Source of the DNA: Candidatus Aenigmatarchaeota archaeon
Lineage (GTDB): Archaea > Aenigmatarchaeota > Aenigmatarchaeia > Aenigmatarchaeales > JAHLMS01
Reading direction: 5' to 3'
Length of the DNA stretch: 58,307 nucleotides
NCBI GenBank assembly: GCA_018920245.1
Contig: JAHLMS010000002.1
Span: 1-58,307, forward strand
The notes under the pieces are model-generated. The model saw nothing but the letters and a program-made list of their open reading frames with translations. It had not been told where the DNA came from and did not search any database. This document shows positions 1 to 58,307 of this stretch, piece by piece. The translations under genes and the position numbers were made by a program. Numbering within the stretch: position 1 is the stretch's first letter; each line of letters begins with the position of its first letter.

Positions 1-712
1 TGTTTAAGCTTGCATTGTTATTTGATATTGTGTTATAGTTGGAGCTGGAGGAGAGGAAGATTCCATAATAGCTATTTGAATTTGCTGTGTTGTTGGTGAG
101 GGTATTGTTGGAGCTGGAGGAGAGGTAGATGCCGTAGTTGGTGTTGTTATTGACTGTGTTGTTGGAGAGGGTGTTGTTGGAGCTGGTGGAGAGATAGATG
201 CCGTAGTCGTTGTTGTTGGCTGTGACGTTTGTTATGTTGTTGAAATTCGAGTTTGAAAGGTGAAGACCTGAAGCACCTCCACCTCCCGGTGGTGGATTCA
301 GGAACAGCCCGCTGTTGGATATCGTACTATAATTTGTACCATCCAGATAAATGCCTGTGGCATACATGGAGATGTTGGGGCAATCCCTTATGGTTATACT
401 TGTTCTTCCCTGTGCATATACGCCCTTGCCAGAACCGCTGCCTGTGATGTTGTATAAAGAGCAAGTGAAGACTACATTGTTGGCCTGAATGTCTATGCAC
501 ACATCCCTGCCGGCTTGCAAGCCTGAAATAGATTGAGTCAAATAATAATATCCTGCACTTGTGATGTTTTGACAGCTGGAGATTCCTTCTGGGGGCGCTG
601 AAGGTTGAAAAGGTGCCAGTGCAGTTGGTTTGAATGCTAAAAGCGCTATTGTAAGAAATACAACAACCAATGGCATGATTGTGATGAAGCTGCCTTGGCC
701 CCTTCTATTCAT
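1..712 (-). CDS. secreted right-handed beta-helix (PbH1/NosD-like) repeat protein; the C-terminal part runs off the window
   Basis: My own minus-strand translation from the ATG at 712 gives MNRRGQGSFITIMPLVVVFLTIALLAFKPTALA, which looks like a signal peptide. It continues ...NNITNVTANNNDYGIYLSTSSNNTLSNNTVNNNTNYGIYLSSSSNNTLTNNTANSNSYYGIFLSSSSN. The frame stays open to position 1. A 69-nt (23-aa) period is visible: GTTGGAGCTGG(A/T)GGAGAG starts at 38, 107 and 176. The ORF is absent from the track because it is truncated. Confidence 0.6.
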   Translation of the reverse strand, partial: MNRRGQGSFITIMPLVVVFLTIALLAFKPTALAPFQPSAPPEGISSCQNITSAGYYYLTQSISGLQAGRDVCIDIQANNVVFTCSLYNITGSGSGKGVYAQGRTSITIRDCPNISMYATGIYLDGTNYSTISNSGLFLNPPPGGGGASGLHLSNSNFNNITNVTANNNDYGIYLSTSSNNTLSNNTVNNNTNYGIYLSSSSNNTLTNNTANSNSYYGIFLSSSSNYNTISNNNASLN

Positions 713-840
713 GAATTATGATACTCTTTTAGTGTATTTATATTCCTTATGTTGTTGTTTCCATCGGAAGGATAAGTTTAAATATTTCAGTATACTCACA
801 TACAGACAAAATTTGCATGCTGATTTAGGGGGTTGATAAC

Positions 841-2493
841 ATGGTGAATCCTATACAAGCTGGCACTTCAATGGCCGGCCAGCCGATACTTGTATTGCCT
901 GAGGGCACATTGCGTGCAATGGGAAGGGACGCCCAGCACGCCAACATTGCGGCTGCGAAGGCAGTGGCGGATGCTGTACGCACCACGCTCGGACCAAAAG
1001 GTATGGACAAAATGCTCGTGGATAGCATGGGCGATATCGTGATAACGAACGATGGTGTAACTATTCTTGATGAAATGCAGATAGAGCACCCGGCAGGCAA
1101 GATGCTCGTCGAGGTTGCAAAGACGCAAGACGAAGAAGTTGGCGACGGCACGACAACAGCTGCCGTTCTCGCTGGTGAGCTGCTCAAGAAGGCCGAGAGT
1201 CTGCTCGACCAGAACGTGCATCCAACCATTATTACAAGAGGGTTCAAGCTCGCAAAGGAGAGAGCGCTGTCGACCTTGGACAAGATATCGGAAAGGGTTA
1301 AGCCTGAGGATACTGCGGTGCTGATGAAAATCGCTACAACAGCAATGACAGGCAAGTCTGCTGAGATGGCGAACGAACATCTTGCGAAAATAGCCGTGGA
1401 TGCTGTGCGCTCCATAATCGACCGGAGCGATTCAAAACTCGAGATAGACACCGAGAACATCAAGATCGAGAAGAAGCAGGGCGGAAGCACGGATGACACT
1501 GAGCTCATCCGTGGTATAATCATTGACAAGGAAATCGTTCATCCAGGCATGCCGAAAAAAATAACGAACGCGAAGATTGCATTGGTTGACTGCGCGTTGG
1601 AAATAGAGAAGACTGAAACAGAAGCACAGATACAAATAACTGCACCAGAACAGCTGCAAAGGTTCATGGACCAGGAGGACAAAATACTGAAGGATATGGT
1701 TGAGAAGATAGCAGCCTCTGGATGCAATGTGCTCTTGTGCCAGAAAGGCATCGATGATGTCGCGCAGCACTACCTCGCGAAGAAAGGCATAATGGCTGCC
1801 AGGCGCGTAAAGAAGTCTGACATGGAAAAACTGGCTAGGGCGACAGGCGGTCGCGTGGTCACAAGTCTGGCAGACCTTAGTAAGGACGACCTCGGATTCG
1901 CAGGCATTGTTGAGGAAAAGAAGATTGCCGGCGAGCAGATGCTGTTCATACGGGACTGTAAGGACCCGAAAGCCGTTTCTATCCTGATAAGGGGTGGGAC
2001 AGAACACGTGGTCGAGGAAGTTGAGCGCGCAATAGAGGACGCAATAGGCGGCGTTGCCTCGGCGCTGGAAGTCGGCAAAATAGTCGCAGGCGGCGGTGCA
2101 CCAGAAGAGGCTGTTGCCAAAGCCGTGCGCGAGTTCGCTCAGGGCTACAGCGGCAGGGAACAGCTCGCCATCCTGGCTTTCGCAGATGCTATGGAAATAA
2201 TCCCGCGCACGCTTGCCGAGAACGCTGGACTCGATCCAATTGACATTCTTGTGGAGCTGCGAGCTGCGCACGATGCTGGTAAGACGACCTCAGGTGTGGA
2301 TGTGTTCACAGGCAAAATAGTGGACATGCGTGCAGCAGGAATCATCGAGCCGCTGAAGATAAAGACGCAGGCGATAAAGTCTGCAGCAGAGGCTGCAGAA
2401 ATGATACTGCGCATAGATGATATTATCACAGCCAGCAAGCTCGAGAAGGGACCATCAACACCTCCAGGCAGCACGGGTGGCGAAGAGTACTAA
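841..2493 (+). CDS. ths: thermosome subunit (group II chaperonin)
   Basis: 550 aa. Contains [34 protein letters not shown] and a C-terminal IDDIITA, all group II chaperonin signatures. Confidence 0.95.
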
Positions 2494-2576
2494 GGTATTT
2501 TTCATATATTTTTCATTTTTGCTATTTCCTGTTAGCTTTAAATATAAGTAAATATAACTATTAATTAGTGGTAAAT

Positions 2577-2843
2577 ATGAAAAATCCTCATTTTAGAGTC
2601 GTCCGTGAGATAGGCAGTAGCGGCCTTGTCGAGGCTGTAAACATCGCCGGAGACAGGTGGCTCGCTTGGGACAGGCCAACTGATTCAACAGGCACACCGA
2701 CCTATGTCTGTATCAACCGCGGGCTATCAATGAAGAGGGCCCAGCTACCGGACATTGTGGCCAAACTTTTCAGCGAGAAGTCGGCCAAGGAGCTGAGCCG
2801 TGAACTTGGTATATTGGTGACGGACAAGAAGTATGCCGCATAA
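2577..2843 (+). CDS. hypothetical protein
   Basis: ORF with an ATG at 2577; the track starts it at GTG 2568. It is preceded by the AT-rich TATA-like sequence tttaaatataagtaaatata. No recognisable motif. Confidence 0.35.
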   Translation: MKNPHFRVVREIGSSGLVEAVNIAGDRWLAWDRPTDSTGTPTYVCINRGLSMKRAQLPDIVAKLFSEKSAKELSRELGILVTDKKYAA

Positions 2844-2891
2844 TCGAATAACCTTTATATATCGGTTTCTGCAATTCCTATCCAGATTTGC

Positions 2892-3407
2892 ATGCCTGAG
2901 GAAGAGGTCGAACTCGCCCAGAAGGGCGAAAGTTACGAGATAATACCCGTAACACCCATTCGCAAGCTTGAGAAGCGCATGGAAGCTCTTGAGAGCGCTG
3001 GCACCATACCACAGATACAGAGCCTTATCAACCAAATCATGGACCTCATCAGGGGCAACCAGCGTATTGTTGAGGAAATTGTACGTGCAAATGCTGATTT
3101 AAGGAATGAAATTTCAAAACTGCCGCCCAAGATAGATGACCTCACAACAACAATGAAGGAATTCATAAGCATGGTGAAAGCGGCAGGCGAGGAGGAGATT
3201 TCTGCGCCGAGCGCGGAGGTCATGAGACCCCTGCAGGAGGCGCTCACAAAGCTCACAGAACAAAATCAGAAGCTCATAGAGGGCAATCAGGCCATACTGG
3301 AATCACTGGAAGCCCTCGGAAAGAAGATGCGCGGCGGCACGCCCGTCTCAGCGCTCATGTCAAGCTACCCCGGTCTCAAACTAAGGCGGGAAGAAACAAC
3401 TGCATAG
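2892..3407 (+). CDS. coiled-coil hypothetical protein immediately upstream of the pilus operon
   Basis: 171 aa with heptad-like E/K/L-rich sequence (LEKRMEALESAG..., LTKLTEQNQKLIEGNQAILESLEAL). A 13-nt gap separates it from the next gene. Confidence 0.5.
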   Translation: MPEEEVELAQKGESYEIIPVTPIRKLEKRMEALESAGTIPQIQSLINQIMDLIRGNQRIVEEIVRANADLRNEISKLPPKIDDLTTTMKEFISMVKAAGEEEISAPSAEVMRPLQEALTKLTEQNQKLIEGNQAILESLEALGKKMRGGTPVSALMSSYPGLKLRREETTA

Positions 3408-3419
3408 GAGGAAAAGGAA

Positions 3420-3641
3420 ATGAAATTTAAACCAATAGTTAGAACAGGCGCCGTATTGGTCGGTGTGCTGTTGACGCTGATAACCTTGATGGCAATAGGC
3501 GTCTTCGCACTCGTTCCAGCAGCAAGCAACTTCACCAATGTGCTGATACTGACCATGGTGCTGATGCAGTTGCTGACAGTGGTTGTGCTGATACACATCC
3601 ACGATGTCCTCATAGGGGACTTCAAGAAAGGGAGGCGTTAG
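3420..3641 (+). CDS. small membrane protein (2 predicted TM helices)
   Basis: 73 aa with two hydrophobic stretches (GAVLVGVLLTLITLMAIGVFALV and VLILTMVLMQLLTVVVLI). A GGAGGA motif lies just upstream. It abuts the pilin gene. Confidence 0.45.
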   Translation: MKFKPIVRTGAVLVGVLLTLITLMAIGVFALVPAASNFTNVLILTMVLMQLLTVVVLIHIHDVLIGDFKKGRR

Positions 3642-3642
3642 G

Positions 3643-4077
3643 ATGAGAGGAGTATCAGCCGTGATTGCGGTAATCCTTATACTGATGATTACCGTTGCAC
3701 TGGCAGCGACCAGCTACGTATGGTTCAGTTCAGTGTTCAGCACCGTAACAGCAGGCGGCACCAACGCTACGACGACAGCGATCTCAGGAATCCAAACAGC
3801 ATTCGCCGTAGAGGCTGCGATATATGCTGGAAACAGCTTGACAACAGTCTCCATAAGAAACACCGGTTCCGTGAACATAGACAAGTCGACTGCTGCAGCA
3901 TATATCAATGAGATACCGGCAACCATAACACCAACCCCAAGCGGGACCCTCGCTCCTGGTGCCGTGTTCCAGATATCTGTCCAGAACACGTCAGCTATGG
4001 GAAACATCTGCGGAAAGCCGATCAAAGTATCGTTCGCTGCGGGAACGCCACAGGTGCACGCTATAGGCGGTTGCTGA
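3643..4077 (+). CDS. archaeal type IV pilin-like protein (class III signal peptide)
   Basis: The N-terminus MRG|VSAVIAVILILMITVALAATSYVWF matches the archaeal pilin/archaellin N-terminal domain pattern: a basic residue and Gly, then a hydrophobic helix. Confidence 0.75.
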   Translation: MRGVSAVIAVILILMITVALAATSYVWFSSVFSTVTAGGTNATTTAISGIQTAFAVEAAIYAGNSLTTVSIRNTGSVNIDKSTAAAYINEIPATITPTPSGTLAPGAVFQISVQNTSAMGNICGKPIKVSFAAGTPQVHAIGGC

Positions 4078-4102
4078 AGGCTTTTGTTTTTTATAAAGGC
4101 CT

Positions 4103-4654
4103 GTGCTAGATTTAGCTATGGAAAAGTCCGCTCTACGGGGCCAGGCCCAAATAATTGTTTTTGTGCTACTCTTGCTGATATCACTGATACTCGTTTTCAC
4201 TGCAGTCAGCTGGGGTGGTGGCATCAGTCAGCAGAACATAGATGTCAGTAGAGTGATAGCGGCTGAGAACTGGATGAAGGAACTCGACAGATCGATACAA
4301 TCAGTTGTAAAATCCGGAGGCAGTGCGCGTCTGAATTATCCGTTCAACACGCCGATAGGCCTAGCGGACGTGGATATCAATGACTATATCGAGATGAGTA
4401 TGCCTGTAAGCATAGACCTTCCAGACTATTGGATAAACATCAGCATTTCCGGCGAGCCCGGGCTGATAAGGGAACGCAAGGATGCTGGAGAACTCAAGTT
4501 ACGGCTAAGCTATCCTTTGCGACCTGGGTTCGCGATTGACCTTTTCACGGACGGCCCACAGATAGCGACACCAAAGGCTGTGCTGATTGAACACAACTCG
4601 ACGTTTCAGAACTCCACCATAACAATAGTCAAAATAAAACTGAGCTTCATATAG
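4103..4654 (+). CDS. pilin-like protein (class III signal peptide)
   Basis: MEKSALRG|QAQIIVFVLLLLISLILVFTAV. The likely true start is the ATG at 4118. Confidence 0.6.
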   Translation: MLDLAMEKSALRGQAQIIVFVLLLLISLILVFTAVSWGGGISQQNIDVSRVIAAENWMKELDRSIQSVVKSGGSARLNYPFNTPIGLADVDINDYIEMSMPVSIDLPDYWINISISGEPGLIRERKDAGELKLRLSYPLRPGFAIDLFTDGPQIATPKAVLIEHNSTFQNSTITIVKIKLSFI

Positions 4655-4685
4655 GTTTTTTATATCAGCTTGGCAATCTGCTCTT

Positions 4686-5105
4686 ATGCGAGGGGAATAC
4701 CTTACTATAGAATATGTGCTGTTTTTTGCGTTCGGGGTCACAATAACTGTTGCCGTGTTCATGACCTTTTCAAGCATCAGTGACACCATTCATGATGCAA
4801 GCCTGGTAGAACAGCTAAAACGTACTGGTGAAGCTATACGGGGCGCAGCGGTGAACGTCGCTGAAACAGCAAAGGCCACAGGAAGCAACATCACTTACAA
4901 TGTCAGCATCCCACAACGTCTGTCCGCCTGCACGTACGCCATCTTTACTTCAGGCAGAGATCTCAACCTCAACTGTACAGATAATTATAAGCTTGGAGCT
5001 GTGCTAGATTTATACGGCCTGCCTATACAGAGCAAGGGCGTTGTGTACAGCAGCAGGGGGTACATTGAGATAAAAGCGAACTCGACAAACGTCATATTGA
5101 GTTGA
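4686..5105 (+). CDS. pilin-like protein
   Basis: MRG|EYLTIEYVLFFAFGVTITVAVFM. This is a prepilin-like N-terminus with Glu at +6. Confidence 0.55.
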   Translation: MRGEYLTIEYVLFFAFGVTITVAVFMTFSSISDTIHDASLVEQLKRTGEAIRGAAVNVAETAKATGSNITYNVSIPQRLSACTYAIFTSGRDLNLNCTDNYKLGAVLDLYGLPIQSKGVVYSSRGYIEIKANSTNVILS

Positions 5106-5109
5106 TATC

Positions 5110-6882
5110 ATGGTTGTGAAGATGGTCCTACAGAAGAAAAAGAAAGGAAAGTTCAGGCTCGGCCGCGTGATTAGGAAGGCTGTTGCTGGATATCGTGTCC
5201 TCAAAACAGTGGAAGAACGCAAGCGCAGGGCACGAATGCCACCGATAACGATAGAACGCGTGGAGGCCGAGGCAGCAGAGGTGGAAGCCAAGGGAGCTGC
5301 AATTGAAGCGGCTGCAGCACCTGCAGGCGTCCCTGTCACGGGGGCTCCTATATATACTCTTCCTCGGAAGCCACCCGAGGTCGACCTCACCACTATAAAC
5401 ATAACATATCCTCTTATTCCGGCCATACCACCGCCTGGCACACGGCCGTTCGCGGAGGCAAACATACGATGGTCCGCACCGGACGCAGCGCTCATATACT
5501 ATCTCATAGAGCCCGAGCTAAGCGCTCAGGAAAAAGCTCTGTTGGAAGAAATCAAAACTGCCTTGGTGGAAAAGCTTGACATAGATTTTACTATGCTGCG
5601 CAAGGTCGAGGCCAAGGAATATTTGCACAAGCGATTCGATGAGATGTTGAAGCTTATGGCAGCTGACTTGCCAGAAGAGCGCAGGGCTGTAATGCTTTAT
5701 TATATCGAACGGGACTTCATCGGCCTGGGCAAGATAGAACCTCTCATGCAGGACCCCGATATCGAGGACATATCTGTGGATGGTGTTGGCATACCTGCGT
5801 ATGTCTATCACAGGAACCCTCTGATAGGAAGCATACGCACAAATGTGATATTTGATAGCCCGGATGAACTGGACACGTTCGTCCACAAGCTCGCGCAACG
5901 CTGCGGCAAATCTATATCGGTCGCAATGCCGCTGCTCGGCGCAGCATTGCCTGACGGGAGCCGTGTACAGGCAACGCTCGCAACTGACATCGCGAGACGT
6001 GGAAGCAATTTCACAATTCGAAAATTCACCGAAATGCCACTAACGCCGACGCATATGCTGCGGTTCAAGACCTTGGACAGCAAAATGGCGGCGTATCTCT
6101 GGCTGGCGATCGAATACGGCCGATCAGTACTGATAAGCGGCGGTGTGGCGACAGGTAAGACATCCCTGCTGAACGCGTTGTCGCTTTTCATTAAGCCTGA
6201 GCTGAAGATTGTCAGCATAGAGGATACACCTGAACTCAAGCTGCCACAACCGAACTGGATAGCTCAAGTCGCGAGGCAACCGATAGCAGAGGTTGAGGGA
6301 AGGAAGGTTGGTGAGGTTGACCTGTTTGACCTGTTGCGCGAGAGTCTAAGGCAAAGACCGGATTACTTGATAGTCGGCGAGGTCAGGGGCAAGGAAGCCT
6401 TCGTACTGTTCCAACAGATTGCCACAGGGCATGCCTCGATGTCGACGATACACGCTGACACCATGGAAAGGTTGATAGACAGGCTGACAACGGCACCCAT
6501 CTCGTTGCCAGGGGCCCTGCTTGAGGCACTGGATATAATAGTTTTCGTCGTTCGCATAAAGTACGGGCCAGCCTACGTGCGCAGAGTCTCAAACATTTAT
6601 GAAATAATAGGTTTCGACCGCACGAAGAACATGCCGCTGACCAATGAGGTGTTTAGATGGAACCCAAAAACCGACAAGTACGAGGCTGTAAATCCATCAA
6701 TCGTGCTCAAGAAAATTGCTAGCCAGTACGGAATACATGAAGCGATATTGCAGCGCGAAATCTCCCAGCGCATGAAGGTATTGGAGTGGATGTCTGATGT
6801 AAACATGACCGACTACCGTGATATCGCGCGCGTGATAAAACTCTATTATACAAGACCGGAGGACGTCCTGGCTGCCATATAG
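5110..6882 (+). CDS. type IV pilus / archaellum-type secretion ATPase (FlaI/PilB/VirB11 superfamily)
   Basis: 590 aa. Walker A is SGGVATGKTSLLNAL and Walker B-like is PDYLIVGEVRG. The GHASMSTIHA His-box is typical of T2SS/T4P ATPases. Confidence 0.9.
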   Translation: MVVKMVLQKKKKGKFRLGRVIRKAVAGYRVLKTVEERKRRARMPPITIERVEAEAAEVEAKGAAIEAAAAPAGVPVTGAPIYTLPRKPPEVDLTTINITYPLIPAIPPPGTRPFAEANIRWSAPDAALIYYLIEPELSAQEKALLEEIKTALVEKLDIDFTMLRKVEAKEYLHKRFDEMLKLMAADLPEERRAVMLYYIERDFIGLGKIEPLMQDPDIEDISVDGVGIPAYVYHRNPLIGSIRTNVIFDSPDELDTFVHKLAQRCGKSISVAMPLLGAALPDGSRVQATLATDIARRGSNFTIRKFTEMPLTPTHMLRFKTLDSKMAAYLWLAIEYGRSVLISGGVATGKTSLLNALSLFIKPELKIVSIEDTPELKLPQPNWIAQVARQPIAEVEGRKVGEVDLFDLLRESLRQRPDYLIVGEVRGKEAFVLFQQIATGHASMSTIHADTMERLIDRLTTAPISLPGALLEALDIIVFVVRIKYGPAYVRRVSNIYEIIGFDRTKNMPLTNEVFRWNPKTDKYEAVNPSIVLKKIASQYGIHEAILQREISQRMKVLEWMSDVNMTDYRDIARVIKLYYTRPEDVLAAI

Positions 6883-6892
6883 GTGAGCTGGT

Positions 6893-7777
6893 GTGGTTAG
6901 CGGCCTGTGGAAAACATTTAGCGACCTAGCATTCAGGTTCTTCGGTAGACACCTTGAACCGCAGGTAAAGCATTTTGACAGCCTCAAGCCAGATATTCTT
7001 AAGTCAAATCTCGAACTGAGCCTTACGGAATATGTCTATGTCATGGTACTGGGCTGCCTGTTAACATTCGTCATAGCGTTCCCTGTGATAGTCGTTCTTG
7101 CCGCGCTGTTCCTCCACAACGCCATTCTTGCATTCCTCTTCTCATTCACAACATCCATATTCATAACACTAACTGTATTTTTCATTTTTTACACGTGGCC
7201 GGCCTTCATTGCCAACAGAAGGCGGAAACGCATCGAGGCTGCCCTGCCATTCGCAGCCACATACATGGCAACCATAGCAGCCAGTGGCGCGCCACCACAG
7301 ACGATGTTTCGCGTCCTTGCTGAATTTAAGGAATACGGTGAGATAAGCAAGGAAGTTGGAAAGATATCGCGTGATGTGACTGCCTTCGGCATGGACCTCA
7401 TCAGCGCCATAAGGAAGACAGCGGGACGCACGCCATCGCCCGAATTCAAGGAACTGCTGTGGGGCCTTGACACAGTGATAACTACAGGTGGAAACATATC
7501 GAACTACTTGCACGAGAAGGCACGCCTATACATGGAGGAAAACAGACGCAGGTTGCAGGCCTTCAGCCAGACGTTATCTGTCCTTATTGAGATATACCTC
7601 ACACTTATCCTCGTGGGCTCAATATTCTTCGTGATAATGACCGCGCTTATGTCAATATTCGGAGGCGGGGCAAACCTTTTCATCTCATTCATACAGTTCC
7701 TTATAGTCTTCGTGATACTGCCAGTAGTGAGCGTAGCATTCATAATTCTGCTCAAACTACTGGCGCCGAGTGATTGA
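6893..7777 (+). CDS. pilus platform membrane protein, T2SSF-domain (TadB / FlaJ N-half like)
   Basis: 294 aa. TM helices flank a cytoplasmic helical domain (ALPFAATYMATIAASGAPPQTMF...), as in TadB/TadC/FlaJ. Confidence 0.8.
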   Translation: MVSGLWKTFSDLAFRFFGRHLEPQVKHFDSLKPDILKSNLELSLTEYVYVMVLGCLLTFVIAFPVIVVLAALFLHNAILAFLFSFTTSIFITLTVFFIFYTWPAFIANRRRKRIEAALPFAATYMATIAASGAPPQTMFRVLAEFKEYGEISKEVGKISRDVTAFGMDLISAIRKTAGRTPSPEFKELLWGLDTVITTGGNISNYLHEKARLYMEENRRRLQAFSQTLSVLIEIYLTLILVGSIFFVIMTALMSIFGGGANLFISFIQFLIVFVILPVVSVAFIILLKLLAPSD

Positions 7778-8756
7778 TATGCCGAAAATGAAAATCCTAC
7801 CAAAGCCGAATAAAGTTGTGAAAGGATTCAAACTGAACATTCAAACGATATCTGTGATAGTGGCCATAGCCATAGCAGTAGTTGGTATAACATTCTTCTG
7901 GAACAATGTCGGCATACTCGGAAACCTGCTCTTGCTTGCGGCAGCCATTGGTTTCGTTCCATGGATTGTGCTGACCTACATGGAGATGCAACGGGTGCGT
8001 GTTATAGAGGACCAAATGCCAGCATTCATGCTCGATCTCGCCGAGACACAGAAGGCCGGGCTAACGCTGCCCGATGCGCTAAGAGTTGCAGCAAAGACAG
8101 ATTATGGAAGACTCACACCAGAGATAAAGCGCATCAATGACCAGGTGAGCTGGGGTGTGCCGCTACCCGATGCGCTAGAAGCGTTCGGCGAGCGCATGAA
8201 GAGGTCCACCATCATAGGCAGGATAGTGCGCATAATAAATGAGTCATATATGAGTGGCGGCGACATCGCGCGCACCATGGAGGCCACAGCAGCCGATATA
8301 ATTGCTGTCAAGGAGGCAGAGAAGGAGCGACAATCTATCATGGCCGAACATGTCGCGGTTATGTATGCAATATATTTCATATTCATAGGCATCATCGTCG
8401 GACTTTCAAAGACATTGTTACCAATGTTGCAACTCAACGTGCAGACTGCCGCAATCGGCGGGATACTGGCGTTCCAAGACCCCTGCATTGTATGCACTAT
8501 GCCGAACCCGCCGATAACATGCATATCCTGCGTGACATTTGGTGTGATATGTTCGATGTTCGGCCTCGGAGCAGGAACAACATGCTACTACCGTGCGCTG
8601 TTCATGCTCATGGCGGTCATCCAAGGGATATTCTCGGGTCTTGTGGCTGGCCAGATAGGTGAAGGAAAGGTAATAGCAGGCCTCAAACATAGCTTGATAA
8701 TGACTGGTGTGGGCTTCGGTACCATAATGGTGTTGTTGCGCCTTGGCCTAATGTAG
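7770..8756 (+). CDS. pilus platform membrane protein, T2SSF-domain (TadC / FlaJ C-half like)
   Basis: 328 aa with a second T2SSF-like unit (QMPAFMLDLAETQKAGLTLPDALRVAA...). It overlaps the preceding gene by 8 nt. Alternative starts are at 7779 and 7788. Confidence 0.8.
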   Translation: MIDMPKMKILPKPNKVVKGFKLNIQTISVIVAIAIAVVGITFFWNNVGILGNLLLLAAAIGFVPWIVLTYMEMQRVRVIEDQMPAFMLDLAETQKAGLTLPDALRVAAKTDYGRLTPEIKRINDQVSWGVPLPDALEAFGERMKRSTIIGRIVRIINESYMSGGDIARTMEATAADIIAVKEAEKERQSIMAEHVAVMYAIYFIFIGIIVGLSKTLLPMLQLNVQTAAIGGILAFQDPCIVCTMPNPPITCISCVTFGVICSMFGLGAGTTCYYRALFMLMAVIQGIFSGLVAGQIGEGKVIAGLKHSLIMTGVGFGTIMVLLRLGLM

Positions 8757-8771
8757 GTGCCGTGATGTGAG

Positions 8772-9200
8772 ATGCGCGGACAGGTAAAGATAGAGTTCGT
8801 ATTGGCAGTTGTTGCATTTGCTGCCATAGCCTTAATAATAGCAACACAGATAAATGCTGCATTCACTACAGTGGCTGAGTCGTCGAGAACTGACATGTTG
8901 AGAGCAAGGGCGATAGGTCTCGCGAACCTGCTCACTACTGATACTACATGGCTCTCGACCGGCCAACCGAACAATATCTCAATGGCGAACCTTATAATGA
9001 TAAATTCGACGCGCGATGCCTTCGGACAGTGCAGCCTACTGGCACCTTTGCGCCTCGGTGGCTATAGACTCACAATAGCGAACTCCACACATACGCTCAT
9101 GCGTTGCGGTTCAGACACCGCTGGTGCAGGTGCTGTGAGTGTCATGCGGGTCGTCTGGATAGAACACGACTATGGCACGTTGACAGTGGAGATGTGGTAG
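8772..9200 (+). CDS. pilin-like protein
   Basis: MRG|QVKIEFVLAVVAFAAIALIIA. Gly is followed by a hydrophobic helix with Glu at +5, as in bacterial type IV pilins. Confidence 0.55.
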   Translation: MRGQVKIEFVLAVVAFAAIALIIATQINAAFTTVAESSRTDMLRARAIGLANLLTTDTTWLSTGQPNNISMANLIMINSTRDAFGQCSLLAPLRLGGYRLTIANSTHTLMRCGSDTAGAGAVSVMRVVWIEHDYGTLTVEMW

Positions 9201-9201
9201 C

Positions 9202-10392
9202 ATGAAGGGGTTCGTATATCTCATAGAGGTCGCAATAGCGGGATTGCTCACGGTGCTGGCGCTCGCCGCGCTTATATCGACGACTACATTGCGGGCAGGG
9301 TGGGAGCGCCCCGACCTGATAGCGCTTGGAGACAGTGTAATGTGGTCGCTCGAGGCATCAAACCAGATGATAAACGTTCTTAATGGCAACGCATCAAACA
9401 TAACACGCATGCTGCCATTCAATATCCGATGGGCTCTGCATGTTTCAGGTACTCCAAAATCGGAGATAAGGGTGGGTTGCGTATGCGATTTCAAAAATTA
9501 TACCTTGGTAAAGGACATGCTTGAACTGACGTACATCAATGGTCGCCCAATAAATTTCACAGTTGACCAGTTGTCGTGGCCAACAATGAACGCGAACGAT
9601 TATGACGTGATAATTTTCACCACGCCTGTCGCATTTGATACCGACAATGATGTGAAAAACTATCTCTCATTGGGCCGCGGCATTATTGCACTGTTCAATA
9701 TGGATGCCAGTGCATTGTCAAATATGACCAACACTTTCGGACTTAGGGCTCAAACAAGACCTATACCGCCATCCGGCTACATTAACTTCACTGAATACAA
9801 TCCGACCGTGAATAGAATACCGAAATATTTCTTCGGTTTTGGTATGCCCGTAACGACGACATATGCGATAGGGGACGGCAAGGTCAGTGGGACATGGAAA
9901 CTGTGGGGTGTGGACAGGCAGGTAAACGTCACACCATCGATGCGTGTCGAGATCGAGGGCGCTGTCCCAAGCAGCGTTGTAGAAGGCGGCGGATTTGTCA
10001 TGACAGGACCTTCCGGCAATGTCAACTTCAAGATCAAAAAAATATGGCCCGACAGCAGCGGTGTCATATTTCAACCACTCGTGCCAGATTTCGATTTTCT
10101 GAATTTTGCGAATGATGATACAACAGTCACAGGCAACATCAATATTGTCAGCGATGGTGTGATATCCGCCGTGACTGCTAACGGCACAGCAGTATGGATA
10201 TCTGACTGGCCTGTGCTGAGCAGCGAATATGGCTTGCTGTTGCGCGCGGCTGTGGCATCGCTTGCAACAGATTGGTGGGTTGTGGAAGCTGTTAACCCGA
10301 GGGAACCTGTCACAACAACAGCGTTCGCCTCATTGAGCGGTGACACGCCTGAAACAGTAAAACTTGTACTGTGGTTGTGGTATGTCTTCTAG
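9202..10392 (+). CDS. large pilin-like protein with a C-terminal globular domain of about 370 aa
   Basis: MKG|FVYLIEVAIAGLLTVLALAALI resembles GFTLIE. The start abuts the preceding stop codon. Confidence 0.55.
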   Translation: MKGFVYLIEVAIAGLLTVLALAALISTTTLRAGWERPDLIALGDSVMWSLEASNQMINVLNGNASNITRMLPFNIRWALHVSGTPKSEIRVGCVCDFKNYTLVKDMLELTYINGRPINFTVDQLSWPTMNANDYDVIIFTTPVAFDTDNDVKNYLSLGRGIIALFNMDASALSNMTNTFGLRAQTRPIPPSGYINFTEYNPTVNRIPKYFFGFGMPVTTTYAIGDGKVSGTWKLWGVDRQVNVTPSMRVEIEGAVPSSVVEGGGFVMTGPSGNVNFKIKKIWPDSSGVIFQPLVPDFDFLNFANDDTTVTGNINIVSDGVISAVTANGTAVWISDWPVLSSEYGLLLRAAVASLATDWWVVEAVNPREPVTTTAFASLSGDTPETVKLVLWLWYVF

Positions 10393-11050
10393 ATGCTTTG
10401 TCTGCGGAAAGCGACTAGCTGTTATTGATGGATGGTGTGCCGAGGACTGGAACGCCCAGCATGAACTTGTCAAACTGCCCGCCAGACTTGAGGTTACGAT
10501 TTGCAGTCGTTGCGACCGTGCAAAAATATCTGGAAAATGGCAGGTTTGGAATGCACAGGCATTCCTGCGAAGCAAAGCGAAGGTCTTTGGCCGTCTGGAT
10601 AGATTTGATGTGAACAGACAGAACGAAAAATTCACTGTGCTGGCGTCCGGACTTGTTGAACGTGGCAAAAAGTTGAAGACAGAGAAACACACAGTGCTCA
10701 TAAACTTCAACTGTGTGGTCTGTCCGGATTGTTCGCGCGCATTAGGCGGATATTACGAAGCTGTGCTGCAACTGCGTGGGGATATATCAGAGAACGTGAT
10801 AAAATACTTTGAGCGGGAAGCTGCCAAGATATCTGCTGTTGACGCACGGGCTTTTTATTCTGTTAAAGATGTAAAGGAAGGGTTCGATGTACGCATCGGT
10901 AGCGCATCGGCAGCAAGCAAGCTTGCAAGGTTGCTGAAGGAAAAGTATGGCGCCGAACTGAAGAAGAGCTATAAGCTGGTAGGCCGTAAGTCTGGCAAGG
11001 ACATATATCGTATGTTCATCTCCGTCCGTTTCAGGCAACGATTTAAATAG
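10382..11050 (+). CDS. NMD3-family protein (archaeal homolog of the 60S export adaptor)
   Basis: Cys pairs CFVCGK, CSRCD and CVVCPDCS, followed by GGYYEAVLQLRG, which is typical of the NMD3 N-terminal domain. I prefer the ATG at 10382, which overlaps the upstream stop, over 10364. Confidence 0.7.
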   Translation: MSSRCFVCGKRLAVIDGWCAEDWNAQHELVKLPARLEVTICSRCDRAKISGKWQVWNAQAFLRSKAKVFGRLDRFDVNRQNEKFTVLASGLVERGKKLKTEKHTVLINFNCVVCPDCSRALGGYYEAVLQLRGDISENVIKYFEREAAKISAVDARAFYSVKDVKEGFDVRIGSASAASKLARLLKEKYGAELKKSYKLVGRKSGKDIYRMFISVRFRQRFK

Positions 11051-11070
11051 TTCTATGCTGAAGTGTTCCT

Positions 11071-11400
11071 ATGGCATACCATGAGCCCAAAACACCAGAA
11101 GAGTTGGAAGAAGAATTGGCACGAACACGCATCCCAAAAACGGGGGAGATTCTCGGTATAGTTAGTGCCATGATGGGTGCTGGAAAACTCACGGTCGAAT
11201 GTGATGACGGCAACACGCGCCTGTGCAGAATTCCAGGAAAGATTCGAAAACGCATATGGGTGCGCGTCGGGGACCTTGTGATTGTAGAACCGTGGAAAGT
11301 CCAAAGCAACGAGCGCGGGGACATTGTCTGGCGCTACACAAACACACAGGCGGAGTGGCTCAAACGAAAGGGTTACTTGAAGAAGCTATCGCTCGGATAG
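11071..11400 (+). CDS. eif1a: translation initiation factor aIF-1A
   Basis: GEILGIVSAMMGAGKLTVECDDGNTRLCRIPGKIRKRIWVRVGDLVIVEPW is the S1-like OB signature of eIF1A. Confidence 0.9.
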   Translation: MAYHEPKTPEELEEELARTRIPKTGEILGIVSAMMGAGKLTVECDDGNTRLCRIPGKIRKRIWVRVGDLVIVEPWKVQSNERGDIVWRYTNTQAEWLKRKGYLKKLSLG

Positions 11401-11433
11401 CATTTTTAAGGTTCGGGTCATGATTCTATTTTC

Positions 11434-12171
11434 ATGACAAGGCAGAAGTGGAAAGAAGCACTTGTTGATGTGAGCGAGCTACGAAAAACATGGGGCGGCA
11501 TTTTCGACAACTCAACAATCCTCACCATCCGAGGCTTGATGATACGCGGTGCCATAAAGGAGTTGCACAGTGTCATCAAAGAAGGCAAGGAGAGCATGGT
11601 ATTGTCTGGCATCGGAAAAGATGGTCCGATAGCAATCAAGGTCTACGCAGTCGCTGCCGCCAATTTCAAGCGCATGCATCCATATCTCATAGGCGATCCG
11701 CGATTTGCACATGTCAAATCCGACAGACGGTCGATTGTCTATGCATGGGCGACCAAAGAGTACAAGAACCTGCAGAAGGCAGCCAATGCTGGGGTTGCAT
11801 GCCCGACACCTATCGCTGTTAGGGCCAACGTGCTCGTGATGTCCTTCCTTGGCGAAGGTGGTGTTTCGTATCCACGCCTCTCGGACATAAAATTAGAAAA
11901 CTATCAAAATGTTTTTGAGAATGTTGTGAATAATATGAAGCTACTCTATCAGAAAGCTAAAATCGTTCATGGCGACTTGTCTGAATTTAACATCTTGCTC
12001 GGCGATAAACCATACATGATAGATTTTTCACAGTCTGTGGTGCTCAACCATCCGCAGGCCGATGAATGGCTACGCAGAGATGTAGAGAACGTCTGCAAAT
12101 ATTTCAGCAAGCACGGCGTGGCGGCCGAAGCCGCACAGGTTTATCAACTCATCACCAACAAATCTTTTTAA
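11434..12171 (+). CDS. rio1: RIO-type serine protein kinase (Rio1)
   Basis: AIKVY...KEYKNL... and the VHGDLSEFNILL catalytic loop, followed by IDFSQS. The conserved neighbourhood with aIF-1A and the KH protein supports the call. Confidence 0.9.
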   Translation: MTRQKWKEALVDVSELRKTWGGIFDNSTILTIRGLMIRGAIKELHSVIKEGKESMVLSGIGKDGPIAIKVYAVAAANFKRMHPYLIGDPRFAHVKSDRRSIVYAWATKEYKNLQKAANAGVACPTPIAVRANVLVMSFLGEGGVSYPRLSDIKLENYQNVFENVVNNMKLLYQKAKIVHGDLSEFNILLGDKPYMIDFSQSVVLNHPQADEWLRRDVENVCKYFSKHGVAAEAAQVYQLITNKSF

Positions 12172-12181
12172 GGTATGCAAC

Positions 12182-12661
12182 ATGAAAGAAGTTGTGATGA
12201 TTCCGGCCGACCGTGTAGGCGTGCTCACACAGCCGGTCCGTGATGAGATTGAGAAGCGGCTCGGAGTCAAGGTCAATATCATTGGTAACTCTGTTGAGCT
12301 TGATGGGGAAGGCATAGAGCTCCAGACAGCAATGAACATGATAAAGGCCATCGGTCGAGGCTTCGCTCCAGAGCGAGCATACCGTCTGTTCGAGGAAGAC
12401 CAGTTGCTTGAAATCATCGACATAGGTGGCTTTAGCGAGGCGCGTGCTGCAACTATACGGTCCAGGATAATAGGAACAAAGGGTCGCATGCGCAAACGCA
12501 TAGAAGATGCTTCAGGGGCCGCAGTCAGCGTATATGGAAAGACTATAGCTATAATCGGGACATGGGAGCAGGTCAATATGGCTAAGAAAGCGGTCGAGAT
12601 GCTGATTGGTGGAGCAATGCATTCGAGTGTAGAAAAGTTTTTATTGAGAGCAAGAAAGTGA
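12182..12661 (+). CDS. KH-domain RNA-binding protein (Dim2/Pno1-like)
   Basis: Two KH-like units, with IIGTKGRMRKRIEDASGAAVSV matching a GXXG loop. Conserved archaeal partner of Rio1. Confidence 0.75.
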   Translation: MKEVVMIPADRVGVLTQPVRDEIEKRLGVKVNIIGNSVELDGEGIELQTAMNMIKAIGRGFAPERAYRLFEEDQLLEIIDIGGFSEARAATIRSRIIGTKGRMRKRIEDASGAAVSVYGKTIAIIGTWEQVNMAKKAVEMLIGGAMHSSVEKFLLRARK

Positions 12662-14604
12662 GTGTTATGGCAAAGACTGACAGTGTGAAAACTGCAGAGA
12701 CCATGGCTGGTGCACTGCGCGAAATTTCTGTGGCTGAATTTTTCGAAAAGAATCGGCACCTGCTTGGTTTCGACAACCCTGCAAAAGCGCTGCTCACGGT
12801 TGTTAAAGAGGCAGTCGATAACAGTATAGATGCATGCGAGGAGGCGCGTATACTTCCTGACATAGTGGTGATAGTCAAAGAACCGCGCGAGGTCTTCAGG
12901 ATTACTGATGAGAGCGGTGTCGAAATCGGAATGATAACAAAGGTCGGCGACAAGCTTGAACTGCGCATTGGCGACGAGACTGCAAAGTTCATAGAGAAGA
13001 AGGAACCGCGCAAGACAGAGTCCGTTTACATCTTTGAGCACGGTGACAACACTTACAAATTCAGGGTCATGAAGAAGGAGATAAAAAAAGAGAACGGAAC
13101 GCCTGCCATCAGCGAGGTATACGAGTTCGTGCGTGGCAGGACCGAGCTTAGGATATCGAAGCAACCAGCTGACCGTTTCTCTATAATAGTTGAGGACAAT
13201 GGTCCTGGCATAGTAAAGGAACACATACCACGCGTGTTCGGAAAGCTTTTATACGGCAGTAAGTTCATGGGCGGAAAACAGTCGCGAGGACAGCAGGGTA
13301 TTGGCATTTCAGCGAGCGTACTGTATTCGCAATTGACTGCTGGCAAGCCGGCAATCATTCACAGTCGGACTGCTGCCAACAAACCTGTATACATGTACCA
13401 TCTGCGTATCGACACTACCAAGAACGAGCCTATAATAGTTGAAGAGAAATCCTTCAAGGAACCACCACCACTGGATGGCCAGAAACCTGTCATGACCGAA
13501 CATGGTGTCAGATTCGAGGTCGAGGTTGAAGGCAAATGGATACAGCGCTATCATAGCGTTGAAGAATATATTAAACAGACTGCTATATCAAACCCTTATG
13601 CGAACATAACGTTCGTCAAACCAGATGGAGAGATATGCAAATTTGAACGTGTCACAAAGGAGCTGCCACCGTTACCGAAATCTATCAAGCCGCACCCACA
13701 TGGCGTGGAGATGGGGGCGCTCGAGCGTATGCTCAAGCTTACAGATAGTCGGACGCTTGCTGGATTTTTATCAAATGATTTCAGCCGTATCGGTCCGGGA
13801 ACAGCGATGCAAATATGCAAGCTTTCAAACCTGAAACCATCGCTCAAGCCTAAGGATGTCGACCACGAACAACTCGAACGGCTGTGGCGCACGCTGCAGT
13901 CCTTCGCTTTCATGAAACCTCCGATGGATTGTCTGTCTCCAATGGGCGAAGAGAGGATGATAGAAGGGCTTAAAAAGGAGTACAAGCTTGACTTCGTCAC
14001 AGCAGTGAGCCGGTCGCCTGCGGTCTACCGAGGTATGCCTTTTCTAATAGAGGTTGGTGTGGGCTACGGTGGCGAACTGAAAGATAATGAGCCGGCAAAG
14101 ATACTGCGCTTCGCGAACCGAGTGCCATTGCTCTATCAAGCAGCAAGCTGTGCGACCACGAAGGCCGTACAGAAAATCGATTGGCGCCACTACGGCTTGG
14201 ACGTCTCTGGTAACATGCCCATCGGCCCGGCTATTATTGCAATACACATGGCATCGGTTTGGATACCTTATATCAGCGAAGCAAAAGAAGCTATCGCACC
14301 TTATCCTGTCATAGTCAAAGAGATAAAACTCGCACTGCAAGACTGCATGCGCAAACTCCAGCGCTACATCAGCGGCAAGCGACAACGCGAGGTAGCTGCA
14401 CAGCGTGCAAGCCTGTTCGAGAAGTACATACCTGAGGTCGCCGAAGCAATATCCAAGATATCAGATGTGCCGAAAGAGAAACTACAAACAGGGCTAGTCA
14501 ATATACTCAAGAAGGGGCAAATTATATTTGAGGATGAAAAGGCTGAAGATGAGAACGGAACAAAACCTGTTCAAACCGCATTAGCGAAGAAATCTGAAGA
14601 GTGA
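12658..14604 (+). CDS. top6B: DNA topoisomerase VI subunit B
   Basis: GHKL/Bergerat boxes VKEAVDNSIDACEE and VEDNGPGI, plus GSKF...SRGQQGIGIS. The transducer region follows. An alternative ATG is at 12667. Confidence 0.92.
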   Translation: MSVMAKTDSVKTAETMAGALREISVAEFFEKNRHLLGFDNPAKALLTVVKEAVDNSIDACEEARILPDIVVIVKEPREVFRITDESGVEIGMITKVGDKLELRIGDETAKFIEKKEPRKTESVYIFEHGDNTYKFRVMKKEIKKENGTPAISEVYEFVRGRTELRISKQPADRFSIIVEDNGPGIVKEHIPRVFGKLLYGSKFMGGKQSRGQQGIGISASVLYSQLTAGKPAIIHSRTAANKPVYMYHLRIDTTKNEPIIVEEKSFKEPPPLDGQKPVMTEHGVRFEVEVEGKWIQRYHSVEEYIKQTAISNPYANITFVKPDGEICKFERVTKELPPLPKSIKPHPHGVEMGALERMLKLTDSRTLAGFLSNDFSRIGPGTAMQICKLSNLKPSLKPKDVDHEQLERLWRTLQSFAFMKPPMDCLSPMGEERMIEGLKKEYKLDFVTAVSRSPAVYRGMPFLIEVGVGYGGELKDNEPAKILRFANRVPLLYQAASCATTKAVQKIDWRHYGLDVSGNMPIGPAIIAIHMASVWIPYISEAKEAIAPYPVIVKEIKLALQDCMRKLQRYISGKRQREVAAQRASLFEKYIPEVAEAISKISDVPKEKLQTGLVNILKKGQIIFEDEKAEDENGTKPVQTALAKKSEE

Positions 14605-14608
14605 TTGT

Positions 14609-15694
14609 ATGGTGAAGACTGACCAAACGAAAGCAAAATTAAAACAGATTGGAATAAAACTTGCCAAGGATATCGGGGCGGGCAAGAATCCGACGCTCGA
14701 TGTCCCGATACGCGCGCTCTCAAATGTCGCGTATGACCCGAAGACCAAGCTTATCATGCTCGGAGACAAGACAGCGAAACGATTCTTTTTCAACGTGGCG
14801 CACGTGCGCAAGTTCGTGCAGACCGTCGAGGTGGCGGCTACCGCAAAGGAGTTGCTGGACGTAGACAAGCACCTCAGCCTTAGGGAGGTATTCTATAGAA
14901 TCAACCGAACGCTGCCTGGAACCAACATCAACATCGTTGATGAGCAGGAGGAATCAAATAAAGCAATCGAAGACTTGGAACTGATAACAAATGCCTCCCG
15001 TGAACAGTTGCACATCAATGCGAACAAAATGGGTTCTGTCGTGGGCAAGGTTGTTATCAAGGATAAAGGCGATCTTGTCGATTGGTCCAAGCTCGGCAGC
15101 GGTGGTTGGGCCATACCGTCAAATGTGGAGGACATAGAATTCGTCAAGGTCAATGCCAAATTTATCATCTACATGGAAAAGGCCGCTGAATGGGAGCGGC
15201 TGCATGAAGACAAGGTGTGGGAAAAGCTGAACTGTATCATTATGTGCAGTCAAGGACAGGCGACGCGTGGTGTGCGTAGGCTTCTGCAACGCATGCACAT
15301 AGAGCACAAGTTGCCCATCTATGTGCTCGTAGACGGAGATCCATGGGGGGTCTACATCTATTCTGTACTGAAGTATGGTTCTATATCGCTCGCGCATATC
15401 AGCGAGCGTCTAGCGATACCAGGCGCACGTTTCCTTGGATTGTCTGCGGATGACGTGGAAAAGTACGACCTGAAAAGGCACATAATTAAATTCGAGGATG
15501 TGGATAAGGCGAGATTGGAGCAGATATCCAAGTATGAATGGTTCAAGAACAACAAAGAATGGCAGAGGCAATTCGACATGTGGCGCAAACTCGGAGGAAA
15601 GGTCGAATTGGCGGCATTATCATCCAAGGGCATAAGCTTCATCTCAGACAAGTACATACCAGACAAAATCAGAAACAAAGAATTTCTGGATTAA
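14609..15694 (+). CDS. top6A: DNA topoisomerase VI subunit A (Spo11 family)
   Basis: LREVFYR contains the catalytic Tyr region. The Toprim segment is IIYMEKAAEW...VLVDGDPWG. Confidence 0.92.
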   Translation: MVKTDQTKAKLKQIGIKLAKDIGAGKNPTLDVPIRALSNVAYDPKTKLIMLGDKTAKRFFFNVAHVRKFVQTVEVAATAKELLDVDKHLSLREVFYRINRTLPGTNINIVDEQEESNKAIEDLELITNASREQLHINANKMGSVVGKVVIKDKGDLVDWSKLGSGGWAIPSNVEDIEFVKVNAKFIIYMEKAAEWERLHEDKVWEKLNCIIMCSQGQATRGVRRLLQRMHIEHKLPIYVLVDGDPWGVYIYSVLKYGSISLAHISERLAIPGARFLGLSADDVEKYDLKRHIIKFEDVDKARLEQISKYEWFKNNKEWQRQFDMWRKLGGKVELAALSSKGISFISDKYIPDKIRNKEFLD

Positions 15695-15702
15695 CTCGTG
15701 CG

Positions 15703-15712
15703 TATTTAAATA
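15703..15712 (+). promoter_or_regulatory. TATA box for tRNA-Phe
   Basis: tatttaaata lies 25-34 nt upstream of the tRNA 5' end at 15737. Confidence 0.5.
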
Positions 15713-15736
15713 CAGTAAAAATAAAATTCTCTTCAC

Positions 15737-15845
15737 GGGGAGGTAGCTCAGCCTGGGAGAGCGCACGGCTGAAGATCAGCAAGGCAGGCTCTTTGCTGTC
15801 GCAAAGACCGTGATGTCGCGCGTTCAAACCGCGCCCTCCCCACCA
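15737..15845 (+). tRNA. tRNA-Phe(GAA) with a 32-nt anticodon-loop intron and an encoded CCA
   Basis: GGGGAGG-TA-GCTC-AGCCTGGGA-GAGC-G-CACGG-CTGAAG[intron about 15775-15806]A-CCGTG-ATGTC-GCGCG-TTCAAAC-CGCGC-CCTCCCC-A-CCA. The anticodon GAA is at 15771-15773. The exact junction is ambiguous because AAGA is repeated at both ends. The intron contains a CAGCAA/TTGCTG stem. Confidence 0.9.
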
Positions 15846-15915
15846 TACAAATTTATATATTGATTGTTAAGTTTGAACCGCAATCTTTTTCAGTTTGGAC
15901 CTACAATAATATTTA

Positions 15916-16470
15916 ATGCTCATCCGGCTAATTCCGGTCGGTGAGGTGCCCGCGCAGGTAATCGAGGCTATCCTCTCGATTGTGCCGGAAGTTGTTGGTG
16001 CGAAAGTGCGGCTTATGCCCGTCATGCAGCTGCCTGCAGTAGCATTCAACAATTTTCGCAAGCAGTATGATGCAGAAAAGGTGCTTTCAGTGCTCGGTTC
16101 AAATTCTGCTGCCAAATTCATTGATCACAGCATACCGTCACTTTTTGTGACTGATGCAGACCTTTACTATGCGGGGCTCAGTTTCGTTTTCGGGCTCGAG
16201 GACCCTGCTGCTAGTGCAGCAATAATTTCCATTGCACGCCTGAAGCCTGAATTCTATGACAGGCATCCGAACATGACTGTGCTCATTGACAGAGCAGTAA
16301 AGGAAGCGATACATGAGATCGGACATTATCTGGGCTTCGAACACTGCCAGCACAGCTGGTGTGTCATGTCTTTCTCGCCGTCCGTTTCTGATGTGGACAA
16401 CAAGAAGCGCGAGTTCTGTAAGGACTGCCGGATAAAGGCAGCGATGCGTGGCGTGCACATACCTGGCTAA
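15916..16470 (+). CDS. amzA: archaemetzincin (M54 zinc metallopeptidase)
   Basis: HEIGHYLGFEHC is the HExxHxxGxxHC signature. It is followed by CVM...C..C Cys residues. Confidence 0.85.
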   Translation: MLIRLIPVGEVPAQVIEAILSIVPEVVGAKVRLMPVMQLPAVAFNNFRKQYDAEKVLSVLGSNSAAKFIDHSIPSLFVTDADLYYAGLSFVFGLEDPAASAAIISIARLKPEFYDRHPNMTVLIDRAVKEAIHEIGHYLGFEHCQHSWCVMSFSPSVSDVDNKKREFCKDCRIKAAMRGVHIPG

Positions 16471-16502
16471 AAGCTTAAATTGGTCTAACAGAAGTATTGA
16501 TT

Positions 16503-17021
16503 ATGCCATTCGTAGCAGAGCTAATCGAGAATAAAGTTATTATCAGCGACCCGTCCGCTCTTACAGAGCTATATGAATCCGTCTGGTACGGCAAAACAAC
16601 AGACCGTGGGCTTGAGCTCGAACTTGTGGAGGCCTGCCTACTGGCCGAGCGGCAACGGATAGAGATTACAAAGAATGGTAAAAAAATAGATTTCAAGGAC
16701 TTCTACAACCTTTGCTGCGCGCTCGACACGCGGTTCGTGCCCCGCTATGCTGTGTACCGTGACCTGCGCGAGCGCGGACTGCCAGTGCGGGTCGGATTCA
16801 AAGGAACGGATTTCAAGGTTTATGAGCGCGGCTCCAAACCCAGCACTGCAGGCGAGGCGAAATGGATAGTGTTCGCTGAGAGCGAGGATTATCCGTGTGA
16901 ATTTGCAAAGCTTGGTAAGGCCATAAAACTAGCACAGAACATCCGTGCGCTTGCGTTGTGGGCAATTGTGGACAACGACCTTGATGTGACGTATTATATA
17001 ATTTCAACACCGAGCGTGTGA
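16503..17021 (+). CDS. endA: tRNA-splicing endonuclease paralog 1 (probable structural/beta subunit)
   Basis: The N-domain is ...WYGKTTDRGLELELVEACLL. The C-domain is YAVYRDLRERGLPVRVGFKGTDFKVYERG...KWIVFAE...KLAQNIRALALWAIVD. Ala sits where the catalytic His of EndA normally lies (GEAKW versus KEHS). Confidence 0.8.
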   Translation: MPFVAELIENKVIISDPSALTELYESVWYGKTTDRGLELELVEACLLAERQRIEITKNGKKIDFKDFYNLCCALDTRFVPRYAVYRDLRERGLPVRVGFKGTDFKVYERGSKPSTAGEAKWIVFAESEDYPCEFAKLGKAIKLAQNIRALALWAIVDNDLDVTYYIISTPSV

Positions 17022-17025
17022 TATT

Positions 17026-17568
17026 ATGGTTATTGAGGCGACACTTTCAGAAGACCGCGTAATAATCTGGGATCGTGAGGCTGGCAATAAAATATTTGAG
17101 ACTGGGTACTATGGCAAGCCGAAGGAGGATCGCCTCGAACTCTCACTAATTGAGGCGATGCATCTGCTTAATATGGGAAAAATAAAGGTTGTTGATGTTG
17201 AAAGAAAGGAAATCGATGCGAAGGCGTTCATGAAGTATTGTCATAAAATTGACCCACGATTCGACTTCCGTTATGCTGTGTACAGCGATTTGCGAAACAG
17301 GCAACTGCCAACGCGAACTGGATTCAAGTTCGGTTGCGACTTCCGTGTTTATGCAAAAGGCGTGAAGCCTCTGAAACGCGGTCCAAAGTCCGCAAAAGAG
17401 CACACCAAATGGATAGTATATGCAGTGCCGGAGAAGTTTGTATGCAGTTTTCAGGAACTCAGCCGTGCAGTAAGGCTTGCGCACAATATCAGGGCTAATA
17501 TGCTTTGGGCAATCGTCGACGAAGAGGGTAACGTGAGCTATTATCAGGTTACATTTTTCAAACCGTGA
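17026..17568 (+). CDS. endA: tRNA-splicing endonuclease paralog 2 (probable catalytic/alpha subunit)
   Basis: YYGKPKEDRLELSLIEAMHLL, then YAVYSDLRNRQLPTRTGFKFGCDFRVYAKG...AKEHTKWIVYAV...RLAHNIRANMLWAIVD. Retains the FRVY Tyr and the KEH His motifs. It begins 4 nt after paralog 1. Confidence 0.85.
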   Translation: MVIEATLSEDRVIIWDREAGNKIFETGYYGKPKEDRLELSLIEAMHLLNMGKIKVVDVERKEIDAKAFMKYCHKIDPRFDFRYAVYSDLRNRQLPTRTGFKFGCDFRVYAKGVKPLKRGPKSAKEHTKWIVYAVPEKFVCSFQELSRAVRLAHNIRANMLWAIVDEEGNVSYYQVTFFKP

Positions 17569-17608
17569 GGTTTATATTGTTATTTTGTAAATAGAGAACC
17601 GTGATGTA

Positions 17609-18766
17609 ATGGATGTTCGCGAAATAATGTCAAAGAATTTTGTAAGTCTAGGCCCCGATGACACCATACAGGCATTTATGTCAGCGATGGAGCGATATCA
17701 CATACATTCCGTACCTGTCATTGAAAAAGGAAAGCTTCTCGGCAACCTAGAATATAAGAAACTTTCTAAAAAAGGCATCATCGATCCATCGACGGCCAAA
17801 ATCAGGTCGTTCATGGATTCACCACCGCCAACACTTAAGCCTGACAGTACAGTGGAGGCGGCAGCTGATGTCTTGTTCAAGTCCCGCATGCGCGCATTGC
17901 CTGTTGTGGAAAAAGGGAAGGTCATAGGCGTTGTGTCCGTATGGGACATCATGGATGTTGCCGCACGCACAAAATGCTTTAGGCAGACCACAGCGGATGC
18001 CATAATGTCTCCTGCTGAAACAATAAACGTGGATGACGACCTCGGCAAAGCGCGTGTATTCATGCGCGAAAAAGACATATCGCGCTTACCGGTTGTAAAC
18101 GCTGATGGCAAGCTCGTTGGCGTCCTTACTGTTTTCGACATGCTACGTGCGATCAAGCCGCGTGAAAGGCAAGGATGGTTCTCGATGGCAGCTGAGGTTG
18201 ACCGCATAATGGGTTGTCCTGTAAGCACTGTCATGAACAAGAATCCTGTTATCGCAGGACCACGAACCAGTCTGTCAGAAATTGCCAGCATGATGGTACA
18301 GCACAAGACGTCCGGAATCATAATAACCGACGGGGCTATGCCGCTCGGTGTTGTCACGATAAAGGACCTTCTTGAGGTTTATGTTGCCGGGCTCAGCCAG
18401 AAAGGTGTATACTACCAGGTTATAGGCCTGGAAGATGAGGATGAGATGACAATAAACACCGTAGACCGCATGATACGCGACACGTTGCAGAAAATAGCAA
18501 CAATAGTGCCGCTGCAATTCTTCTTCATCCATGTAAAGAAACACAGTCTTGAAGGCCTGAGGACAAAATATTCGGTGCGTGCGAGGCTACGTACGGACGC
18601 AGGCGTATTCATGTCCAAATCAGTGAAATGGGATGCCCGTGACGCCATCGGTACGGCGCTTGACAATCTGGAACGTATAATGCTGAAACGGAAGGAAGAA
18701 ATGGTCACAAGGATAAAAAAAGGTGCGCGCAAGTTTAAACAATTACGACAGACACAGGAGCTGTAA
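17609..18766 (+). CDS. four-CBS-domain protein with a C-terminal HPF/RaiA (S30AE)-like domain
   Basis: Four CBS repeats, each ending in ...VPV/LPVV...G(V/I)(L/V)(S/T)..D(I/M/L)(M/L). The C-terminal 120 aa (YYQVIGLEDEDEMTINTVDRMIRDTLQKIA...KYSVRARLRTDAGVFMSKSVKWDARDAIGTALDNLERIMLKRKEE) follow the beta-alpha-beta-beta-beta-alpha pattern of ribosome hibernation factors. Confidence 0.75.
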   Translation: MDVREIMSKNFVSLGPDDTIQAFMSAMERYHIHSVPVIEKGKLLGNLEYKKLSKKGIIDPSTAKIRSFMDSPPPTLKPDSTVEAAADVLFKSRMRALPVVEKGKVIGVVSVWDIMDVAARTKCFRQTTADAIMSPAETINVDDDLGKARVFMREKDISRLPVVNADGKLVGVLTVFDMLRAIKPRERQGWFSMAAEVDRIMGCPVSTVMNKNPVIAGPRTSLSEIASMMVQHKTSGIIITDGAMPLGVVTIKDLLEVYVAGLSQKGVYYQVIGLEDEDEMTINTVDRMIRDTLQKIATIVPLQFFFIHVKKHSLEGLRTKYSVRARLRTDAGVFMSKSVKWDARDAIGTALDNLERIMLKRKEEMVTRIKKGARKFKQLRQTQEL

Positions 18767-18900
18767 TGATGCAAACAAGTTGTGACAGATGTGGTAAGTC
18801 AGTGAAACAGGTGGGTAGACTTACCAAGATGCGATGGAAGGGCTTCAACCAGATGCTGTGCCGTAATTGCAAGCGAGAAATAAAGCTTGGTTTACATTAA
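18766..18900 (+). CDS. small zinc-ribbon protein (44 aa), not in the ORF track
   Basis: My own translation gives MMQTSCDRCGKSVKQVGRLTKMRWKGFNQMLCRNCKREIKLGLH, with CxxC...CxxC. The ATG overlaps the upstream TAA (TAATG). The 3' end overlaps the convergent rhomboid stop. Confidence 0.45.
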   Translation: MMQTSCDRCGKSVKQVGRLTKMRWKGFNQMLCRNCKREIKLGLH

Positions 18901-19520
18901 AGCCATTCTCTTTCCCAACGTCTGAAAGTCTCTTCATCAATATCTTTCGCTAACTTTTTCTTGATAAACAGCGGTTCACCGAATTTTTTTCTTAGTGCTA
19001 TACCGAACATGATACCTGTTGCAAGACCTGCCAAGTGTGCAGCATTGGCTATTCCAGACGGCACGAACAGTCCTAGCAAATCTCCTATGGCCCACACGCC
19101 TGCAGCGACAGCCATGGGCATCGGTATGCCTGCCACCCATACAGTTATTCTTGGCCGCAGAACCGCCAGCGTTCCCAGCAGACCGAATATCGCTCCAGAA
19201 GCACCAAGCGACTCTGGATAGAATGCTGAGGCAGCAATGCTAGCAATTATTCCGGAGATGAAATATAAAATCAGCCAGCGCCTGCTGCCGATTATGTTCT
19301 CAAGTATGGTGCCGAAAAGCGCGAGCGCGAACATATTGTAAAACAGATGCTCTATTGAGCCGTGCGCGAACATGCTTGTTATCAATATCCATGGTCTCAC
19401 CAAAATATCCGATGAAATGAGCGCTAGTGAATCTGTGAATGTAGGAATTGTAAGCTGCAAAATAAATATAATAATGCATGCTACAGTCAGCCGCAGTGAC
19501 CAGAAATCTGTGAGCCGCAT
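18897..19520 (-). CDS. rhomboid-family intramembrane serine protease
   Basis: Six TM segments. Contains HGSIEHLFYNM, the catalytic GASGAIFGL and the His in NAAHLAGLATG. Confidence 0.85.
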   Translation of the reverse strand: MRLTDFWSLRLTVACIIIFILQLTIPTFTDSLALISSDILVRPWILITSMFAHGSIEHLFYNMFALALFGTILENIIGSRRWLILYFISGIIASIAASAFYPESLGASGAIFGLLGTLAVLRPRITVWVAGIPMPMAVAAGVWAIGDLLGLFVPSGIANAAHLAGLATGIMFGIALRKKFGEPLFIKKKLAKDIDEETFRRWEREWL

Positions 19521-19526
19521 GGCAAT

Positions 19527-21056
19527 CTACTTTATCCTGGCACCCGCCTTGGTGAACGGCAGTTGCTTTTCAAGCAATTTCTCTATGACCTCCTGCAACC
19601 TATCGATGGCCACACGGACTTGTGCAGTGGTGTCGCGGTCTCGCAACGTCACTGTTTCGCTCCTAAGCGTTTCACCATCCACTGTTATGCAATAAGGTAT
19701 CCCTATCTCATCGGCCCTCGCATAACGACGGCCGATGCTATCCGCCTCATCATAGAATATGTTGAGCTGCTTGTTCAGCAGTTCGCATAACTTCTTGGCT
19801 TTCTCATCCATTCCTTCGCGTCGCACAAGCGGAAAGATGGCAACCTGATACGGAGCGAGCGCTGGCGGCAGTGCCAGCCATGTCCGTTTGCCATCGTTAC
19901 GGTAGGCATGCAACATCAGCATCCAGATTGTTCTGTCTATTCCGAACGAGGGCTCGTACATGTTTGGCAGAATGTGCATACCATCCTCGAAGACAGAAAG
20001 CGATTGCTTCGAGAATTTTGCGTGCCTGCTCAGGTCATAGTCAGAACGCCAGGCATTGTTAACACACTCGACCCAACCGAAATCCTCGGTGTAAATCTCG
20101 AAGTCCCAATGAACCTTCGAATAGTGTGCACGCTCCGTCGGCAGTAGCTCCTTGAACCGCAGGCATTTCCTGTCAAAACCCAGCGCTTCGTAGAACTGTT
20201 GGACCTTTGCCAGATAATAACCTATCAATTTGTTGGGAATATAGCCTTCAGCAATGGCGCTGTCAACTGTTATATCAAGCGGCTCCTCCACGGTATCGCG
20301 CAGATTCGCTGGCAAAATGCGTACCTTGAAATCTTTTATGCTCTTATAAGCAGGCCATTCCGTGTTCGCGGGATTGAAGAATATCTGCAGCTCTGCCATC
20401 CAGAACTCTCGCATGCGGATGAACACCTGGCGAGGCGATATCTCGTTGCGGAAGGACTTTCCGATCTGCGCTATTTTCAGCGGCAACTTCGCCCGCTGGC
20501 TCCTGTAGATGAAAGGAAAATCAAGGACAGAGGACTGTGTCGTCTCGGGTTTGAGGTAGCACTTTGTCTCTCCGGTCGGGCCGACATTCACATTAAACAT
20601 AAGGTTGAAAACAAAGACCTCGCCAAGCTCCGCGCCACACTTTGGACATTTGATTTTGTTTTTTCGAATTATATCGGTCAATTCTTCTGTGGTCTTACCC
20701 TCAAGCCTGCCCTCGTATTTTATCGTATCCTCTATGAGGATATCCGCGCGCCATCTATGCTTCTCCTTGCCTTTGCACATCACCTGCTTGTCATTGAAAC
20801 CCTCAGTATGGCCGGATGCCTGCCATACTATCTCGGGAAGTATATCAGAAGTGTCAATTTCATAAGCACCCTCGTCGCGCACCCACCATTTTCGCCACAT
20901 GTCCACAAAGTTATTTTTCACTGCTGTGCCTAGCGGGCCGTAGTTCCAGAAACCAGCAACCGGGTTGTAGAGCTGCGCAGCTGGCCAGAAGAACCCCCTT
21001 CGCTTGGCCAAGGCCTCGACCTCGGCTGCAATTGTCGTTTTCTTCTCTCCAGACAT
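19527..21056 (-). CDS. glyS: glycine--tRNA ligase (archaeal/eukaryotic alpha2 type)
   Basis: KRRGFFWPAAQLY...GFWNYGPLG, FRNEISPR, and the class II motif 3 region GIDR. Confidence 0.93.
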   Translation of the reverse strand: MSGEKKTTIAAEVEALAKRRGFFWPAAQLYNPVAGFWNYGPLGTAVKNNFVDMWRKWWVRDEGAYEIDTSDILPEIVWQASGHTEGFNDKQVMCKGKEKHRWRADILIEDTIKYEGRLEGKTTEELTDIIRKNKIKCPKCGAELGEVFVFNLMFNVNVGPTGETKCYLKPETTQSSVLDFPFIYRSQRAKLPLKIAQIGKSFRNEISPRQVFIRMREFWMAELQIFFNPANTEWPAYKSIKDFKVRILPANLRDTVEEPLDITVDSAIAEGYIPNKLIGYYLAKVQQFYEALGFDRKCLRFKELLPTERAHYSKVHWDFEIYTEDFGWVECVNNAWRSDYDLSRHAKFSKQSLSVFEDGMHILPNMYEPSFGIDRTIWMLMLHAYRNDGKRTWLALPPALAPYQVAIFPLVRREGMDEKAKKLCELLNKQLNIFYDEADSIGRRYARADEIGIPYCITVDGETLRSETVTLRDRDTTAQVRVAIDRLQEVIEKLLEKQLPFTKAGARIK

Positions 21057-21270
21057 GGTATCAGTATTACCGTGATGGCTTAAAAATTCAGCGCAAACAA
21101 GAAAAGTTTTTAAGTCCTAAAAATCAATATTTTATTGTGAGTAAAATGATGGGTGTGCATCTTTGGCAATGATGAACATGAGATTTTGCTAGTGGCCACC
21201 CTGTCACGTATTTCTATTGCCTTTGGTGAAACACTTAAAAGTAGAAATGTCCAATTAGGAGCCGATTGCC

Positions 21271-22371
21271 ATGCCTGAAAAACGTCTCACGCCATTCGAT
21301 GCTGATGAAGATAAAGAGATAGACTACGGAAAGCTGATGAAAGAGTTCGGAACGCAGCCTGTGCCTTCACATATTATCAAGAAGTTGTCCGACATTCGAG
21401 CTTTCCGTCATGGATATGTCTTCAGTCACAGGGATTTTGACAAATTCCTAGCTGCGTATGAGGCCGGAAAAAAGGTCGCTATAATCACCGGATTCAACGC
21501 TTCAGGCAGCATACATCTCGGGCACAAGCTGTCGTTCGATTGTGTTATTGAACTGCAGAAAAAATATAGGATACCAGCCTATGTGCCGATATCCGATGAT
21601 GAGAGCTATGTCTGTGAGAAGGTTAAGGACCAGGCAGAGGGGCTCAAGAATGCACGCCTGATAGTTGCACAACTACTCGCACTCGGATTCGATCCATCGT
21701 TGACGAAGTTCTTCATACATCAGCAGTACACTAAGATCTACAACCTTGCCATCAAGCTTTCACGACGCTATACCATGAGCGCGATAAAAGCTATTTACGG
21801 CTTTACGGACAGTACAAATCCAGGTCTTATGTTTTATCCTGTCATACAGGCAGCTGACATCCTATTGCCGCAAGAGCCTGAATTTGAAGGCAGGATTTTT
21901 ACAGTGACGCCCATAGGCATCGATCAAGACCCTCACATGCGGCTGGCACGCGACATAGCAGACAAATTTGGTTACATCAAACCAACTACATTTCACATCA
22001 AGTATTTGCCCGGCCTGCGCGGCGGTAAGATGTCGAAGTCAAGGCCTGGCAGCGCCCTGTTCTTAAATGAGAAGCCTGAAGTGGCTGCAAAATATGTAAT
22101 GAACACGCTTACGGGCGGGCGCAACACCATCGAGGAACAGAGAAAACTTGGTGGAGAATATGATAAATGTATTGTCGCCAAATACATGGCCGCACATTTC
22201 GACGATGATAAGCAGATGTTGGACCGCAAGCGCAAATGCCTTAGTGGGCAGCTGCTCTGTGGAGAATGTAAAAACGACCTTTCCTGCGCCATAAAAAAGT
22301 TCCTGGTAGAATTCCAAGCGCGTGTAGCAAAGGTGGAGAAACGGCTTGACAAGAATCTCATAAAGAATTAA
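21271..22371 (+). CDS. trpS: tryptophan--tRNA ligase
   Basis: Class I HIGH-like GSIHLGH and the KMSKS motif. The N-terminus TPFDADEDKEIDYGKLMKEFGTQPV is typical of archaeal/eukaryotic TrpRS. Confidence 0.88.
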   Translation: MPEKRLTPFDADEDKEIDYGKLMKEFGTQPVPSHIIKKLSDIRAFRHGYVFSHRDFDKFLAAYEAGKKVAIITGFNASGSIHLGHKLSFDCVIELQKKYRIPAYVPISDDESYVCEKVKDQAEGLKNARLIVAQLLALGFDPSLTKFFIHQQYTKIYNLAIKLSRRYTMSAIKAIYGFTDSTNPGLMFYPVIQAADILLPQEPEFEGRIFTVTPIGIDQDPHMRLARDIADKFGYIKPTTFHIKYLPGLRGGKMSKSRPGSALFLNEKPEVAAKYVMNTLTGGRNTIEEQRKLGGEYDKCIVAKYMAAHFDDDKQMLDRKRKCLSGQLLCGECKNDLSCAIKKFLVEFQARVAKVEKRLDKNLIKN

Positions 22372-22401
22372 AGTTTTAAACCCGCCTGCCAATAATAAGG
22401 C

Positions 22402-23709
22402 ATGCCATATGTTCTTACAAATGAGGGCAAGGAATTCCTTTCGAAAGGTTTGCCGGAGCGACACGTCCTGACATTTCTACGCGACGGAAGACGTACAATG
22501 GCCGAACTAGCAACGCTCCCAGGATCAGCAATAGGAATAGGCTGGGCTCGAAAGGCCGGATGGATAAGGATAATAGATAACCTTTTTGTCGAGCTCACCG
22601 ACGAAGGCAGAATAGCATCTGGTCTCAAGCTGCCGATGGAAAGGGCACTCGAAGATGTGGAACGTAGTGGAGAGACAAGCCCTGAAAACGCGCAGTTGCT
22701 CCTCAGTCGCGGACTTATCAGACAAGTGCCTGGAAAGGCTGGAATATTTGAAAAAATAATACCAAGAATGTCTGAGATATCACTGCCGAAACATACAGAG
22801 TCCGAGTATGCACAGCTCACCCCAGAAATAATCAAAACAGGCCGATGGAAGGAGATGCAACCTAAGAAATATGATGTCAACGCACCTGCGCCACAACTCT
22901 GGCCTGGCAAACGGCACATTGTGCAACAATTCCTAGAAAAAGTGCGTCGCATCTGGATAGAGATGGGTTTCAAGGAGATGACGGGTAACCTTTCCGAAGT
23001 TGCGTTCTGGAACTTCGATGCACTATACCAGCCACAGGACCATCCGGCACGCGACCTTGCTGATACTTTTTATCTCAATCCTCCTGAGAGCGTACAGTTA
23101 CCTGGAGGTAACATTGTTGAGCGTGTATCAGCCACGCATACAAACGGGTGGACCACGGGAAGCACCGGATGGAAATATAAGTGGTCCGCCGATATCGCTG
23201 CAAAGGCCTGCCTGCGCACACATACGACATGTCTCAGCGCACGAACGTTGGCCGGACTTCGAAAGGAGGACCTGCCGGCAAAATATTTCGCAATAGGCAG
23301 ATGCTTCCGAAATGAGACATTGGACTGGAAACATCTCTGTGAGTTCTATCAGGTTGAGGGCATTGTGGTTGATGAGAGCGTGACATTCAGGCATTTGCTT
23401 GGCTACCTGAAGCGATTCTATGCAAAATTGGGATTCCCTAATGCGCGGTTCAGACCAGCCTACTTCCCATACACTGAGATGTCGACTGAAATAGAGGTGT
23501 GGGATCCGTATAAGAAGGTTTGGCTCGAGCTTGGCGGCGCTGGTATATTCAGACCGGAGGTCGTGAAACCCCTCATGAACATAGATATTCCTGTTCTTGC
23601 ATGGGGACCAGGCGTGGAGCGGCTTGTCATGAACGCATATAACATTGCTGATATCCGGCAGCTGTACGGAAATGACCTAGCGCTGCTGAGAGGAGCGAAG
23701 ATGTGGTGA
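22402..23709 (+). CDS. pheS: phenylalanine--tRNA ligase alpha subunit
   Basis: HPARDLADTFY, FRNE, and GAGIFRPEV...AWGPGVERL (class II motifs 2 and 3). Confidence 0.92.
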   Translation: MPYVLTNEGKEFLSKGLPERHVLTFLRDGRRTMAELATLPGSAIGIGWARKAGWIRIIDNLFVELTDEGRIASGLKLPMERALEDVERSGETSPENAQLLLSRGLIRQVPGKAGIFEKIIPRMSEISLPKHTESEYAQLTPEIIKTGRWKEMQPKKYDVNAPAPQLWPGKRHIVQQFLEKVRRIWIEMGFKEMTGNLSEVAFWNFDALYQPQDHPARDLADTFYLNPPESVQLPGGNIVERVSATHTNGWTTGSTGWKYKWSADIAAKACLRTHTTCLSARTLAGLRKEDLPAKYFAIGRCFRNETLDWKHLCEFYQVEGIVVDESVTFRHLLGYLKRFYAKLGFPNARFRPAYFPYTEMSTEIEVWDPYKKVWLELGGAGIFRPEVVKPLMNIDIPVLAWGPGVERLVMNAYNIADIRQLYGNDLALLRGAKMW

Positions 23710-25379
23710 TTATGCCTACTATGACTTTCAACAGAAAAGACTTCTGCAAGCTTGTTGGGAAGGATTTCAGTGTTAAGGAGCTGAGCGAGAAGATTCCGAT
23801 GCTCGGTGTTGCCTGGGAACATGCCGAAGGCGATGAGATAGAGGTAGAGGTTTTCCCGAACAGGCCAGACATGCTCTCCGTCGAGGGCCTTGCACGCGCC
23901 TTCTCTGCATTTGTAAACATTGATGTCGGACTCCCTGAATATGTTGTTGAGGATGGTGGTTACAAAGTCCATGTAGACAAGTCTGTGACTGCAATCAGGC
24001 CATACATCGTATGCGCAGTTGTGAAGGGTGCGAAGCTGGACGATACTGCTATCAAGAGCCTGTTGCAACTCCAGGAGAAGCTACATGCAAGCCATTGCCG
24101 CAGAAGGGCGAAGGCCGCGATGGGTGTCTGCGACCTCGACAAAATAAAATTTCCTGTAAAATACACGACAGGCGCCCCGAACATAAATTTTACCCCGCTG
24201 GGTTGGGACACACCACATCCGCTTTCAGAGATACTTAAAAAACATCCGCGTGGCATCGAATATGGATGGATAATAGAGCGCAATACCGTGTTCCCTATAC
24301 TGGCGGATGCAAAGGACATGATACTGTCCATGCCACCTATAGTAAACAGCAAGGATGCTGCAATAACCGTAAAGACGAAGAACCTGTTCATAGACGTGAC
24401 AGGCACTGACCCGAAGACAGTCAAGGAAGTGCTGAATATCGTTGTCACTTCGTTGGCTGACCGTGGCGGAAAGTTGTATTCTGTCGATATTGATTATCCT
24501 AAGCTCACCGAAACCACACCTGACCTGTCACCAAGAATAGCCAAGCTGGACTTGAATTATGCGAACAAGCTGCTGGGGATAAAATTGGGTATCACAGAAG
24601 CGATAGATCTGCTCAAGCGCATGCGGTTCGATGCGGTTGAATTCCTGGACAGCAAAGAGTCTGTAATCGAGGTCACCGTTCCGGCATATCGCACAGATAT
24701 CATGCATCCAATAGACTTGGTGGAAGACATCGCGATAGCCTACGGTTATGAAAACTTCAAGCCAGAGCTGCCACCACTGTTCACGGTAGGTGAAGAGTCG
24801 TCGGATGAGGAGTTCAATCGAAAATTGATTTCAATTATGACTGGGCTCGGCTTCCAAGAAGCGCTCACATACGTGCTCAGCAACAGTATGAAGCTGTTCA
24901 CAAACATGGGCCTGAAGGAACAGCCGACCGTTCGTACTGTCAACCCACGCACTGTCGAGTTCACGTCAGTCCGCACATGGCTACTGCCGTCGTTGCTCGA
25001 AGCGCTGGCTGCAAATCAGCACAACCCTTTTCCACAGAAACTAGCTGAGATTGGCGAGTGCCTTGTTCTTGATAATTCGACCGACACAGGAACGCGCACA
25101 ATCCGAAAACTTGCCGCGGTCATTTGCTATGACGCTGCGAACCTGACGGAATGCAGATCTGTTGTCAATTCCATTCTGGGCAACCTTGGCCTGGAATATT
25201 CGGTAAGGCCGACTGAGCATCCAAGCTTCATACCGAGTCGTGTCGGTGAAATTCTCATCAACGGCAAGCCCGCAGGTTTCTTCGGAGAGATACATCCTGC
25301 CGTGCTTTCAAACTGGAAACTTGAAAAGGCCGTGATTGCTCTCGAGCTGGACGTTTCGGCGCTTCAGCCTGCCAGGTAG
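23703..25379 (+). CDS. pheT: phenylalanine--tRNA ligase beta subunit
   Basis: The B3_4 and B5 domain patterns are present (EVFPNRPDMLSVEGLARA, YRTDIMHPIDLVEDIAIAYGY). It overlaps pheS by 7 nt. Confidence 0.92.
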   Translation: MVIMPTMTFNRKDFCKLVGKDFSVKELSEKIPMLGVAWEHAEGDEIEVEVFPNRPDMLSVEGLARAFSAFVNIDVGLPEYVVEDGGYKVHVDKSVTAIRPYIVCAVVKGAKLDDTAIKSLLQLQEKLHASHCRRRAKAAMGVCDLDKIKFPVKYTTGAPNINFTPLGWDTPHPLSEILKKHPRGIEYGWIIERNTVFPILADAKDMILSMPPIVNSKDAAITVKTKNLFIDVTGTDPKTVKEVLNIVVTSLADRGGKLYSVDIDYPKLTETTPDLSPRIAKLDLNYANKLLGIKLGITEAIDLLKRMRFDAVEFLDSKESVIEVTVPAYRTDIMHPIDLVEDIAIAYGYENFKPELPPLFTVGEESSDEEFNRKLISIMTGLGFQEALTYVLSNSMKLFTNMGLKEQPTVRTVNPRTVEFTSVRTWLLPSLLEALAANQHNPFPQKLAEIGECLVLDNSTDTGTRTIRKLAAVICYDAANLTECRSVVNSILGNLGLEYSVRPTEHPSFIPSRVGEILINGKPAGFFGEIHPAVLSNWKLEKAVIALELDVSALQPAR

Positions 25380-26134
25380 TCCAACATCCTGTCGAACCAA
25401 TTCTTTCTTTTTGTTGGCTCAGTCCAAGCCTCGCCCGCTATCGATGCTGCCAAGCGCTTGAATTCGCGACTGGCCTTGCTGCGCGGGCTATAATTGACAA
25501 CGGGCATCTTCGCGGCGATGGCCTTTGGCACCGCCTTATCCTCAGGCACGACAGCTATCACAGGAACCTCAAGCATGTCGCGAATCTCAGAAACAGAAAT
25601 TTCATGGCTATGACCTCTTACGCGGTTGACCACAACACCAAGCACCTTCGTGCCTATCTCGTTAGCCATCTTGATTGCTTTCAGCGCGTCTGTGAGAGCA
25701 GGCAAGTCTGGATTCGTGACTATTATCATTTCATCGGAAACTTCCATTATGGCTGTTGCCTCCTTTCCCAGACCTGCGGCACCATCTATCAGTATTATTT
25801 CCGCTGCGCCAAGCAGGTTCATAAGGGCACCTGCAAGCTTATTTATGTTGAGACCCTTGAGCGCGCCAACCGACAGCGAAGCTGGTATGACCTGCATGCC
25901 TGAGCTATGCTTGTATATCGCGCTCCGTATATGCGCATCGCCCTTCAGCGCATCATGCAAGGTTATCGGTGCCAGCGGTATGCCTAGGTGAAGGGAGAGG
26001 TTCGGCGTCGTGACGTTGCCGTCTATGACAATAACAGACTTCCCTTTCTCAGCGAGCGCCGCACCGATGTTAGAAGTGGTCGTAGTCTTTCCCACACCAC
26101 CCTTGGCCGAGAGCACGGCAATTATGCGTGTCAT
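25364..26134 (-). CDS. minD: MinD/ParA-family P-loop ATPase
   Basis: Deviant Walker A SAKGGVGKTTTTSN, plus IIDGAAGL. There is a convergent 16-nt overlap with pheT. Confidence 0.85.
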   Translation of the reverse strand: MTRIIAVLSAKGGVGKTTTTSNIGAALAEKGKSVIVIDGNVTTPNLSLHLGIPLAPITLHDALKGDAHIRSAIYKHSSGMQVIPASLSVGALKGLNINKLAGALMNLLGAAEIILIDGAAGLGKEATAIMEVSDEMIIVTNPDLPALTDALKAIKMANEIGTKVLGVVVNRVRGHSHEISVSEIRDMLEVPVIAVVPEDKAVPKAIAAKMPVVNYSPRSKASREFKRLAASIAGEAWTEPTKRKNWFDRMLDYLAG

Positions 26135-26174
26135 AAAATCGTTAGAATAATGGAAATTTAAGAATAAAAAGGTG

Positions 26175-27113
26175 CTACCAGACCGTTCTGAGCAGCATCA
26201 CATTGTTGTTGGGGTACATATCGGTGTTTTTCCTGCCTGGGTCTATCACCAGCTCAAGTTCAGTGATGTCAGAAAGTACAGTTATCTTGCCTGTTATGGT
26301 AAGTTGCGAGCCAGGCTCGATGACCGGCAAGTCAAAGGTTCCGATAACATTGCTTCTGGCTTTTATTTGTAGTTCAGTCGCATTTGAGTCCAGCAGCCCT
26401 CTGTTCATTACAACCATTTTTATGTCGAGATGTACATTGCGCTTCGTCGATGTTACATTCATGAACGTCAGATCAGGCGCCGGCTGCATCCTGTACAGTT
26501 CTTTCAACGTATCAAGAATATCAGGTGTCACCCTCTGCAGGCAATGTAGTTGAGGGTACATTATATCGTAATAGCGCACAGCGGGATTTGTCGTATTAGG
26601 ATGGTCAAGACCCAGCGCATGTCCGAGCTCATGTGCCGCGACCAACTGAGGACAGCTCGTCGAAAAGCTGGTTTTTGTAACTATTGTTACTTCACAACCT
26701 ACAGAAAGGTTGAACAGACCAGTATCGATAACCTTTGGCATGCTGGTGCCGAGTTCGACTGCCTCTTCACCGACAACGGGCACCTCTTTTGTCCATCTTA
26801 CCGTAATGTCGGCTACCTGTGGGCTGTCGACTTCCTTGAATGCAACAAGCCCGTCTGTCTGGTCTTTCCATATTTTCATCCCTTCCCTGAACGCTTCAAT
26901 ATCTCTGTCAGTGGCATTCTGTGTATACATGTAAATTGTCACGGGCATATGGTTCCATCTGAAGTTATCAAACATGAGTGCGTGTGTTTTATTGAATGTT
27001 ATGTTCTCAATGGTGTAGTTGGTAGGCTCCAATTCAGATGGAAAGGATGCCTGCTCTGCAATGCAACCAGATATCATAACAGCCGCAAGCAATGTTAATG
27101 CTATGCACCTCAT
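26175..27113 (-). CDS. secreted matrixin-like (M10) zinc metalloprotease with a CARDB-like C-terminal domain
   Basis: AAHELGHALGLDHPN followed by a Met-turn (DIMYP). The N-terminus MRCIALTLLAAVMISGC looks like a signal or lipobox. I moved the start to 27113 because the track's upstream extension (to 27203) lies over a tRNA gene. Confidence 0.8.
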   Translation of the reverse strand: MRCIALTLLAAVMISGCIAEQASFPSELEPTNYTIENITFNKTHALMFDNFRWNHMPVTIYMYTQNATDRDIEAFREGMKIWKDQTDGLVAFKEVDSPQVADITVRWTKEVPVVGEEAVELGTSMPKVIDTGLFNLSVGCEVTIVTKTSFSTSCPQLVAAHELGHALGLDHPNTTNPAVRYYDIMYPQLHCLQRVTPDILDTLKELYRMQPAPDLTFMNVTSTKRNVHLDIKMVVMNRGLLDSNATELQIKARSNVIGTFDLPVIEPGSQLTITGKITVLSDITELELVIDPGRKNTDMYPNNNVMLLRTVW

Positions 27114-27127
27114 GCGTTCACCATGAT

Positions 27128-27310
27128 TGGTGCCCCGGAAGGGATTTTCACGCTGCCAGTTTCTGCTTTGAACCCTCGACCTCTTGCTATCTTCATCCAT
27201 CACAGAGTGATGGTCAGTTCTTCTAAGTTGGACTTAGAAGGTTCGCCAATGGAACCCGGAGGTTCGCCGAAGGCATCTCAAGCGCTCTATCCAACCTGAG
27301 CTACCGGGGC
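27128..27310 (-). tRNA. tRNA-Arg(UCU) with three introns (30/31, 37/38, 59/60) and an encoded CCA
   Basis: The minus strand reads GCCCCGG-TA-GCTC-AGGTTGGATA-GAGC-G-CTTG[27242-27278]C-CTTCTA[27189-27234]A-GCAAG-AGGTC-GAGGG-TTCAAA[27145-27166]T-CCCTT-CCGGGGC-A-CCA. The spliced product is a perfect cloverleaf with G18G19A20, U33 and a TTCAAAT T-loop. All three inserts can be drawn as bulge-helix-bulge motifs; details are in the findings. Confidence 0.78.
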
Positions 27311-27332
27311 AAAACAAATTTTGGCCACACAG

Positions 27333-27348
27333 CTTATAAATTTATAAG
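27333..27348. promoter_or_regulatory. palindromic TATA element shared by divergent tRNA-Arg and leuS
   Basis: CTTATAAATTTATAAG is a perfect 16-bp palindrome. Its centre is about 30 nt from the tRNA 5' end (27310) and about 30 nt from the leuS ATG (27370). Confidence 0.45.
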
Positions 27349-27369
27349 AACGGAGGAGAAAGTGTTGAC

Positions 27370-30114
27370 ATGTCCGAATGGAAAAAGCTGGAAAGCAGAT
27401 GGCAGAGCGAATGGGCCAAGGCAAAGCTGTTCGAGGCCGAACCTGACAAACGTAAGAAGTACTATATAGTCTTTGCTTATCCTACTGTCAGCGGCACTTT
27501 GCATGCAGGCCAAATGCGCAGCTATAGCATACCCGACGTCATTGCCAGATATAAAAGAGCGCGAGGCTTCAATGTTTTCTTCCCGCTCGGTTTTCATGCC
27601 ACTGGCATTGATTGCCAACGCATCTTCGAAAAATCTAAGGATGCGGAAGCGATGGCAAGATACGGAATACCGGCTTCCGATGCGAAGAAATTCAAGTCAG
27701 CCGTCGATGTTGCTGAATATCTCCAGAAGCGTATGATAGCCTCATTCAAGCAGCTTGGACTATCGCTGGACTACAGGCCGGCTGTGAGCACCATTCATCC
27801 GCAGTATGGCAAGTTCATCCGATGGCAATTCAGGAAGCTTCGTGAGCTCGGATTATTAACACAAAAGGATTACCGCCTTGCCTGGTGTCCGATAGAGAAT
27901 CATCCTGTGAGCCTCGATCCAGCAGAAGCGGATATTCAAGAATGGAAAGGCGCACAAATTAAGGATTATGTGATAATCAAGTTCAAATGTGGCGATCTCG
28001 TTTTGCCTGCAGCTACAATGAGACCAGAAACAATCTTCGGCGTGACGAATGTGTGGCTCAACCCGAATGCAACATATGTACGCTCAAAGGTCGGAAATGA
28101 GACATGGCTCGTCGCTGAGCCTGCAGTCAAGAAGCTGCAAGACCTTGACAAAAAAGTGCAGGTGCTGGAAAAATTTGACGTCAGAAAAATAATCGGGGAG
28201 TCTGCACGCAACCCGGCGACAGGCAAAGATGTTCCTATCTTGGCTGGAGATTTTGCTGACCCTTCCGAAGCAACAGGCATAGTTATGTCCGTGCCAGCGC
28301 ATGACCCATACGATTTCATCTATCTCAAGACCGTTGCACCAGAGTTGAAACCTATTCAAGTTGTGGAGGTTCCAGGTTATGGTGCTGCTCCGGCCGGCGA
28401 GATAATAGCGAAGAACAAAATAACAGATCCCAAAGACAGCCGTCTGGAAAGTGTGGTCAAAGAACTTTATAAACTCGAATATAATGGCCGCATGCACGCG
28501 AACGCAAAACAATTCAAAGGAATGGCTGTGCCGAAGGCGAAGGTAGCAATAACACAGTGGCTCACGAAGCTGGGGTCGGCTGACATGATTTATGAGCTTT
28601 CTATCAAACCTGTGCATTGTAGATGTGGTGCTGAAATAATAATCAAGAAAGTGCCTGGCCAATGGTTCATCGACTATAGCAATGAGGAGTGGAAAGAAAA
28701 GGCTAAGAAGCATGTGCCAAAGATGAACATCTGGCCCAATGAATACAAAAAGGAGCTGCCGTCCATTATCGACTGGCTTGAGGCCCGGCCGTGCGTGCGG
28801 CGCAGGGGCCTAGGCACAGAGTTCCCATTCGAACCTGGTTGGATAATCGAGGCTATATCGGATAGCACAATTTACATGGCGTTCTATATTGTATCGAAAT
28901 ATTTCAACGAGGGCAAATTGAAGATGGATGATTTGACTGACGAGTTCTTCGACTATGTCTTTCTTGGAAAAGGTAAGGCTAGCAACAAACTGTGGAAAGA
29001 TATTCGCAACGAGTTCCTTTACTGGTACCCGCTCGATATAAATGCAATCGGTAAGGAGCACAAATCCGTGCACTTGCCGTTCTTCATCATGAATCATGTG
29101 GCGATATTTCCTGAGAAGCATTGGCCTAGCGGCATATTTGTGAACTGGCACCTTGTAGCCTATGGCAAGAAGATGTCAAAACACTTAGGAAATGTTATAT
29201 TCTGGCATGATGCCATTGAAAAATATGGTGCTGATGCGATAAGGCTGTACCTGACACACGGTTCTAACCAGTGGCACGATTTCGACTGGCGCAACGAGGA
29301 ATGCGAAGGCTACGGCAGGCAACTGATGAACTTTTACAACATGGTGCAGAGGTTGACCAAGATCAAAACAAAAGCGACTGCTGTAAGACCGATAGACCGC
29401 TGGTTGCGCTCTCGGTTGAACCGCCACATAAAGGATGTGACCACCGCGCTAGATATTGCTGAAATACGCAAGGCAGTTGACATAGCATTTTTCAACATCC
29501 TGTCTGACGTGGGCTGGTATTTGAAGAGAACCGATAATCCACGCACCGACTGGCTCGGTGACTGGCTAAGGTTGCTCGCACCTTTCATACCACATGTTGC
29601 AGAGGACCTATGGCATGCAATCGGTAATAAAGATTTCATAATCAATGCAGGCTGGCCAGCGTACGATGGCAAGGCTATAAATCCAACGATAGAAGCAGCT
29701 GAGAACCTTGTCCGAAAGGTGCAGGGCGACATCGATGAGATAAAGAAGATATCCGGTATTTCAAAACCAGCAAAAATATCTTTGATTGTAAGTGCTCCAT
29801 GGAAATACGATGTCTATAACATGGTAATGGGCGGGAAGCCGTTGCACGAAATAATGGAAGATAAGACATTGAAACCTCTCGGCAAGGCTGTTGTCACATA
29901 TGTGCAGAAACTGGAGAAAAGGAAGCCGCTTGATGAACTGTTCCTTGGTGCAGGCAGCGAGCTCGCGGCCCTGCGAGATGCCAAGGATTTCTTTGAGAAA
30001 GTCTTCAGCTGTCCTGTTGAGATATGGGAAGCGGAGAAGGCTGCGAATATTTCTGAACTTGCTAACAAGGCTTCCGCCGCAGAGCCTTGCAAACCAGGTA
30101 TACTACTTGTCTGA
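27370..30114 (+). CDS. leuS: leucine--tRNA ligase (archaeal type)
   Basis: Class I with a HIGH-like GTLHAGQ and a KMSKHLGN (KMSKS) motif. A CP1 editing domain is present. 914 aa. Confidence 0.93.
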   Translation: MSEWKKLESRWQSEWAKAKLFEAEPDKRKKYYIVFAYPTVSGTLHAGQMRSYSIPDVIARYKRARGFNVFFPLGFHATGIDCQRIFEKSKDAEAMARYGIPASDAKKFKSAVDVAEYLQKRMIASFKQLGLSLDYRPAVSTIHPQYGKFIRWQFRKLRELGLLTQKDYRLAWCPIENHPVSLDPAEADIQEWKGAQIKDYVIIKFKCGDLVLPAATMRPETIFGVTNVWLNPNATYVRSKVGNETWLVAEPAVKKLQDLDKKVQVLEKFDVRKIIGESARNPATGKDVPILAGDFADPSEATGIVMSVPAHDPYDFIYLKTVAPELKPIQVVEVPGYGAAPAGEIIAKNKITDPKDSRLESVVKELYKLEYNGRMHANAKQFKGMAVPKAKVAITQWLTKLGSADMIYELSIKPVHCRCGAEIIIKKVPGQWFIDYSNEEWKEKAKKHVPKMNIWPNEYKKELPSIIDWLEARPCVRRRGLGTEFPFEPGWIIEAISDSTIYMAFYIVSKYFNEGKLKMDDLTDEFFDYVFLGKGKASNKLWKDIRNEFLYWYPLDINAIGKEHKSVHLPFFIMNHVAIFPEKHWPSGIFVNWHLVAYGKKMSKHLGNVIFWHDAIEKYGADAIRLYLTHGSNQWHDFDWRNEECEGYGRQLMNFYNMVQRLTKIKTKATAVRPIDRWLRSRLNRHIKDVTTALDIAEIRKAVDIAFFNILSDVGWYLKRTDNPRTDWLGDWLRLLAPFIPHVAEDLWHAIGNKDFIINAGWPAYDGKAINPTIEAAENLVRKVQGDIDEIKKISGISKPAKISLIVSAPWKYDVYNMVMGGKPLHEIMEDKTLKPLGKAVVTYVQKLEKRKPLDELFLGAGSELAALRDAKDFFEKVFSCPVEIWEAEKAANISELANKASAAEPCKPGILLV

Positions 30115-30570
30115 ACTCCACTTGCATCCGATATTGTTTTCAATTGCGCTTTTCTCAGCAGCGGCAATGATATCAGTATATTTCTCACCGTCATTGTGTC
30201 TAGCGATTGCCAAGCCCTCCGATACCAACTGTTCGTTTATTAACCTGTCACCGAGCCATACCCATCGCAGATATCTTTTGTACTTGTCCTTGTCTCGATT
30301 GTCGGCCTCGAGCCGCACCTGTTTGTTAAGTATAAGCTCGCTGAGACGCTCGGCCGCTGCGGTGTAGCACGGCTCACCTTTCTCATCGGCATCTATTCCG
30401 AGCAATCTTATATCGCGTCCACCCTCAACAATTATCGTGTCGCCATCAATTATTTTCGTGACGATGACAATATCATTGGCTTTGCTAATAATCAAAGGAT
30501 GCACGAAGTATGCAAGCAACCATATGATTAATAAAGCAATAACAGCGAACAGAATAGCACGGAATTTCAT
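30103..30570 (-). CDS. membrane-anchored thermonuclease (staphylococcal nuclease homolog)
   Basis: An N-terminal TM helix, then VTKIIDGDTIIV...IRLLGIDADE...DKYKRYLRWVW (SNase fold motifs). Confidence 0.8.
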   Translation of the reverse strand: MKFRAILFAVIALLIIWLLAYFVHPLIISKANDIVIVTKIIDGDTIIVEGGRDIRLLGIDADEKGEPCYTAAAERLSELILNKQVRLEADNRDKDKYKRYLRWVWLGDRLINEQLVSEGLAIARHNDGEKYTDIIAAAEKSAIENNIGCKWSSDK

Positions 30571-30634
30571 AGCAGTCGTTGAAAGATTCGTAGCTTATAA
30601 TTTTTTAACCACTAAAGGTCGTGAAAGGTGCACA

Positions 30635-31387
30635 TCAACGTACGATTTGCGCTCGAGCCCATGCACGCTCAAAATCTGCAACGCGCTCGCTTGGCGAGTT
30701 GAGCCACATCGTACCCTTGCCTTCTCCATCAATTGTCAGGCCGTGCCGTCCATCAGAAATTATCATGTTCGGCCAGTAACGGCCAAGTCGTATTTCCAGC
30801 CCAGCCCTCTCAAGCTTCTCTAAATGTCTCGCATCGATGTGTGCGGCAACAATACGAACACGCACATTGCGCTCCAGCGCACGCTTGATAGCATCAAGCA
30901 ACACGAAATCTTCAAAAAATTTCTCAGTCGCAATAAAGAGTTCCTCTCTTGCAATATCTATAATAAATGCAGCACGTTCGACAAAGTCTGCATTGTATTG
31001 CTCCCTGACGCACTCCCCAGACCATATGTCCGATATCGGTAAAAAACGCTCATAGGTCTGAGCGAGCCTAGCAAACAATTCTTTCTTACGCAAATAGTCC
31101 CTGCCGACATAACTGAACAATCGAGGGAAAGGATTTGCAGAACGAGACAGCCAGAACACCTTCTGCTTCTCCTTGCTACTCTCAACAACACCCTTCAGCT
31201 GTAAAGAATAAAGGTATTTGTAGGCATTCGTCACGGATATACCTGCCTCCTTGGCGATTGTAGCTGCATCGGCTTTCGGCTTCTTGCGCTGTGTGAGTGT
31301 CAGGAGCGCGCGCACGATCTTTATCTCAAGCTCGTCAAAGCTGTCGGTCTCGCGGAGCATGTTACAGAACTCATCAAGGCCGGGCAT
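30635..31387 (-). CDS. TrmB-family transcriptional regulator with a PLD-like C-terminal domain
   Basis: The N-terminal wHTH is IAKEAGISVTNAYKYLYSLQLKGVVE. The C-terminal domain pattern is that of TrmB-like regulators. Confidence 0.7.
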   Translation of the reverse strand: MPGLDEFCNMLRETDSFDELEIKIVRALLTLTQRKKPKADAATIAKEAGISVTNAYKYLYSLQLKGVVESSKEKQKVFWLSRSANPFPRLFSYVGRDYLRKKELFARLAQTYERFLPISDIWSGECVREQYNADFVERAAFIIDIAREELFIATEKFFEDFVLLDAIKRALERNVRVRIVAAHIDARHLEKLERAGLEIRLGRYWPNMIISDGRHGLTIDGEGKGTMWLNSPSERVADFERAWARAQIVR

Positions 31388-31426
31388 ACCAATTGAATGT
31401 CGATGTAGGTATAAATAATTATATTT

Positions 31427-31783
31427 TTACTTATAATCCTCTATGAACTTCAGTTTTTTGTTTGGATTCCCTAAAGGACAAGCATATTCATCAAGTCTCG
31501 GCATGTAGCCATCACACCATCTGTAAAAGCATTCACGTGATCCGCATTCATCTGAAATTCCATAGAAGTTTTTACTTTTGTCACCATTGCCTTCAGCGGA
31601 TTTTGTGACCTTCAAGATACCGTGCTTGCGATACCACAAGCACAACGAGGCCTTGATACTTCTGGGATTATCTAAACCTAAAATATTGCAATACGCTTCT
31701 GTAGTCCTCAGCTCATTTTTATGCTGCTTCATGTATTCTATAATTCTTGATATGTCTTTTTCTCGATTCATAGTATACACCAT
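31427..31783 (-). CDS. hypothetical protein: wHTH-like N-terminus and Cys-rich C-terminus
   Basis: 118 aa with C-terminal Cys residues (ECGSRECFYRWCDGYMPRLDEYACP). No family recognised. Confidence 0.4.
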   Translation of the reverse strand: MVYTMNREKDISRIIEYMKQHKNELRTTEAYCNILGLDNPRSIKASLCLWYRKHGILKVTKSAEGNGDKSKNFYGISDECGSRECFYRWCDGYMPRLDEYACPLGNPNKKLKFIEDYK

Positions 31784-31833
31784 ATTTCAAGTTGAGCAGA
31801 AACCTTTTTAAGTTGCTCTACGCAATGTGAGGC

Positions 31834-32451
31834 ATGCAAACAGGAGATTTCATCCGGTTGGCTTATTCAGGAAAGATAAAGGGAACTGATCAGTTATTCG
31901 ACCAAGCCGATTCGGCGCCTGTAATAGTTGGAGCAGGCTATATTTTACCCAGCCTGGATGCAAAGTTGGCTGACATGATGGTTGGCCAGAAAAAGACGGT
32001 AGAGCTGACACCTGAAGAGGCGTTCGGACCGCGAGACCCAAAACTAGTGAGGGTTGTTCCTGAGGCTGAATTCAAAAGGCATGGCACAAAACCTGTACCT
32101 GGTATGCCAATCGAGGCTGACAACATGCGTGGACGTGTGATATCCGTTGCCAGCGGGCGTGTGACTGTAGATTTCAACCATCCACTTGCAGGAAAAGTAC
32201 TTACATTTGACCTTGAAATAAAAAAGAAAATAGAACTGCTTGATGAAAAGATCAAAGCGATAGCAGAGTTCTACAGCAGGATGCCTATGGACAAGCTGAA
32301 CGTACATGTGAAAGGCACCGAGGTTGAGCTCGAAATACCTCCGACGGTGCATGCGATCTACAAAAAGAAGATTGCAGACGACATAATGAAGTGGCTGGAC
32401 CTGACAAAGGTGAAATTTGTAGAAGTTTTTGAAAAGCCCAAAGAGAAGTAG
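31834..32451 (+). CDS. FKBP-type peptidyl-prolyl cis-trans isomerase (SlyD-like with IF insert)
   Basis: GDFIRLAYSGK..., GAGYILPSLDAKLADMMVGQKK, and VTVDFNHPLAGKVLTFDLEI. Confidence 0.85.
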   Translation: MQTGDFIRLAYSGKIKGTDQLFDQADSAPVIVGAGYILPSLDAKLADMMVGQKKTVELTPEEAFGPRDPKLVRVVPEAEFKRHGTKPVPGMPIEADNMRGRVISVASGRVTVDFNHPLAGKVLTFDLEIKKKIELLDEKIKAIAEFYSRMPMDKLNVHVKGTEVELEIPPTVHAIYKKKIADDIMKWLDLTKVKFVEVFEKPKEK

Positions 32452-32544
32452 CATTATAAATCTGCTTATAATTTTCTGGTTAGTTTTAAATAGCTGTTCA
32501 CATTTAGTTCATTTAATAAGTTCTAATCAATGGAGGTAGGTTCT

Positions 32545-33630
32545 ATGGCAGTAAGGGCGCACGAGGGTGAGGCAGGCTCGAGGACAGCAACCGTGGATGA
32601 GGATCTGAGAAAACTGCTCGAAGCTCGAAAGGCGGAAATAAAGGTCGTTGGTGTTGGTGGTGCTGGAAACAACACTGTCAGCCGCATGATGCAGGTTGGA
32701 ATTGTTGGTGCTGAGATTATCGCAGTCAATACGGACGCGCAGGACCTTCTGTACACGGATGCCGATGTCAAAGTTCTGATTGGAAAGGAATTGACAAGAG
32801 GGCTTGGTGCTGGCGCTGATCCGCACATAGGCATGGAATCCGCGCGCGAAAGCAAGGACGAAATCAAGGATGCGCTCACTGGCGCTGATATGGTTTTCAT
32901 AACATGCGGCCTTGGCGGTGGAACAGGAACAGGTGCGAGCCCTGTTGTAGCAGATATAGCCAAAAAGCTCGGTGCCCTCACTGTTGCCGTTGTTACATTG
33001 CCGTTCACCAGAGAAGGTAAAGCAAGAATGGAGAATGCCAAGTACGGCCTTGAGGAGTTGGAGAACATCGTCGACACGCTGATAGTCGTGCCAAATGATA
33101 AGCTACTCGAAATCGTACCAGATGTCAGCATAATGACGGCGTTCAAACTAAGTGACGAGATACTCGTCAACGCTGTCAAAGGCATAGCCGAGCTCGTAAC
33201 AAAGCCGGGACTTATAAACCTTGATTTTGCTGACATCAAAGCCGTGATGGGCGCTGGTGGACTGGCTATGATAGGCCTCGGCGAATCGGATACCGAGAAT
33301 CGTGCGGTTGAAGCCGTGGAGAAGGCTCTTAATAACCCGCTGCTGGACGTGGACATAGATGGCGCGACTGGTGCGCTGATAAACGTCGCTGGTGGTACAG
33401 ACATGACAATACGAGAATGTCAGGAGATAGTGGAAGCTGTAAGCAGCAAGCTGGCACCTGACGCGAAAATCATCTGGGGAGCACAAATAATCAAAGAGTT
33501 AGGAGATACTGTGCGCGCTATGATGATAATCACTGGCGTCAAGTCCACGCAAATCTACGGACCTCAAAAACCGATGTCCAAGGAGAAGGCAAAAGAGATA
33601 GAGAAGATACTCGGAATAGACTTCGTGTAA
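32545..33630 (+). CDS. ftsZ: cell division GTPase FtsZ
   Basis: GVGGAGNN and GLGGGTGTG (tubulin signature). The ATG at 32545 is preceded by GGAGGT. The track's alternative ATG is at 32530. Confidence 0.95.
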   Translation: MAVRAHEGEAGSRTATVDEDLRKLLEARKAEIKVVGVGGAGNNTVSRMMQVGIVGAEIIAVNTDAQDLLYTDADVKVLIGKELTRGLGAGADPHIGMESARESKDEIKDALTGADMVFITCGLGGGTGTGASPVVADIAKKLGALTVAVVTLPFTREGKARMENAKYGLEELENIVDTLIVVPNDKLLEIVPDVSIMTAFKLSDEILVNAVKGIAELVTKPGLINLDFADIKAVMGAGGLAMIGLGESDTENRAVEAVEKALNNPLLDVDIDGATGALINVAGGTDMTIRECQEIVEAVSSKLAPDAKIIWGAQIIKELGDTVRAMMIITGVKSTQIYGPQKPMSKEKAKEIEKILGIDFV

Positions 33631-33705
33631 AATCTGCACCTCAGCCCGATTGATTATATTTAAATACTCTTAGTTTCAATACAAATCAGTTCTGAGGTTT
33701 TATTC

Positions 33706-34011
33706 ATGAACGATGAGGTATCGCAACCAACAATGCCTCAACAACCTGCGCCAGCTCCACAACCGGCGCCGGTACAGCCGAAAGAGGAGAAGAAGCCAGA
33801 GGCACCAAAAGGCCCTACTATTTTTGAGAAGCTCAAGATGAAGCTACTGGGCTACCGCCGTGTGCTTGAGGTCAGCCACAAGCCTGATGCATGGGAACTC
33901 ATAAGCACAGCCAAGGTCGTCTTGTTAGGCATTACACTCATGGGTGCAATCGGATTCATAATATCGATGATATACATACTTGCCGTACAGGCGGCTGGTG
34001 CAGGTGTTTAA
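33706..34011 (+). CDS. secE: protein translocase subunit SecE/Sec61-gamma with a Pro/Ala-rich N-terminal extension
   Basis: A single C-terminal TM helix (AKVVLLGITLMGAIGFIISMIYIL). It occupies the conserved position between ftsZ and spt5/L11. Confidence 0.75.
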   Translation: MNDEVSQPTMPQQPAPAPQPAPVQPKEEKKPEAPKGPTIFEKLKMKLLGYRRVLEVSHKPDAWELISTAKVVLLGITLMGAIGFIISMIYILAVQAAGAGV

Positions 34012-34473
34012 ATGATATGGACTATCAGAACCACAGTTGGCCGGGAGAACGCCGTCATCGAAACGCTTACCGCGAAGATAAAAAACACAGGGGCCGCTGT
34101 GGCTGCAATACTGCATCCAGCAGAGCTCAAGGGTTACATCTTCATTGAAGGCGATGCAGCTGCGATCGAAACAATAATAGCCGGCGTGCCACATGTGCGC
34201 GGTCTAATAAGAAAGGAGGTCAAGCTCAGCGAACTCGAAAAATTCCTCGAGGTCAAGGTCGCTGAGATAAAAATAAACCGTGGAGATATCATCGAAATTG
34301 TCGGTGGACCTTTCAAGAACGAACGCGGAAAGGTCACGCGTGTCGATACTGCCAAAGGCGAAGTTACCATAGAGCTGATTGAGGCCGCGATACCTATTCC
34401 AATAACTGTTGCAATCGAGATGGTCAAGCTCATTGAGAGCGCAGAGAAAGCGGAGACAAAGCCGACAGGGTGA
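34012..34473 (+). CDS. spt5: transcription elongation factor Spt5 (NusG)
   Basis: An NGN domain plus the KOW motif GDIIEIVGGPFKNERGKVTRVD. Confidence 0.9.
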   Translation: MIWTIRTTVGRENAVIETLTAKIKNTGAAVAAILHPAELKGYIFIEGDAAAIETIIAGVPHVRGLIRKEVKLSELEKFLEVKVAEIKINRGDIIEIVGGPFKNERGKVTRVDTAKGEVTIELIEAAIPIPITVAIEMVKLIESAEKAETKPTG

Positions 34474-34478
34474 TTGCA

Positions 34479-34997
34479 ATGGGAAAGATATCAGTAAAGA
34501 TTATGGTCGAAGGTGGTAAAGCAATACCTGGGCCGCCGCTCGGTCCTGCGCTGGCAGTACACAAGGTTAACATCGGTCAGGTTGTTGCAGCAATAAACGA
34601 AGCGACCAAGGAATTCAAAGGCATCACCGTGCCTGTGGAGGTTATCGTTGACACCGAAACCAAGGCGTTTGAGATAAAGGTTGGCACGCCTCCGGTTTCT
34701 GCACTGATTAAAAAGGAATTAAAGGTTGAAAAGCTGGCAATAACACCGTGGACAACACCGCCAGCCAAGGAAGGCGAAGCACCGAAGGAACCGTTCAAAG
34801 GCGATCTGCCATTTGAGGCGGCTGTCCGGATTGCGAATGCAAAAATGTCGGCGCTGGGCACGCGGAGCCTGAAGAACGCGGTCAAGCAAGTGATAGGCAG
34901 CTGCATGAGCGTTGGCTGCACCGTCGAAGGCAAGAACCCGAAGGATATCCTCAAAGAGATAAATGCTGGTAAATGGGATGCTAAAATAAAAGGTTAA
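34479..34997 (+). CDS. rpl11: 50S ribosomal protein L11
   Basis: VEGGKAIPGPPLGPALA...VNIGQVV is characteristic of L11. Confidence 0.93.
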   Translation: MGKISVKIMVEGGKAIPGPPLGPALAVHKVNIGQVVAAINEATKEFKGITVPVEVIVDTETKAFEIKVGTPPVSALIKKELKVEKLAITPWTTPPAKEGEAPKEPFKGDLPFEAAVRIANAKMSALGTRSLKNAVKQVIGSCMSVGCTVEGKNPKDILKEINAGKWDAKIKG

Positions 34998-35021
34998 ATC
35001 CTTTCCTGACCAACTTCTGGC

Positions 35022-35540
35022 ATGAGCTTAAGAGCTGTCTTTTGGGCGCTGGCAGCATTAAATATAATCTTCATTACGCTTGCTGTATTAGGATATCCTG
35101 TCATAACTGTTGTAGTTGTACTGCTCCTGATTGACATAATGATACTCGAAACTAACAGACGCTCAGAAGGCCAGCAACTGGTGAACGAGGTAAAGAATAG
35201 CCTCTCATCGATGAGCGAAAAGATTGAAAACATCCTGTCAAAAATCTCTCCATCAGAAAACCCTGGCATGCAGACAGCAATCGAACAGAGGCTCCGTCAG
35301 CATGAGGCAACCATCAGCAGTCAACTGGACGTGTTACGCAATTTCATCCGCGCAGACATAAAGGACGCGCTAGACAGAATGGCAACCAAAATGATAGATA
35401 TAGAGAACGCTCTAAACCGTACAAAGAAGACATTGGGTGCGACTGTTGCAATGTTCGATGAGCGTGTTGGTCAACTAGAAAATATAAATCCTGGAAGCAA
35501 TGATGAATATATTGAGATTGAACCGACAGACGAATTGTGA
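35022..35540 (+). CDS. membrane-anchored coiled-coil hypothetical protein
   Basis: Two N-terminal TM helices, then heptad-like sequence and an acidic C-terminus. It is inserted between rpl11 and rpl1. Confidence 0.45.
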   Translation: MSLRAVFWALAALNIIFITLAVLGYPVITVVVVLLLIDIMILETNRRSEGQQLVNEVKNSLSSMSEKIENILSKISPSENPGMQTAIEQRLRQHEATISSQLDVLRNFIRADIKDALDRMATKMIDIENALNRTKKTLGATVAMFDERVGQLENINPGSNDEYIEIEPTDEL

Positions 35541-35650
35541 TTCATTTTTTCACAAAATCCAACTGTTACAGAACTGCCATTACAGCAAACTTTAAATAGA
35601 CTCCTGTTGAATTAAAACCACCGCTTAGGCGGTAGCATGGTGCGATAGCT

Positions 35651-36295
35651 ATGGTTGAGGATAAAATCATTGAAAGTATCAAGAAGGCTAGGGAGGCCGC
35701 TCCAAAGAGGAATTTCAAGCAGACGTTCGACCTGGCTGTAAATCTGAAAAACATAGACCTCAAGAAGCCTGAAAACAAGGTGAAGACCGAAGTGCTGCTG
35801 CCTTCAGGCACAGGCAAGATTCATAAGATCGGCATCATTGCTGACAATCTCATACCGAAGGCCCAGAAACTTGACAATATCATACTTATACACAAGGACG
35901 AACTGGAAAGACTTGGAAGAAATAAGCGGGAAGCGAAAAGAATCGCCAGCGAATGTGTAGCCTTCATTGCCGAGGCTCCGCTCATGCCTGCAATAGGAAA
36001 GGCGCTCGGGCCTGTGCTGGCTCCGCGCGGGCTCATGCCCAAACCAGTACCACCAACATTGCCTGATCTCAAGCCGCTCGTGGACAGGGCAGCTTCTACT
36101 GTACGCCTTGCACTCAAGGATAGTCCCGTGTTCCACTGTGCTGTTGGCAATGAGGATATGAGTGATGAAAATATCGCGGAGAATGTCTCAGCCGTGCTCA
36201 AGGCCATTGAGGCTGTATTACCGAAAGGCAAGGAGCAGATACGAAATGCTGTTATCAAGCTCACTATGGGAAAGCCTGTAAAATTTGAGATGTGA
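35651..36295 (+). CDS. rpl1: 50S ribosomal protein L1
   Basis: RNFKQTFDLAVNLK...GKALGPVLAPRGLMP is typical of L1. Confidence 0.93.
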   Translation: MVEDKIIESIKKAREAAPKRNFKQTFDLAVNLKNIDLKKPENKVKTEVLLPSGTGKIHKIGIIADNLIPKAQKLDNIILIHKDELERLGRNKREAKRIASECVAFIAEAPLMPAIGKALGPVLAPRGLMPKPVPPTLPDLKPLVDRAASTVRLALKDSPVFHCAVGNEDMSDENIAENVSAVLKAIEAVLPKGKEQIRNAVIKLTMGKPVKFEM

Positions 36296-36299
36296 TTTT

Positions 36300-37178
36300 A
36301 TGGTAGGACGAGCAAAACGAATGGAGCGAGTGGCAAAAAAAGGCAAACGTGAACCAAAGCCTGCAAAGCTTAATGCGGTAGACGCGCTCGCAAGGGAACT
36401 CCAAACCGTGCCAGTCATAGGTGTTCTGAATATGTTCAAGCTACCTACTGTAGCCCTGCAAAAAATAAAGCGTGAGCTGGCAGGCAAAGCAACAATAAAG
36501 TTCGCAAAGAAGAGCACCCTGACATTTGCTCTCCAGAAGGCCAAGAAAGAAGAGCTCTTGCAATACTTCCCGCAACACCCCGCCCTGATTTTGACCGACA
36601 TGAATCCGTTCAAGCTTTACAAGTTTTTACAAGCCAACAAGTCGCCGAGAGCAGCTAAGGCTGGCGAGATTGCTCCAAAAGACATAGAAGTCAAGGCAGG
36701 ACCGACAGACCTTATGCCTGGTCCTGCGATAAGCACGCTCACCAAGGTCGGCATACCCGCGAAGGTTGAGGGTGGAAAAATAGCTGTGATGAAAGACAAG
36801 GTTATATGCAAGGCTGGCGAGACGATATCACCTGACATGGTCGCGGCCTTCCAGCTGCTCAAGATGCAACCCATGGAGATAGGTTTGGACCTTGTCTCGG
36901 TGGCTGAGGGGGGTTTGATTTACACACGCGATGTACTGGCCGTCGATGAGGCCAAACTGATGGCGGACATCGCATTGGCAGCAAGTCATGCCATTAACCT
37001 TTCTGTGAACATCGGCTGGCCGACAAAGCAGACAATGCCGTTGATGATTATCAAAGCGTTCAAGAACGCTAAAGCAGTAGGCGTAGAGGCGAAGGTGCTC
37101 GAAAAGGGAATAATAGACGACCTGCTCGCGAAAGCGAAACTGCAGGCCGAATTGCTTAACGCTCAAATAAAAATTTGA
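36300..37178 (+). CDS. rplP0: 50S ribosomal stalk protein L10 (P0)
   Basis: It sits between L1 and L12. The length and the [24 protein letters not shown] pattern fit P0. The track's start at 36285 overlaps the L1 stop, so I prefer the ATG at 36300. Confidence 0.9.
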
Positions 37179-37192
37179 CGGGGGTGAAAAAA

Positions 37193-37492
37193 GTGGAGAT
37201 GATATATACTGCGCTGTTGCTGCATGCAACAAAACAGCCGATAAATGAAGAGAATGTAAGCAAGGTACTTGCAGCAGCTGGAGCCCAAGCTGACCCGGCG
37301 AAGATAAAGGCGCTCGTGTCAAGTCTCGAAGGGCTAAATATAGATGAGACTATAGCGAAGGCCGCGATGCCTGTCGCAGTCGCTGCTGCACCGGCAGCTG
37401 CACCAGCGGAGAAGAAGGAAGAGAAGAAAGAGGAAGAGGTTACCAAGAAGGCAGAGGAAGCAGCCGCTGGTCTTGGAGCTCTGTTCGGCTGA
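37193..37492 (+). CDS. rpl12: 50S ribosomal stalk protein L12 (P1)
   Basis: (M)[10 protein letters not shown]... and a C-terminal EEKKEEEV...AAGLGALFG. The GTG at 37193 is preceded by GGGGTGA. An alternative ATG is at 37199. Confidence 0.88.
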
Positions 37493-37562
37493 GAATTTTT
37501 ATTTTCGATGATGCCGAGACTCTGAAAAGTATTTATTATATCAAGCGCTCCAATATTGGGAT

Positions 37563-40286
37563 ATGATAACAAAAGATGATCTGAGACGACCGGAGCACTT
37601 CGCGCTGGAATGGTTCAAGAAGAACGGCTTCGAGCGCTATACGTGCGAGAAATGCAAGGCCGCGTTCTGGTCGACAGTACCGCGCGATACCTGTGGTGAA
37701 CCGCCCTGCGAGATGTATGATTTTCTCGGCAACCCTATAATTCCGGGCAAGTGGGATATGGACAGCATGCGTTCCGCTTTCATAAACTTCTTTGAGGCAA
37801 ATGAACACAAACCGATAACAAGATATCCGATTGTGTGTAGATGGAAACCGGACACGCTGTTCACGGGCGCGAGCATCTATTGCTTCATGCCATGGGTCCT
37901 TAACCGCACAATAGAACCACCGGCAAATCCGCTAGTCATGAGTCAGCCATCGTTCCGCGCACAGGACCTGGATAACATAGGACTCGGCACAGCCAGGCAC
38001 TGTTCTATCTTCGAGATGATGGCACACCACGCGTTCAACTATCCGGAAAAGGACGTCTACTGGAAGGACAAGACGGTTGACCTCTGCTGGCGGTGGTTGA
38101 CTGAGCGACTGAAAATCAATTCTGCGTTGATAACGTTCAAAGAGAACTCTTGGGAAGGCGGTGGCTATGCGGGCCCATGCTTCGAAGTGCTGGCTGCTGG
38201 CAACGAGCTGGCAACACTTGTTTTTATGGAATTTGCTGGACCGTTTGACGGAAAGTATGAACAGCTAGACGTGAAAGTTGTTGACACGGGCTACGGCCTT
38301 GAGAGGCATGTCTGGGCAGCAACAGGCACTCCTACCGTCTACGATGCTGCCTATCCAAAAATAATCAGATGGCTAGCCAACAAGGCTGGTGTTGCAGAAC
38401 CGGATCCAGAGCTTTTTTACATGTTCTGCCAGAGCGCAGGCAGCCTGAATGTCGAGGAGACGAATGTTGAGGAGATGCGGAAGAAAATCGTTGCTAGGAT
38501 AGCAGAAGAGCTCGGCTTCTCAATTGATGAAATCATGAAAGTAATTCTCTCATATTCCGCAATATATCAGATAGCCGACCATACAAAGGCGATAGCGTTC
38601 ATACTCAATGATGGCGTTGTGCCCTCGAATGTTGCAGAGGGTTATATCGCACGGCTGTTGATACGCAGAGCCATACGCAATCTGAATGATCTCGGTTTAA
38701 GAGAGATGCCGCTCTCGCATGTTGTTGCAAAGCAGATAGATGGAATGAAAAATATCTTCTCGGAGATGTATGAACACAGGAATTCAATACTAAAGATGGT
38801 GGATGTTGAATCAGAGAAGTATGCATCGACGCTGAAACGTGGGGCAGAGCTGGTGCGTAAAATCGTTGCTGATATGAAGAGGGCTGGCAAGAAGGAAATC
38901 GATCGTGAGACGCTTGCACAACTTTATGACAGCCATGGCTTACTGCCACGTGATGTCAAGAACTGGTCTGAACTACCGCTCGCCGACATATCTGATATCG
39001 ACACCAAAATTGCTGTACAGAAGTCCATTGTTAAAATACCAGCCGAGAAGGCGCTCATCGACGTGACCGGCCTGCCCGACACGAAGGCGCTTTATCATGA
39101 AGATGAGAAGCTCTATGAATTCAAGGCAAAGGTTCTGCGAATAATCGATGGTAAGTGGGTCGTGTTGGATCAAACCGCGTTCTATCCTCGTGGCGGAGGT
39201 CAGGAGCCTGACCATGGCTCAATTGAAGGGTATGCCGTATACGATGTAGAAAAAATCGGAAATGTTATCGTGCATGCTGTTGAGGAACCTGAATTCAAGG
39301 AAGGTGATATAGTCAAATGCAACATCAACATCCCAAGAAGGAAGCAGATAGCGATGCATCACACTGCGACACATATAATAAATGGTGCTGCACGCAGGCT
39401 GCTGGGCGACCACATCTGGCAGGCAGGGAGCAAAAAGGACGTTGATAAGGCGCACCTAGATGTAACACATTATGCGCCGCTCACGGAACATGAGGTTGCC
39501 AAAATAGAGCAGACAGCGAACGATATTGTAAAGAAAAAACTGCGCGTGATCAAGCAGGTGTTGCCGCGGGACGTTGCTGAGAAAAAGTTCGGTTACAGGC
39601 TCTATCAAGGAGGTGCTGTGCCAGGTAGGGAACTGCATACGATAGACATCAGCGGCTGGGATGTGGAGGCGTGTGGCGGTATACATGTTGATAATACTGC
39701 AGAGGTCGGACCAATCATCATTTTAAAAACCGAGCGCGTGCAGGACGGTATCGTGCGGCTCATTTATGCGTCCGGACCAGCCGCCCAGAAGCACCTTGCT
39801 GAACGCGCCAAGATACTGTCGAAATGCGCAAGGGCGCTCAAGGTAAGCGAGATGAAGTTGCCGGCAGCTTGCAGAAAGCTGCTTGCTGAATGGAAGAAGG
39901 TGCGCAAGCAACTCAATACCGCGACTGAAAAAGCTGCCCAGAAAAAGATAAAGGCATTGAAATTTGTGGAAAGCGACGATTTAAAAATTCTTGTGGCAGA
40001 AATACCAGGCGCTGGTGCGGAACAGCTCAAAGAGATATCGCTCAAGCTCAGCGCGGACAACACTGTGATAGTTCTGTTTGGCACGCGCGAAACGGTAAGC
40101 GTGTTCGCTTCAGCCGGAAAAGATGCTGTCAACGCTGGTATTGATGTGGGAAAAATCGTTCAGGAGGCCTGCCGTGAGCTTGGCGGCAGAGGTGGGGGAC
40201 AGCCAGGCCTGGCCCAAGGCATTGGTAAGTACAAAAGCAAAGTCAAACGTGTGGTTGATAAACTGCGCACCAAATTCAGTGGTTAA
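37563..40286 (+). CDS. alaS: alanine--tRNA ligase
   Basis: 907 aa with a class II core. The editing domain carries HTATHIINGA and CGGIHV (HxxxH / CxxxH), and a C-terminal DHHA1-like domain (GGRGGGQPGLAQG) is present. Confidence 0.95.
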   Translation: MITKDDLRRPEHFALEWFKKNGFERYTCEKCKAAFWSTVPRDTCGEPPCEMYDFLGNPIIPGKWDMDSMRSAFINFFEANEHKPITRYPIVCRWKPDTLFTGASIYCFMPWVLNRTIEPPANPLVMSQPSFRAQDLDNIGLGTARHCSIFEMMAHHAFNYPEKDVYWKDKTVDLCWRWLTERLKINSALITFKENSWEGGGYAGPCFEVLAAGNELATLVFMEFAGPFDGKYEQLDVKVVDTGYGLERHVWAATGTPTVYDAAYPKIIRWLANKAGVAEPDPELFYMFCQSAGSLNVEETNVEEMRKKIVARIAEELGFSIDEIMKVILSYSAIYQIADHTKAIAFILNDGVVPSNVAEGYIARLLIRRAIRNLNDLGLREMPLSHVVAKQIDGMKNIFSEMYEHRNSILKMVDVESEKYASTLKRGAELVRKIVADMKRAGKKEIDRETLAQLYDSHGLLPRDVKNWSELPLADISDIDTKIAVQKSIVKIPAEKALIDVTGLPDTKALYHEDEKLYEFKAKVLRIIDGKWVVLDQTAFYPRGGGQEPDHGSIEGYAVYDVEKIGNVIVHAVEEPEFKEGDIVKCNINIPRRKQIAMHHTATHIINGAARRLLGDHIWQAGSKKDVDKAHLDVTHYAPLTEHEVAKIEQTANDIVKKKLRVIKQVLPRDVAEKKFGYRLYQGGAVPGRELHTIDISGWDVEACGGIHVDNTAEVGPIIILKTERVQDGIVRLIYASGPAAQKHLAERAKILSKCARALKVSEMKLPAACRKLLAEWKKVRKQLNTATEKAAQKKIKALKFVESDDLKILVAEIPGAGAEQLKEISLKLSADNTVIVLFGTRETVSVFASAGKDAVNAGIDVGKIVQEACRELGGRGGGQPGLAQGIGKYKSKVKRVVDKLRTKFSG

Positions 40287-40287
40287 G

Positions 40288-40440
40288 ATGAAAATCGAAA
40301 TGCTTCGCAAGAAGGACAAGCTCGTCCGTGAGGCAGCGGCCGCATTAAACTGCGAACCAGAGGCGCTTCCATCCATAATCGAAAAGTTTCAACGGGAGAT
40401 AAGGGACATTAAAAAGGAAATGAAACGCATCAGGGGCTGA
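40288..40440 (+). CDS. small hypothetical protein (50 aa) directly after alaS
   Basis: MKIEMLRKKDKLVREAAAALNCEPEALPSIIEKFQREIRDIKKEMKRIRG. The ATG lies 2 nt after the alaS stop. The track shows it only as part of a longer out-of-frame ORF (40123..40440). Confidence 0.3.
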   Translation: MKIEMLRKKDKLVREAAAALNCEPEALPSIIEKFQREIRDIKKEMKRIRG

Positions 40441-40897
40441 CAAGCGCACACTGTTCTATTGGCGTAAAGAACAAATCACATATCCTCTTGAAAGCATCAT
40501 CATAAGTTATGTTGCCTGTGATTAAGTCTATCGTTGAGCCCTTCAGATAAAGTGCCGGCACCTCTTTTATTTCAAGCGAAGAAGTGAAGTTGGGCCATTC
40601 ATCGACGTCTATCTCCTCGATTATCAGATTTCCACCGAAGTCTTGGAAGAGGTCGCCGACTGTTTTGGTAACTTCCGGGCAGGTCGTGCAGTTTTCGGAA
40701 AAAAAGTACCTAGCTATAACCTTGTTCTGGCGCAAGAACACAGACTCGTCAGCATTGCTGAGCGGACCATTGAAGATGAGCTTCTGCTTTGGCTGCCCAA
40801 ATTCCATGACAGACATTAGTGCATAGGCAATGCCGCTGCCAATGAACATTATGAGCACGAACAGCACAAAGAGCTGTTGCCTTGTTATACGAACCAT
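40430..40897 (-). CDS. membrane-anchored thioredoxin-fold protein (CTTC active-site motif)
   Basis: An N-terminal TM helix. Contains SENCTTCPEV and a cis-Pro region (VPALYL). Confidence 0.65.
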   Translation of the reverse strand: MVRITRQQLFVLFVLIMFIGSGIAYALMSVMEFGQPKQKLIFNGPLSNADESVFLRQNKVIARYFFSENCTTCPEVTKTVGDLFQDFGGNLIIEEIDVDEWPNFTSSLEIKEVPALYLKGSTIDLITGNITYDDAFKRICDLFFTPIEQCALVSP

Positions 40898-41178
40898 TAT
40901 TTCTCACTTAGAAAATGATTTATAACGGCTTCGAGATGCTCTTCGCGCGGCGGCCCTGTGAACTTCGGCTCGTTCTCAATCAGTATCGTGGGTACCATCG
41001 TTATGCCTAGCGCTTCGGCCCGAGCCGCTCCCTCTTTTGTATCTATTGACGTCTCAACAAGCTTGACCCTTTTCCCAAACTTCTTACACACCTTCTTCAC
41101 GACCTCCTTGGCTGGGGGACAAAAGGGACATGTCTCAGAAGTCATTATTTCAACCTTGATTGGTGGCATACTAACCAT
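40897..41178 (-). CDS. glutaredoxin/thioredoxin-like small redox protein (CPFC)
   Basis: 93 aa. Contains TSETCPFCPPAKEVV and VPTILI, which indicate a thioredoxin fold. Confidence 0.75.
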   Translation of the reverse strand: MVSMPPIKVEIMTSETCPFCPPAKEVVKKVCKKFGKRVKLVETSIDTKEGAARAEALGITMVPTILIENEPKFTGPPREEHLEAVINHFLSEK

Positions 41179-41231
41179 TACGGCAAGCCCCTATAAATAA
41201 TTTTATTAGCTGGCTCTGCGAGCTATTAACC

Positions 41232-43319
41232 ATGGTGATTTCTCATGTCCGCAAGCGCGACGGCAGGATAGTGCCTTTCGAGCAGTCTCGCATAACAGAC
41301 GCTATACACAGGGCCATGTTCGATGCCGGAGTTAAGGATGGTAGGGATGCCCGCAAACTCTCAGACAAAGTCACTGCAATACTCTCAAAAAGGTTTTTAA
41401 GAAAGGTGCCTGACGTTGAGGACATTCAAAACGTTGTCGAAGAAGTCCTAAAGAAATGGGACCGTCGCGTGTGGGCGGCCTATCATGAATTTAGAGTCAA
41501 GAAAGCAGAGATACGTGAGGCGCGCAAGCTCTTTGGAATAGAAGAGAAGCTTACGTACAATGCTATGCAAGTTCTTGAGCGCAGGTACCTGCTACGCGAC
41601 AAGAAAGGAAGAATAGTTGAAACCCCAGCAAAGATGTTCAGGCGCGTCGCGCGGACTGTTGCTGCGGTTGAAAAGAAATATGGCGGTAATGTAAAGAAGA
41701 TGGAAAACGATTTTTTCAACCTCATGTCCAGACTCGAGTTCCTGCCCAACAGCCCGACCATGTTCAATGCCGGTACGCCTTTAGGACAGCTGAGCGCATG
41801 CTTCGTGCTTCCAGTTCCAGACTCGCTCGACGGCATATTTACAGCAGTCAAGAATACCGCTTTGATTGAACAGAGCGGAGGCGGTGTTGGATTTTCTTTC
41901 TCACAGCTCAGACCGAGAGGTGACATCGTGCGATCTACTATGGGTGTTGCCTCTGGACCTGTGTCATTCATGCGTGTGTTCGACACTGCAACGGATGTGA
42001 TAAAGGCAGGTGGCAAACGCAGAGGAGCGATGATGGGCATACTGCGTGTTGACCACCCAGACATAATCGAGTTCATCACAGCAAAACAGACTCCAGGCTT
42101 CCTTAACAACTTCAACATTTCCGTGGCTGTTACCGATAAGTTTATGGCAGCTGTGCGAGAGAATAAAAATTATGAATTAATTAATCCGCGCACAGGCAAG
42201 GCTGTTAAAAAACTGAATGCACGATATGTCTGGAACCTTATCATTCAGAATGCATGGAAGACAGGCGACCCTGGTGTAATATTTATCGATGAAATAAATC
42301 GTACGAATCCGACAGCCCATCTTGGCCCTATCGAGGCAACGAACCCCTGTGGTGAGCAACCGTTGCATCCTTATGAGAGCTGCAATCTCGGCTCTATCAA
42401 TATGACGAAGATGCTTAAGAAGGAAGGCGGCCGCTATAAGATTGATTGGGAGAAGCTGGAACGGACGGTCAAGTTGTGCGTACAATTTCTAGATAATGTT
42501 ATCGATGCAAATAAGTACCCATTACCTGAGATCGAGAGAATGGTCCGTGCAAACAGACGCATCGGGCTCGGTGTGATGGGCTGGGCCGATACACTGATAT
42601 TGCTCGGTATAAGATATGATTCAAATAAGGCGCTTAAGCTCGCTGAGAAGGTAATGGGCTTCATCGAGAACAAAGCACATGAGAAATCAATTGAACTTGG
42701 TAAAAAGCGTGGCAGCTTTCCAAACTTCAGTGGGAGCCTGTGGAAAAAGAAGGGTTATCCTGCGATGCGCAATGCAACCGTGACGACCATCGCACCAACA
42801 GGAACGCTCTCGATAATCGCAGGTGTCAGCTCCGGCATCGAACCGCTGTTTGCTGTCAGCTTTGTGCGCAGAATACTCGAAGGAAGACGACTGCTCGAAT
42901 CAAATAGAATATTCGAACAAATTGCGAAAGAGCGCGGCTTCTATTCAACCGAGCTGATGATGAGAATTGCAAAGAAAGGCACTGTGCAAAAAATCAAAGG
43001 CGTGCCAAAAGACGTTCAGAAACTGTTTGTGACCGCGCTTGACATAAAGCCTGAGTGGCACGTGCGCATGCAGGCCGCGTTCCAGAAACACGTCGACAAC
43101 TCGGTGAGCAAGACGATAAACTTCCCGCAGAACGCGAAACCAGCCGATGTCCGCAAGGCATACGAGCTTGCGTATAAACTGAAATGTAAAGGTATCACTG
43201 TCTATCGCTACGGCTCCAAGCCAGAGCAGGTGTTGTACATCGGACCGCAAGAACTCGTACATGCTGAGTCTGAATTCTCAGGCGGCTGCCCGACGGCGCT
43301 GTGCCCAATGCCGAGCTGA
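41232..43319 (+). CDS. nrdJ: adenosylcobalamin-dependent ribonucleotide reductase (class II, NrdJ) with an N-terminal ATP-cone
   Basis: The ATP-cone is VRKRDGRIVPFEQSRITDAI. Also contains LPNSPTMFNAG, the NPCGEQPL active-site loop, and TIAPTGTLS. Confidence 0.92.
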   Translation: MVISHVRKRDGRIVPFEQSRITDAIHRAMFDAGVKDGRDARKLSDKVTAILSKRFLRKVPDVEDIQNVVEEVLKKWDRRVWAAYHEFRVKKAEIREARKLFGIEEKLTYNAMQVLERRYLLRDKKGRIVETPAKMFRRVARTVAAVEKKYGGNVKKMENDFFNLMSRLEFLPNSPTMFNAGTPLGQLSACFVLPVPDSLDGIFTAVKNTALIEQSGGGVGFSFSQLRPRGDIVRSTMGVASGPVSFMRVFDTATDVIKAGGKRRGAMMGILRVDHPDIIEFITAKQTPGFLNNFNISVAVTDKFMAAVRENKNYELINPRTGKAVKKLNARYVWNLIIQNAWKTGDPGVIFIDEINRTNPTAHLGPIEATNPCGEQPLHPYESCNLGSINMTKMLKKEGGRYKIDWEKLERTVKLCVQFLDNVIDANKYPLPEIERMVRANRRIGLGVMGWADTLILLGIRYDSNKALKLAEKVMGFIENKAHEKSIELGKKRGSFPNFSGSLWKKKGYPAMRNATVTTIAPTGTLSIIAGVSSGIEPLFAVSFVRRILEGRRLLESNRIFEQIAKERGFYSTELMMRIAKKGTVQKIKGVPKDVQKLFVTALDIKPEWHVRMQAAFQKHVDNSVSKTINFPQNAKPADVRKAYELAYKLKCKGITVYRYGSKPEQVLYIGPQELVHAESEFSGGCPTALCPMPS

Positions 43320-43323
43320 TTGT

Positions 43324-43833
43324 ATGGGTTCAGTCTACCTCTACACAGGCGACGGCGCAGGCAAGACAACAGCAGCACTCGGGCTGGCGATGCGCTCGCT
43401 GGGTTGGGGCCACAAGGTCATAATCGTCCAGTTCATGAAAGGCCGAAAAAATATAGGAGAATACAGAATTGCGAAAAAACTTGGAGCGCTCTATGAAATA
43501 CATCAGTTTGGCCGGCGCGGCTGGGTCAATGTCTACAAACCTGAGAAGAAGGATATCGAACTGGCATATAAAGGGTTGAGGTTCACAAGGGACATTCTCG
43601 CAAAACGCCCACCACATCTATTAATTCTTGATGAAATCAATCTGGCTGTCGGTGCTAAGCTGTTGAAGGAACAGGACGTGCTAGATGTACTAAAAAATAT
43701 TCCGGCAAAGACTACCGTTGTGCTGACTGGTAGGTGGGCAACAAAGGCGCTCATCAAGCGGGCTGACTTTGTTTGTGAGGTGCGCCAAATCAAGCGCAGA
43801 GGCATGTCCGCTGTCAAAGGCATAGCATACTAG
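43324..43833 (+). CDS. cobO: ATP:cob(I)alamin adenosyltransferase (CobA/CobO/BtuR family)
   Basis: YLYTGDGAGKTTAALGLAMRSLGWGHKVIIVQFMKG and LLILDEIN. The start is moved to the ATG at 43324, just after the nrdJ stop. Confidence 0.88.
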   Translation: MGSVYLYTGDGAGKTTAALGLAMRSLGWGHKVIIVQFMKGRKNIGEYRIAKKLGALYEIHQFGRRGWVNVYKPEKKDIELAYKGLRFTRDILAKRPPHLLILDEINLAVGAKLLKEQDVLDVLKNIPAKTTVVLTGRWATKALIKRADFVCEVRQIKRRGMSAVKGIAY

Positions 43834-43849
43834 CGCAAAAAACCAGCGA

Positions 43850-44029
43850 TCATTTTAACGATATCGCGCCAACTGGACATGTATCAACCACTGACTGTAA
43901 GTCGCACTTTCCTTTTTGATTCTTTACGCGCGACTTTCCATCCGGCCCCAACTCGAAGACATCTGGACATAGCGAAACGCATGCACCGCACCCGATGCAT
44001 TTGTTTCTGTCAACTTTGGGCGTAGGCAT
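43850..44029 (-). CDS. small 4Fe-4S ferredoxin
   Basis: CIGCGACVSLCP ... C ... CP pattern. The start is probably MPTPKVD at 44029; the track gives 44050. Confidence 0.8.
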   Translation of the reverse strand: MPTPKVDRNKCIGCGACVSLCPDVFELGPDGKSRVKNQKGKCDLQSVVDTCPVGAISLK

Positions 44030-44207
44030 AGCATCACCTCTTTTAGTCAAAATATGTCATAGTTTAAGATATAAATGATGTATTTTTCGTGTTTGTTGAT
44101 GTGTTGCGTATCTATTTTGCAGTGTAATAATGTTTAAATATTTAATAAAGCATAAAATGGCTGCACCCTTGATATCAAAAACAGCGCCCAAGCTAGTGAT
44201 GATGTAA

Positions 44208-46532
44208 ATGAAAAACGTACCCATTACTCAAGCTGTGAAAGATGTTGAGGATTTCTATTCTACTGATAAGAAAAATTTGCGTTTCTGGCTCGCCAAGCTC
44301 GAAAAATACAGCCGCGACCGCGTCGTTGCCGCGTGCGTGGCGGCCGGCGCCAAAAAAGACGTTGCTGAGATGATAGCCGACGAAATTGACGGCTATGTTG
44401 ACAACCGCGTGAAGATGTCAGATGTCAGACCACTCATATTTGCATTGCTACAGAGGTATGACCAGAACGCAGCAAGGCGGTTCAAGGGCAGTGAAATATA
44501 TGTTCGCACGTCAGTGCAGACGTTTGAACGATTTGACCGTTCCAAGATATCGAAGTCGCTGGTGCGCGAGGCTGAAATAGACGAAAATATGGCAGAACAG
44601 ATAGCATTTGAGGTAGAGCATTTCATACGCACAGCCAACCTCGACTATGTGAGCTCTTCACTGATACGAGAGATAACGAACGTCAAGCTGCTACAGCACG
44701 GCCTCGAAGAGGCGCGAAAGCTATACACAAGGGTCGGAATGCCTGTCTGGGATGTTACGCAACTGATAGAGGTTGGTATAAAGGAAAATGCGAATCTTCA
44801 GTACAATCCTGAAACCATACACAAAGTGCTTGCCGACGAGATGATACGCGAATATACGCTGTTGAAGTTCCTACCTAGGGAGCTTTCAGATGCACACCTC
44901 CGCGGGCTCATACACATCCATGACTTGGATTATTTCTGCACACGGCCGTTCTGTTTTTCACATGATCTACGTTTCTTCCTGAAGCGAGGCTACGTCGCCG
45001 ACGGTGAAGGGCTGCACACTGCTGCTGCCGGACCGGCGAAGAAGGCTGAAGTCGCTTTCCTACACTCTGTAAAGGTATTGGCGAGTGCGCAGGTAAACTG
45101 TGCTGGCGGTCAGGGCTACAATTGGTACAACATTATATTGGCGCCTTATGTGCGCGGGCTTGACTACAAAAGAATCAAACAACTGTGTCAGATGACATGC
45201 TTCGAGCTTTCCCAGATGTTCATAGCGCGCGGCGGACAGACAATATTCTCTTCAATAGATCTGGAACCAGACGTACCAAAGGTTCTTCTTGACATCCCTG
45301 CTGTTCAGCCCGGAGGCATCGTGCAGGATAGTGTAACTTATGCCGATTACCAGGAAGAGGCACTACAGCTCTTCCGGGCGTTCACAGAAACATTTGCGGG
45401 TGGAGACTATTATGGCAAGCCGTTTAACTTCCCAAAATTCGAGGTAAAGATATCGAACGACTTGATAAAGCACTATCCTGAGGAGTACAGGGCTGTCGCT
45501 GAGGTCGCTGCCAAGTTTGGCTCTCCCTACTATTTCGTGCAGCAGCCGTGGATGCCAGAGTTCAGCTGCTACCAGTGCTGCGCATATATGATGCCACTGT
45601 CGGAGCAGAATGACCAGAATGACCTCATAAACGGCACTGTTAGAGGTGGTGCACTACAGGTCGTTACGATAAATCTTCCGCGCATCGCATATGAAGCGAC
45701 GGACGAGGCGAGGATGTTCGATATACTACAAGAAAGGATAAATCTTGCAAAGCGCGTGCTGATGATAAAACAGAACCTCATACACAGAAGACTCAAGGGT
45801 GGCATGCTGCCATTCCTTGCACAGGCCGTGGATGATAAAGGGACTCCTTATCTGGATGTTGATAAGCAAGCACTCGAGATAGGCTTTGTCGGTCTGAACG
45901 AATTCCTCAAGGCATACACGGGCAAGGAGCTGCATGAGGACAAGGACGCATGGACGCTCGGCCTGAAGGTCATGCAGAGGATGAGAAAAATGATTGACGA
46001 GCTATCCAGAGAGACTGGAATGAAATTCACGCTCTCAAGGACGCCGGCCGAGAGCTGTGCACACAGGCTTGCCAAAATAGATGTCAAGGAGTTCAATGGC
46101 AAGGCAATCGTCCAGGGCAGCATGCAGGACAAGTCAGTCTATTATACAAACTCGTTCCATGTGAGGCCGAATGCTGACATTCCGTTGCTCCAGCGCATGC
46201 AAATAGAGGCCGCATTCCATCCGATAGTTGTTGGTGGCGCGATGTCACATATTTGGCTGGGCGAGGCGCAGCCGAACGCTGAGGCGTTAAATACTTTCAC
46301 ACAGTCCATCGTCAAAAAGACGCTGATGGCATACTTCTCCTATACGAAGGACCTTACTATTTGTCGCAAATGTCAGAACACAGCCGGTGGCGTACTGCAA
46401 GCATGCCCGAGATGTGGAGCAACCGACATAGATTGGTGGTCACGCATAACAGGTTACTACAGCCCTGTTAAGGCGGGTTGGAACGCCGGCAAGCGTCAGG
46501 AGTTCATTGATAGAAGGAGATATGTGGTGTGA
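44208..46532 (+). CDS. nrdD: anaerobic ribonucleoside-triphosphate reductase (class III, NrdD)
   Basis: An N-terminal ATP-cone-like region. The C-terminal Zn ribbon is CRKCQ...CPRCG, followed by the glycyl-radical motif SRITGYYS. Confidence 0.93.
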   Translation: MKNVPITQAVKDVEDFYSTDKKNLRFWLAKLEKYSRDRVVAACVAAGAKKDVAEMIADEIDGYVDNRVKMSDVRPLIFALLQRYDQNAARRFKGSEIYVRTSVQTFERFDRSKISKSLVREAEIDENMAEQIAFEVEHFIRTANLDYVSSSLIREITNVKLLQHGLEEARKLYTRVGMPVWDVTQLIEVGIKENANLQYNPETIHKVLADEMIREYTLLKFLPRELSDAHLRGLIHIHDLDYFCTRPFCFSHDLRFFLKRGYVADGEGLHTAAAGPAKKAEVAFLHSVKVLASAQVNCAGGQGYNWYNIILAPYVRGLDYKRIKQLCQMTCFELSQMFIARGGQTIFSSIDLEPDVPKVLLDIPAVQPGGIVQDSVTYADYQEEALQLFRAFTETFAGGDYYGKPFNFPKFEVKISNDLIKHYPEEYRAVAEVAAKFGSPYYFVQQPWMPEFSCYQCCAYMMPLSEQNDQNDLINGTVRGGALQVVTINLPRIAYEATDEARMFDILQERINLAKRVLMIKQNLIHRRLKGGMLPFLAQAVDDKGTPYLDVDKQALEIGFVGLNEFLKAYTGKELHEDKDAWTLGLKVMQRMRKMIDELSRETGMKFTLSRTPAESCAHRLAKIDVKEFNGKAIVQGSMQDKSVYYTNSFHVRPNADIPLLQRMQIEAAFHPIVVGGAMSHIWLGEAQPNAEALNTFTQSIVKKTLMAYFSYTKDLTICRKCQNTAGGVLQACPRCGATDIDWWSRITGYYSPVKAGWNAGKRQEFIDRRRYVV

Positions 46533-46534
46533 GC

Positions 46535-46780
46535 ATGACAAAGATAACGATATTCACAGGCAAGACATGTCCTAAGTGTCCGGCAGCGAAGGCTGTGGTA
46601 GAAGAGGTCGCAAAGGAAATCGGCTGCGAGATTGAAGTGCTAGATATAGAAGAGAATATGATAATGGCGCTTCAAAACCAAATAGCTTCTGTGCCGGCGA
46701 TAATGATCGATGACGAAGTTGTTTCCATCGGTGAGGTGCCTAGCAGAGAAGCGCTACTCCAAGCAATAAAGAAGGCATAG
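46535..46780 (+). CDS. glutaredoxin/NrdH-like redox protein (CPKC)
   Basis: 81 aa. Contains TGKTCPKCPAAKAVV and VPAIMI. It lies between nrdD and nrdG. Confidence 0.75.
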   Translation: MTKITIFTGKTCPKCPAAKAVVEEVAKEIGCEIEVLDIEENMIMALQNQIASVPAIMIDDEVVSIGEVPSREALLQAIKKA

Positions 46781-47518
46781 GTGGTTTCTATCGAACTACG
46801 CGTAGGTAGCATCCTAGACCTATCGACCGTGGACTGGCCTGGCAGGCCAGCGGCCGTGCTGTTTCTTTCCGGATGCAATTTTCGTTGCCCGTTCTGTTTC
46901 AATGGTAGCCTTGCAACTGGGAAGGTTGGTAAGAGTATGAGTGTAGATGAAATAGTCGGCATACTGAAAAAAATGAAATCCATGGTAAGTTCTGTTGTAA
47001 TAACAGGCGGGGAGCCGACTGTGCAGAACATACTGCCGCTGTGCAAGAGGTTGAAGGCTGAGGGTTTCGCAGTCAAGCTCGACACAAACGGGAGCAGGCC
47101 TGAGCTTGTGGAACAATTGATAAACGAGCGCCTAGTCGATTTTGTCGCGCTCGATGTGAAGGCTCCGCTTGAGGTTGCCGCATATTCGCGGGCTACCGGC
47201 ATCGAATGTGAAAAACATATTGAAAATGTGAAGCGAACGCTCGCGCTGCTGATAAAATCAGGTATTGAGTATGAGTGCCGCTCACCAATAGTTCCGAGCA
47301 TAAACGCTGATGAACAATCGCTCAGGAAACACGCCGAATGTGTTCAGGACGCCAACGTCTTCGTGCTTGAACAGTTCTGGCCGGAAAGCGGCACGCTCAA
47401 TCCAGCGTTGAACAAAATTAAAGGGCTGAACAGGAAAGAGATGCTTGCCGCTGCAAAATTTTTCAAGAACCCTGTTGTGAAAATCAGAACGCGCGAAGCT
47501 GGCGAAGAGATTATTTAG
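46781..47518 (+). CDS. nrdG: anaerobic RNR activating enzyme (radical SAM, NrdG)
   Basis: CNFRCPFCFN is the CxxxCxxC cluster. Also contains VVITGGEPT. GTG start. Confidence 0.88.
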   Translation: MVSIELRVGSILDLSTVDWPGRPAAVLFLSGCNFRCPFCFNGSLATGKVGKSMSVDEIVGILKKMKSMVSSVVITGGEPTVQNILPLCKRLKAEGFAVKLDTNGSRPELVEQLINERLVDFVALDVKAPLEVAAYSRATGIECEKHIENVKRTLALLIKSGIEYECRSPIVPSINADEQSLRKHAECVQDANVFVLEQFWPESGTLNPALNKIKGLNRKEMLAAAKFFKNPVVKIRTREAGEEII

Positions 47519-48383
47519 TAAGTATCCTTTCTGCTTCATTGACAAGTTCCTTTACCCTGCGCAACGGCAGCTGCGTCTTGTCTGCAATTTCTTCAGGCGT
47601 CCTCCTTATCAGGTCTTTTGTCAGCATCATACCTGCTGCTGAAAATTTTGCCAGCGTTGGTGGGTCGAGCGTACGCAGTGATGTTATAGGATATAGGCCC
47701 TTGGCCTCAAGCATGTCTTGAAGACTGTTGCCTGCTGGATAGTTCCAACCAAGCATCTTGATGTTCTTGCAGTTTGCGTACTGTATTGCATCCGTCGAGA
47801 ACTTAGTGTTCGTCGCGAGCCATGCCTGGTCAAACTGCTGACACTTGCCAGTGCGCCAGCCATCCTGAAGGTCCAAAAATCGCGCGTATGTATAGAGCGT
47901 CTCCTTCAGGCCCGTGTATATTCCGGTTGCGTGATGATACTTGCATTCTATCATGTAATATTTCAGCTGGGACTCGAGCTCTGGCCCTTTCTTGAAAGGT
48001 TTGGTAGCGATGACGTCTATCTCATGCATGACGCACGCACCCTGCACCATGCTGTGCACGCGGGTCGCATAGCCATGTTCCTTTAGTACTTCTGCTACAA
48101 GTGCTTCGAAAGCGAAGCCTGCCGGACCGAGCCGCATTATCGCACCCTTCAAGTCGTAACGCGCAGCAACATGTGGATGCTCAACCTCCAGCATCTTCAG
48201 AGTCATTTCAAGAATTTCCCGCGTGCTTATGCCGGGATAGAACCTTTCAGTGATTTTCTGCACAATTGTTTCCGCCAAATCCGCTGGCGCGCCTGCGCGC
48301 AGGCATGTCTTCCGTATCTTGTCCGGATCGAACGGCGCGGTCTCGCCAGAAGCCTTAATAACATACATCTTGTTGCTTGGCAT
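47511..48383 (-). CDS. ATP-cone domain protein fused to an Mrr-like (PD-(D/E)XK) restriction-endonuclease fold and a C-terminal helix-hairpin-helix-like tail
   Basis: The ATP-cone is YVIKASGETAPFDPDKIRKTCLRAG. The nuclease-fold motifs are GFAFEALVAEVLKEHGY...HEIDVIAT...YMIECKYH. Confidence 0.7.
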   Translation of the reverse strand: MPSNKMYVIKASGETAPFDPDKIRKTCLRAGAPADLAETIVQKITERFYPGISTREILEMTLKMLEVEHPHVAARYDLKGAIMRLGPAGFAFEALVAEVLKEHGYATRVHSMVQGACVMHEIDVIATKPFKKGPELESQLKYYMIECKYHHATGIYTGLKETLYTYARFLDLQDGWRTGKCQQFDQAWLATNTKFSTDAIQYANCKNIKMLGWNYPAGNSLQDMLEAKGLYPITSLRTLDPPTLAKFSAAGMMLTKDLIRRTPEEIADKTQLPLRRVKELVNEAERILTK

Positions 48384-48420
48384 GAAGAAAATTGTTCAAC
48401 TTGATTAAAAAGAGTATCGT

Positions 48421-48759
48421 TCAGCATGTGACATGGATGACTGCCACTGCCTTGCGACGGCGCACATGTTTGTTGAATTCGATTATGGCTTGGGGTGTGA
48501 GCTTCGCTATGAGTTCGACGCCGTGCATGCGTGCAGCGACCTCGGCGTCCGGCTCAATCTTGACATTGCCTGCGGTGCCAGTTCCGACTATTATAACTTC
48601 CGGGTCTCGCATCATAAGGTCGTTCAGGTCAGCTTTTGTAAACGAATGGCTGCCCGGTTTCGGTTTGATATCGCCTGTCCAGTCCAGAATAACATCGCTT
48701 TCGAACTTTCTGCCGTCTATGATTATCGCACCGAAGTATGAATTGTCTATCTTTGGCAT
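48421..48759 (-). CDS. Mth938-like (DUF498) domain protein
   Basis: MPKIDNSYFGAIIIDGRKFESDVIL...PEVIIVGTGTAG...AVIHVTC matches the Mth938 pattern. The track's longer N-terminus (to 48873) overlaps tRNA-Gln. Confidence 0.75.
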   Translation of the reverse strand: MPKIDNSYFGAIIIDGRKFESDVILDWTGDIKPKPGSHSFTKADLNDLMMRDPEVIIVGTGTAGNVKIEPDAEVAARMHGVELIAKLTPQAIIEFNKHVRRRKAVAVIHVTC

Positions 48760-48802
48760 ATAAACCAGTCGATTATTTGACATACAAATATAAAAATATG
48801 TT

Positions 48803-48897
48803 TGGTAGCCCCGGGAGGATTCGAACCTCCGTCTAGAGGTTTCCCTTTTGATAATTGCTCCAGAGCCTCTCATGCTTGGCCACTACACCACGGGGCT
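48803..48897 (-). tRNA. tRNA-Gln(CUG) with a 19-nt canonical intron and an encoded CCA
   Basis: AGCCCCG-TG-GTGT-AGTGGCCAA-GCAT-G-AGAGG-CTCTGG[48841-48859]A-CCTCT-AGAC-GGAGG-TTCGAAT-CCTCC-CGGGGCT-A-CCA. The central BHB helix is CTCT/AGGG. Confidence 0.9.
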
Positions 48898-48920
48898 GAA
48901 GCTAGATAGGTTCGGAGAGT

Positions 48921-48930
48921 ATTTATAAAA
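48921..48930 (-). promoter_or_regulatory. TATA box for tRNA-Gln
   Basis: The minus strand reads ttttataaat, 24-33 nt upstream of the tRNA 5' end at 48897. Confidence 0.45.
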
Positions 48931-48934
48931 TGTT

Positions 48935-49471
48935 CTAAGCTACCACTTGCTGGCTGATGCGAAGCGCTACTTCTCTGCCCATGAGTTGTTCGACGATTTT
49001 CAGCGCGAACGCCACTGCAGTTCCAGGCCCCTGGCTGGTCACGATGTTGCCATCCACAACCACGCGGTCCGTCCTGGGTCTTTCAAATCCGCGCTCCATG
49101 CCAGGATATGCAGTCGCCTTCTTGTCCTTCAGCACACCGAGCTTGTTCAGCATTGCCGGCGCAGCGCATATAGCTGCAATAAACTTGCCTGCCTTCGCAT
49201 AGTCCTGCAACGCCCTTGTTAGCGACGGCGTTTTCTCCAACGTAGCAACAGCGGCGGAACCGCCAGGCAAGACAATTCCGTCGAACTTGCTCAGGTCCTC
49301 ATCGAGCAGACGCGTGTCTGTGTGAACACGCACCTTCGAAAGTGACGTCACTATGTTGCCGGGCAAGCCTGCTATCACTACGTTTATCCCTGCCCTGCGC
49401 AGAATGTCCACTACTGCCATAGCTTCAATATCCTCGAAACCGTCGGCGAGCGGCATCAAAATCTTTGGCAT
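48935..49471 (-). CDS. DJ-1/PfpI-family protein (YajL/ThiJ-like)
   Basis: ADGFEDIEA, LPGG, and the nucleophile-elbow Cys in AAICAAP. Confidence 0.85.
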   Translation of the reverse strand: MPKILMPLADGFEDIEAMAVVDILRRAGINVVIAGLPGNIVTSLSKVRVHTDTRLLDEDLSKFDGIVLPGGSAAVATLEKTPSLTRALQDYAKAGKFIAAICAAPAMLNKLGVLKDKKATAYPGMERGFERPRTDRVVVDGNIVTSQGPGTAVAFALKIVEQLMGREVALRISQQVVA

Positions 49472-49525
49472 TTGTATCTACCTCCAAACGAATATGCTAT
49501 CAGTTTGAATTGGTAATTAATAAAT

Positions 49526-50044
49526 TCAATGCCTCAGCGCGTTGAGGATTGCAACTGCAAACTCTGCCGCATGTGCAGTGCTCTGGGCTGTTATTATATT
49601 GCCGTCCACCTCGACAGGTGCACCTGTGTAGAGACCGAAGGCATTGATATCGTCACGCTCAGTGGGCCTGGCTGTCGCGCGCCTGCCGCGCAGGATATGC
49701 GCAGCTGCTAGTATAGGCGGGGCCAGCTCTATTGCAGCAACAGGTTTTCCTGCCGCAAAGAACTCGTGCACGAGCTGCAGTGCTCTGCGATTGTGCCTGT
49801 AAACAGACGAGCCTGCGCCGCCTATGAAAATTATGGCATCGAAATCTCGGCTCTCGACATGGTAAAAGCTTGAATGTGGGGTCACTATATTGCCCTGCTC
49901 ACCCTTTGCTGCCTGACCTGTGCTGTTTACCACAGTGAGTTGAAGGCCTGCTTTGGACAATGTGCTGCTTATGATAGCCAGTTGGCGGTCGTTGAAATCA
50001 TATGGCGCAATGACAATAAGCACACGCTTGCCCTCAAGTGGCAT
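49526..50044 (-). CDS. DJ-1/PfpI-fold paralog lacking the nucleophile Cys
   Basis: MPLEGKRVLIVIAPYDFND...IFIGGAG...VAAIELAPPIL, with Glu-Leu where Cys-His/Ala is expected. The start is moved to 50044 because the track's extension to 50338 collides with the plus-strand ORF at 50208. Confidence 0.65.
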   Translation of the reverse strand: MPLEGKRVLIVIAPYDFNDRQLAIISSTLSKAGLQLTVVNSTGQAAKGEQGNIVTPHSSFYHVESRDFDAIIFIGGAGSSVYRHNRRALQLVHEFFAAGKPVAAIELAPPILAAAHILRGRRATARPTERDDINAFGLYTGAPVEVDGNIITAQSTAHAAEFAVAILNALRH

Positions 50045-50207
50045 CAGAAAACACCTCCGGTGTTTTCGGGATGTACAAAACCATGGGTTTTGTCCATGCA
50101 GTTTAGTTGTGGTCCAAGCTGAAAAAGATGTTGGTTTGAGATAATTATTTATGTGCTTCCAAAAGCTTTTTAAGCTTCGCTGACAAGGCTTTGCAAGGTG
50201 ATGTACA

Positions 50208-50645
50208 ATGCCTGTAGTAGGAATGATACTAAAGAACATAACAGCGACAAAGTCCGAGGACGTGACAGGAAACATTAAGGTCAACAATGGCACAAACATA
50301 AAAGAGGTTAAGGAGACGGACTTGACTGTGCTCGGCAAGAAGGGCCTTGCAGTGACATTCGAGTTCAGGACAAGCTATGAAACGGACAGATCCAAGAAGC
50401 CGTTCGCTGAGATTCTGTTCAGTGGGGACGTGCTGCTTATAGAGGAGAACCACAAGGAACTGTTGGATGGTTGGAAGAAAAACAGGAAGCTGCCAGACAA
50501 GATGAATATAGCGATAATCAACTCTGTTCTGCGCAAGTGCCTAACTGAGGGCTTGGTGTTGAGTGAGAAACTCAATTTGCCGCCGCCGATGGTTATGCCA
50601 TTCGCGACCGAGAAGCAGCCAGAAGAGAGTAGGTATATCGGGTAA
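50208..50645 (+). CDS. hypothetical protein
   Basis: 145 aa of non-repetitive, balanced composition. No motif recognised. Confidence 0.45.
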   Translation: MPVVGMILKNITATKSEDVTGNIKVNNGTNIKEVKETDLTVLGKKGLAVTFEFRTSYETDRSKKPFAEILFSGDVLLIEENHKELLDGWKKNRKLPDKMNIAIINSVLRKCLTEGLVLSEKLNLPPPMVMPFATEKQPEESRYIG

Positions 50646-50699
50646 ACCTTCTCAACGCCGACAGATAGCCTTATTAGAAATCTAAATGTATTTTATGAT

Positions 50700-51359
50700 A
50701 TGCTCGACTTCAACAAGCTCATAGAGAAACATCTCACAACAGAATGGAAGCCCAAGGACATCGGCCGCTATTATCCTTCAGAGATTGGCGGCTGCCTACG
50801 GAAGGTCTACTATTCATACATCGACCCGAAGCCTGTTAAAATGGACCTCACCAAAATATTTGAAGTTGGAAATATCCTCCACGACTTCATTGCCGAGGTG
50901 TTGCGCAGCGAAAAGAATCCGGAGGTTGAGCTCATTGATTCTGAGCTGCCGTTCAAGCTTCAGCTTAAAGACTTCATAATATCAGGTCGTGTTGATGATC
51001 TTCTGCTGATAAGGACATCAGGCAAGGAGGCGCTGGTCGAGGTCAAGTCCGTACAGTTTCTCAAGTATATTGATAGTCCACAATCGCCCCATTTAATGCA
51101 AATTCAGCTGTACATGCATGCGTTAGGCATACGCGAAGGCTACCTGCTATACATCGAGAAGGCGACGCTCGATACGAAGGCTTTCCATGTGAAGTACGAC
51201 GCCGAAGAGGCGATGAAGGCGATTGACAGATTTAAGATGCTGCACAAGTTCTTGAAGGAGAAGAAATTGCCGGAGCCCGAAGCCCGCACTTCGCGCAAGG
51301 CAGAGATAGCTTGGATGTGTGATAAATGCGATTGGCGGGAGGAATGCTTTAAACGATAG
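50700..51359 (+). CDS. Cas4/RecB-like PD-(D/E)XK exonuclease with a 4-Cys cluster (stand-alone)
   Basis: An N-terminal Cys (GGCLRKVYY), the nuclease core GRVDDLLL...ALVEVKS, and C-terminal CDKCDWREEC (Cx2Cx5C). This is the DUF83/Cas4 architecture. No CRISPR array or other cas gene is in the window. Confidence 0.75.
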   Translation: MLDFNKLIEKHLTTEWKPKDIGRYYPSEIGGCLRKVYYSYIDPKPVKMDLTKIFEVGNILHDFIAEVLRSEKNPEVELIDSELPFKLQLKDFIISGRVDDLLLIRTSGKEALVEVKSVQFLKYIDSPQSPHLMQIQLYMHALGIREGYLLYIEKATLDTKAFHVKYDAEEAMKAIDRFKMLHKFLKEKKLPEPEARTSRKAEIAWMCDKCDWREECFKR

Positions 51360-51653
51360 AAAAAGAAGATGAGTGTATAGAATACTTTTTCTCTACACAA
51401 TCTATTTTCCTTCACGTTTTTTCACGAACTCTCACTTTTGGCGTGTGGGTCCGGCCTACAGCCTGTCAAAATCATATATTCTATACACTATATTTTATTG
51501 AATATATTTAGTAAAAGATATACAATAATAGATATCTTTACTAACATTCTTTACAATAGATATATCTACAAATATGCTTCACAAGCTCTTCTCTCAAACA
51601 TATAAATCATGCTATACGCAATTTTGCCATTTTTCAGTGAAAACTTATCAATT

Positions 51654-52052
51654 CTACTTCTTTACAAGCTCTTTGACAGTGTTTCTGTAGGCATTAGCCA
51701 TCCTAGTAAGGGCGGAACTAAAGTCTGTAGACAGCTCGTACTCACCAAACTCACTTCGGCGAAGGATACCAAGGCTTATCATATCATGGATCACGTTGTA
51801 GAACTGACCGCGGCTAAAGGCGCTATTGTTGGCGATGGCTGAGAGTTCTTTATCAGTCAGTAGATGAGTCTTTTGTTCCTGAAAGGCTTTTAAGATAGCA
51901 GCTGCAGCTGCTGAGGCCTTATTCAGCCCTTTGGGGGACCGGCCAAAAACAACAGCGGCGAGCTCCTCAAAAGATAAATCAGAGGGTATGGCATTGGCAG
52001 AAAACAGTATTCTGGTGCTCTTGATACGCCTCTGCTTGAAGGCTTGGGGCAT
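51654..52052 (-). CDS. hypothetical protein with a probable C-terminal winged-helix
   Basis: 132 aa. The segment LSAIANNSAFSRGQFYNVIHDMISLGILRRSEFGEYEL resembles a wHTH. Confidence 0.45.
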   Translation of the reverse strand: MPQAFKQRRIKSTRILFSANAIPSDLSFEELAAVVFGRSPKGLNKASAAAAAILKAFQEQKTHLLTDKELSAIANNSAFSRGQFYNVIHDMISLGILRRSEFGEYELSTDFSSALTRMANAYRNTVKELVKK

Positions 52053-52307
52053 ATAGTATACAACAACTGACTAAAATATAAAAATATCGGAATTTCCTAA
52101 GAAAAGGCATCCGGCAAATACACTTTCATCAAATGGGGCCCATTCTATGTGCTATAGGCCATATAGTCATTTTTCAGTAAAATATGTAAGTCAGTGGCAA
52201 TCCCTGGTTGTCTACAAAAACTGACTATAAAGGTTTACGATAAATGCCCAATTCTGTCAAATGCGGTATGAAAAAGTATCAATCAGATAGGCCACTTCAG
52301 GTAACTT

Positions 52308-52664
52308 TTACTTACTCCTCGTTAGCTTGAGCTCCTTCTCACTTGGTACTTCCTTGATATTGTTGCTTATCCTGCTGAATTTCCTGCGCAGACCCTCGAA
52401 GTCGTGAGCGATCTCTTCGCCATCCGAGGTCAGTTTTATAATCTTTACCCTACCCTTTTTATCGAACGTGACTAAACCGAGCCGCTTGAATAGATCCAAG
52501 ACCTTCACGGTGTGAGAATAAGTGCAGTCAACCGCCTTGGAGACCTGTGTGGCGTAGCGAACGCTGTCTGAACGCAGCACTAAAAGCATCTTTACGGGTT
52601 TTGAGTGCAAAAACAGGTTGTCGAATGCGTTCTTTATAGCCTCTCTCTGCTTCATAACTCTCAC
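52308..52664 (-). CDS. winged-helix transcriptional regulator (ArsR/MarR-like)
   Basis: VKMLLVLRSDSVRYATQVSKAVDCTYSHTVKVLDLFKRLGLVTFDKKGRVKIIKLT is a typical wHTH plus wing. Confidence 0.6.
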   Translation of the reverse strand: MRVMKQREAIKNAFDNLFLHSKPVKMLLVLRSDSVRYATQVSKAVDCTYSHTVKVLDLFKRLGLVTFDKKGRVKIIKLTSDGEEIAHDFEGLRRKFSRISNNIKEVPSEKELKLTRSK

Positions 52665-52915
52665 ATTTCTAAGAGAAATTTACCTAAACTATTATTTAAA
52701 CCTATCCTAGCCGTTGTATAATATATTTTTTGTTGTGTGTCTTATAAAATATATTGTTTATAATATAATTTATACTAAATTGTTTATGTTACATGTTACA
52801 ATTAATAACTTTTATAATCTATATTTTATAAATTATATTATAATAAAGACGTTTTAAAACCCTCACAAACCCAGACTTCACAAAACAATTTAAGCCCGAG
52901 GACGTAAGTGATATC

Positions 52916-53125
52916 ATGGATATGCCATTATCTCCGGTGGAACGCATACTAAAAAGGTCTTCTATGCGTGTGAGCGACGACGCTGTTAAGGAATTTGCCA
53001 GCCTACTTGAAGAAATAGCCGCTGACATCGCGGCAGAAGCTGCTGCAAACGCGAAAAGGGCCAATCGGAAGACGGTGAACGTGTCGGATATAGAAGCGGC
53101 GAAGCGAAAACTGCTACAATTGTGA
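52916..53125 (+). CDS. archaeal histone (HMf family)
   Basis: 69 aa. The histone fold is PLSPVERILKRSSMRVSDDAVKEFASLLEEIAADIAAEAAANAKRANRKTVNVSDIEAA. Confidence 0.88.
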   Translation: MDMPLSPVERILKRSSMRVSDDAVKEFASLLEEIAADIAAEAAANAKRANRKTVNVSDIEAAKRKLLQL

Positions 53126-53220
53126 AATTTTCTTGAACAGACCATCATTTTCTCGTGTAGATTTTTCCTACTTAGGTGGTCAGAAAAGCATAAATCTTTA
53201 GGCATTCACTATATGCTCAC

Positions 53221-54249
53221 GTGATTTGTGTGGAGGCTGACGCTATTTTGCAAAAAATAATTGCAACTACTGGAATGTCCAACGAGGATCTGGAGCACCG
53301 CATAGCAGAAAAGCAACGTGAACTCTCCGGACTCGTGAGCAGGGAAGGCGCGGCCTACATAATCGCGAAGGAACTGGGCTTGGAGCTGTTCGAGAAGACA
53401 AAGCGCAGACTTGAAATAAAATCTATAGTGCCGGGCCTGAAAAACGTCACGCTCACAGCCAGGCTCTTACGAATATTCGAAGCGCGCCAATTTGAACGCA
53501 ATGGTCAGAAATCGTCTGTGGCGAACATAATTTTAGGTGATGAGACTGGAATTGTGAGACTTTCCCTTTGGGACCAACAGCTCGAGCTATTAAAGCAGCT
53601 GCAGCCTGGGTTGGCTGTGGAGATCTTTGGCGCATACACAAAGGATGACGGTCGTGGCGGCACAGAAATAAGGCTTAGCAAACGCGGTGGGATAAAGGTC
53701 TTGGCTCAGAGCGACCTACCAACTATAGACAAAATTAAGGCTGTAACAACTGAGACGCCACATAGGGTGGAACTTTCAAGTGTCAAAGAGGGCGGTTTGT
53801 TCGAGGTTCGCGCAGCCGTTGTACAGCTTTTTGACAGCAATGCGTTCTACGAGATCTGTCCAAAGTGCTCGGCGCGGGTGAGGAAGGAAACTGTCGCGGA
53901 AGGACCTAGGCAATATATGGTCTTCAAATGTATCCAGCACGGTGAGGTCCAGCCCACACAGGCGATTGTGCTCTCAGGTGTAATAGACGACGGAACAGCA
54001 AACATTCGCGCAGTCTGGTTCAGGGACGCGGCACTTGAATTGATTGGAATGCCACTCGAGGTTGCTATACAAAAGAAGGACCATCTCCTGGAAAGTATAG
54101 ATGTGCTTGGTAAGGAGTTCATAATGACAGGTCGCGTAAAGCGGAACAAGATGTTTGATCGCCTTGAGTTTATAGTTAACAGCGTCAAGCCTGTGGAACT
54201 GAAAAAAGAATCTGAGGCGCTGATAAACGAATTGAAGCGTGGCTCCTGA
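53221..54249 (+). CDS. replication protein A (ssDNA-binding, OB folds plus zinc ribbon)
   Basis: The OB-fold pattern is [43 protein letters not shown]. The zinc motif is CPKCSARV...CIQH. GTG start. Confidence 0.8.
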
Positions 54250-54289
54250 CAAGCATAAATATTTTGCGGTCAATTGTATAGTGACTTAT

Positions 54290-55261
54290 ATGGCTGAAAA
54301 AGAAAAAATTAAATCTGTCGCTGACCTACCTGGCGTCGGCGAGCGCATTGCGGAGAAACTGAACGATGCAGGTTATACTGATTTGATGGCCATTGCGGCA
54401 GCAAGTCCGAGCGAGCTGGCAGAAGCAGCTGAGCTAGGCGAGGCGACGGCTGCAAAGATAATTTCTGCTGCACGAGATGCATTAGACATGGGCTTTGAAA
54501 CAGCAACGAAGGTGCTTGAGAAGCGCTCGAGAATTGGACATATAACTACTGGGAGTAAGAACCTTGATAACCTTCTTGGTGGAAAAGGTATAGAAACCGG
54601 AGCGACAACAGAGTTTCATGGCGCATTCGGTTCGTCCAAGACTCAGGTAGCACACCAGCTGGCCGTCAATGTGCAACTGCCAATCGAAAGGGGCGGCCTT
54701 GAAGGCGCATGCCTGTATATTGATACCGAAGCAACATTCAGGCCAGAGCGAATAAAGCAAATGGCCGAAGCGCTTAAGCTGGACCCGAAAAAGGTCATGG
54801 AAAACATCTTCGTTGCGAGGGCGTACAATTCCGATCATCAGATGCTACTTGCAGAAAAAGCCTCGGAACTGGTGAAGAGCAAGAACGTCAAGCTTGTCAT
54901 TGTAGATTCTGTTACGGCACTTTTCCGTTCTGATTTCACCGGTAGGGGTGAGCTCGCATCAAGGCAACAGAAACTGAATCGACACCTTCATACATTGCAG
55001 AGGTTGGCAGACATATATAACATTGCCGTCTATGTCACTAACCAGGTCATGGCAAGGCCTGATATTTTATATGGCGATCCGACGGCACCGATAGGCGGCC
55101 ATATAATGGGTCATTTTTCAACTTATCGCGTATATGTGAGAAAATCAAAGGGTGACACACGAATAGGTAGAATGATAGACAGCCCGAACCTGCCAGAAGG
55201 TGAATGTGTATTCTGCATCAAGCCGGAAGGTGTGCGTGACCCGGAAGAGAAAGAAAAATAA
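54290..55261 (+). CDS. radA: DNA repair and recombination protein RadA
   Basis: The HhH is [12 protein letters not shown]. Walker A is GAFGSSKTQ and Walker B is LVIVDS. The ATG at 54290 is preceded by ataaatatttt 25-35 nt upstream. The track's GTG start is at 54239. Confidence 0.95.
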
Positions 55262-55346
55262 ATATCGAAAATTTGTAAAAGAGATGGCAAGGACCTTGCC
55301 TGCTGCCCTCCTTAAGAAAAAATAGCTAATGCCTCGCAGAAAGCAT

Positions 55347-55613
55347 TCAAATGATGTCCTTCTCGGCAATTATAATGAAGTCACCGACGGACTTGACTGC
55401 GCTGAAGGGTATCAACAGCCTGCCCTTGTCGTCCTCGCTGAGCCCGAGATCCTGAATACCCTTCGTGGGCTCGGTCACGACCAGGTTCATCAGCTCACCA
55501 GATTCTGTAATAAAGGCCACATCACCGACTATACCGAACTTGCGGCCGCTCTCCTCGCTGACTATGACTTTTCCGATTATATCCTTGCCACGCACTCGTT
55601 CACCATCAGCCAT
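55347..55613 (-). CDS. PRC-barrel domain protein
   Basis: 88 aa. The pattern is GKDIIGKVIVSEESGRKFGIVGDVAFITESGELMNLVV...LIPFSAV. Confidence 0.7.
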   Translation of the reverse strand: MADGERVRGKDIIGKVIVSEESGRKFGIVGDVAFITESGELMNLVVTEPTKGIQDLGLSEDDKGRLLIPFSAVKSVGDFIIIAEKDII

Positions 55614-55637
55614 ACCAGCACACCTCCAAAACGATGT

Positions 55638-56219
55638 CTATACTTCGGGCTTCGAATATTTATACTTTTGCATAAGCTTCTCGATAAGGGCAACCACAGC
55701 CTTCTCGAGCTGTTTTTTGGTTCCTCTATTGTCTATTCTGTAATCAGCCCTGCGCATGAGCTTTCCTAGGCCCCGCTTGAGTTCATCCCTGTCGCGGAAC
55801 CGTAAATATGCCTCGGACTCTTTCTTGCCAAACCTGCCGCGTTTGTGCTCGCGCGCATGTCGTATACGAAACGGTGCCGAAATGTTGATTATTACTGGTT
55901 TCTGGCCAGACAGCCTTTCTATTTCCTTAAGCTGAGATGGGGAACGGAGGCCCTCTATAACAACAATATCCTTACGCTTTTTTTTGACCTTGGCCCAGAT
56001 GCGCTGTGCAATCAGAATTTCGCGGCCTCCGGTGTGAAACCAGTGTGCGATGGCAGCGTCGGTTGTTGGGGAATATTTCAGGCCACGGGCACGCACTTCC
56101 TCACGGATTATATCTCCGCTATGAACCTCGGCAGCGTTAAATTTCTTTGCTATTATATCGGCGACTACAGTTTTACCGCTGCCTGGCATGCCGACAATAA
56201 GAAGCAGTAATTTTGGCAT
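55638..56219 (-). CDS. P-loop nucleotide kinase (UPF0200 / adenylate-kinase-like)
   Basis: IVGMPGSGKTVVADI, then SGDIIREEVRARGL and VVIEGLRS. Confidence 0.7.
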   Translation of the reverse strand: MPKLLLLIVGMPGSGKTVVADIIAKKFNAAEVHSGDIIREEVRARGLKYSPTTDAAIAHWFHTGGREILIAQRIWAKVKKKRKDIVVIEGLRSPSQLKEIERLSGQKPVIINISAPFRIRHAREHKRGRFGKKESEAYLRFRDRDELKRGLGKLMRRADYRIDNRGTKKQLEKAVVALIEKLMQKYKYSKPEV

Positions 56220-56312
56220 GATAATAATGTTGCGACCATAGATAAAATTGTGCTCTATGTCTTCTATTCCTTGTCATATTTGTTATTTATGAGTAGTTAA
56301 TTTAAAGTAAGG

Positions 56313-57392
56313 TTATGCTTTCACGAAAAGCGTTCTCACTTTTGGCGTCAGCGCGTACATAAAGGCCTTACCCTTAGACTCGCGCTGGACATAGCCTTCT
56401 AACATCAACCTGTGAAGAATGTTGTTTATCGATCGAATGGCATGGCCTTTGGAAGCATAGGAACCGCTAATCTGCTCGGCCAGGGCAGTTGGTGTAAGCC
56501 AATCAGTCTTTGCAAGTATTTCCAGGAGCTGCCTCTGCTTGCGGGGCAGGTTGGCTACCTGTAATTCTGACGGTGGTTTAGGTGCGAATGCTACTACAGG
56601 CTCCTCAAGCACAGGCGCTGGCTCAAATTCACGGTAATCAGCCAAGTTCTGTGCATCGATGACATTCTGGCCTTTCTCTATGGCATCATGTACGAGCTTA
56701 TCGGCCAGCTTGAGCACTTCGCGCGGAAAACCTCCCGTGCGTTGGTAAATCGCGGCGATCGCTGCATCTGTAAAAGGGGTCGTTCCAGAGCCACCTACTG
56801 CCTCTATACGCTTTCTCAGAAGATCTTTAGTCTCACTTTCCGAAAGCGCAGTCAGAGCAACCCTAGTTGTTATTCGCTGTTCAAAGGTCTCTAGGCTTGA
56901 TTTTATATTGGACTCTAAAGATGGTAAACCGGCAATTATCAGGCTGACGCTATCTATCTGGTCCACGAGCACGCGTAGCCATTCCAGCACATCTCGACTT
57001 GTTTCATGAGCCTCGTCTATAAGGAAAAGAAGGTGGGTACCCTTTAGCTTCTTGTTTATGTAGGTTGGCAATGTCCAGAGGGTCGGTGTTTTTCCAAAAA
57101 GCCTATCAAAAAAGCTTAGTCCGAAAATATCTGTGAAAATCTGGACGAATTCCTCTGGCTTGAGGGGAGGTTTGCTTATATAGAGCTTAGCTATGTTCGG
57201 GTTGTTCATTTCCAGCCATTTAAGTAATGTTGTCTTACCGCTGCCTGTGTTGCCGGTTACAAGGGCTATCTTGTGTTTATTCTCAATATGGCGGTTGATA
57301 GCCGAGACCTGTTCATCGTACCCTGTGAAGAGATTCGGCTCTATCTTTAATGTGAAAGGGTCCTCTTTCCATCCCCATTTTTCGATTCCCAT
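56313..57392 (-). CDS. divergent Orc1/Cdc6-like AAA+ ATPase with a C-terminal winged helix (candidate replication initiator)
   Basis: Walker A is VTGNTGSGKTTL and Walker B is LLFLIDEAHE. A sensor-like SLIIAG is present, as are the lid segments LSESETKDLLRKRIEA and GGFPREVLKL. The C-terminal wHTH is LTPTALAEQISG...NNILHRLMLEGYVQRE. The repeat array lies immediately upstream. Confidence 0.6.
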   Translation of the reverse strand: MGIEKWGWKEDPFTLKIEPNLFTGYDEQVSAINRHIENKHKIALVTGNTGSGKTTLLKWLEMNNPNIAKLYISKPPLKPEEFVQIFTDIFGLSFFDRLFGKTPTLWTLPTYINKKLKGTHLLFLIDEAHETSRDVLEWLRVLVDQIDSVSLIIAGLPSLESNIKSSLETFEQRITTRVALTALSESETKDLLRKRIEAVGGSGTTPFTDAAIAAIYQRTGGFPREVLKLADKLVHDAIEKGQNVIDAQNLADYREFEPAPVLEEPVVAFAPKPPSELQVANLPRKQRQLLEILAKTDWLTPTALAEQISGSYASKGHAIRSINNILHRLMLEGYVQRESKGKAFMYALTPKVRTLFVKA

Positions 57393-57394
57393 GA

Positions 57395-57865
57395 CATCAC
57401 ATGAACGTTCACTTTGCCTTCACAAGCACGTTCATATTCACGTGAACAAGTATTTAAGCTTTGTGAAGTTCACGTGAACATTATGTGAAGTTTAAAGTAT
57501 ATTTTTAAGGATATAAATGAACATTTCGTGAAGATGAGATGAACTTTCGGCATTTGTGAGAGTTGGAACAGAGAAAAACAAAGAAAATTGTATTACTTGT
57601 GCGGGTTTTTCAAATACCAAAAGTGTGTAAATTCATATGTTCACGCGATTGCGTGAACAAAACGTGAACATTTTTGTGAATATTCACGTTCACTTTATCT
57701 TCACGTTATGTTCACGTGAAGATGCGTGAAGTTCACGTGAACATATGTTCAATTGTTAATACAAAGTGGGACATAAGTGCGATGTTCACGTAATGTTCAC
57801 GTGAACATTACGTGAACATTTTCTAGCCACGTGAAGTTTTCGTGAACAAAAACGTGAACATTTTA
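57395..57865. other. putative chromosomal replication origin (ORB-like repeat clusters flanking an AT-rich spacer)
   Basis: Exact GTGAAC/GTTCAC hexamers start at 57407, 57442, 57468, 57474, 57639, 57653, 57664, 57688, 57710, 57731, 57737, 57784, 57795, 57801, 57812, 57842 and 57854. The 12-bp palindrome GTTCACGTGAAC occurs at 57468, 57731 and 57795. An AT-rich stretch spans about 57481-57635. Confidence 0.65.
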
Positions 57866-57958
57866 ACCTAAAACAAGCATGAAAAAGGCTCTCAATAATT
57901 ATTTATAACACTGTTATAATTTAAAATCTTTAAATAAAACCTACCACCAAAATAAACC

Positions 57959-58307
57959 ATGCGCACATTTATAGCCATCGAAATCCCGGCTGAACTTAAA
58001 CAGAAAATAGTTGCCATTCAGAAAAAGATAGCTGAAACTGGAGCAGACATAAAACTTGTTGAACCTGAGAACCTCCATTACAATCTTAAATTTCTAGGCG
58101 AAATAGATCAGAAGACTGCTGAAAAGGTCAAGAATGCCCTGTCAAATGTATCCTTTCCGGCGTTTGATATTCATATATCTTGTTTAGGAACCTTTCCTAG
58201 CCTCAGTCACATCCGTGTTGTCTGGCTAGGTGTCAAGGAAGGTAGCCAACAGCTTGCTGCTTTGGCAGCTACTATTGAAGAGGCTTTAGCAGGTATAGGC
58301 ATAGCAC
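57959..58307 (+). CDS. thpR: RNA 2',3'-cyclic phosphodiesterase (ThpR/LigT, 2H family); the C-terminus runs off the window
   Basis: My own translation gives MRTFIAIEIPAELKQKIVAIQKKIAETGADIKLVEPENLHYNLKFLGEID...FPSLSHIRVVWLGV, which is open to the end of the window. The first 2H motif is HYNL rather than HxT/Sx. Confidence 0.7.
   Translation, partial: MRTFIAIEIPAELKQKIVAIQKKIAETGADIKLVEPENLHYNLKFLGEIDQKTAEKVKNALSNVSFPAFDIHISCLGTFPSLSHIRVVWLGVKEGSQQLAALAATIEEALAGIGIA

Follow-up and report, generated by a model that had tools for sequence, protein, structure and literature searches.

The minus strand of the 58,307-nt window (the whole stretch of DNA analyzed here, from a Candidatus Aenigmatarchaeota archaeon of the DPANN group) very probably carries, at positions 27310-27128, a functional tRNA-Arg(UCU) gene interrupted by three bulge-helix-bulge (BHB) introns. 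The first-pass annotation of this DNA had proposed such a gene, and the proposal is now supported by the cloverleaf of the spliced product, the BHB motifs, orthologues with varying introns, and covariation. This three-intron gene adds to the known multi-intron tRNAs; the guide-like motif in its second intron is the unexpected part.

Of the 430 Arg codons in 14 genes of the window, 158 are AGA or AGG (AGA alone accounts for 17% of the window's Arg codons) and, hence, a UCU anticodon is needed. Among the tRNAs seen in the window, the one encoded at 27310-27128 is the sole reader of AGA. Without recognition of the three-intron gene, the MAG would appear to lack an essential tRNA, and such hidden genes probably explain the incomplete tRNA sets reported in DPANN genomes (PMC5829648).

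Gene structure and detection

The gene spans 183 nt and its strand was read directly. The letters of the tRNA 5′ part and the matching 3′ end on the minus strand match the earlier reading exactly, and excision of the 37-, 46-, and 22-nt inserts yields a 78-nt product with an encoded CCA, GCCCCGGTAGCTCAGGTTGGATAGAGCGCTTGCCTTCTAAGCAAGAGGTCGAGGGTTCAAATCCCTTCCGGGGCACCA. The coordinates first given for the inserts (27278-27242, 27234-27189, and 27166-27145 on the minus strand; Sprinzl positions 30/31, 37/38, and 59/60) are correct to the base. The cloverleaf that had been called perfect forms all 21 of its 21 stem pairs, with the T-loop TTCAAAT, G18G19, and A20 present. Exon 1 (27279-27310) provides the acceptor 5′ strand, the D arm with A20, G26, and anticodon-stem residues 27-30, while exon 2 (27235-27241) consists of C31 and anticodon-loop residues 32-37 (CUUCUA; anticodon UCU). 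Exon 3 (27167-27188) begins with A38 and continues through the 3′ strand of the anticodon stem, the variable loop AGGTC, and the 5′ strand of the T stem to T-loop residues 54-59. Exon 4 (27128-27144) adds U60, the 3′ strands of the T and acceptor stems, the discriminator base A73, and CCA (27130-27128). All four exons are on the minus strand.

An archaeal TATA-like box, TTTATAA, is located at 27334-27340 on the same strand, at −30 to −24 relative to tRNA position 1. The cttataaatttataagc block around it is also present upstream of the orthologue in one related genome (L001), and similar A/T boxes precede the orthologues in five others (L002-L006). We infer that this box is the promoter of the tRNA gene; transcription from it, ~27 nt upstream, would generate a 183-nt precursor.

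As anticipated in the first-pass annotation, ordinary finders miss the gene. ARAGORN returned nothing on the unspliced gene, with or without its intron mode, and nothing in default mode on the orthologues in the six related genomes, single-intron orthologues included. Likewise, Rfam gave no real match at the locus at gathering thresholds, and its tRNA model gave none even at E ≤ 10. The Rfam SNORD matches at the locus are on the wrong strand and were rejected as chance. Given the spliced 78-mer, ARAGORN reports tRNA-Arg(tct). It is, however, very permissive on spliced candidates, and its calls were considered only in combination with BHB scoring and alignment; more weight is therefore placed on the complete pairing observed across the six spliced orthologues (see below).

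BHB introns and the splicing endonuclease

The BHB motifs were scored by script, the criterion being a 4-bp helix flanked by two 3-nt bulges. At all three introns, the central helices and bulges that had previously been drawn by hand were recovered with four of four pairs. In intron 1 (27242-27278, 37 nt, position 30/31), CGCT (27284-27281) pairs with GGCG (27247-27244), the bulges are TG|A and AA|C, and the outer and inner helices are 3 and 4 bp long, respectively. In intron 2 (27189-27234, 46 nt, the canonical position 37/38), CTTC (27240-27237) pairs with GAAG (27194-27191) and the bulges are TA|A and AT|A. The GTCC/GGAT pairing proposed for this intron is present and extends to 5 bp (GTCCA/TGGAT), but it had been labeled the outer helix and is intron-internal; the role of outer helix falls to the anticodon stem, whose completion depends on prior removal of intron 1. 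In intron 3 (27145-27166, 22 nt, position 59/60), TTCA (27172-27169) pairs with TGAA (27150-27147), the bulges are AA|G and AA|T, and the 5-bp T stem serves as outer helix. Its inner helix is a single base pair; the motif is thus relaxed, and an endonuclease that cleaves intron 3 would have to be relaxed in its specificity. The exon boundaries leave one, three, and four equivalent cut registers for introns 1, 2, and 3, and a random helix shows 4/4 pairing (G-U allowed) with p ~0.02 per register. With so few registers, the joint probability of three such helices arising by chance is ~1e-4, the comparative evidence uncounted.

The outer helix of intron 1 uses C32-U34, and intron 1 itself splits the anticodon stem; the motifs at 30/31 and 37/38 are consequently never complete together, which suggests sequential splicing. 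In the proposed pathway, a two-subunit (alpha plus beta) splicing endonuclease encoded at 16497-17568 would cut the BHB motifs at 30/31, 37/38, and 59/60. By analogy with established archaeal tRNA splicing, an RtcB-type ligase would then join the four exons into a tRNA of 75-78 nt.

Both subunits are encoded on the plus strand, by adjacent genes. The structural, beta-like subunit (16497-17021; Pfam tRNA_int_endo_N and tRNA_int_endo) has the EndA-like noncatalytic half of the Methanopyrus kandleri enzyme (5x89) as its best PDB match and has neither the catalytic His position nor the loop. The catalytic, alpha-like subunit (17026-17568; EndA N- and C-terminal Pfam domains) matches PDB 1a79 at 2.9e-31, with Tyr109 and His126 aligned, and a protein identical to it is named tRNA-intron lyase [Candidatus Aenigmatarchaeota archaeon]. 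Its Tyr-His-Lys triad is incomplete: the position of the catalytic lysine (K156 in Methanocaldococcus jannaschii), which is kept in all characterized EndAs, is Ala in this subunit and in 12 of 12 aligned homologues of the clade (AHNIRANMLW). A conserved seven-residue insert, GVKPLKR, separates the Tyr and the His. In broad-specificity (alpha-beta)2 endonucleases, the ability to cut relaxed BHB motifs is conferred by an inserted loop that contains a conserved Lys (the L3 loop of PMC5829648). An endonuclease clade that has no canonical catalytic lysine deserves biochemical study.

Disrupted tRNA genes together with (alpha-beta)2 or epsilon2 endonucleases are known from Nanoarchaeum equitans and ARMAN-1/2 (PMC3239211, PMC2761253, PMC5829648), which share with the present case a DPANN host and introns that are multiple and noncanonical in position. 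The N. equitans endonuclease also has a broad-specificity architecture and a long spacing between its catalytic Tyr and His (Tyr86/His102). It keeps Lys133, however, whereas the enzyme described here has Ala at that position and a conserved KGVKPLKRGPK loop. Split or permuted tRNA genes were not seen here.

Orthologues, intron turnover, and alternative readings of the locus

In six related genomes (L001-L006), an orthologous tRNA gene lies upstream of, and divergent from, leuS (an exact look-up of the LeuRS protein returned no record). When spliced, the six orthologues have 100% of their cloverleaf cells paired, and six pairs, which fall in the acceptor, anticodon, and T stems, show compensatory changes. 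The observed covariation was reached by none of 500 shuffles, and slid controls collapse. In addition, ~50 distinct metagenomic relatives were found, in which the exons are conserved and the stem changes are compensatory. An independent Logan assembly (SRR27730043) contains the identical three-intron gene; over 7.3 kb, its identity is 99.9%.

Introns come and go among these relatives, at positions 30/31, 37/38, 59/60, 17/17a, and 8/9, as assigned in divergent relatives from the sequence pattern and BHB scoring. The 56 distinct pre-tRNAs from the window, the genome loci, and the metagenomic contigs comprise 30 with one intron, 20 with two, and six with three; L084, L136, and L135 (the last with a precursor identical to that of L084) were not parsed automatically, and L108 gave an artifact. 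Introns at 30/31 and 37/38 but none at 59/60 are present in L001, L086, and L133, while L004 and L119 have introns at 37/38 and 59/60. The orthologues in L002, L005, and L006 have the 37/38 intron only and score 52-61 bits with the Rfam tRNA model. At 30/31, 12 relatives have introns of 12-21 nt, and the BHB central helix covaries; at 59/60, nine relatives have introns of 12-98 nt, with the helix varying between TTCA/TGAA and TTCG/CGAA.

Up to three introns per tRNA gene are already known from Thermoproteales and other archaea (Sugahara et al. 2007/2008; PMC4033280, PMC8450103). The gene resembles those of Thermoproteales in combining up to three BHB introns at 37/38 and noncanonical sites, in the predicted sequential removal of neighboring introns, in escaping ordinary finders, and in the association with two-subunit or loop-bearing endonucleases. 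The first-pass annotation had accordingly placed it with a known kind of gene, which stands, while the Thermoproteales-type setting does not hold for the host, a member of the Aenigmatarchaeota. These are absent from the 2014 list of multi-intron clades (PMC4033280), and the literature searched yielded no description of a multi-intron tRNA from this group. A further difference is that gain and loss, repeated at a few fixed sites, is visible within one orthologous gene across the ~50 relatives, providing a clean data set on the spread of BHB introns.

The region is also covered by an open frame from GTG 27203, as an N-terminal extension of a matrixin-family lipoprotein protease (26175-27113, minus strand; Pfam Peptidase_M10 and CARDB). 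In principle, the region could therefore encode the first 30 residues of the protease, the tRNA-like pieces being coincidental, and the long form does occur in Logan gene calls on near-identical contigs (P0001, P0126). The first-pass annotation had considered this N-terminus spurious and had named a start at 27203 as one of the outcomes that would contradict the tRNA. The protein search instead points to ATG 27113 (MRCIALTLLAAVMISGC, Met31 of the long frame), 15 nt downstream of the tRNA 3′ end: two homologues with 55% and 30% identity (P0002 and P0003) have their first residue precisely at Met31 and carry a signal peptide and a lipobox, and the NCBI records hold a 312-aa protease, such that the public annotation is already at Met31. 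A start at Met31 leaves the tRNA region noncoding. A tblastn search with the protease against the fetched loci of the relatives detected no homologue adjoining the tRNA, and the start codon was for this reason settled by the protein search. The 30-residue extension has no homologue, and where the protease is missing from the locus in other genomes, the DNA is still conserved as a tRNA; we regard the coding alternative as having virtually no probability.

The blindness of standard finders to the gene would likewise be expected if it were a decaying pseudogene, that is, a tRNA-Arg(UCU) gene disabled by three insertions with a working copy elsewhere in the genome, and a duplication of the 3′ junction inside intron 1 is readable as decay. 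Such decay is, however, difficult to reconcile with a perfect cloverleaf over all 75 exon positions, 4/4 BHB helices at all three inserts, a tRNA-Arg(UCU) gene at this locus in six related genomes, relatives whose syntenic locus has introns at matching sites and covarying BHB helices, and an unchanged gene in the 99.9%-identical strain. The pseudogene explanation is accordingly judged very unlikely. The duplication itself, GGCGAACCT inside intron 1 (27268-27260) and again at 27247-27239, raises another possibility, namely that intron 1 consists of two nested introns. The duplicated GGCGAA|CCT would offer two 3′ cut sites, with removal of 16 plus 21 nt or with mis-splicing. Both copies of GGCG are possible partners of the 5′ strand CGCT, and the nearest relatives (L001, L086, and L133) have just a 15-nt intron at 30/31, ending in GGCGAA. 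The inner helix, on the other hand, is better in the full 37-nt motif (4 bp compared with 2 bp, by script and inspection), and the nested arrangement appears rather improbable. Since the mature tRNA is the same by either route, it would refine, rather than replace, the reading of the locus as a functional three-intron tRNA gene.

A guide-like element in the canonical intron

Intron 2 contains, at 27220-27227, a guide-like element, CTTAGAAG, complementary to the anticodon loop and the first two intron bases (CUUCUA|AG). Two nucleotides after it lies a D′-like box, CTGA (27214-27217), followed by the hairpin CCATCAC-TCT-GTGATGG, AU, and GAAG (27191-27213; all on the minus strand). This last segment includes a C′-like box (AUGAAGA) predicted to close a K-turn or K-loop with CTGA. 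The antisense element, the two spacer nucleotides, and the box are arranged such that the fifth nucleotide is opposite U34 in a duplex of 7-9 bp. Of the two folds, the guide hairpin is favored energetically: it is the MFE conformer and lies 7.8 kcal/mol below the BHB fold. In the window, the K-turn register is off by one nucleotide, such that the stem has either 7 bp and a bulge of 2 nt, or 6 bp and one unpaired C.

The canonical intron of essentially all relatives has a 6- to 9-nt complement to the anticodon loop and, at a fixed distance from it, an nnGA box; a covarying stem follows, then a bulge of 3 nt and GA. The guide-like element is present in seven of seven orthologues found by synteny; the metagenome search pattern included the TAGAAG element, and its conservation therefore rests on these seven. 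The guide helix continues into the intron, where base i1 is paired in 51 of 52 distinct relatives, with covariation among A-T, T-A, and C-G. A GA follows TAGAAG at offset +5 to +6 in 52 of 53 distinct introns, compared with at most 3 of 53 at any other offset. Moreover, 13 of 20 long variants have a covarying stem of at least 3 bp at the box, followed by exactly 3 nt ending in U and then GA, where shuffling gives an expectation of 1.65 ± 1.2. The other two intron-containing tRNAs of the window, whose sequences were read, have no K-turn or guide arrangement; in this window, the motif is thus not a general feature of introns.

These features suggest, tentatively, that the canonical intron acts in cis as a minimal, single-K-turn box C/D-type guide for 2′-O-methylation of U34 before splicing. 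In this scenario, the intron would fold back on the anticodon loop through CTTAGAAG, the K-turn formed by the CUGA and AUGAAGA boxes would recruit L7Ae, Nop5, and fibrillarin, and the wobble base U34, which faces the fifth nucleotide of the guide counted upstream from the box, would be methylated. The GAAG of the C′-like box is also the H′ strand of the intron 2 BHB, which would make the methylation- and splicing-competent folds mutually exclusive, acting in sequence. A tblastn search of the 58-kb window gave nothing usable for L7Ae, Nop5, fibrillarin, or RtcB.

Box C/D guides have two box pairs, C/D and C′/D′, ~12 nt apart. Neither the canonical introns, the exons, nor the other introns provide a second pair, leaving one pair per intron. 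This feature would also fit a gene and introns that are real while the K-turn and anticodon complement form an L7Ae-bound folding or quality-control element, or operate in trans from the excised, possibly circular, intron, rather than as a guide. A folding element would mask the anticodon and time BHB formation, and the advantage of about 8 kcal/mol that the guide hairpin has over the BHB fold implies a factor that remodels the hairpin. Single-site box C/D RNPs are active in vitro but not site-specific (PMC1635284), a lack of specificity in hemi-C/D RNPs that also speaks against a guide, and archaeal tRNA introns are known to circularize (PMC7994747). Conversely, the spacing from the complement to nnGA is constant in 52 of 53 introns, as the fifth-nucleotide rule requires, and a folding element has no obvious need for such constancy. 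We consider the nonguide role a real possibility, although short of probable.

The closest parallel to a guide in cis is the intron of archaeal pre-tRNA-Trp, a box C/D guide (sR50) for Cm34 and Um39 (Clouet-d'Orval 2001; Singh 2004; PMC7994747); position 34 of several archaeal tRNAs is, moreover, targeted by C/D guides (PMC7994747). Both introns are at 37/38, have K-turn boxes and an antisense to their own anticodon region with position 34 as the (here predicted) target, and adopt the guide and BHB folds as alternatives. The tRNA-Trp intron, however, is ~100 nt long and has two guides and a full set of C, D′, C′, and D boxes, whereas the tRNA-Arg(UCU) intron has 29-51 nt with just one predicted K-turn (or K-loop) and one putative guide. 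The latter also differs in its host tRNA and in the overlap of the C′-like box with the BHB central helix. If the K-turn guide is real, tRNA-Trp would no longer be the only tRNA known to have a methylation guide encoded in its intron, and the guide described here would be by far the smaller of the two. It would tie the retention of an intron to modification of the anticodon in a new lineage, through a much simpler RNA. Modification and splicing would be structurally ordered, with the C′-like box doubling as the BHB 3′ strand. It would also provide a selective reason why the 37/38 intron is kept in every relative examined, while those at 30/31, at 59/60, and in the D-loop vary.

A tRNA-Arg(UCU) gene interrupted by three introns

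The minus strand from 27310 to 27128 reads exactly as the first-pass annotation had described it. Joining the exons (27310-27279, 27241-27235, 27188-27167, and 27144-27128) gives a 78-nt tRNA with an encoded CCA, a 7-bp acceptor stem, a 4-bp D stem, a 10-nt D loop including G18, G19, and A20, an anticodon stem CTTGC/GCAAG with the loop CUUCUAA, the variable loop AGGTC, and the T arm GAGGG-TTCAAAT-CCCTT. ARAGORN calls the joined exons tRNA-Arg(tct), in agreement with the claim that normal tRNA ends flank three inserts whose removal restores a cloverleaf. That ordinary callers miss the gene was likewise borne out: the unspliced form gives no ARAGORN match with intron mode (a check that the annotation had proposed) on or off, and no match to the Rfam tRNA model with hits up to E <= 10 included. 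The iterative search in tRNAscan-SE 2.0 covers two or three non-canonical introns (PMC8450103). No second tRNA-Arg(UCU) was found in the window with ARAGORN and Rfam, and of the 430 Arg codons counted across 14 window genes, 158 are AGA (73) or AGG (85).

The bulge-helix-bulge (BHB) motifs were scored by script (a 4-nt helix strand followed by a 3-nt bulge, cut after the second bulge base, on both strands) in all cut registers yielding the identical product. Intron 1 (27278-27242, minus strand; 37 nt at site 30/31) has the central helix CGCT/GGCG with 4/4 pairs, a 3-bp outer helix, and a 4-bp inner helix. Intron 2 (27234-27189, minus strand; 46 nt at 37/38) has CTTC/GAAG (4/4) and the 5-bp inner helix GTCCA/TGGAT, its outer helix being the anticodon stem, itself interrupted by intron 1. 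Intron 3 (27166-27145, minus strand; 22 nt at 59/60) combines TTCA/TGAA (4/4) with the 5-bp T stem as outer helix and an almost absent inner helix, i.e., a relaxed motif. None of the alternative equivalent registers reaches 4/4, and the joint chance of three such helices is ~1e-4 (registers 1, 3, and 4; p ~0.02 per random 4/4 helix). The motifs drawn by hand in the annotation are right but for one label: the GTCC/GGAT pairing given as the "outer helix" in intron 2 is internal to the intron.

The 3′ junction of intron 1, GGCGAA|CCT, occurs twice (27268-27260, inside the intron, and 27247-27239, minus strand), and in the closest relatives (L001, L086, and L133) the 30/31 intron is just 15 nt long and ends in GGCGAA. 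For these reasons the 37-nt form looks like an expansion through local duplication; the copied junction gives two alternative 3′ cut sites.

Two other tRNA genes in the window carry introns. tRNA-Phe(GAA) (15737-15842, plus strand) has a 32-nt insert with five cut registers (34/35 to 38/39) that give the same product. Only 34/35, inside the anticodon, scores 4/4 (CGGC/GTCG) while the canonical 37/38 scores 2/4, and hence this intron may be non-canonical. ARAGORN reported a 4-base-anticodon tRNA at 48803-48897 (minus strand); removal of a 19-nt canonical intron (central helix CTCT/AGGG, 4/4) turns it into an ordinary tRNA-Gln(CUG).

Orthologues and intron gain and loss

Thermoproteales are well known for tRNA genes that contain as many as three BHB introns, and multi-intron genes have also been reported from N. 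equitans, M. kandleri, Korarchaeum, and ARMAN (PMC4033280, PMC8450103). The 17026-17568 product has a counterpart of 100% identity at NCBI, titled [quoted passage not shown], the protease encoded next to the tRNA gene also matches Aenigmatarchaeota records, and the best LeuRS relative (77% identity) is from an uncultured archaeon, followed by matches at 57-59%, two of them titled Aenigmatarchaeota. Judged from such matches, the host is a DPANN archaeon and not of the Thermoproteales type; DPANN genomes are suspected of hiding further multi-intron tRNA genes (PMC5829648). The three-intron assignment is thus well supported, and its kind is known, in a lineage where such genes are undescribed. 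By itself it would not surprise a specialist. Its interest is raised by a series of intron gains and losses in a single orthologous gene, by a candidate K-turn guide in the canonical intron, and by an endonuclease clade from which the canonical catalytic lysine is missing.

An orthologue lies at the same place, divergent from leuS, in six related genomes (L001-L006), and every spliced orthologue is tRNA-Arg(tct). L001 has introns at 30/31 (15 nt) and 37/38 (36 nt) with 59/60 empty, L004 has them at 37/38 (51 nt) and 59/60 (98 nt) with 30/31 empty, and L002, L005, and L006 have 37/38 only, with Rfam tRNA calls at 52-61 bits. In the six spliced orthologues all cloverleaf cells are paired, with compensatory changes at six pairs; covariation this strong arises in 0 of 500 shuffles, and the slid controls collapse. 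A metagenome scan with a pattern anchored in the canonical intron returned 76 loci, about 55 of which are this tRNA. After BHB-guided refinement, the window, genome, and metagenome loci comprise 56 distinct precursors, with one intron in 30, two in 20, and three in 6. Site 30/31 is occupied in 12 relatives (12-21 nt, compared with 37 nt in the window), and its BHB helix covaries (CGCT/GGCG, CGCC/GGCG, CGTC/GACG, and CGCT/AGTG), as does that of site 59/60 (TTCA/TGAA vs TTCG/CGAA), occupied in nine relatives (12-98 nt). Introns also occur at 8/9 and, in the D loop, at 17/17a. Three introns are also present in L082, L148, L102, L107, and L109, making the combination in the window one among several. 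An assembly artefact is ruled out because an independent Logan assembly (SRR27730043; 99.9% identity across 7.3 kb) carries the identical precursor.

A recurrent 17/17a intron of 29-31 nt, starting AAGGATTGA..., is found in seven loci (L094, L099, L116, L120, L123, L148, and L153) within several different tRNA-Arg(UCU) variants. Its central helix is TCAG/CTGA or CTGG, and its inner helix measures 9-10 bp except in L123 (6 bp) and L099 (3 bp). The pattern fits either one family inherited across variants or one moving between them.

A candidate K-turn in the canonical intron

The architecture of intron 2 is uniform across the metagenomic set and in 7/7 orthologues identified through synteny: CTTCTA (positions 32-37), a 4-10-nt turn, TAGAAG, 2 nt, an nnGA box (mostly CTGA), either a loop of 5-8 nt or a hairpin, R-U, GA(A/U)(G/A), and the 3′ splice site. 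In 52 of 53 distinct introns TAGAAG is followed by GA at +5 to +6, any other offset occurring in at most 3 of 53; this offset was outside the metagenome search pattern. Among the 20 long variants, 13 have a stem of at least 3 bp that abuts the box and ends exactly 3 nt before GA (shuffled, 1.65 +/- 1.2). These stems all differ in sequence (e.g., GGCAAT/ATTGCC, TGGGT/ACCCA, GAATC/GATTC, and GGAC/GTCC), and the 3-nt bulge is always U-terminated. The first box base frequently covaries with the fourth base past GA (C-G, U-A, and U.G), and CCGA/GAGG and TCGA/GAGA add a second covarying pair. As read from these alignments, the pattern is the signature of a K-turn, or of a K-loop in the short forms. 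No description of it was found in the literature searched, whose coverage was incomplete.

The boxes are arranged like box D′ and box C′ of archaeal C/D sRNAs. TAGAAG is complementary to C32-A37, the helix runs on into the intron with covariation (i1 is paired in 51 of 52), and the fifth nucleotide counted from the box pairs with U34. The nearest known parallel is the intron of pre-tRNA-Trp, which is a complete C/D guide directing Cm34 and Um39; position 34 is also targeted by C/D sRNAs in tRNA-Leu, tRNA-Met, and tRNA-Trp (PMC7994747). That intron 2 acts as a methylation guide is a realistic, if tentative, possibility. Against it, each intron has a single K-turn and single-site C/D RNPs are not site-specific in vitro (PMC1635284); moreover, the K-turn register in the window copy is off by one nucleotide, and no RNP protein genes were found within the window. 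The main alternative is that the motif is an L7Ae-bound element of folding or timing, or that the excised intron acts in trans. In most sequences a single GAAG serves both to close the K-turn and to form the BHB central helix, so that the two folds are mutually exclusive. The minimum-energy fold in the window comprises the guide hairpin and a CCATCAC/GTGATGG hairpin (-21.4 kcal/mol; -13.6 when the BHB is forced).

Processing, splicing endonuclease, and gene surroundings

A processing pathway can be proposed from established archaeal tRNA splicing. Transcription would start from a TTTATAA box at -30 to -24 (conserved in L001), after which an alpha-beta endonuclease would cut at the six bulges, leaving the exons to be joined by RtcB. 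The intron 1 motif uses C25-U28 as a central helix strand and G22-G24 paired with C32-U34 as outer helix, which puts it in competition with the D stem, the anticodon stem, and the intron 2 motif. Because of this competition introns 1 and 2 would have to be removed sequentially, as already described for multi-intron tRNAs (PMC8450103); the intron 3 motif is compatible with the cloverleaf.

Two adjacent plus-strand genes, 16497-17021 and 17026-17568, each encode both EndA domains. For the 17026-17568 product, which has the catalytic Tyr and His, the best alignments are with M. jannaschii EndA and the alpha subunit from N. equitans. The 16497-17021 product lacks the His, and its best match is the half of M. 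kandleri EndA that is non-catalytic. Together they are predicted to form a two-subunit enzyme, the architecture associated with non-canonical introns (PMC5829648, PMC4033280). AHNIRANMLW is present in the catalytic-type subunit and in 12/12 aligned clade homologues (residues 109-157 region), with Ala at the canonical catalytic Lys position, in contrast to K156 in M. jannaschii and K133 in N. equitans. An insert between the catalytic Tyr and His, KGVKPLKRGPK, is conserved in the same proteins, and a lysine in this loop may replace the missing one.

The six-frame protease ORF, from GTG 27203, overlaps the tRNA gene. Its N-terminus, held to be spurious by the annotation, is indeed so, since homologues (55% and 30% identity) begin at Met31, with a signal peptide and lipobox MR..L.A.V..GC, as do NCBI records of the exact 312-residue protein (start 27113). 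The long form appears solely in Logan gene calls, and public NCBI annotation already avoids it. The protease starts 15 nt past the tRNA CCA on the same strand (27113-27128, minus), with GGTGA 4 nt before the ATG; as this gap leaves no space for a separate promoter, the two may be co-transcribed. In relatives the protease is missing from this place (the tRNA of L005 is directly followed by a MinD-like gene), which suggests a recent insertion. The tRNA lies within a cluster of aminoacyl-tRNA synthetase genes (19527-30114), next to leuS and pheS/pheT-type genes, as well as one class-I (tRNA-synt_1b) and one class-II (tRNA-synt_2b/HGTP_anticodon) synthetase observed in L157.

Follow-up and report, generated by a model that had tools for sequence, protein, structure and literature searches.

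On the minus strand, positions 27128..27310 of the window, by which we mean the whole 58,307-nucleotide stretch of contig JAHLMS010000002.1 that was analysed, contain a tRNA-Arg(UCU) gene that is interrupted by three introns and encodes its CCA. All seven parts of the gene are read on this strand. Exon 1 (27279..27310) provides tRNA positions 1-30 and has the same sequence in lineages L001, L081, L082, and L084; it is followed by intron 1 (27242..27278), which is inserted at position 30/31 and is 37 nt long when it ends at its downstream acceptor, copy B. Exon 2 (27235..27241) is a 7-nt micro-exon, CCTTCTA, that comprises positions 31-37 with the anticodon UCU and is kept in every orthologue with intron 1. 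Intron 2 (27189..27234; 46 nt) occupies the canonical position 37/38, exon 3 (27167..27188) comprises positions 38-59, intron 3 (27145..27166; 22 nt) lies in the T-loop at position 59/60 with a boundary that slides by up to 3 nt in A runs, and exon 4 (27128..27144) provides positions 60-73 and the CCA. Exons 1, 3, and 4 were assigned by running ARAGORN on the joined exons. When all four exons were joined, ARAGORN revealed a perfect 78-nt cloverleaf, tRNA-Arg(tct), and the spliced tRNA carried the arginine identity elements A20, C35, and discriminator A. ARAGORN and Rfam searches of the unspliced 183-nt gene (27310-27128) gave no match.

Each of the three introns is bounded by a BHB motif with two 3-nt bulges and 4 bp between them. 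The intron 1 BHB formed with copy B consists of h GAG/CUU, H CGCU/GGCG, and h' GAU/AUU with bulges UG|A and AA|C, in agreement with the CGCT/GGCG helix and AA|C bulge described in an earlier note on this DNA. The intron 2 BHB is strict, with H CUUC/GAAG, bulges UA|A and AU|A, and a 5-bp h' GUCCA/UGGAU, and is as clean as that note had stated for the downstream anticodon cassette. In the intron 3 BHB, H (UUCA/UGAA) is perfect, the T-stem serves as h, and h' is weak. The earlier note had correctly placed intron 1 at 30/31, the 7-nt micro-exon, and the canonical intron 2 in a tRNA-Arg gene, although it overlooked the third intron in the T-loop. The cloverleaf, the BHB-bounded inserts, and the existence of insert-free orthologues that share the same exon junctions place the gene in the archaeal multi-intron tRNA class, and 27310-27128 truly encodes tRNA-Arg(UCU), with three BHB introns, in an archaeon of the DPANN lineage Aenigmatarchaeota.

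The divergent neighbour of the tRNA gene encodes LeuRS (27370-30114). An identical LeuRS sequence was not found on record, but homologues led to relatives that assign the window to Candidatus Aenigmatarchaeota. A perfect 16-nt palindromic TATA element, CTTATAAATTTATAAG, was read directly in the sequence between the two genes (27333..27348); it places TTTATAA 24-30 nt upstream of tRNA position 1, and a similar TTTATAA is present in L082 and L088. The occurrence of CTTATAAATTTATAAG in the 59-nt tRNA-LeuRS spacer resembles back-to-back TATA boxes and may represent a bidirectional promoter. A split or tri-split tRNA was ruled out, as a single TATA element precedes one uninterrupted gene of 183 nt that includes all parts. 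On the other side, a mechanically called 342-aa open reading frame (26175-27203, minus strand) overlaps the 3' part of the tRNA gene; in near-identical MAGs, the called gene at this place encodes 312 aa (Peptidase_M10, CARDB), starts with MRCIALTLL, and lies downstream of the tRNA. We also observed that a ParA/MinD-like ATPase has 256 aa in the window (25364-26134) but 731 aa in L083 (1792-3987, minus strand), where it matches Intein_splicing and LAGLIDADG_3, which suggests an intein-containing allele. ARAGORN also mislabelled two other intron-containing genes: the tRNA-Gln(CUG) gene of the window (48806-48897, minus strand) was returned as 'tRNA-???' with a 4-nt anticodon, and the two-intron Arg(UCU) gene of L081 (2629-2765) was called Arg(acg) when introns were allowed.

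Orthologues of the tRNA gene were found by synteny with LeuRS in 13 other lineages, giving 14 with the window. The anticodon is UCU in 14/14 orthologous lineages, and the UCU cassette has a strict canonical BHB. The intron at 37/38 is present in all orthologues, and the intron at 30/31 is present in the window clade and L088. Intron 1 is absent in L002, L003, L005, L006, L004, L089, and L090/L091, whose LeuRS identity to the window is 57-61%. Five lineages (L001, L084, L081, L082, and L088) have a single-acceptor intron 1 of 14-15 nt with one GGCGAA|CCTTCTA and with neither the upstream cassette described below nor intron 3; this indicates that a single acceptor copy is sufficient. LeuRS identity to the window is 77% for L001 and L084, 63% for L088, and 78.6% for L083; L081 and L082 are metagenome matches, and L083 comes from an independent Logan assembly. 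A metagenome scan with exon 1 revealed two orthologues among the matches listed, both of which are single-copy. A scan of viral contigs with the conserved 28-mer gave no match, and when the LeuRS N-terminus was used to look for closer relatives on short contigs, all matches were distant.

The remaining introns of this gene were distributed unevenly. A T-loop intron was found only in the window (22 nt) and in L004 (approximately 110 nt, 5810-5700, minus strand), and a D-loop intron was found in L083 (about 5417-5387, minus strand) and in the gene upstream of LeuRS in L090/L091. Intron turnover is rapid in this one tRNA-Arg(UCU) gene across Aenigmatarchaeota. Arginine codon usage also differed sharply within Aenigmatarchaeota: CGN codons make up approximately 64% of the arginine codons in the window and 50-65% across the clade, and in the low-GC relatives L004, L005, and L006, AGA accounts for approximately 80% of the arginine codons and CGG for approximately 0-1%.

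In the region of intron 1 and exon 2, the minus strand carries the 9-mer GGCGAACCT at two places, 27268-27260 (copy A) and 27247-27239 (copy B). Copy A (27260..27268) provides the H' strand, the AA|C bulge, and the first bases of a pseudo-exon, and the 12 nt GGCGAACCTCCG at this site are the same in L083. An intron 1 of ancestral type that ends at this upstream acceptor would be 16 nt long (27263..27278) and matches the 14-15-nt intron 1 of L001, L084, L081, L082, and L088. The pseudo-micro-exon that follows, CCTCCGG (27256..27262; CCTCCGA in L083), would give tRNA positions 31-37 with the anticodon CCG; we refer to this upstream unit as cassette A and to the downstream unit with the UCU micro-exon as cassette B. 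The middle segment, GGGTTCC (27251..27257), has complementarity to the repeat, and either copy A (hairpin 1) or copy B (hairpin 2) can serve as its pairing partner. Copy B (27239..27247), identified by the repeat search and its BHB, is the acceptor that yields the UCU tRNA. The window contains three copies of GGCGAACCT compared with 0.33 expected; the third, at 8984, was rejected as part of the same element and is an unrelated chance match.

Compared with the five single-copy orthologues, the extra copy stands out as a clean insertion of 21-23 nt with the 9-nt repeat at its borders, and the duplicated anticodon-loop cassette proposed in the earlier note is real. The 20-nt spacing given there should be replaced by a start-to-start period of 21 nt, and the 18 nt of cassette B as written end at 27230 rather than 27231. 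Cassettes A and B differ by 0 changes in the first 9 nt and 7 in the next 12. Past the 9-mer, the copies agree at 5/12 positions in the window and at 7/12 in L083, including A37, and this closer resemblance in L083 supports an origin by tandem duplication of approximately 21 nt. Because the outgroup L088 has a single-copy intron 1, the single-copy acceptor is ancestral and the second copy is derived. We also considered the 21-nt insert as an independent BHB intron; this was ruled out, since two GGCG strands do not pair with each other and no central helix forms in shifted registers.

Three NCBI MAGs (L085, L086, and L087) with 99.77-99.84% DNA identity to the window contain the identical 183-nt gene, which excludes an assembly artefact without adding evolutionary depth. 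The genomes with cassette A are that of the window, GCA_039090675.1, GCA_039091605.1, GCA_039091035.1, and the SRR29366192 bin with L083; among the sister genomes, L001 belongs to CAYGWB01. The comparison with relatives suggested in the earlier note had a divided outcome, as the cassette was kept in L083 but was absent from L001, L084, L081, L082, and L088. L083 has cassette A and a D-loop intron, lacks intron 3, and has AGACATATCGGCGAACCTCCGAGGTTGCCATTGGCGAA as its intron 1. In a neighbour-joining tree of LeuRS, the sisterhood of the window and L083 was not resolved (bootstrap 23-58%), and the history of cassette A is compatible both with one gain and with a gain followed by repeat-mediated loss. 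Given these data, a repeat that arose by chance or in assembly has a negligible probability and is in practice refuted by the identical MAG copies and the L083 variant: the recurrence of a 9-mer within 40 nt in a 183-nt gene has an estimated probability of roughly 0.03, but the same sequence was found in four assemblies, a diverged version was present in the independent Logan assembly, and the indel against single-copy orthologues was clean.

Upon alignment of cassette A from the window and L083, we found GGCGAACCTCCG, GGTT, and CCATT to be the same, corresponding to 21/21 aligned positions. Otherwise, L083 differs by two 1-nt indels only, namely an A that follows CCG and a G that follows GGTT; at position 37, the hypothetical CCG loop carries G in the window and A in L083. 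Elsewhere, the two genes differ in the intron-1 loop (GAUGCCUUC in the window versus GACAUAUC in L083), the middle of intron 2, one T-stem pair, the 5' flank, and whole introns. The 21/21 identity, while neighbouring intron and flank sequence and whole introns differ, suggests that the cassette region has been under purifying selection rather than being a neutral relic.

To compare the two acceptors, we examined the BHB that each copy can form. Copy A keeps the complete ancestral hBHBh', with h GAG/CUC, H CGCU/GGCG, and h' GA/UC abutting GGCG. Across the five distinct sequences of this ancestral type (the single-copy orthologues and copy A of the window and L083), 45/45 pair cells are standard, and one h' pair covaries from G-C to A-U. 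The acceptor at copy B has an H equivalent to that of copy A, a G:U pair within h, and a new, weak h' (GAU/AUU in the window and GA/UU in L083).

Being complementary to the repeat, the segment between the two copies (GGGUUCC in the window and AGGUUGCC in L083) has both of them as possible pairing partners. In the window, the predicted energies are -7.2 kcal/mol for hairpin 1 with copy A, which is the GAACC-UCCG-GGUUC hairpin that had been noticed earlier, and -6.3 kcal/mol for hairpin 2 with copy B; in L083, they are -7.6 and -9.2 kcal/mol, respectively. An undiverged B-B duplicate would reach -1.9 kcal/mol only, and the changes in cassette A as well as both L083 indels add base pairs to the hairpins with the repeat. 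Local partition functions at 37 C gave 0.56-0.59 for the copy-A BHB versus 0.15 for the copy-B BHB in the window and 0.98 versus 0.002 in L083, and at 60-75 C, the window tipped mildly to copy B. Full-length constrained folds favoured copy B by 1.6-3.5 kcal/mol. Since local and full-length folds disagree, thermodynamics cannot name the acceptor that is used, and both acceptors are plausibly exposed in these models. A hairpin that solely masks the upstream acceptor was ruled out because the downstream copy is an equally good partner for this segment; the near-isoenergetic hairpins and the 37 C partition functions favouring the copy-A BHB likewise indicate that the upstream acceptor is not simply hidden.

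We consider it probable that the 21-nt tandem duplication has been kept as a folded element of intron 1 that is removed in one or two steps, with tRNA-Arg(UCU) as the only product. For this pathway, we infer the acceptor cut, the order of the steps, and the final product as follows. A tandem duplication of approximately 21 nt would have taken place in an ancestor shared by the window species and the L083 lineage; the duplicated piece would have comprised the 3' end of intron 1, the 7-nt anticodon micro-exon, and the start of intron 2, and the upstream duplicate, cassette A, would have ended up inside intron 1. The 5' part of cassette A, GGCGAACCU, has not changed since the duplication and can thus still form the complete ancestral acceptor BHB. 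Its 3' part has changed to become complementary to the repeat, allowing a stable hairpin with either copy. Removal in one step would use the donor UG|A and acceptor B. Removal in two steps would use acceptor A first, giving an intermediate with the junction CTTG|CCTCCGGGTTCC, and then a second cut of a relaxed hBH at UG|C together with acceptor B. The leftover after the acceptor-A cut would be 21-23 nt, an hBH motif, and as it keeps H (CGCU/GGCG), both bulges, and the outer helix, a second cut that returns it to the UCU pathway is possible. Relaxed motifs of the hBH type are known substrates of broad-specificity archaeal endonucleases (PMC4033280, PMC5829648), and L3-loop EndAs are reported from diverse DPANN lineages (PMC5829648).

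Several observations favour a folded intron element with a UCU product. UCU was found in 14/14 lineages together with an intron-2 segment complementary to the UCU loop, and five lineages splice intron 1 without cassette A. The changes in cassette A and both indels raise the pairing (-6.3 to -9.2 versus -1.9 kcal/mol), the CCG donor is defective in both cassette lineages, and the G/A difference at position 37 would be unusual for a conserved functional anticodon loop. Three observations count against this reading: the 21/21 conservation includes the loop UCCG, which the hairpin alone does not constrain; the hairpins are near-isoenergetic and the copy-A BHB is favoured locally at 37 C; and, after the acceptor-A cut, the conformer presenting the cassette-A donor is energetically no worse than its competitors.

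The principal alternative is cis alternative tRNA splicing, in which one precursor would have two possible products: acceptor B with the donor UA|A would give tRNA-Arg(UCU), and acceptor A with the donor GG|G (GA|G in L083) would give tRNA-Arg(CCG), with mutually exclusive hairpins selecting the exposed cassette. Both the structural hairpin and the dual isoacceptor had been left open in the earlier note; the universal UCU anticodon, the cassette-free lineages, and the defective donor favour the former, and we regard the latter as unlikely. Exon 1, CCTCCGG, and exons 3 and 4 joined give an equally good perfect cloverleaf, which ARAGORN identified as tRNA-Arg(ccg). Acceptor A also has the full ancestral hBHBh' in both lineages, and C32, U33, CCG, and a purine at 37 are kept across approximately 21% LeuRS divergence. 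However, that purine is G in the window and A in L083, and hairpin pairing is the better explanation of both window-L083 indels. All anticodons on the mutational path between UCU and CCG specify arginine, but an arginine anticodon is weak evidence because 6/16 possible anticodons with C35 retained are Arg.

To yield the CCG product, the donor would have to be cut at GG|G (GA|G in L083), in combination with the fixed 3' site of intron 2. The donor BHB of cassette A is poorer than that of cassette B, as the earlier note had recognised: a C:A mismatch is present in the 4-bp central helix in both the window and L083, and the inner helix has a U:U next to the bulge in the window and consists only of G:U, U-A, and U:G in L083. 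The C:A mismatch in H and the weak h', which both lineages share, argue against use of the donor. Modelled folds point the other way, as hairpin 2 would mask acceptor B and C31-U33 of cassette B, and with cassette B and intron 2 paired in their conserved 9-bp hairpin, the GAAG strand would become available to cassette A. After the acceptor-A cut, the conformer with the cassette-A donor is not energetically worse, and the 9-bp cassette B-intron 2 hairpin can persist.

The window contains tRNA genes for Phe(GAA), Gln(CUG), and Arg(UCU) only. A standalone tRNA-Arg(CCG) gene was not found in the window (heuristic search), in 88 sequences (ARAGORN with introns), or in 9 related loci (Rfam); this negative result applies to these loci and sequences and carries no weight for the genomes at large. 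CGG accounts for 9-15% of the arginine codons of the clade, which speaks for a CCG tRNA, but this share is alike in lineages with and without cassette A, arginine codon usage did not separate the cassette-A from the cassette-free lineages, and sister lineages with equal CGG usage do without the cassette. A trans-spliced precedent exists in the swapping of anticodon pieces in the tri-split tRNAs of Caldivirga (PMC4033280). Literature searches gave no precedent for cis alternative tRNA splicing, in line with the statement in the earlier note that no single-gene case was described. The further proposal that one gene provides two arginine isoacceptors through a bistable hairpin exposing the CCG or the UCU micro-exon, possibly in a temperature-dependent manner, as a single-locus counterpart of tri-split tRNAs, appears quite unlikely.

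A neutral relic, that is, a leftover of the duplication carried inside intron 1 without a role in folding or splicing, seems decidedly improbable. It agrees with the five lineages that splice intron 1 without cassette A and with the modest similarity of the copies past the 9-mer (5/12 in the window and 7/12 in L083). It is at odds with the 21/21 identity, since the two lineages have diverged in the introns and flanks nearby and differ by the gain or loss of whole introns. Moreover, the copies show 0 substitutions in the first 9 nt versus 7 in the last 12 (hypergeometric p ~0.007), and a perfect 9-nt direct repeat with a 21-nt spacing would be expected to be lost easily through slippage.

Separately from the duplicated cassette, we observed a guide-like layout in intron 2. 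In the window (27193-27228, minus strand), ACUUAGAAG is complementary to the anticodon loop and 2 further nt. The order of elements is a 7-10-bp duplex with the anticodon loop, a fixed 2-nt spacer (14/14 orthologues), CUGA (11/14), and RGAUGA 4-15 nt later (11/14), and the RGAUGA overlaps the BHB strand GAAG. From sequence, intron 2 is a putative box C'/D'-like guide whose target, by the N+5 rule, would be position 34; a terminal C/D pair was not found, and Rfam gave no match for this intron. The pre-tRNA-Trp intron of Haloferax volcanii is a box C/D guide for Cm34 and Um39 (PMC4090602). Intron 2 is similar to it in its pairing with the anticodon loop, in the presence of CUGA and RGAUGA, and in the location of position 34 five nt upstream of CUGA. 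In contrast, intron 2 contains only a C'/D'-like half, is 35-46 nt long, and belongs to another tRNA species, and the likeness concerns intron 2 and not the duplicated cassette.

We compared the gene with known systems. Archaeal multi-intron tRNA genes are present in Thermoproteales and ARMAN (Sugahara et al. 2007/2008, reviewed in PMC4033280 and PMC4090602). The present gene resembles these in being missed by standard tRNA finders and in the fast turnover of introns between relatives, but its host belongs to Aenigmatarchaeota (DPANN), and its intron holds a conserved duplicate of an acceptor and anticodon micro-exon with a bistable hairpin. Split and tri-split tRNAs, namely tRNA-Gly of Caldivirga maquilingensis and tRNA-Glu of Nanoarchaeum, share pieces and are assembled in trans from genes that are transcribed separately, which was experimentally shown (Fujishima 2009, Randau 2005, reviewed in PMC4033280). 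As in tri-split tRNAs, the anticodon lies on a short module with BHB sites near 30 and at 37/38, and isoacceptors could share one body; unlike in them, a single 183-nt gene holds the two cassettes one after the other, and the second cassette is a putative exon. The duplicated acceptor would also allow stepwise removal with the same final product, as in the general concept of recursive or nested splicing and of cryptic duplicated splice sites, although the machinery here is a protein BHB endonuclease with RtcB ligase and neither a spliceosome nor a ribozyme. Our literature searches revealed no report of a duplicated acceptor and micro-exon inside a tRNA intron.

With this gene, the occurrence of three-intron tRNA genes overlooked by standard finders extends to Aenigmatarchaeota, and such missed intron-bearing genes lead to apparent gaps in the tRNA sets of MAGs. 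The locus also provides a concrete evolutionary event, the tandem duplication of a BHB acceptor and an anticodon micro-exon followed by selection on the copy, and duplications of this kind would be raw material for module-swapping tRNAs such as the tri-split ones. If the upstream cassette is unused, the gene is a natural test case for the choice of the archaeal endonuclease between two equivalent acceptors. If it is used, this would be the first cis alternative tRNA splicing and a new way of encoding isoacceptors for reduced genomes.

Follow-up and report, generated by a model that had tools for sequence, protein, structure and literature searches.

A dense array of GTGAAC-type boxes lies directly upstream of a gene for a 359-aa AAA+/winged-helix ATPase in a 58,307-nucleotide contig of a Candidatus Aenigmatarchaeota archaeon (JAHLMS010000002.1; this whole stretch is called the window below). 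On balance, we lean towards regarding the array as the cognate DNA platform of this adjacent AAA_22-winged-helix ATPase and not as a canonical chromosomal origin. Comparison of sequences points to a genuine, non-random set of boxes that is tied to the neighbouring gene and presumably bound by protein. The original prediction had taken the locus for a typical archaeal oriC, which did not hold: the neighbouring gene is not an orc1, relatives carry a separate orc1/ORB locus, and in its closest relatives the spacer, judged by eye, is not rich in AT.

Layout of the array and its gene neighbourhood

Between positions 57407 and 57859 we counted 17 exact GTGAAC/GTTCAC hexamers, with only 27 in the remaining 57.8 kb of the window; from the frequency in the rest of the window about 0.22 would be expected per 471 bp, and the original prediction had given the same count and a chance expectation of about 0.2. 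When one mismatch was allowed, 33 boxes were found at 57401-57859 (17 exact and 16 variants, where at least eight variants had been claimed). The perfect 12-bp dyad GTTCACGTGAAC was found at all three predicted places, starting at 57468, 57731 and 57795, with zero copies elsewhere in the window, and a perfect 38-bp palindrome spans 57782-57819. The array element occurs once per examined locus and is absent from the rest of the window. An RNA gene was rejected for this region, as Rfam gave only sub-threshold miRNA-type matches caused by the palindromes.

The boxes fall into two clusters separated by a gap (57401-57490 and 57639-57859), in agreement with the layout proposed before. The promoter-proximal cluster (57401..57490) contains 10 boxes, including the dyad at 57468-57479 and a near-dyad at 57436-57447, and its first box lies 9 nt from the start codon of the AAA_22 gene at 57392, so that the cluster overlaps the promoter and 5′ leader of that gene. 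A TATA-like element, CTTAAATAC, was read from the sequence on the minus strand at 57450..57458, 58-66 nt upstream of the ATG, where it would act as the promoter; four to five boxes lie between this element and the ATG in the window and in loci L001, L003 and L004. It was clear from the alignment that CTTAAATAC is invariant in L001 and L004, with TTTAAATA occupying the same place in L003. Over the whole cluster, the alignment with L001 and L004 shows conservation in each column, and an analogous layout was found in L003 and L207.

Three degenerate boxes (ATGAAC, GTGAAG and ATGAAC; 57517..57544, plus strand) follow at a spacing of 11 nt, and then a box-free spacer (57545..57638; 31.9% GC), in which neither sequence nor composition is conserved apart from AACTCTCACAA on the minus strand at 57554-57564. 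The distal cluster (57639..57859) has 20 boxes, among them the dyads at 57731-57742 and 57795-57806 and the 38-bp palindrome; a conserved element that is not a box, caattgttaatac (57750-57762), breaks it up. A further palindrome, ATAACACTGTTAT, lies at 57905..57917 between the array and the LigT promoter, and is also central in the canonical orc1-upstream origins of relatives.

On the far side of the array, divergent from the AAA_22 gene, stands a gene of the LigT/2′,5′-RNA-ligase family (57959..58307, plus strand; Pfam LigT_PEase, 1.7e-17), which is cut short by the window end and is present in 68 of 81 loci. In L029 and L030 the box set stays with the LigT/OB-fold gene pair, 6 kb away from the AAA gene, and in L205 the whole element consists of only about seven boxes, all within the 100 bp between two divergent genes, and so has the scale of an operator. 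The original prediction had placed RPA, RadA and histone genes close by, and all three were borne out by NCBIfam and Pfam (53221-54249, 54239-55261 and 52916-53125, respectively); DnaG-like Toprim and RNR genes are also near the array. The genes around the array make up a conserved replication and recombination island.

The adjacent ATPase and its conservation with the boxes

The presumed box binder, encoded at 56313..57392 on the minus strand, consists of an AAA_22 module that a flexible linker (about residues 250-283) joins to a winged helix at the C terminus. Its match to Pfam AAA_22 (8.4e-16; 58.9 bits with a cutoff of 27) exceeds the gathering score and, together with its nearest sequence relatives, including MuB (8xvb, 6e-7) and the phrog_296 'DNA transposition protein' (2.4e-23), places it among the ExeA/MuB/TniB-type AAA_22 proteins. 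A match to TIGR03015 (7.6e-30) scored 104 bits, far under the curated cutoff of 324.5, and the protein is thus not an equivalog of the PEP-CTERM ATPase. At E<1e-3 it was matched by 14,010 representative proteins, mostly over residues 4-250 only; the winged helix of remoter relatives matched Penicillinase_R/TrmB.

No match was obtained to Orc1/Cdc6-specific profiles (TIGR02928, Cdc6_lid and Cdc6_C), and hhalign with the H. volcanii Orc gave a probability of 12% over 48 columns. On the other hand, the AlphaFold2 model (mean pLDDT 85.8; residues 256-270 disordered) has a predicted AAA+ base, lid and C-terminal winged helix, the three-domain architecture of Orc1/Cdc6, and its top full-length Foldseek matches were Orc1/Cdc6 and ORC entries (1w5t, 2qby_A/B, 2v1u, 1w5s, 7jgr and 5zr1; E 2e-12 to 3e-10; 377-445 aligned columns). 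Since RuvB, RFC and NLR proteins were only about 100-fold worse, this was taken as likeness to Orc1/Cdc6 and not as membership of that family. By sequence, then, the protein is an ExeA/MuB-type AAA_22 ATPase and not Orc1/Cdc6, and its predicted fold is nearest to archaeal and eukaryotic Orc1/Cdc6. The earlier description of an Orc1/Cdc6-like gene 9 nt from the boxes was right in the distance and in the likeness of fold, and wrong if the Orc1/Cdc6 family was meant.

An exact-sequence look-up of the window protein matched no record, and a literature search on Aenigmarchaeota replication found no account of the protein, of the box motif or of the 12-mer. No homologue was found on IMG/VR viral contigs, and PADLOC defence models gave only P-loop-level matches (E 7.5e-5 or weaker); these results, together with the stable chromosomal synteny in 81 loci, speak against anti-phage defence and a mobile element.

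The protein has 787 homologues, almost all from Aenigmatarchaeota, and the pair of gene and array is kept across this phylum (about 78 species loci, 38-86% protein identity). The locus is also present on long Aenigmatarchaeota contigs, namely CAVSBQ010000002.1 (1.1 Mb), Ga0480576_000008 (727 kb), DATDSO010000004.1 (621 kb) and ERZ27247683 k141_524924 (443 kb). When ±10 kb was examined around each orthologue, the GTGAA/TTCAC cluster of highest density began 200-1300 bp upstream of it in about 75 of the 78 species-level loci, and the upstream clusters hold 8-38 boxes where 1-3 would be expected. The TTCACGTGAA dyad is 189-fold denser in the arrays than in 1.18 Mb of flanking sequence. The original prediction had asked for a count of the motif genome-wide; over the window and this 1.18 Mb, which is the extent of the count, the dyad is rare outside the arrays, and the 12-mer occurs nowhere else in the window.

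Spacings were collected over 1739 boxes. Those between boxes on the same strand peak at 11 (n=378), 21-22, 30-33 and 41-43 nt, those from TTCAC to GTGAA at 5, 16, 26-27 and 35-37, and those from GTGAA to TTCAC at 6, 17 and 28; the peaks at 11, 21-22 and 30-33 indicate that the boxes are all on the same side of the helix. The recognition helix, (H/N)A(I/V)RS(I/V)NN(I/L)L, is nearly invariant among the homologues, and both this helix and the GTGAA core remain almost unchanged over 38%-100% protein identity. Where H317 of the helix is replaced by N, position -1 of the box is relaxed (pyrimidine fraction 0.92 vs 0.70, p = 2e-8).

A wider regulon was considered and rejected, off-array dyads being rare. 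One clade (six loci) has such dyads at about -1.9 kb; in L049, the locus checked, they lie within an OB-fold coding sequence, and they look like a coding coincidence. A metagenome scan for TTCACGTGAA-N(0-30)-TTCACGTGAA gave, among the matches listed, mostly unrelated contigs and one locus with a weak AAA homologue.

Canonical origins in relatives and alternative functions

Aenigmatarchaeota carry a separate canonical orc1, and many matches from the phylum bear ORC1-type names. In L040, Orc1 is encoded at 3723-4919 and was recognised by the profiles that missed the AAA_22 protein (Cdc6_C 2e-30, Cdc6_lid 8e-25). Upstream of orc1 in L040 and L205-L208, ORB dyads (TTTCY-N3-RGAAA) and G-strings (GGGG(T)) are arranged around an AT-rich centre, and GTGAA boxes are not enriched there. 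This orc1/ORB region lies 1.8-4.5 kb from the AAA_22 gene in L207, L205 and L040 and is distinct from the GTGAA array; in L207 a distance of 2.7 kb separates the array from the ORB origin, and each adjoins its own AAA+-winged-helix gene. In most lineages orc1 is more than 10 kb from the AAA_22 locus, and no canonical orc1/ORB locus was found in the 58-kb window or within 10 kb in the closest relatives. Another locus with canonical ORBs and orc1 had been named as evidence that would overturn the original prediction; this is close to what L207, L205 and L040 present, and in the window no such locus was found. The array and its vicinity contain no TTTCC-N3-GGAAA-like site, and the whole window has just two one-mismatch matches, at 758 and 52093. 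Thus neither a canonical Orc1/Cdc6 as adjacent initiator nor ORB/mini-ORB elements, both hallmarks of an archaeal oriC, were present at the array. The idea that the AAA_22 protein replaces a missing Orc1/Cdc6 was dropped, as canonical orc1 was found in L040 and is widespread in the phylum. We also saw orc1-DP1-PolB operons, which match the PolB-DP1 pairing of the unusual Aenigmatarchaeota replisome, which is without DP2 (PMC12680538).

A second, non-canonical origin, at which an AAA_22-winged-helix initiator would bind the iteron-like GTGAA boxes, melt AT-rich DNA and recruit MCM, is an unlikely explanation, though one with several observations in its favour. The predicted AAA+/lid/winged-helix structure finds its best matches in Orc1/Cdc6, an initiator-like gene stands beside the repeats phylum-wide, the replication and recombination genes named above are close by, and the ATAAC-N3-GTTAT palindrome of the AT-rich centre of canonical origins is also found at the array edge, both in the window and at 21 of 75 loci. 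A candidate binder of this palindrome is a conserved winged-helix protein of about 104 aa, encoded beside the array in 53 loci. Sulfolobus origins are each specified by a neighbouring initiator gene (Orc1-1, Orc1-3 and WhiP), that of oriC3 being the non-Orc1 winged-helix protein WhiP, and Sulfolobus Orc1-2 is an Orc paralogue that acts as a sequence-specific transcription regulator. Both a non-Orc1 origin binder and an AAA+/winged-helix regulator have precedents by analogy, with a different box sequence and array architecture.

The large two-cluster array of the window also encloses an AT-rich stretch, as originally predicted: 57481-57635 has 29.7% GC, with a window mean of 48%, and belongs to the lowest 0.7% of 155-bp windows. 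In L001 and L004, however, the corresponding spacer is roughly 50-55% GC by eye and unconserved in sequence, so the claim stands for the window and does not appear to extend to these relatives. The most AT-rich parts are a conserved 35-bp segment (57486-57520; 17% GC) and the LigT promoter region (57866-57958; 24.7% GC). Another, extremely AT-rich stretch, 52690-52850, was rejected as an unwinding element, having no ORBs and an L003 counterpart whose intergenic part is only about 35 bp.

No switch of skew or gene orientation was seen at the array in 80 loci or in the window, a result of little weight, as the comparison had no positive control at canonical origins: at four-fold sites, co-oriented genes had a GC skew of -0.027 and head-on genes one of -0.023, and co-oriented genes made up 47-51% within ±10 kb of the array. 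Of the coding bp in the window, 77% point towards the array, head-on to forks leaving it. A second origin at 1.8-4.5 kb from a canonical one would, moreover, be oddly spaced for genomes of about 1 Mb, the reduced element of L205 speaks against it, and so do the ExeA/MuB-type sequence of the AAA+ module, with its low hhalign probability, and the lack of a viral homologue in IMG/VR that would hint at a captured mobile replicon.

Boxes lying over the promoter of their own gene recall plasmid Rep/iteron systems (pPS10, F, R6K), with which the array shares helically phased direct repeats, inverted repeats and a gene that adjoins its sites. Iterons are typically 17-22 bp long and occur in 3-7 copies at intervals of two helical turns, and their binder is a non-ATPase winged-helix Rep. 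Unlike them, the present element is chromosomal, with synteny fixed phylum-wide and no sign of a mobile element on IMG/VR contigs or in the 81 loci, and its inferred binder is an AAA+ fusion protein.

We consider a centromere-like or chromosome-organising function of the array quite unlikely. At such a site, phased repeats would nucleate an AAA+ nucleoprotein complex near the origin for segregation, anchoring or compaction, in analogy to parC/ParR or to an origin-proximal parS/ParB, and autoregulation would be a side effect. The type II centromeres of plasmids, R1 parC among them, have at least 10 short repeats in about 11-bp phase, with one cluster on either side of the binder's promoter, and serve as both centromere and operator. 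The array resembles them in its many short, one-turn-phased repeats and in its two clusters around, and overlapping, the promoter of the presumed binder; it is also a single element per examined locus, it lies near the canonical origin in three lineages, and the presumed binding protein contains an NTPase. ParR, however, is a small ribbon-helix-helix protein whose partner is a separate actin-like ParM, whereas here DNA-binding domain and NTPase belong to one polypeptide and no partner gene is adjacent. Neither in the window nor in the conserved synteny core does the array have a ParA/ParM/TubZ/SegA-type gene beside it, the only MinD/ParA-like gene of the window is 31 kb off, most lineages have their orc1 more than 10 kb away, and we know of no AAA+-based partition system.

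The reading of the original prediction, a primary chromosomal oriC with a canonical Orc1/Cdc6 on diverged ORBs, is very improbable and already largely contradicted: the replication genes nearby and the loose likeness of the TTCAC|GTGAA dyad to the TTCCA-N-TGGAA ORB core speak for it, as does the fact that some archaeal origins, for example that of Methanothermobacter, carry many mini-ORBs, but the neighbouring gene does not encode Orc1/Cdc6, the boxes vary in sequence along with the winged helix of the AAA_22 protein, the array region has no ORB-like dyad, relatives have classical ORBs and G-strings directly upstream of orc1, with GTGAA boxes unenriched there, and skew and orientation are flat, again with no canonical-origin control. 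The resemblance to mini-ORBs that had been suggested for the dyad, with a different sequence, is thus real only in this loose sense. Like an archaeal oriC, the locus has dyad boxes directly upstream of an AAA+/winged-helix gene and overlapping its promoter, with replication genes near and a predicted fold nearest Orc1/Cdc6. Unlike one, it has a protein of the ExeA/MuB AAA_22 family that lacks Cdc6_lid and Cdc6_C, boxes of 7-8 bp in 20-38 copies with a strict phase of about 10.6 bp and no G-string, and an AT-rich element that is not conserved, and its relatives own a separate ORB/orc1 origin.

Proposed function and its implications

We therefore return to the array as the platform of the adjacent ATPase, which we prefer to a canonical origin because canonical orc1 exists in the phylum with its own ORBs, separate from the array in L207. 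Binding of the boxes by the 359-aa protein, its oligomerisation and its autoregulation are all inferred. One box (consensus T-T-Y-A-Y-GTGAA-S-W-T) would be read by each C-terminal winged helix, and head-to-head TTCAC|GTGAA dyads together with head-to-tail boxes every 10.6 bp or so would line up 20-35 protomers on one helix face. The ExeA/MuB-type AAA+ modules, carried on a flexible linker of about 30 residues, could then oligomerise in an ATP-dependent manner into a filament or a wrapped nucleoprotein complex. As the promoter-proximal cluster spans the TATA box to the ATG of the gene itself, such a complex would repress its own synthesis, and it would probably control the divergent LigT-side promoter too. 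Autoregulation is favoured by the layout of a TATA-like element followed by boxes, by the operator-scale element of L205 and by the boxes that accompany the displaced LigT/OB-fold pair in L029 and L030.

MuB, TnsC and TniB, which form DNA-bound, ATP-dependent helical oligomers, are the nearest sequence relatives of the ATPase module, and Foldseek gave target-normalised TM-scores of 0.67-0.72 with such proteins over the AAA+ part. MuB and TnsC, which act together with a transposase, show no sequence specificity in their DNA binding; in contrast, the protein described here has a predicted sequence-specific winged helix, a dedicated array of sites and a stable chromosomal synteny, and no transposase accompanies it.

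Regulation alone cannot account for the whole function, since 20-38 sites over about 500 bp exceed the needs of simple autoregulation. The large distal array probably has a role in origin-proximal chromosome biology, for example replication control or segregation; the Orc1/Cdc6-like fold and the island of replication and recombination genes, often near orc1, would fit a role in replication equally well. We think it unlikely, though worth considering, that the locus is a second initiation or replication-control site beside orc1/ORB, with a MuB/ExeA-type AAA+-winged-helix polymer on GTGAA iterons, or the first AAA+-based archaeal centromere. If the array were an origin or a centromere, a MuB/ExeA-type AAA+ ATPase would have been recruited to sequence-specific chromosome biology, and a second site of initiation would constitute a new class of cellular initiator/origin pair.

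To our knowledge, DPANN archaea are un- or barely cultivated, and the control and partition of their tiny chromosomes are almost unexplored. ORB/orc1 origins are described here for five lineages of Aenigmatarchaeota, a phylum in which a rule that predicts origins from a repeat array beside an AAA+/winged-helix gene would mis-call oriC. The AAA+/winged-helix ATPase is previously undescribed, and the gene-array system, probably single-copy, is a conserved, phylum-wide candidate protein-DNA system with a clear and easily synthesised code (YGTGAA in a phase of about 10.6 bp).

The box array and the neighbouring ATPase

It was clear from the counts that the boxes form a dense array, as the original prediction had described: 17 exact GTGAAC/GTTCAC hexamers were found at 57395-57865, where about 0.22 would be expected in 471 bp from the 27 that the rest of the window (57.8 kb) contains. 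When one mismatch was allowed, 33 boxes were obtained at 57401-57859, with 11, 6 and 5 nt as the commonest spacings. The window's only copies of the perfect 12-bp dyad GTTCACGTGAAC were confirmed at 57468, 57731 and 57795, a perfect 38-bp palindrome occupies 57782-57819, and profile searches placed the RPA, RadA and histone genes within 4.5 kb of the array; the descriptive account in the original prediction is thus correct. A lone dyad-like site with two mismatches (ATTCACGTGATC, 31531-31542) was seen between genes 30635-31387(-) and 31834-32451(+); with 1.9 such sites expected per window, it is within chance.

The adjacent gene (56313-57392(-), 359 aa) had been taken for Orc1/Cdc6-like, which holds for its predicted fold and fails at the level of sequence profiles. 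The protein matched Pfam AAA_22 at 8.4e-16, with no match to Cdc6_lid or Cdc6_C in the Pfam search and none to an orc1/cdc6 model in the NCBIfam search; NCBIfam TIGR03015 (ExeA-like PEP-CTERM ATPase) was matched at 7.6e-30, far under its curated cutoff. Phage Mu MuB was the sole significant PDB sequence match, the PHROG "DNA transposition protein" was matched at 2.4e-23, and aligning its profile with that of a genuine Orc (H. volcanii pHV4) gave 12% probability. Among farther full-length relatives, AAA_22 is paired with a winged helix of the Penicillinase_R/TrmB type. In the AlphaFold2 model (mean pLDDT 85.8), a disordered linker (about residues 256-270) connects the AAA+ base and lid to a C-terminal winged helix, and the model's best full-length PDB structure matches were archaeal Orc1/Cdc6 (1w5t, 2qby, 2v1u) and eukaryotic ORC1/Cdc6, with RuvB, RFC and MuB close behind. 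The protein is therefore initiator-like in architecture, yet belongs to the ExeA/MuB group by sequence.

Conservation, phasing and predicted recognition of the boxes

Close homologues numbered 787, each of about 360 aa, and all the named ones are called "AAA family ATPase [Ca. Aenigmatarchaeota]". From a scan that took one genome for each GTDB species, 80 of 113 matches were retained as loci, nearly all from Aenigmatarchaeota MAGs and at 40-81% identity. One locus labelled "Candidatus Aminicenantia bacterium" (L022, JBHIEE010000119.1) is identical in match statistics and relative motif positions to L021, an Aenigmatarchaeota contig of the same study, and is probably mis-binned. For about 75 of the 78 loci that could be used, the +/-10 kb region has its densest GTGAA/TTCAC cluster starting 200-1300 bp upstream of the AAA_22 gene; these clusters contain 8-38 boxes where 1-3 are expected, and the density of the TTCACGTGAA dyad in the arrays is 189 times that of 1.18 Mb of flanks. 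Off-array dyads at about -1.9 kb in six loci of one clade look like a coding coincidence; in L049, which was checked, they fall within the OB-fold coding sequence. The synteny core reads LigT (a 2',5'-RNA-ligase-family gene), membrane-anchored OB-fold protein, small winged-helix protein, array, AAA_22 gene, AK-like gene, PRC, RadA, RPA and sometimes histone. In 53 of 81 loci (L007-L083), though not in the window's clade, a conserved winged-helix protein of about 104 aa is encoded beside the array, some 0.85-1.4 kb upstream of the AAA_22 gene (e.g. L081 9047-9361), and may be a second DNA-binding component there.

The spacings of 1739 pooled boxes peaked at 11 (n=378), 21-22, 30-33 and 41-43 for same-strand pairs, at 5, 16, 26-27 and 35-37 for TTCAC->GTGAA, and at 6, 17 and 28 for GTGAA->TTCAC, and therefore every box lies on one helix face, the period being about 10.6 bp. 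In its extended form the consensus reads T-T-Y-A-Y-GTGAA-S-W-T, and the recognition helix (H/N)A(I/V)RS(I/V)NN(I/L)L is almost invariant. Orthologues (L037-L080) with H317->N, at the start of this helix, have a relaxed preference for base -1 of the box (pyrimidine fraction 0.70 for N versus 0.92 for H; Mann-Whitney p = 2e-8), indirect evidence suggesting that the 359-aa protein reads the boxes.

The window was further aligned with its two closest relatives, L001 (86% protein identity) and L004 (81%). Conserved in all three are the boxes themselves, a TATA-like CTTAAATAC on the AAA_22 gene strand (57450-57458), 35 bp of very AT-rich sequence (57486-57520), the LigT promoter together with the palindrome ATAACACTGTTAT (57905-57917), and, within the array, two elements that are not boxes, GTATTAACAATTG (57750-57762) and AACTCTCACAA (57554-57564). 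The latter is also present in L003 and appears in distant loci as CTCACA-rich k-mers; both elements may be sites of another factor. The proposed AT-rich unwinding spacer was borne out in composition (57481-57635 has 29.7% GC, the window as a whole 48%); on the other hand, its 70-90-bp centre is divergent and, judged by eye, is roughly 50-55% GC in L001 and L004, so the proposed unwinding element is not a conserved feature. The window's most AT-rich stretch (52690-52850, about 15% GC) lies between a winged-helix gene (52308-52664(-)) and the histone-RPA-RadA genes, with CTCACA/CTTCACA-type motifs on its flanks; the matching intergenic region of L003 is only about 35 bp.

Four to five boxes lie between the TATA-like element and the ATG, from which we infer autoregulation of the AAA_22 gene. 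In L205 the whole element is reduced to about 7 boxes within a 100-bp divergent intergenic region, and in L029 and L030 boxes are kept beside a displaced LigT/OB-fold gene pair; these layouts are consistent with an operator that also serves the divergent promoter on the LigT side. The displaced LigT/OB-fold/small winged-helix group, some 6 kb from the AAA_22 gene in these two MAGs, has 8-10 GTGAA boxes as a mini-array of its own (L029 3384-3534; L030 about 986-1500), and a second set is still upstream of the AAA_22 gene.

Canonical origins in related genomes

A canonical Orc1/Cdc6 was found in L040 by tblastn of the loci with H. volcanii Orc (Cdc6_C 2e-30, Cdc6_lid 8e-25), and its homologues include many named "ORC1-type DNA replication protein [Ca. 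Aenigmarchaeota]". About 4.5 kb separates the L040 orc1 start codon from the array's nearer edge. In L040 and four further loci (L205-L208), orc1 comes first in an orc1-DP1-like-PolB operon, or orc1-GINS in L207, which fits the DP1/PolB pairing published for this phylum (PMC12680538). All five carry classical ORB-like dyads followed by G-strings upstream of orc1 (TTTCTAAAGGAAATTAGGGGGT, TTTCCTTAGGAAATGAAGGGGTC, TTTCTATACGAAAACAGGGGGT, TTTCCACCTGAAATCATGGGGT; form TTTCY-N3-RGAAA with GGGG(T)), in origin regions at L040 20-5136, L205 9822-15143, L206 9741-15181, L207 9803-11691 and L208 9676-15800. In L205 and L206 the dyads are inverted around a stretch of 22-29% GC with ATAAC-N3-GTTAT at its centre. 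Upstream of orc1 these relatives show no enrichment of GTGAA boxes, which speaks against a canonical oriC at the array. The AAA_22 gene is 1.8-4.5 kb from orc1 in L207, L205 and L040, and in L207 the GTGAA array and the ORB system stand side by side, distinct, each beside its own AAA+/winged-helix gene. The 58-kb window has no orc1 gene, and no ORB-like dyad occurs near its array; the organism's canonical origin therefore appears to lie outside these 58 kb.

Exact copies of the palindrome ATAAC-N3-GTTAT, which in the window lies between the array and the LigT promoter (57905-57917), occupy the AT-rich centre in L040 (5065-5077), L205 (9882-9894), L206 (9839-9851) and L208 (9762-9774), four of the five orc1-upstream regions examined; the L207 copy has one mismatch. 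In 21 of 75 loci the palindrome also lies at the array's distal edge, its background being 0.07 per 1.6 kb.

No GC-skew inflection was seen at the array in the window or the 80 loci, the stretches that the comparison covered. Window skew tracks gene strand, four-fold-site skew was -0.027 in co-oriented versus -0.023 in head-on genes for forks leaving the array, gene orientation within +/-10 kb of the 80 loci is unbiased (47-51%), and 77% of the window's coding bp is directed towards the array. Skew and orientation give no support for an origin here, which is weak evidence, coming from local stretches without a positive control.

Possible roles of the array

On balance we favour the view that a new AAA_22-winged-helix ATPase has its cognate nucleoprotein platform in the array. 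At each helical turn one box would be read by a winged helix, the AAA+ modules would form oligomers with ATP, and autoregulation would fall to the part nearest the promoter. A reading as a second origin, non-canonical and with a dedicated initiator, seems doubtful: the Orc-like fold, the size of the array, the replication genes around it and the palindrome common to its edge and the canonical origins speak for it, but a canonical origin is close by, the spacer is unconserved and the L205 array has shrunk. It is improbable that the array is a centromere-like or organiser site, as its parC-like phased repeats and nearness to the origin would allow, since a partner NTPase is missing. The primary oriC of the original prediction is very improbable.

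No mention of the 12-mer dyad or of this protein family in Aenigmatarchaeota was found in the literature searched. We rate the platform locus as a putative iteron- or centromere-type module of repeat array and DNA-binding protein, here driven by an ExeA/MuB-type AAA+ fusion protein; it is of interest as a phylum-wide element with directly testable predictions.
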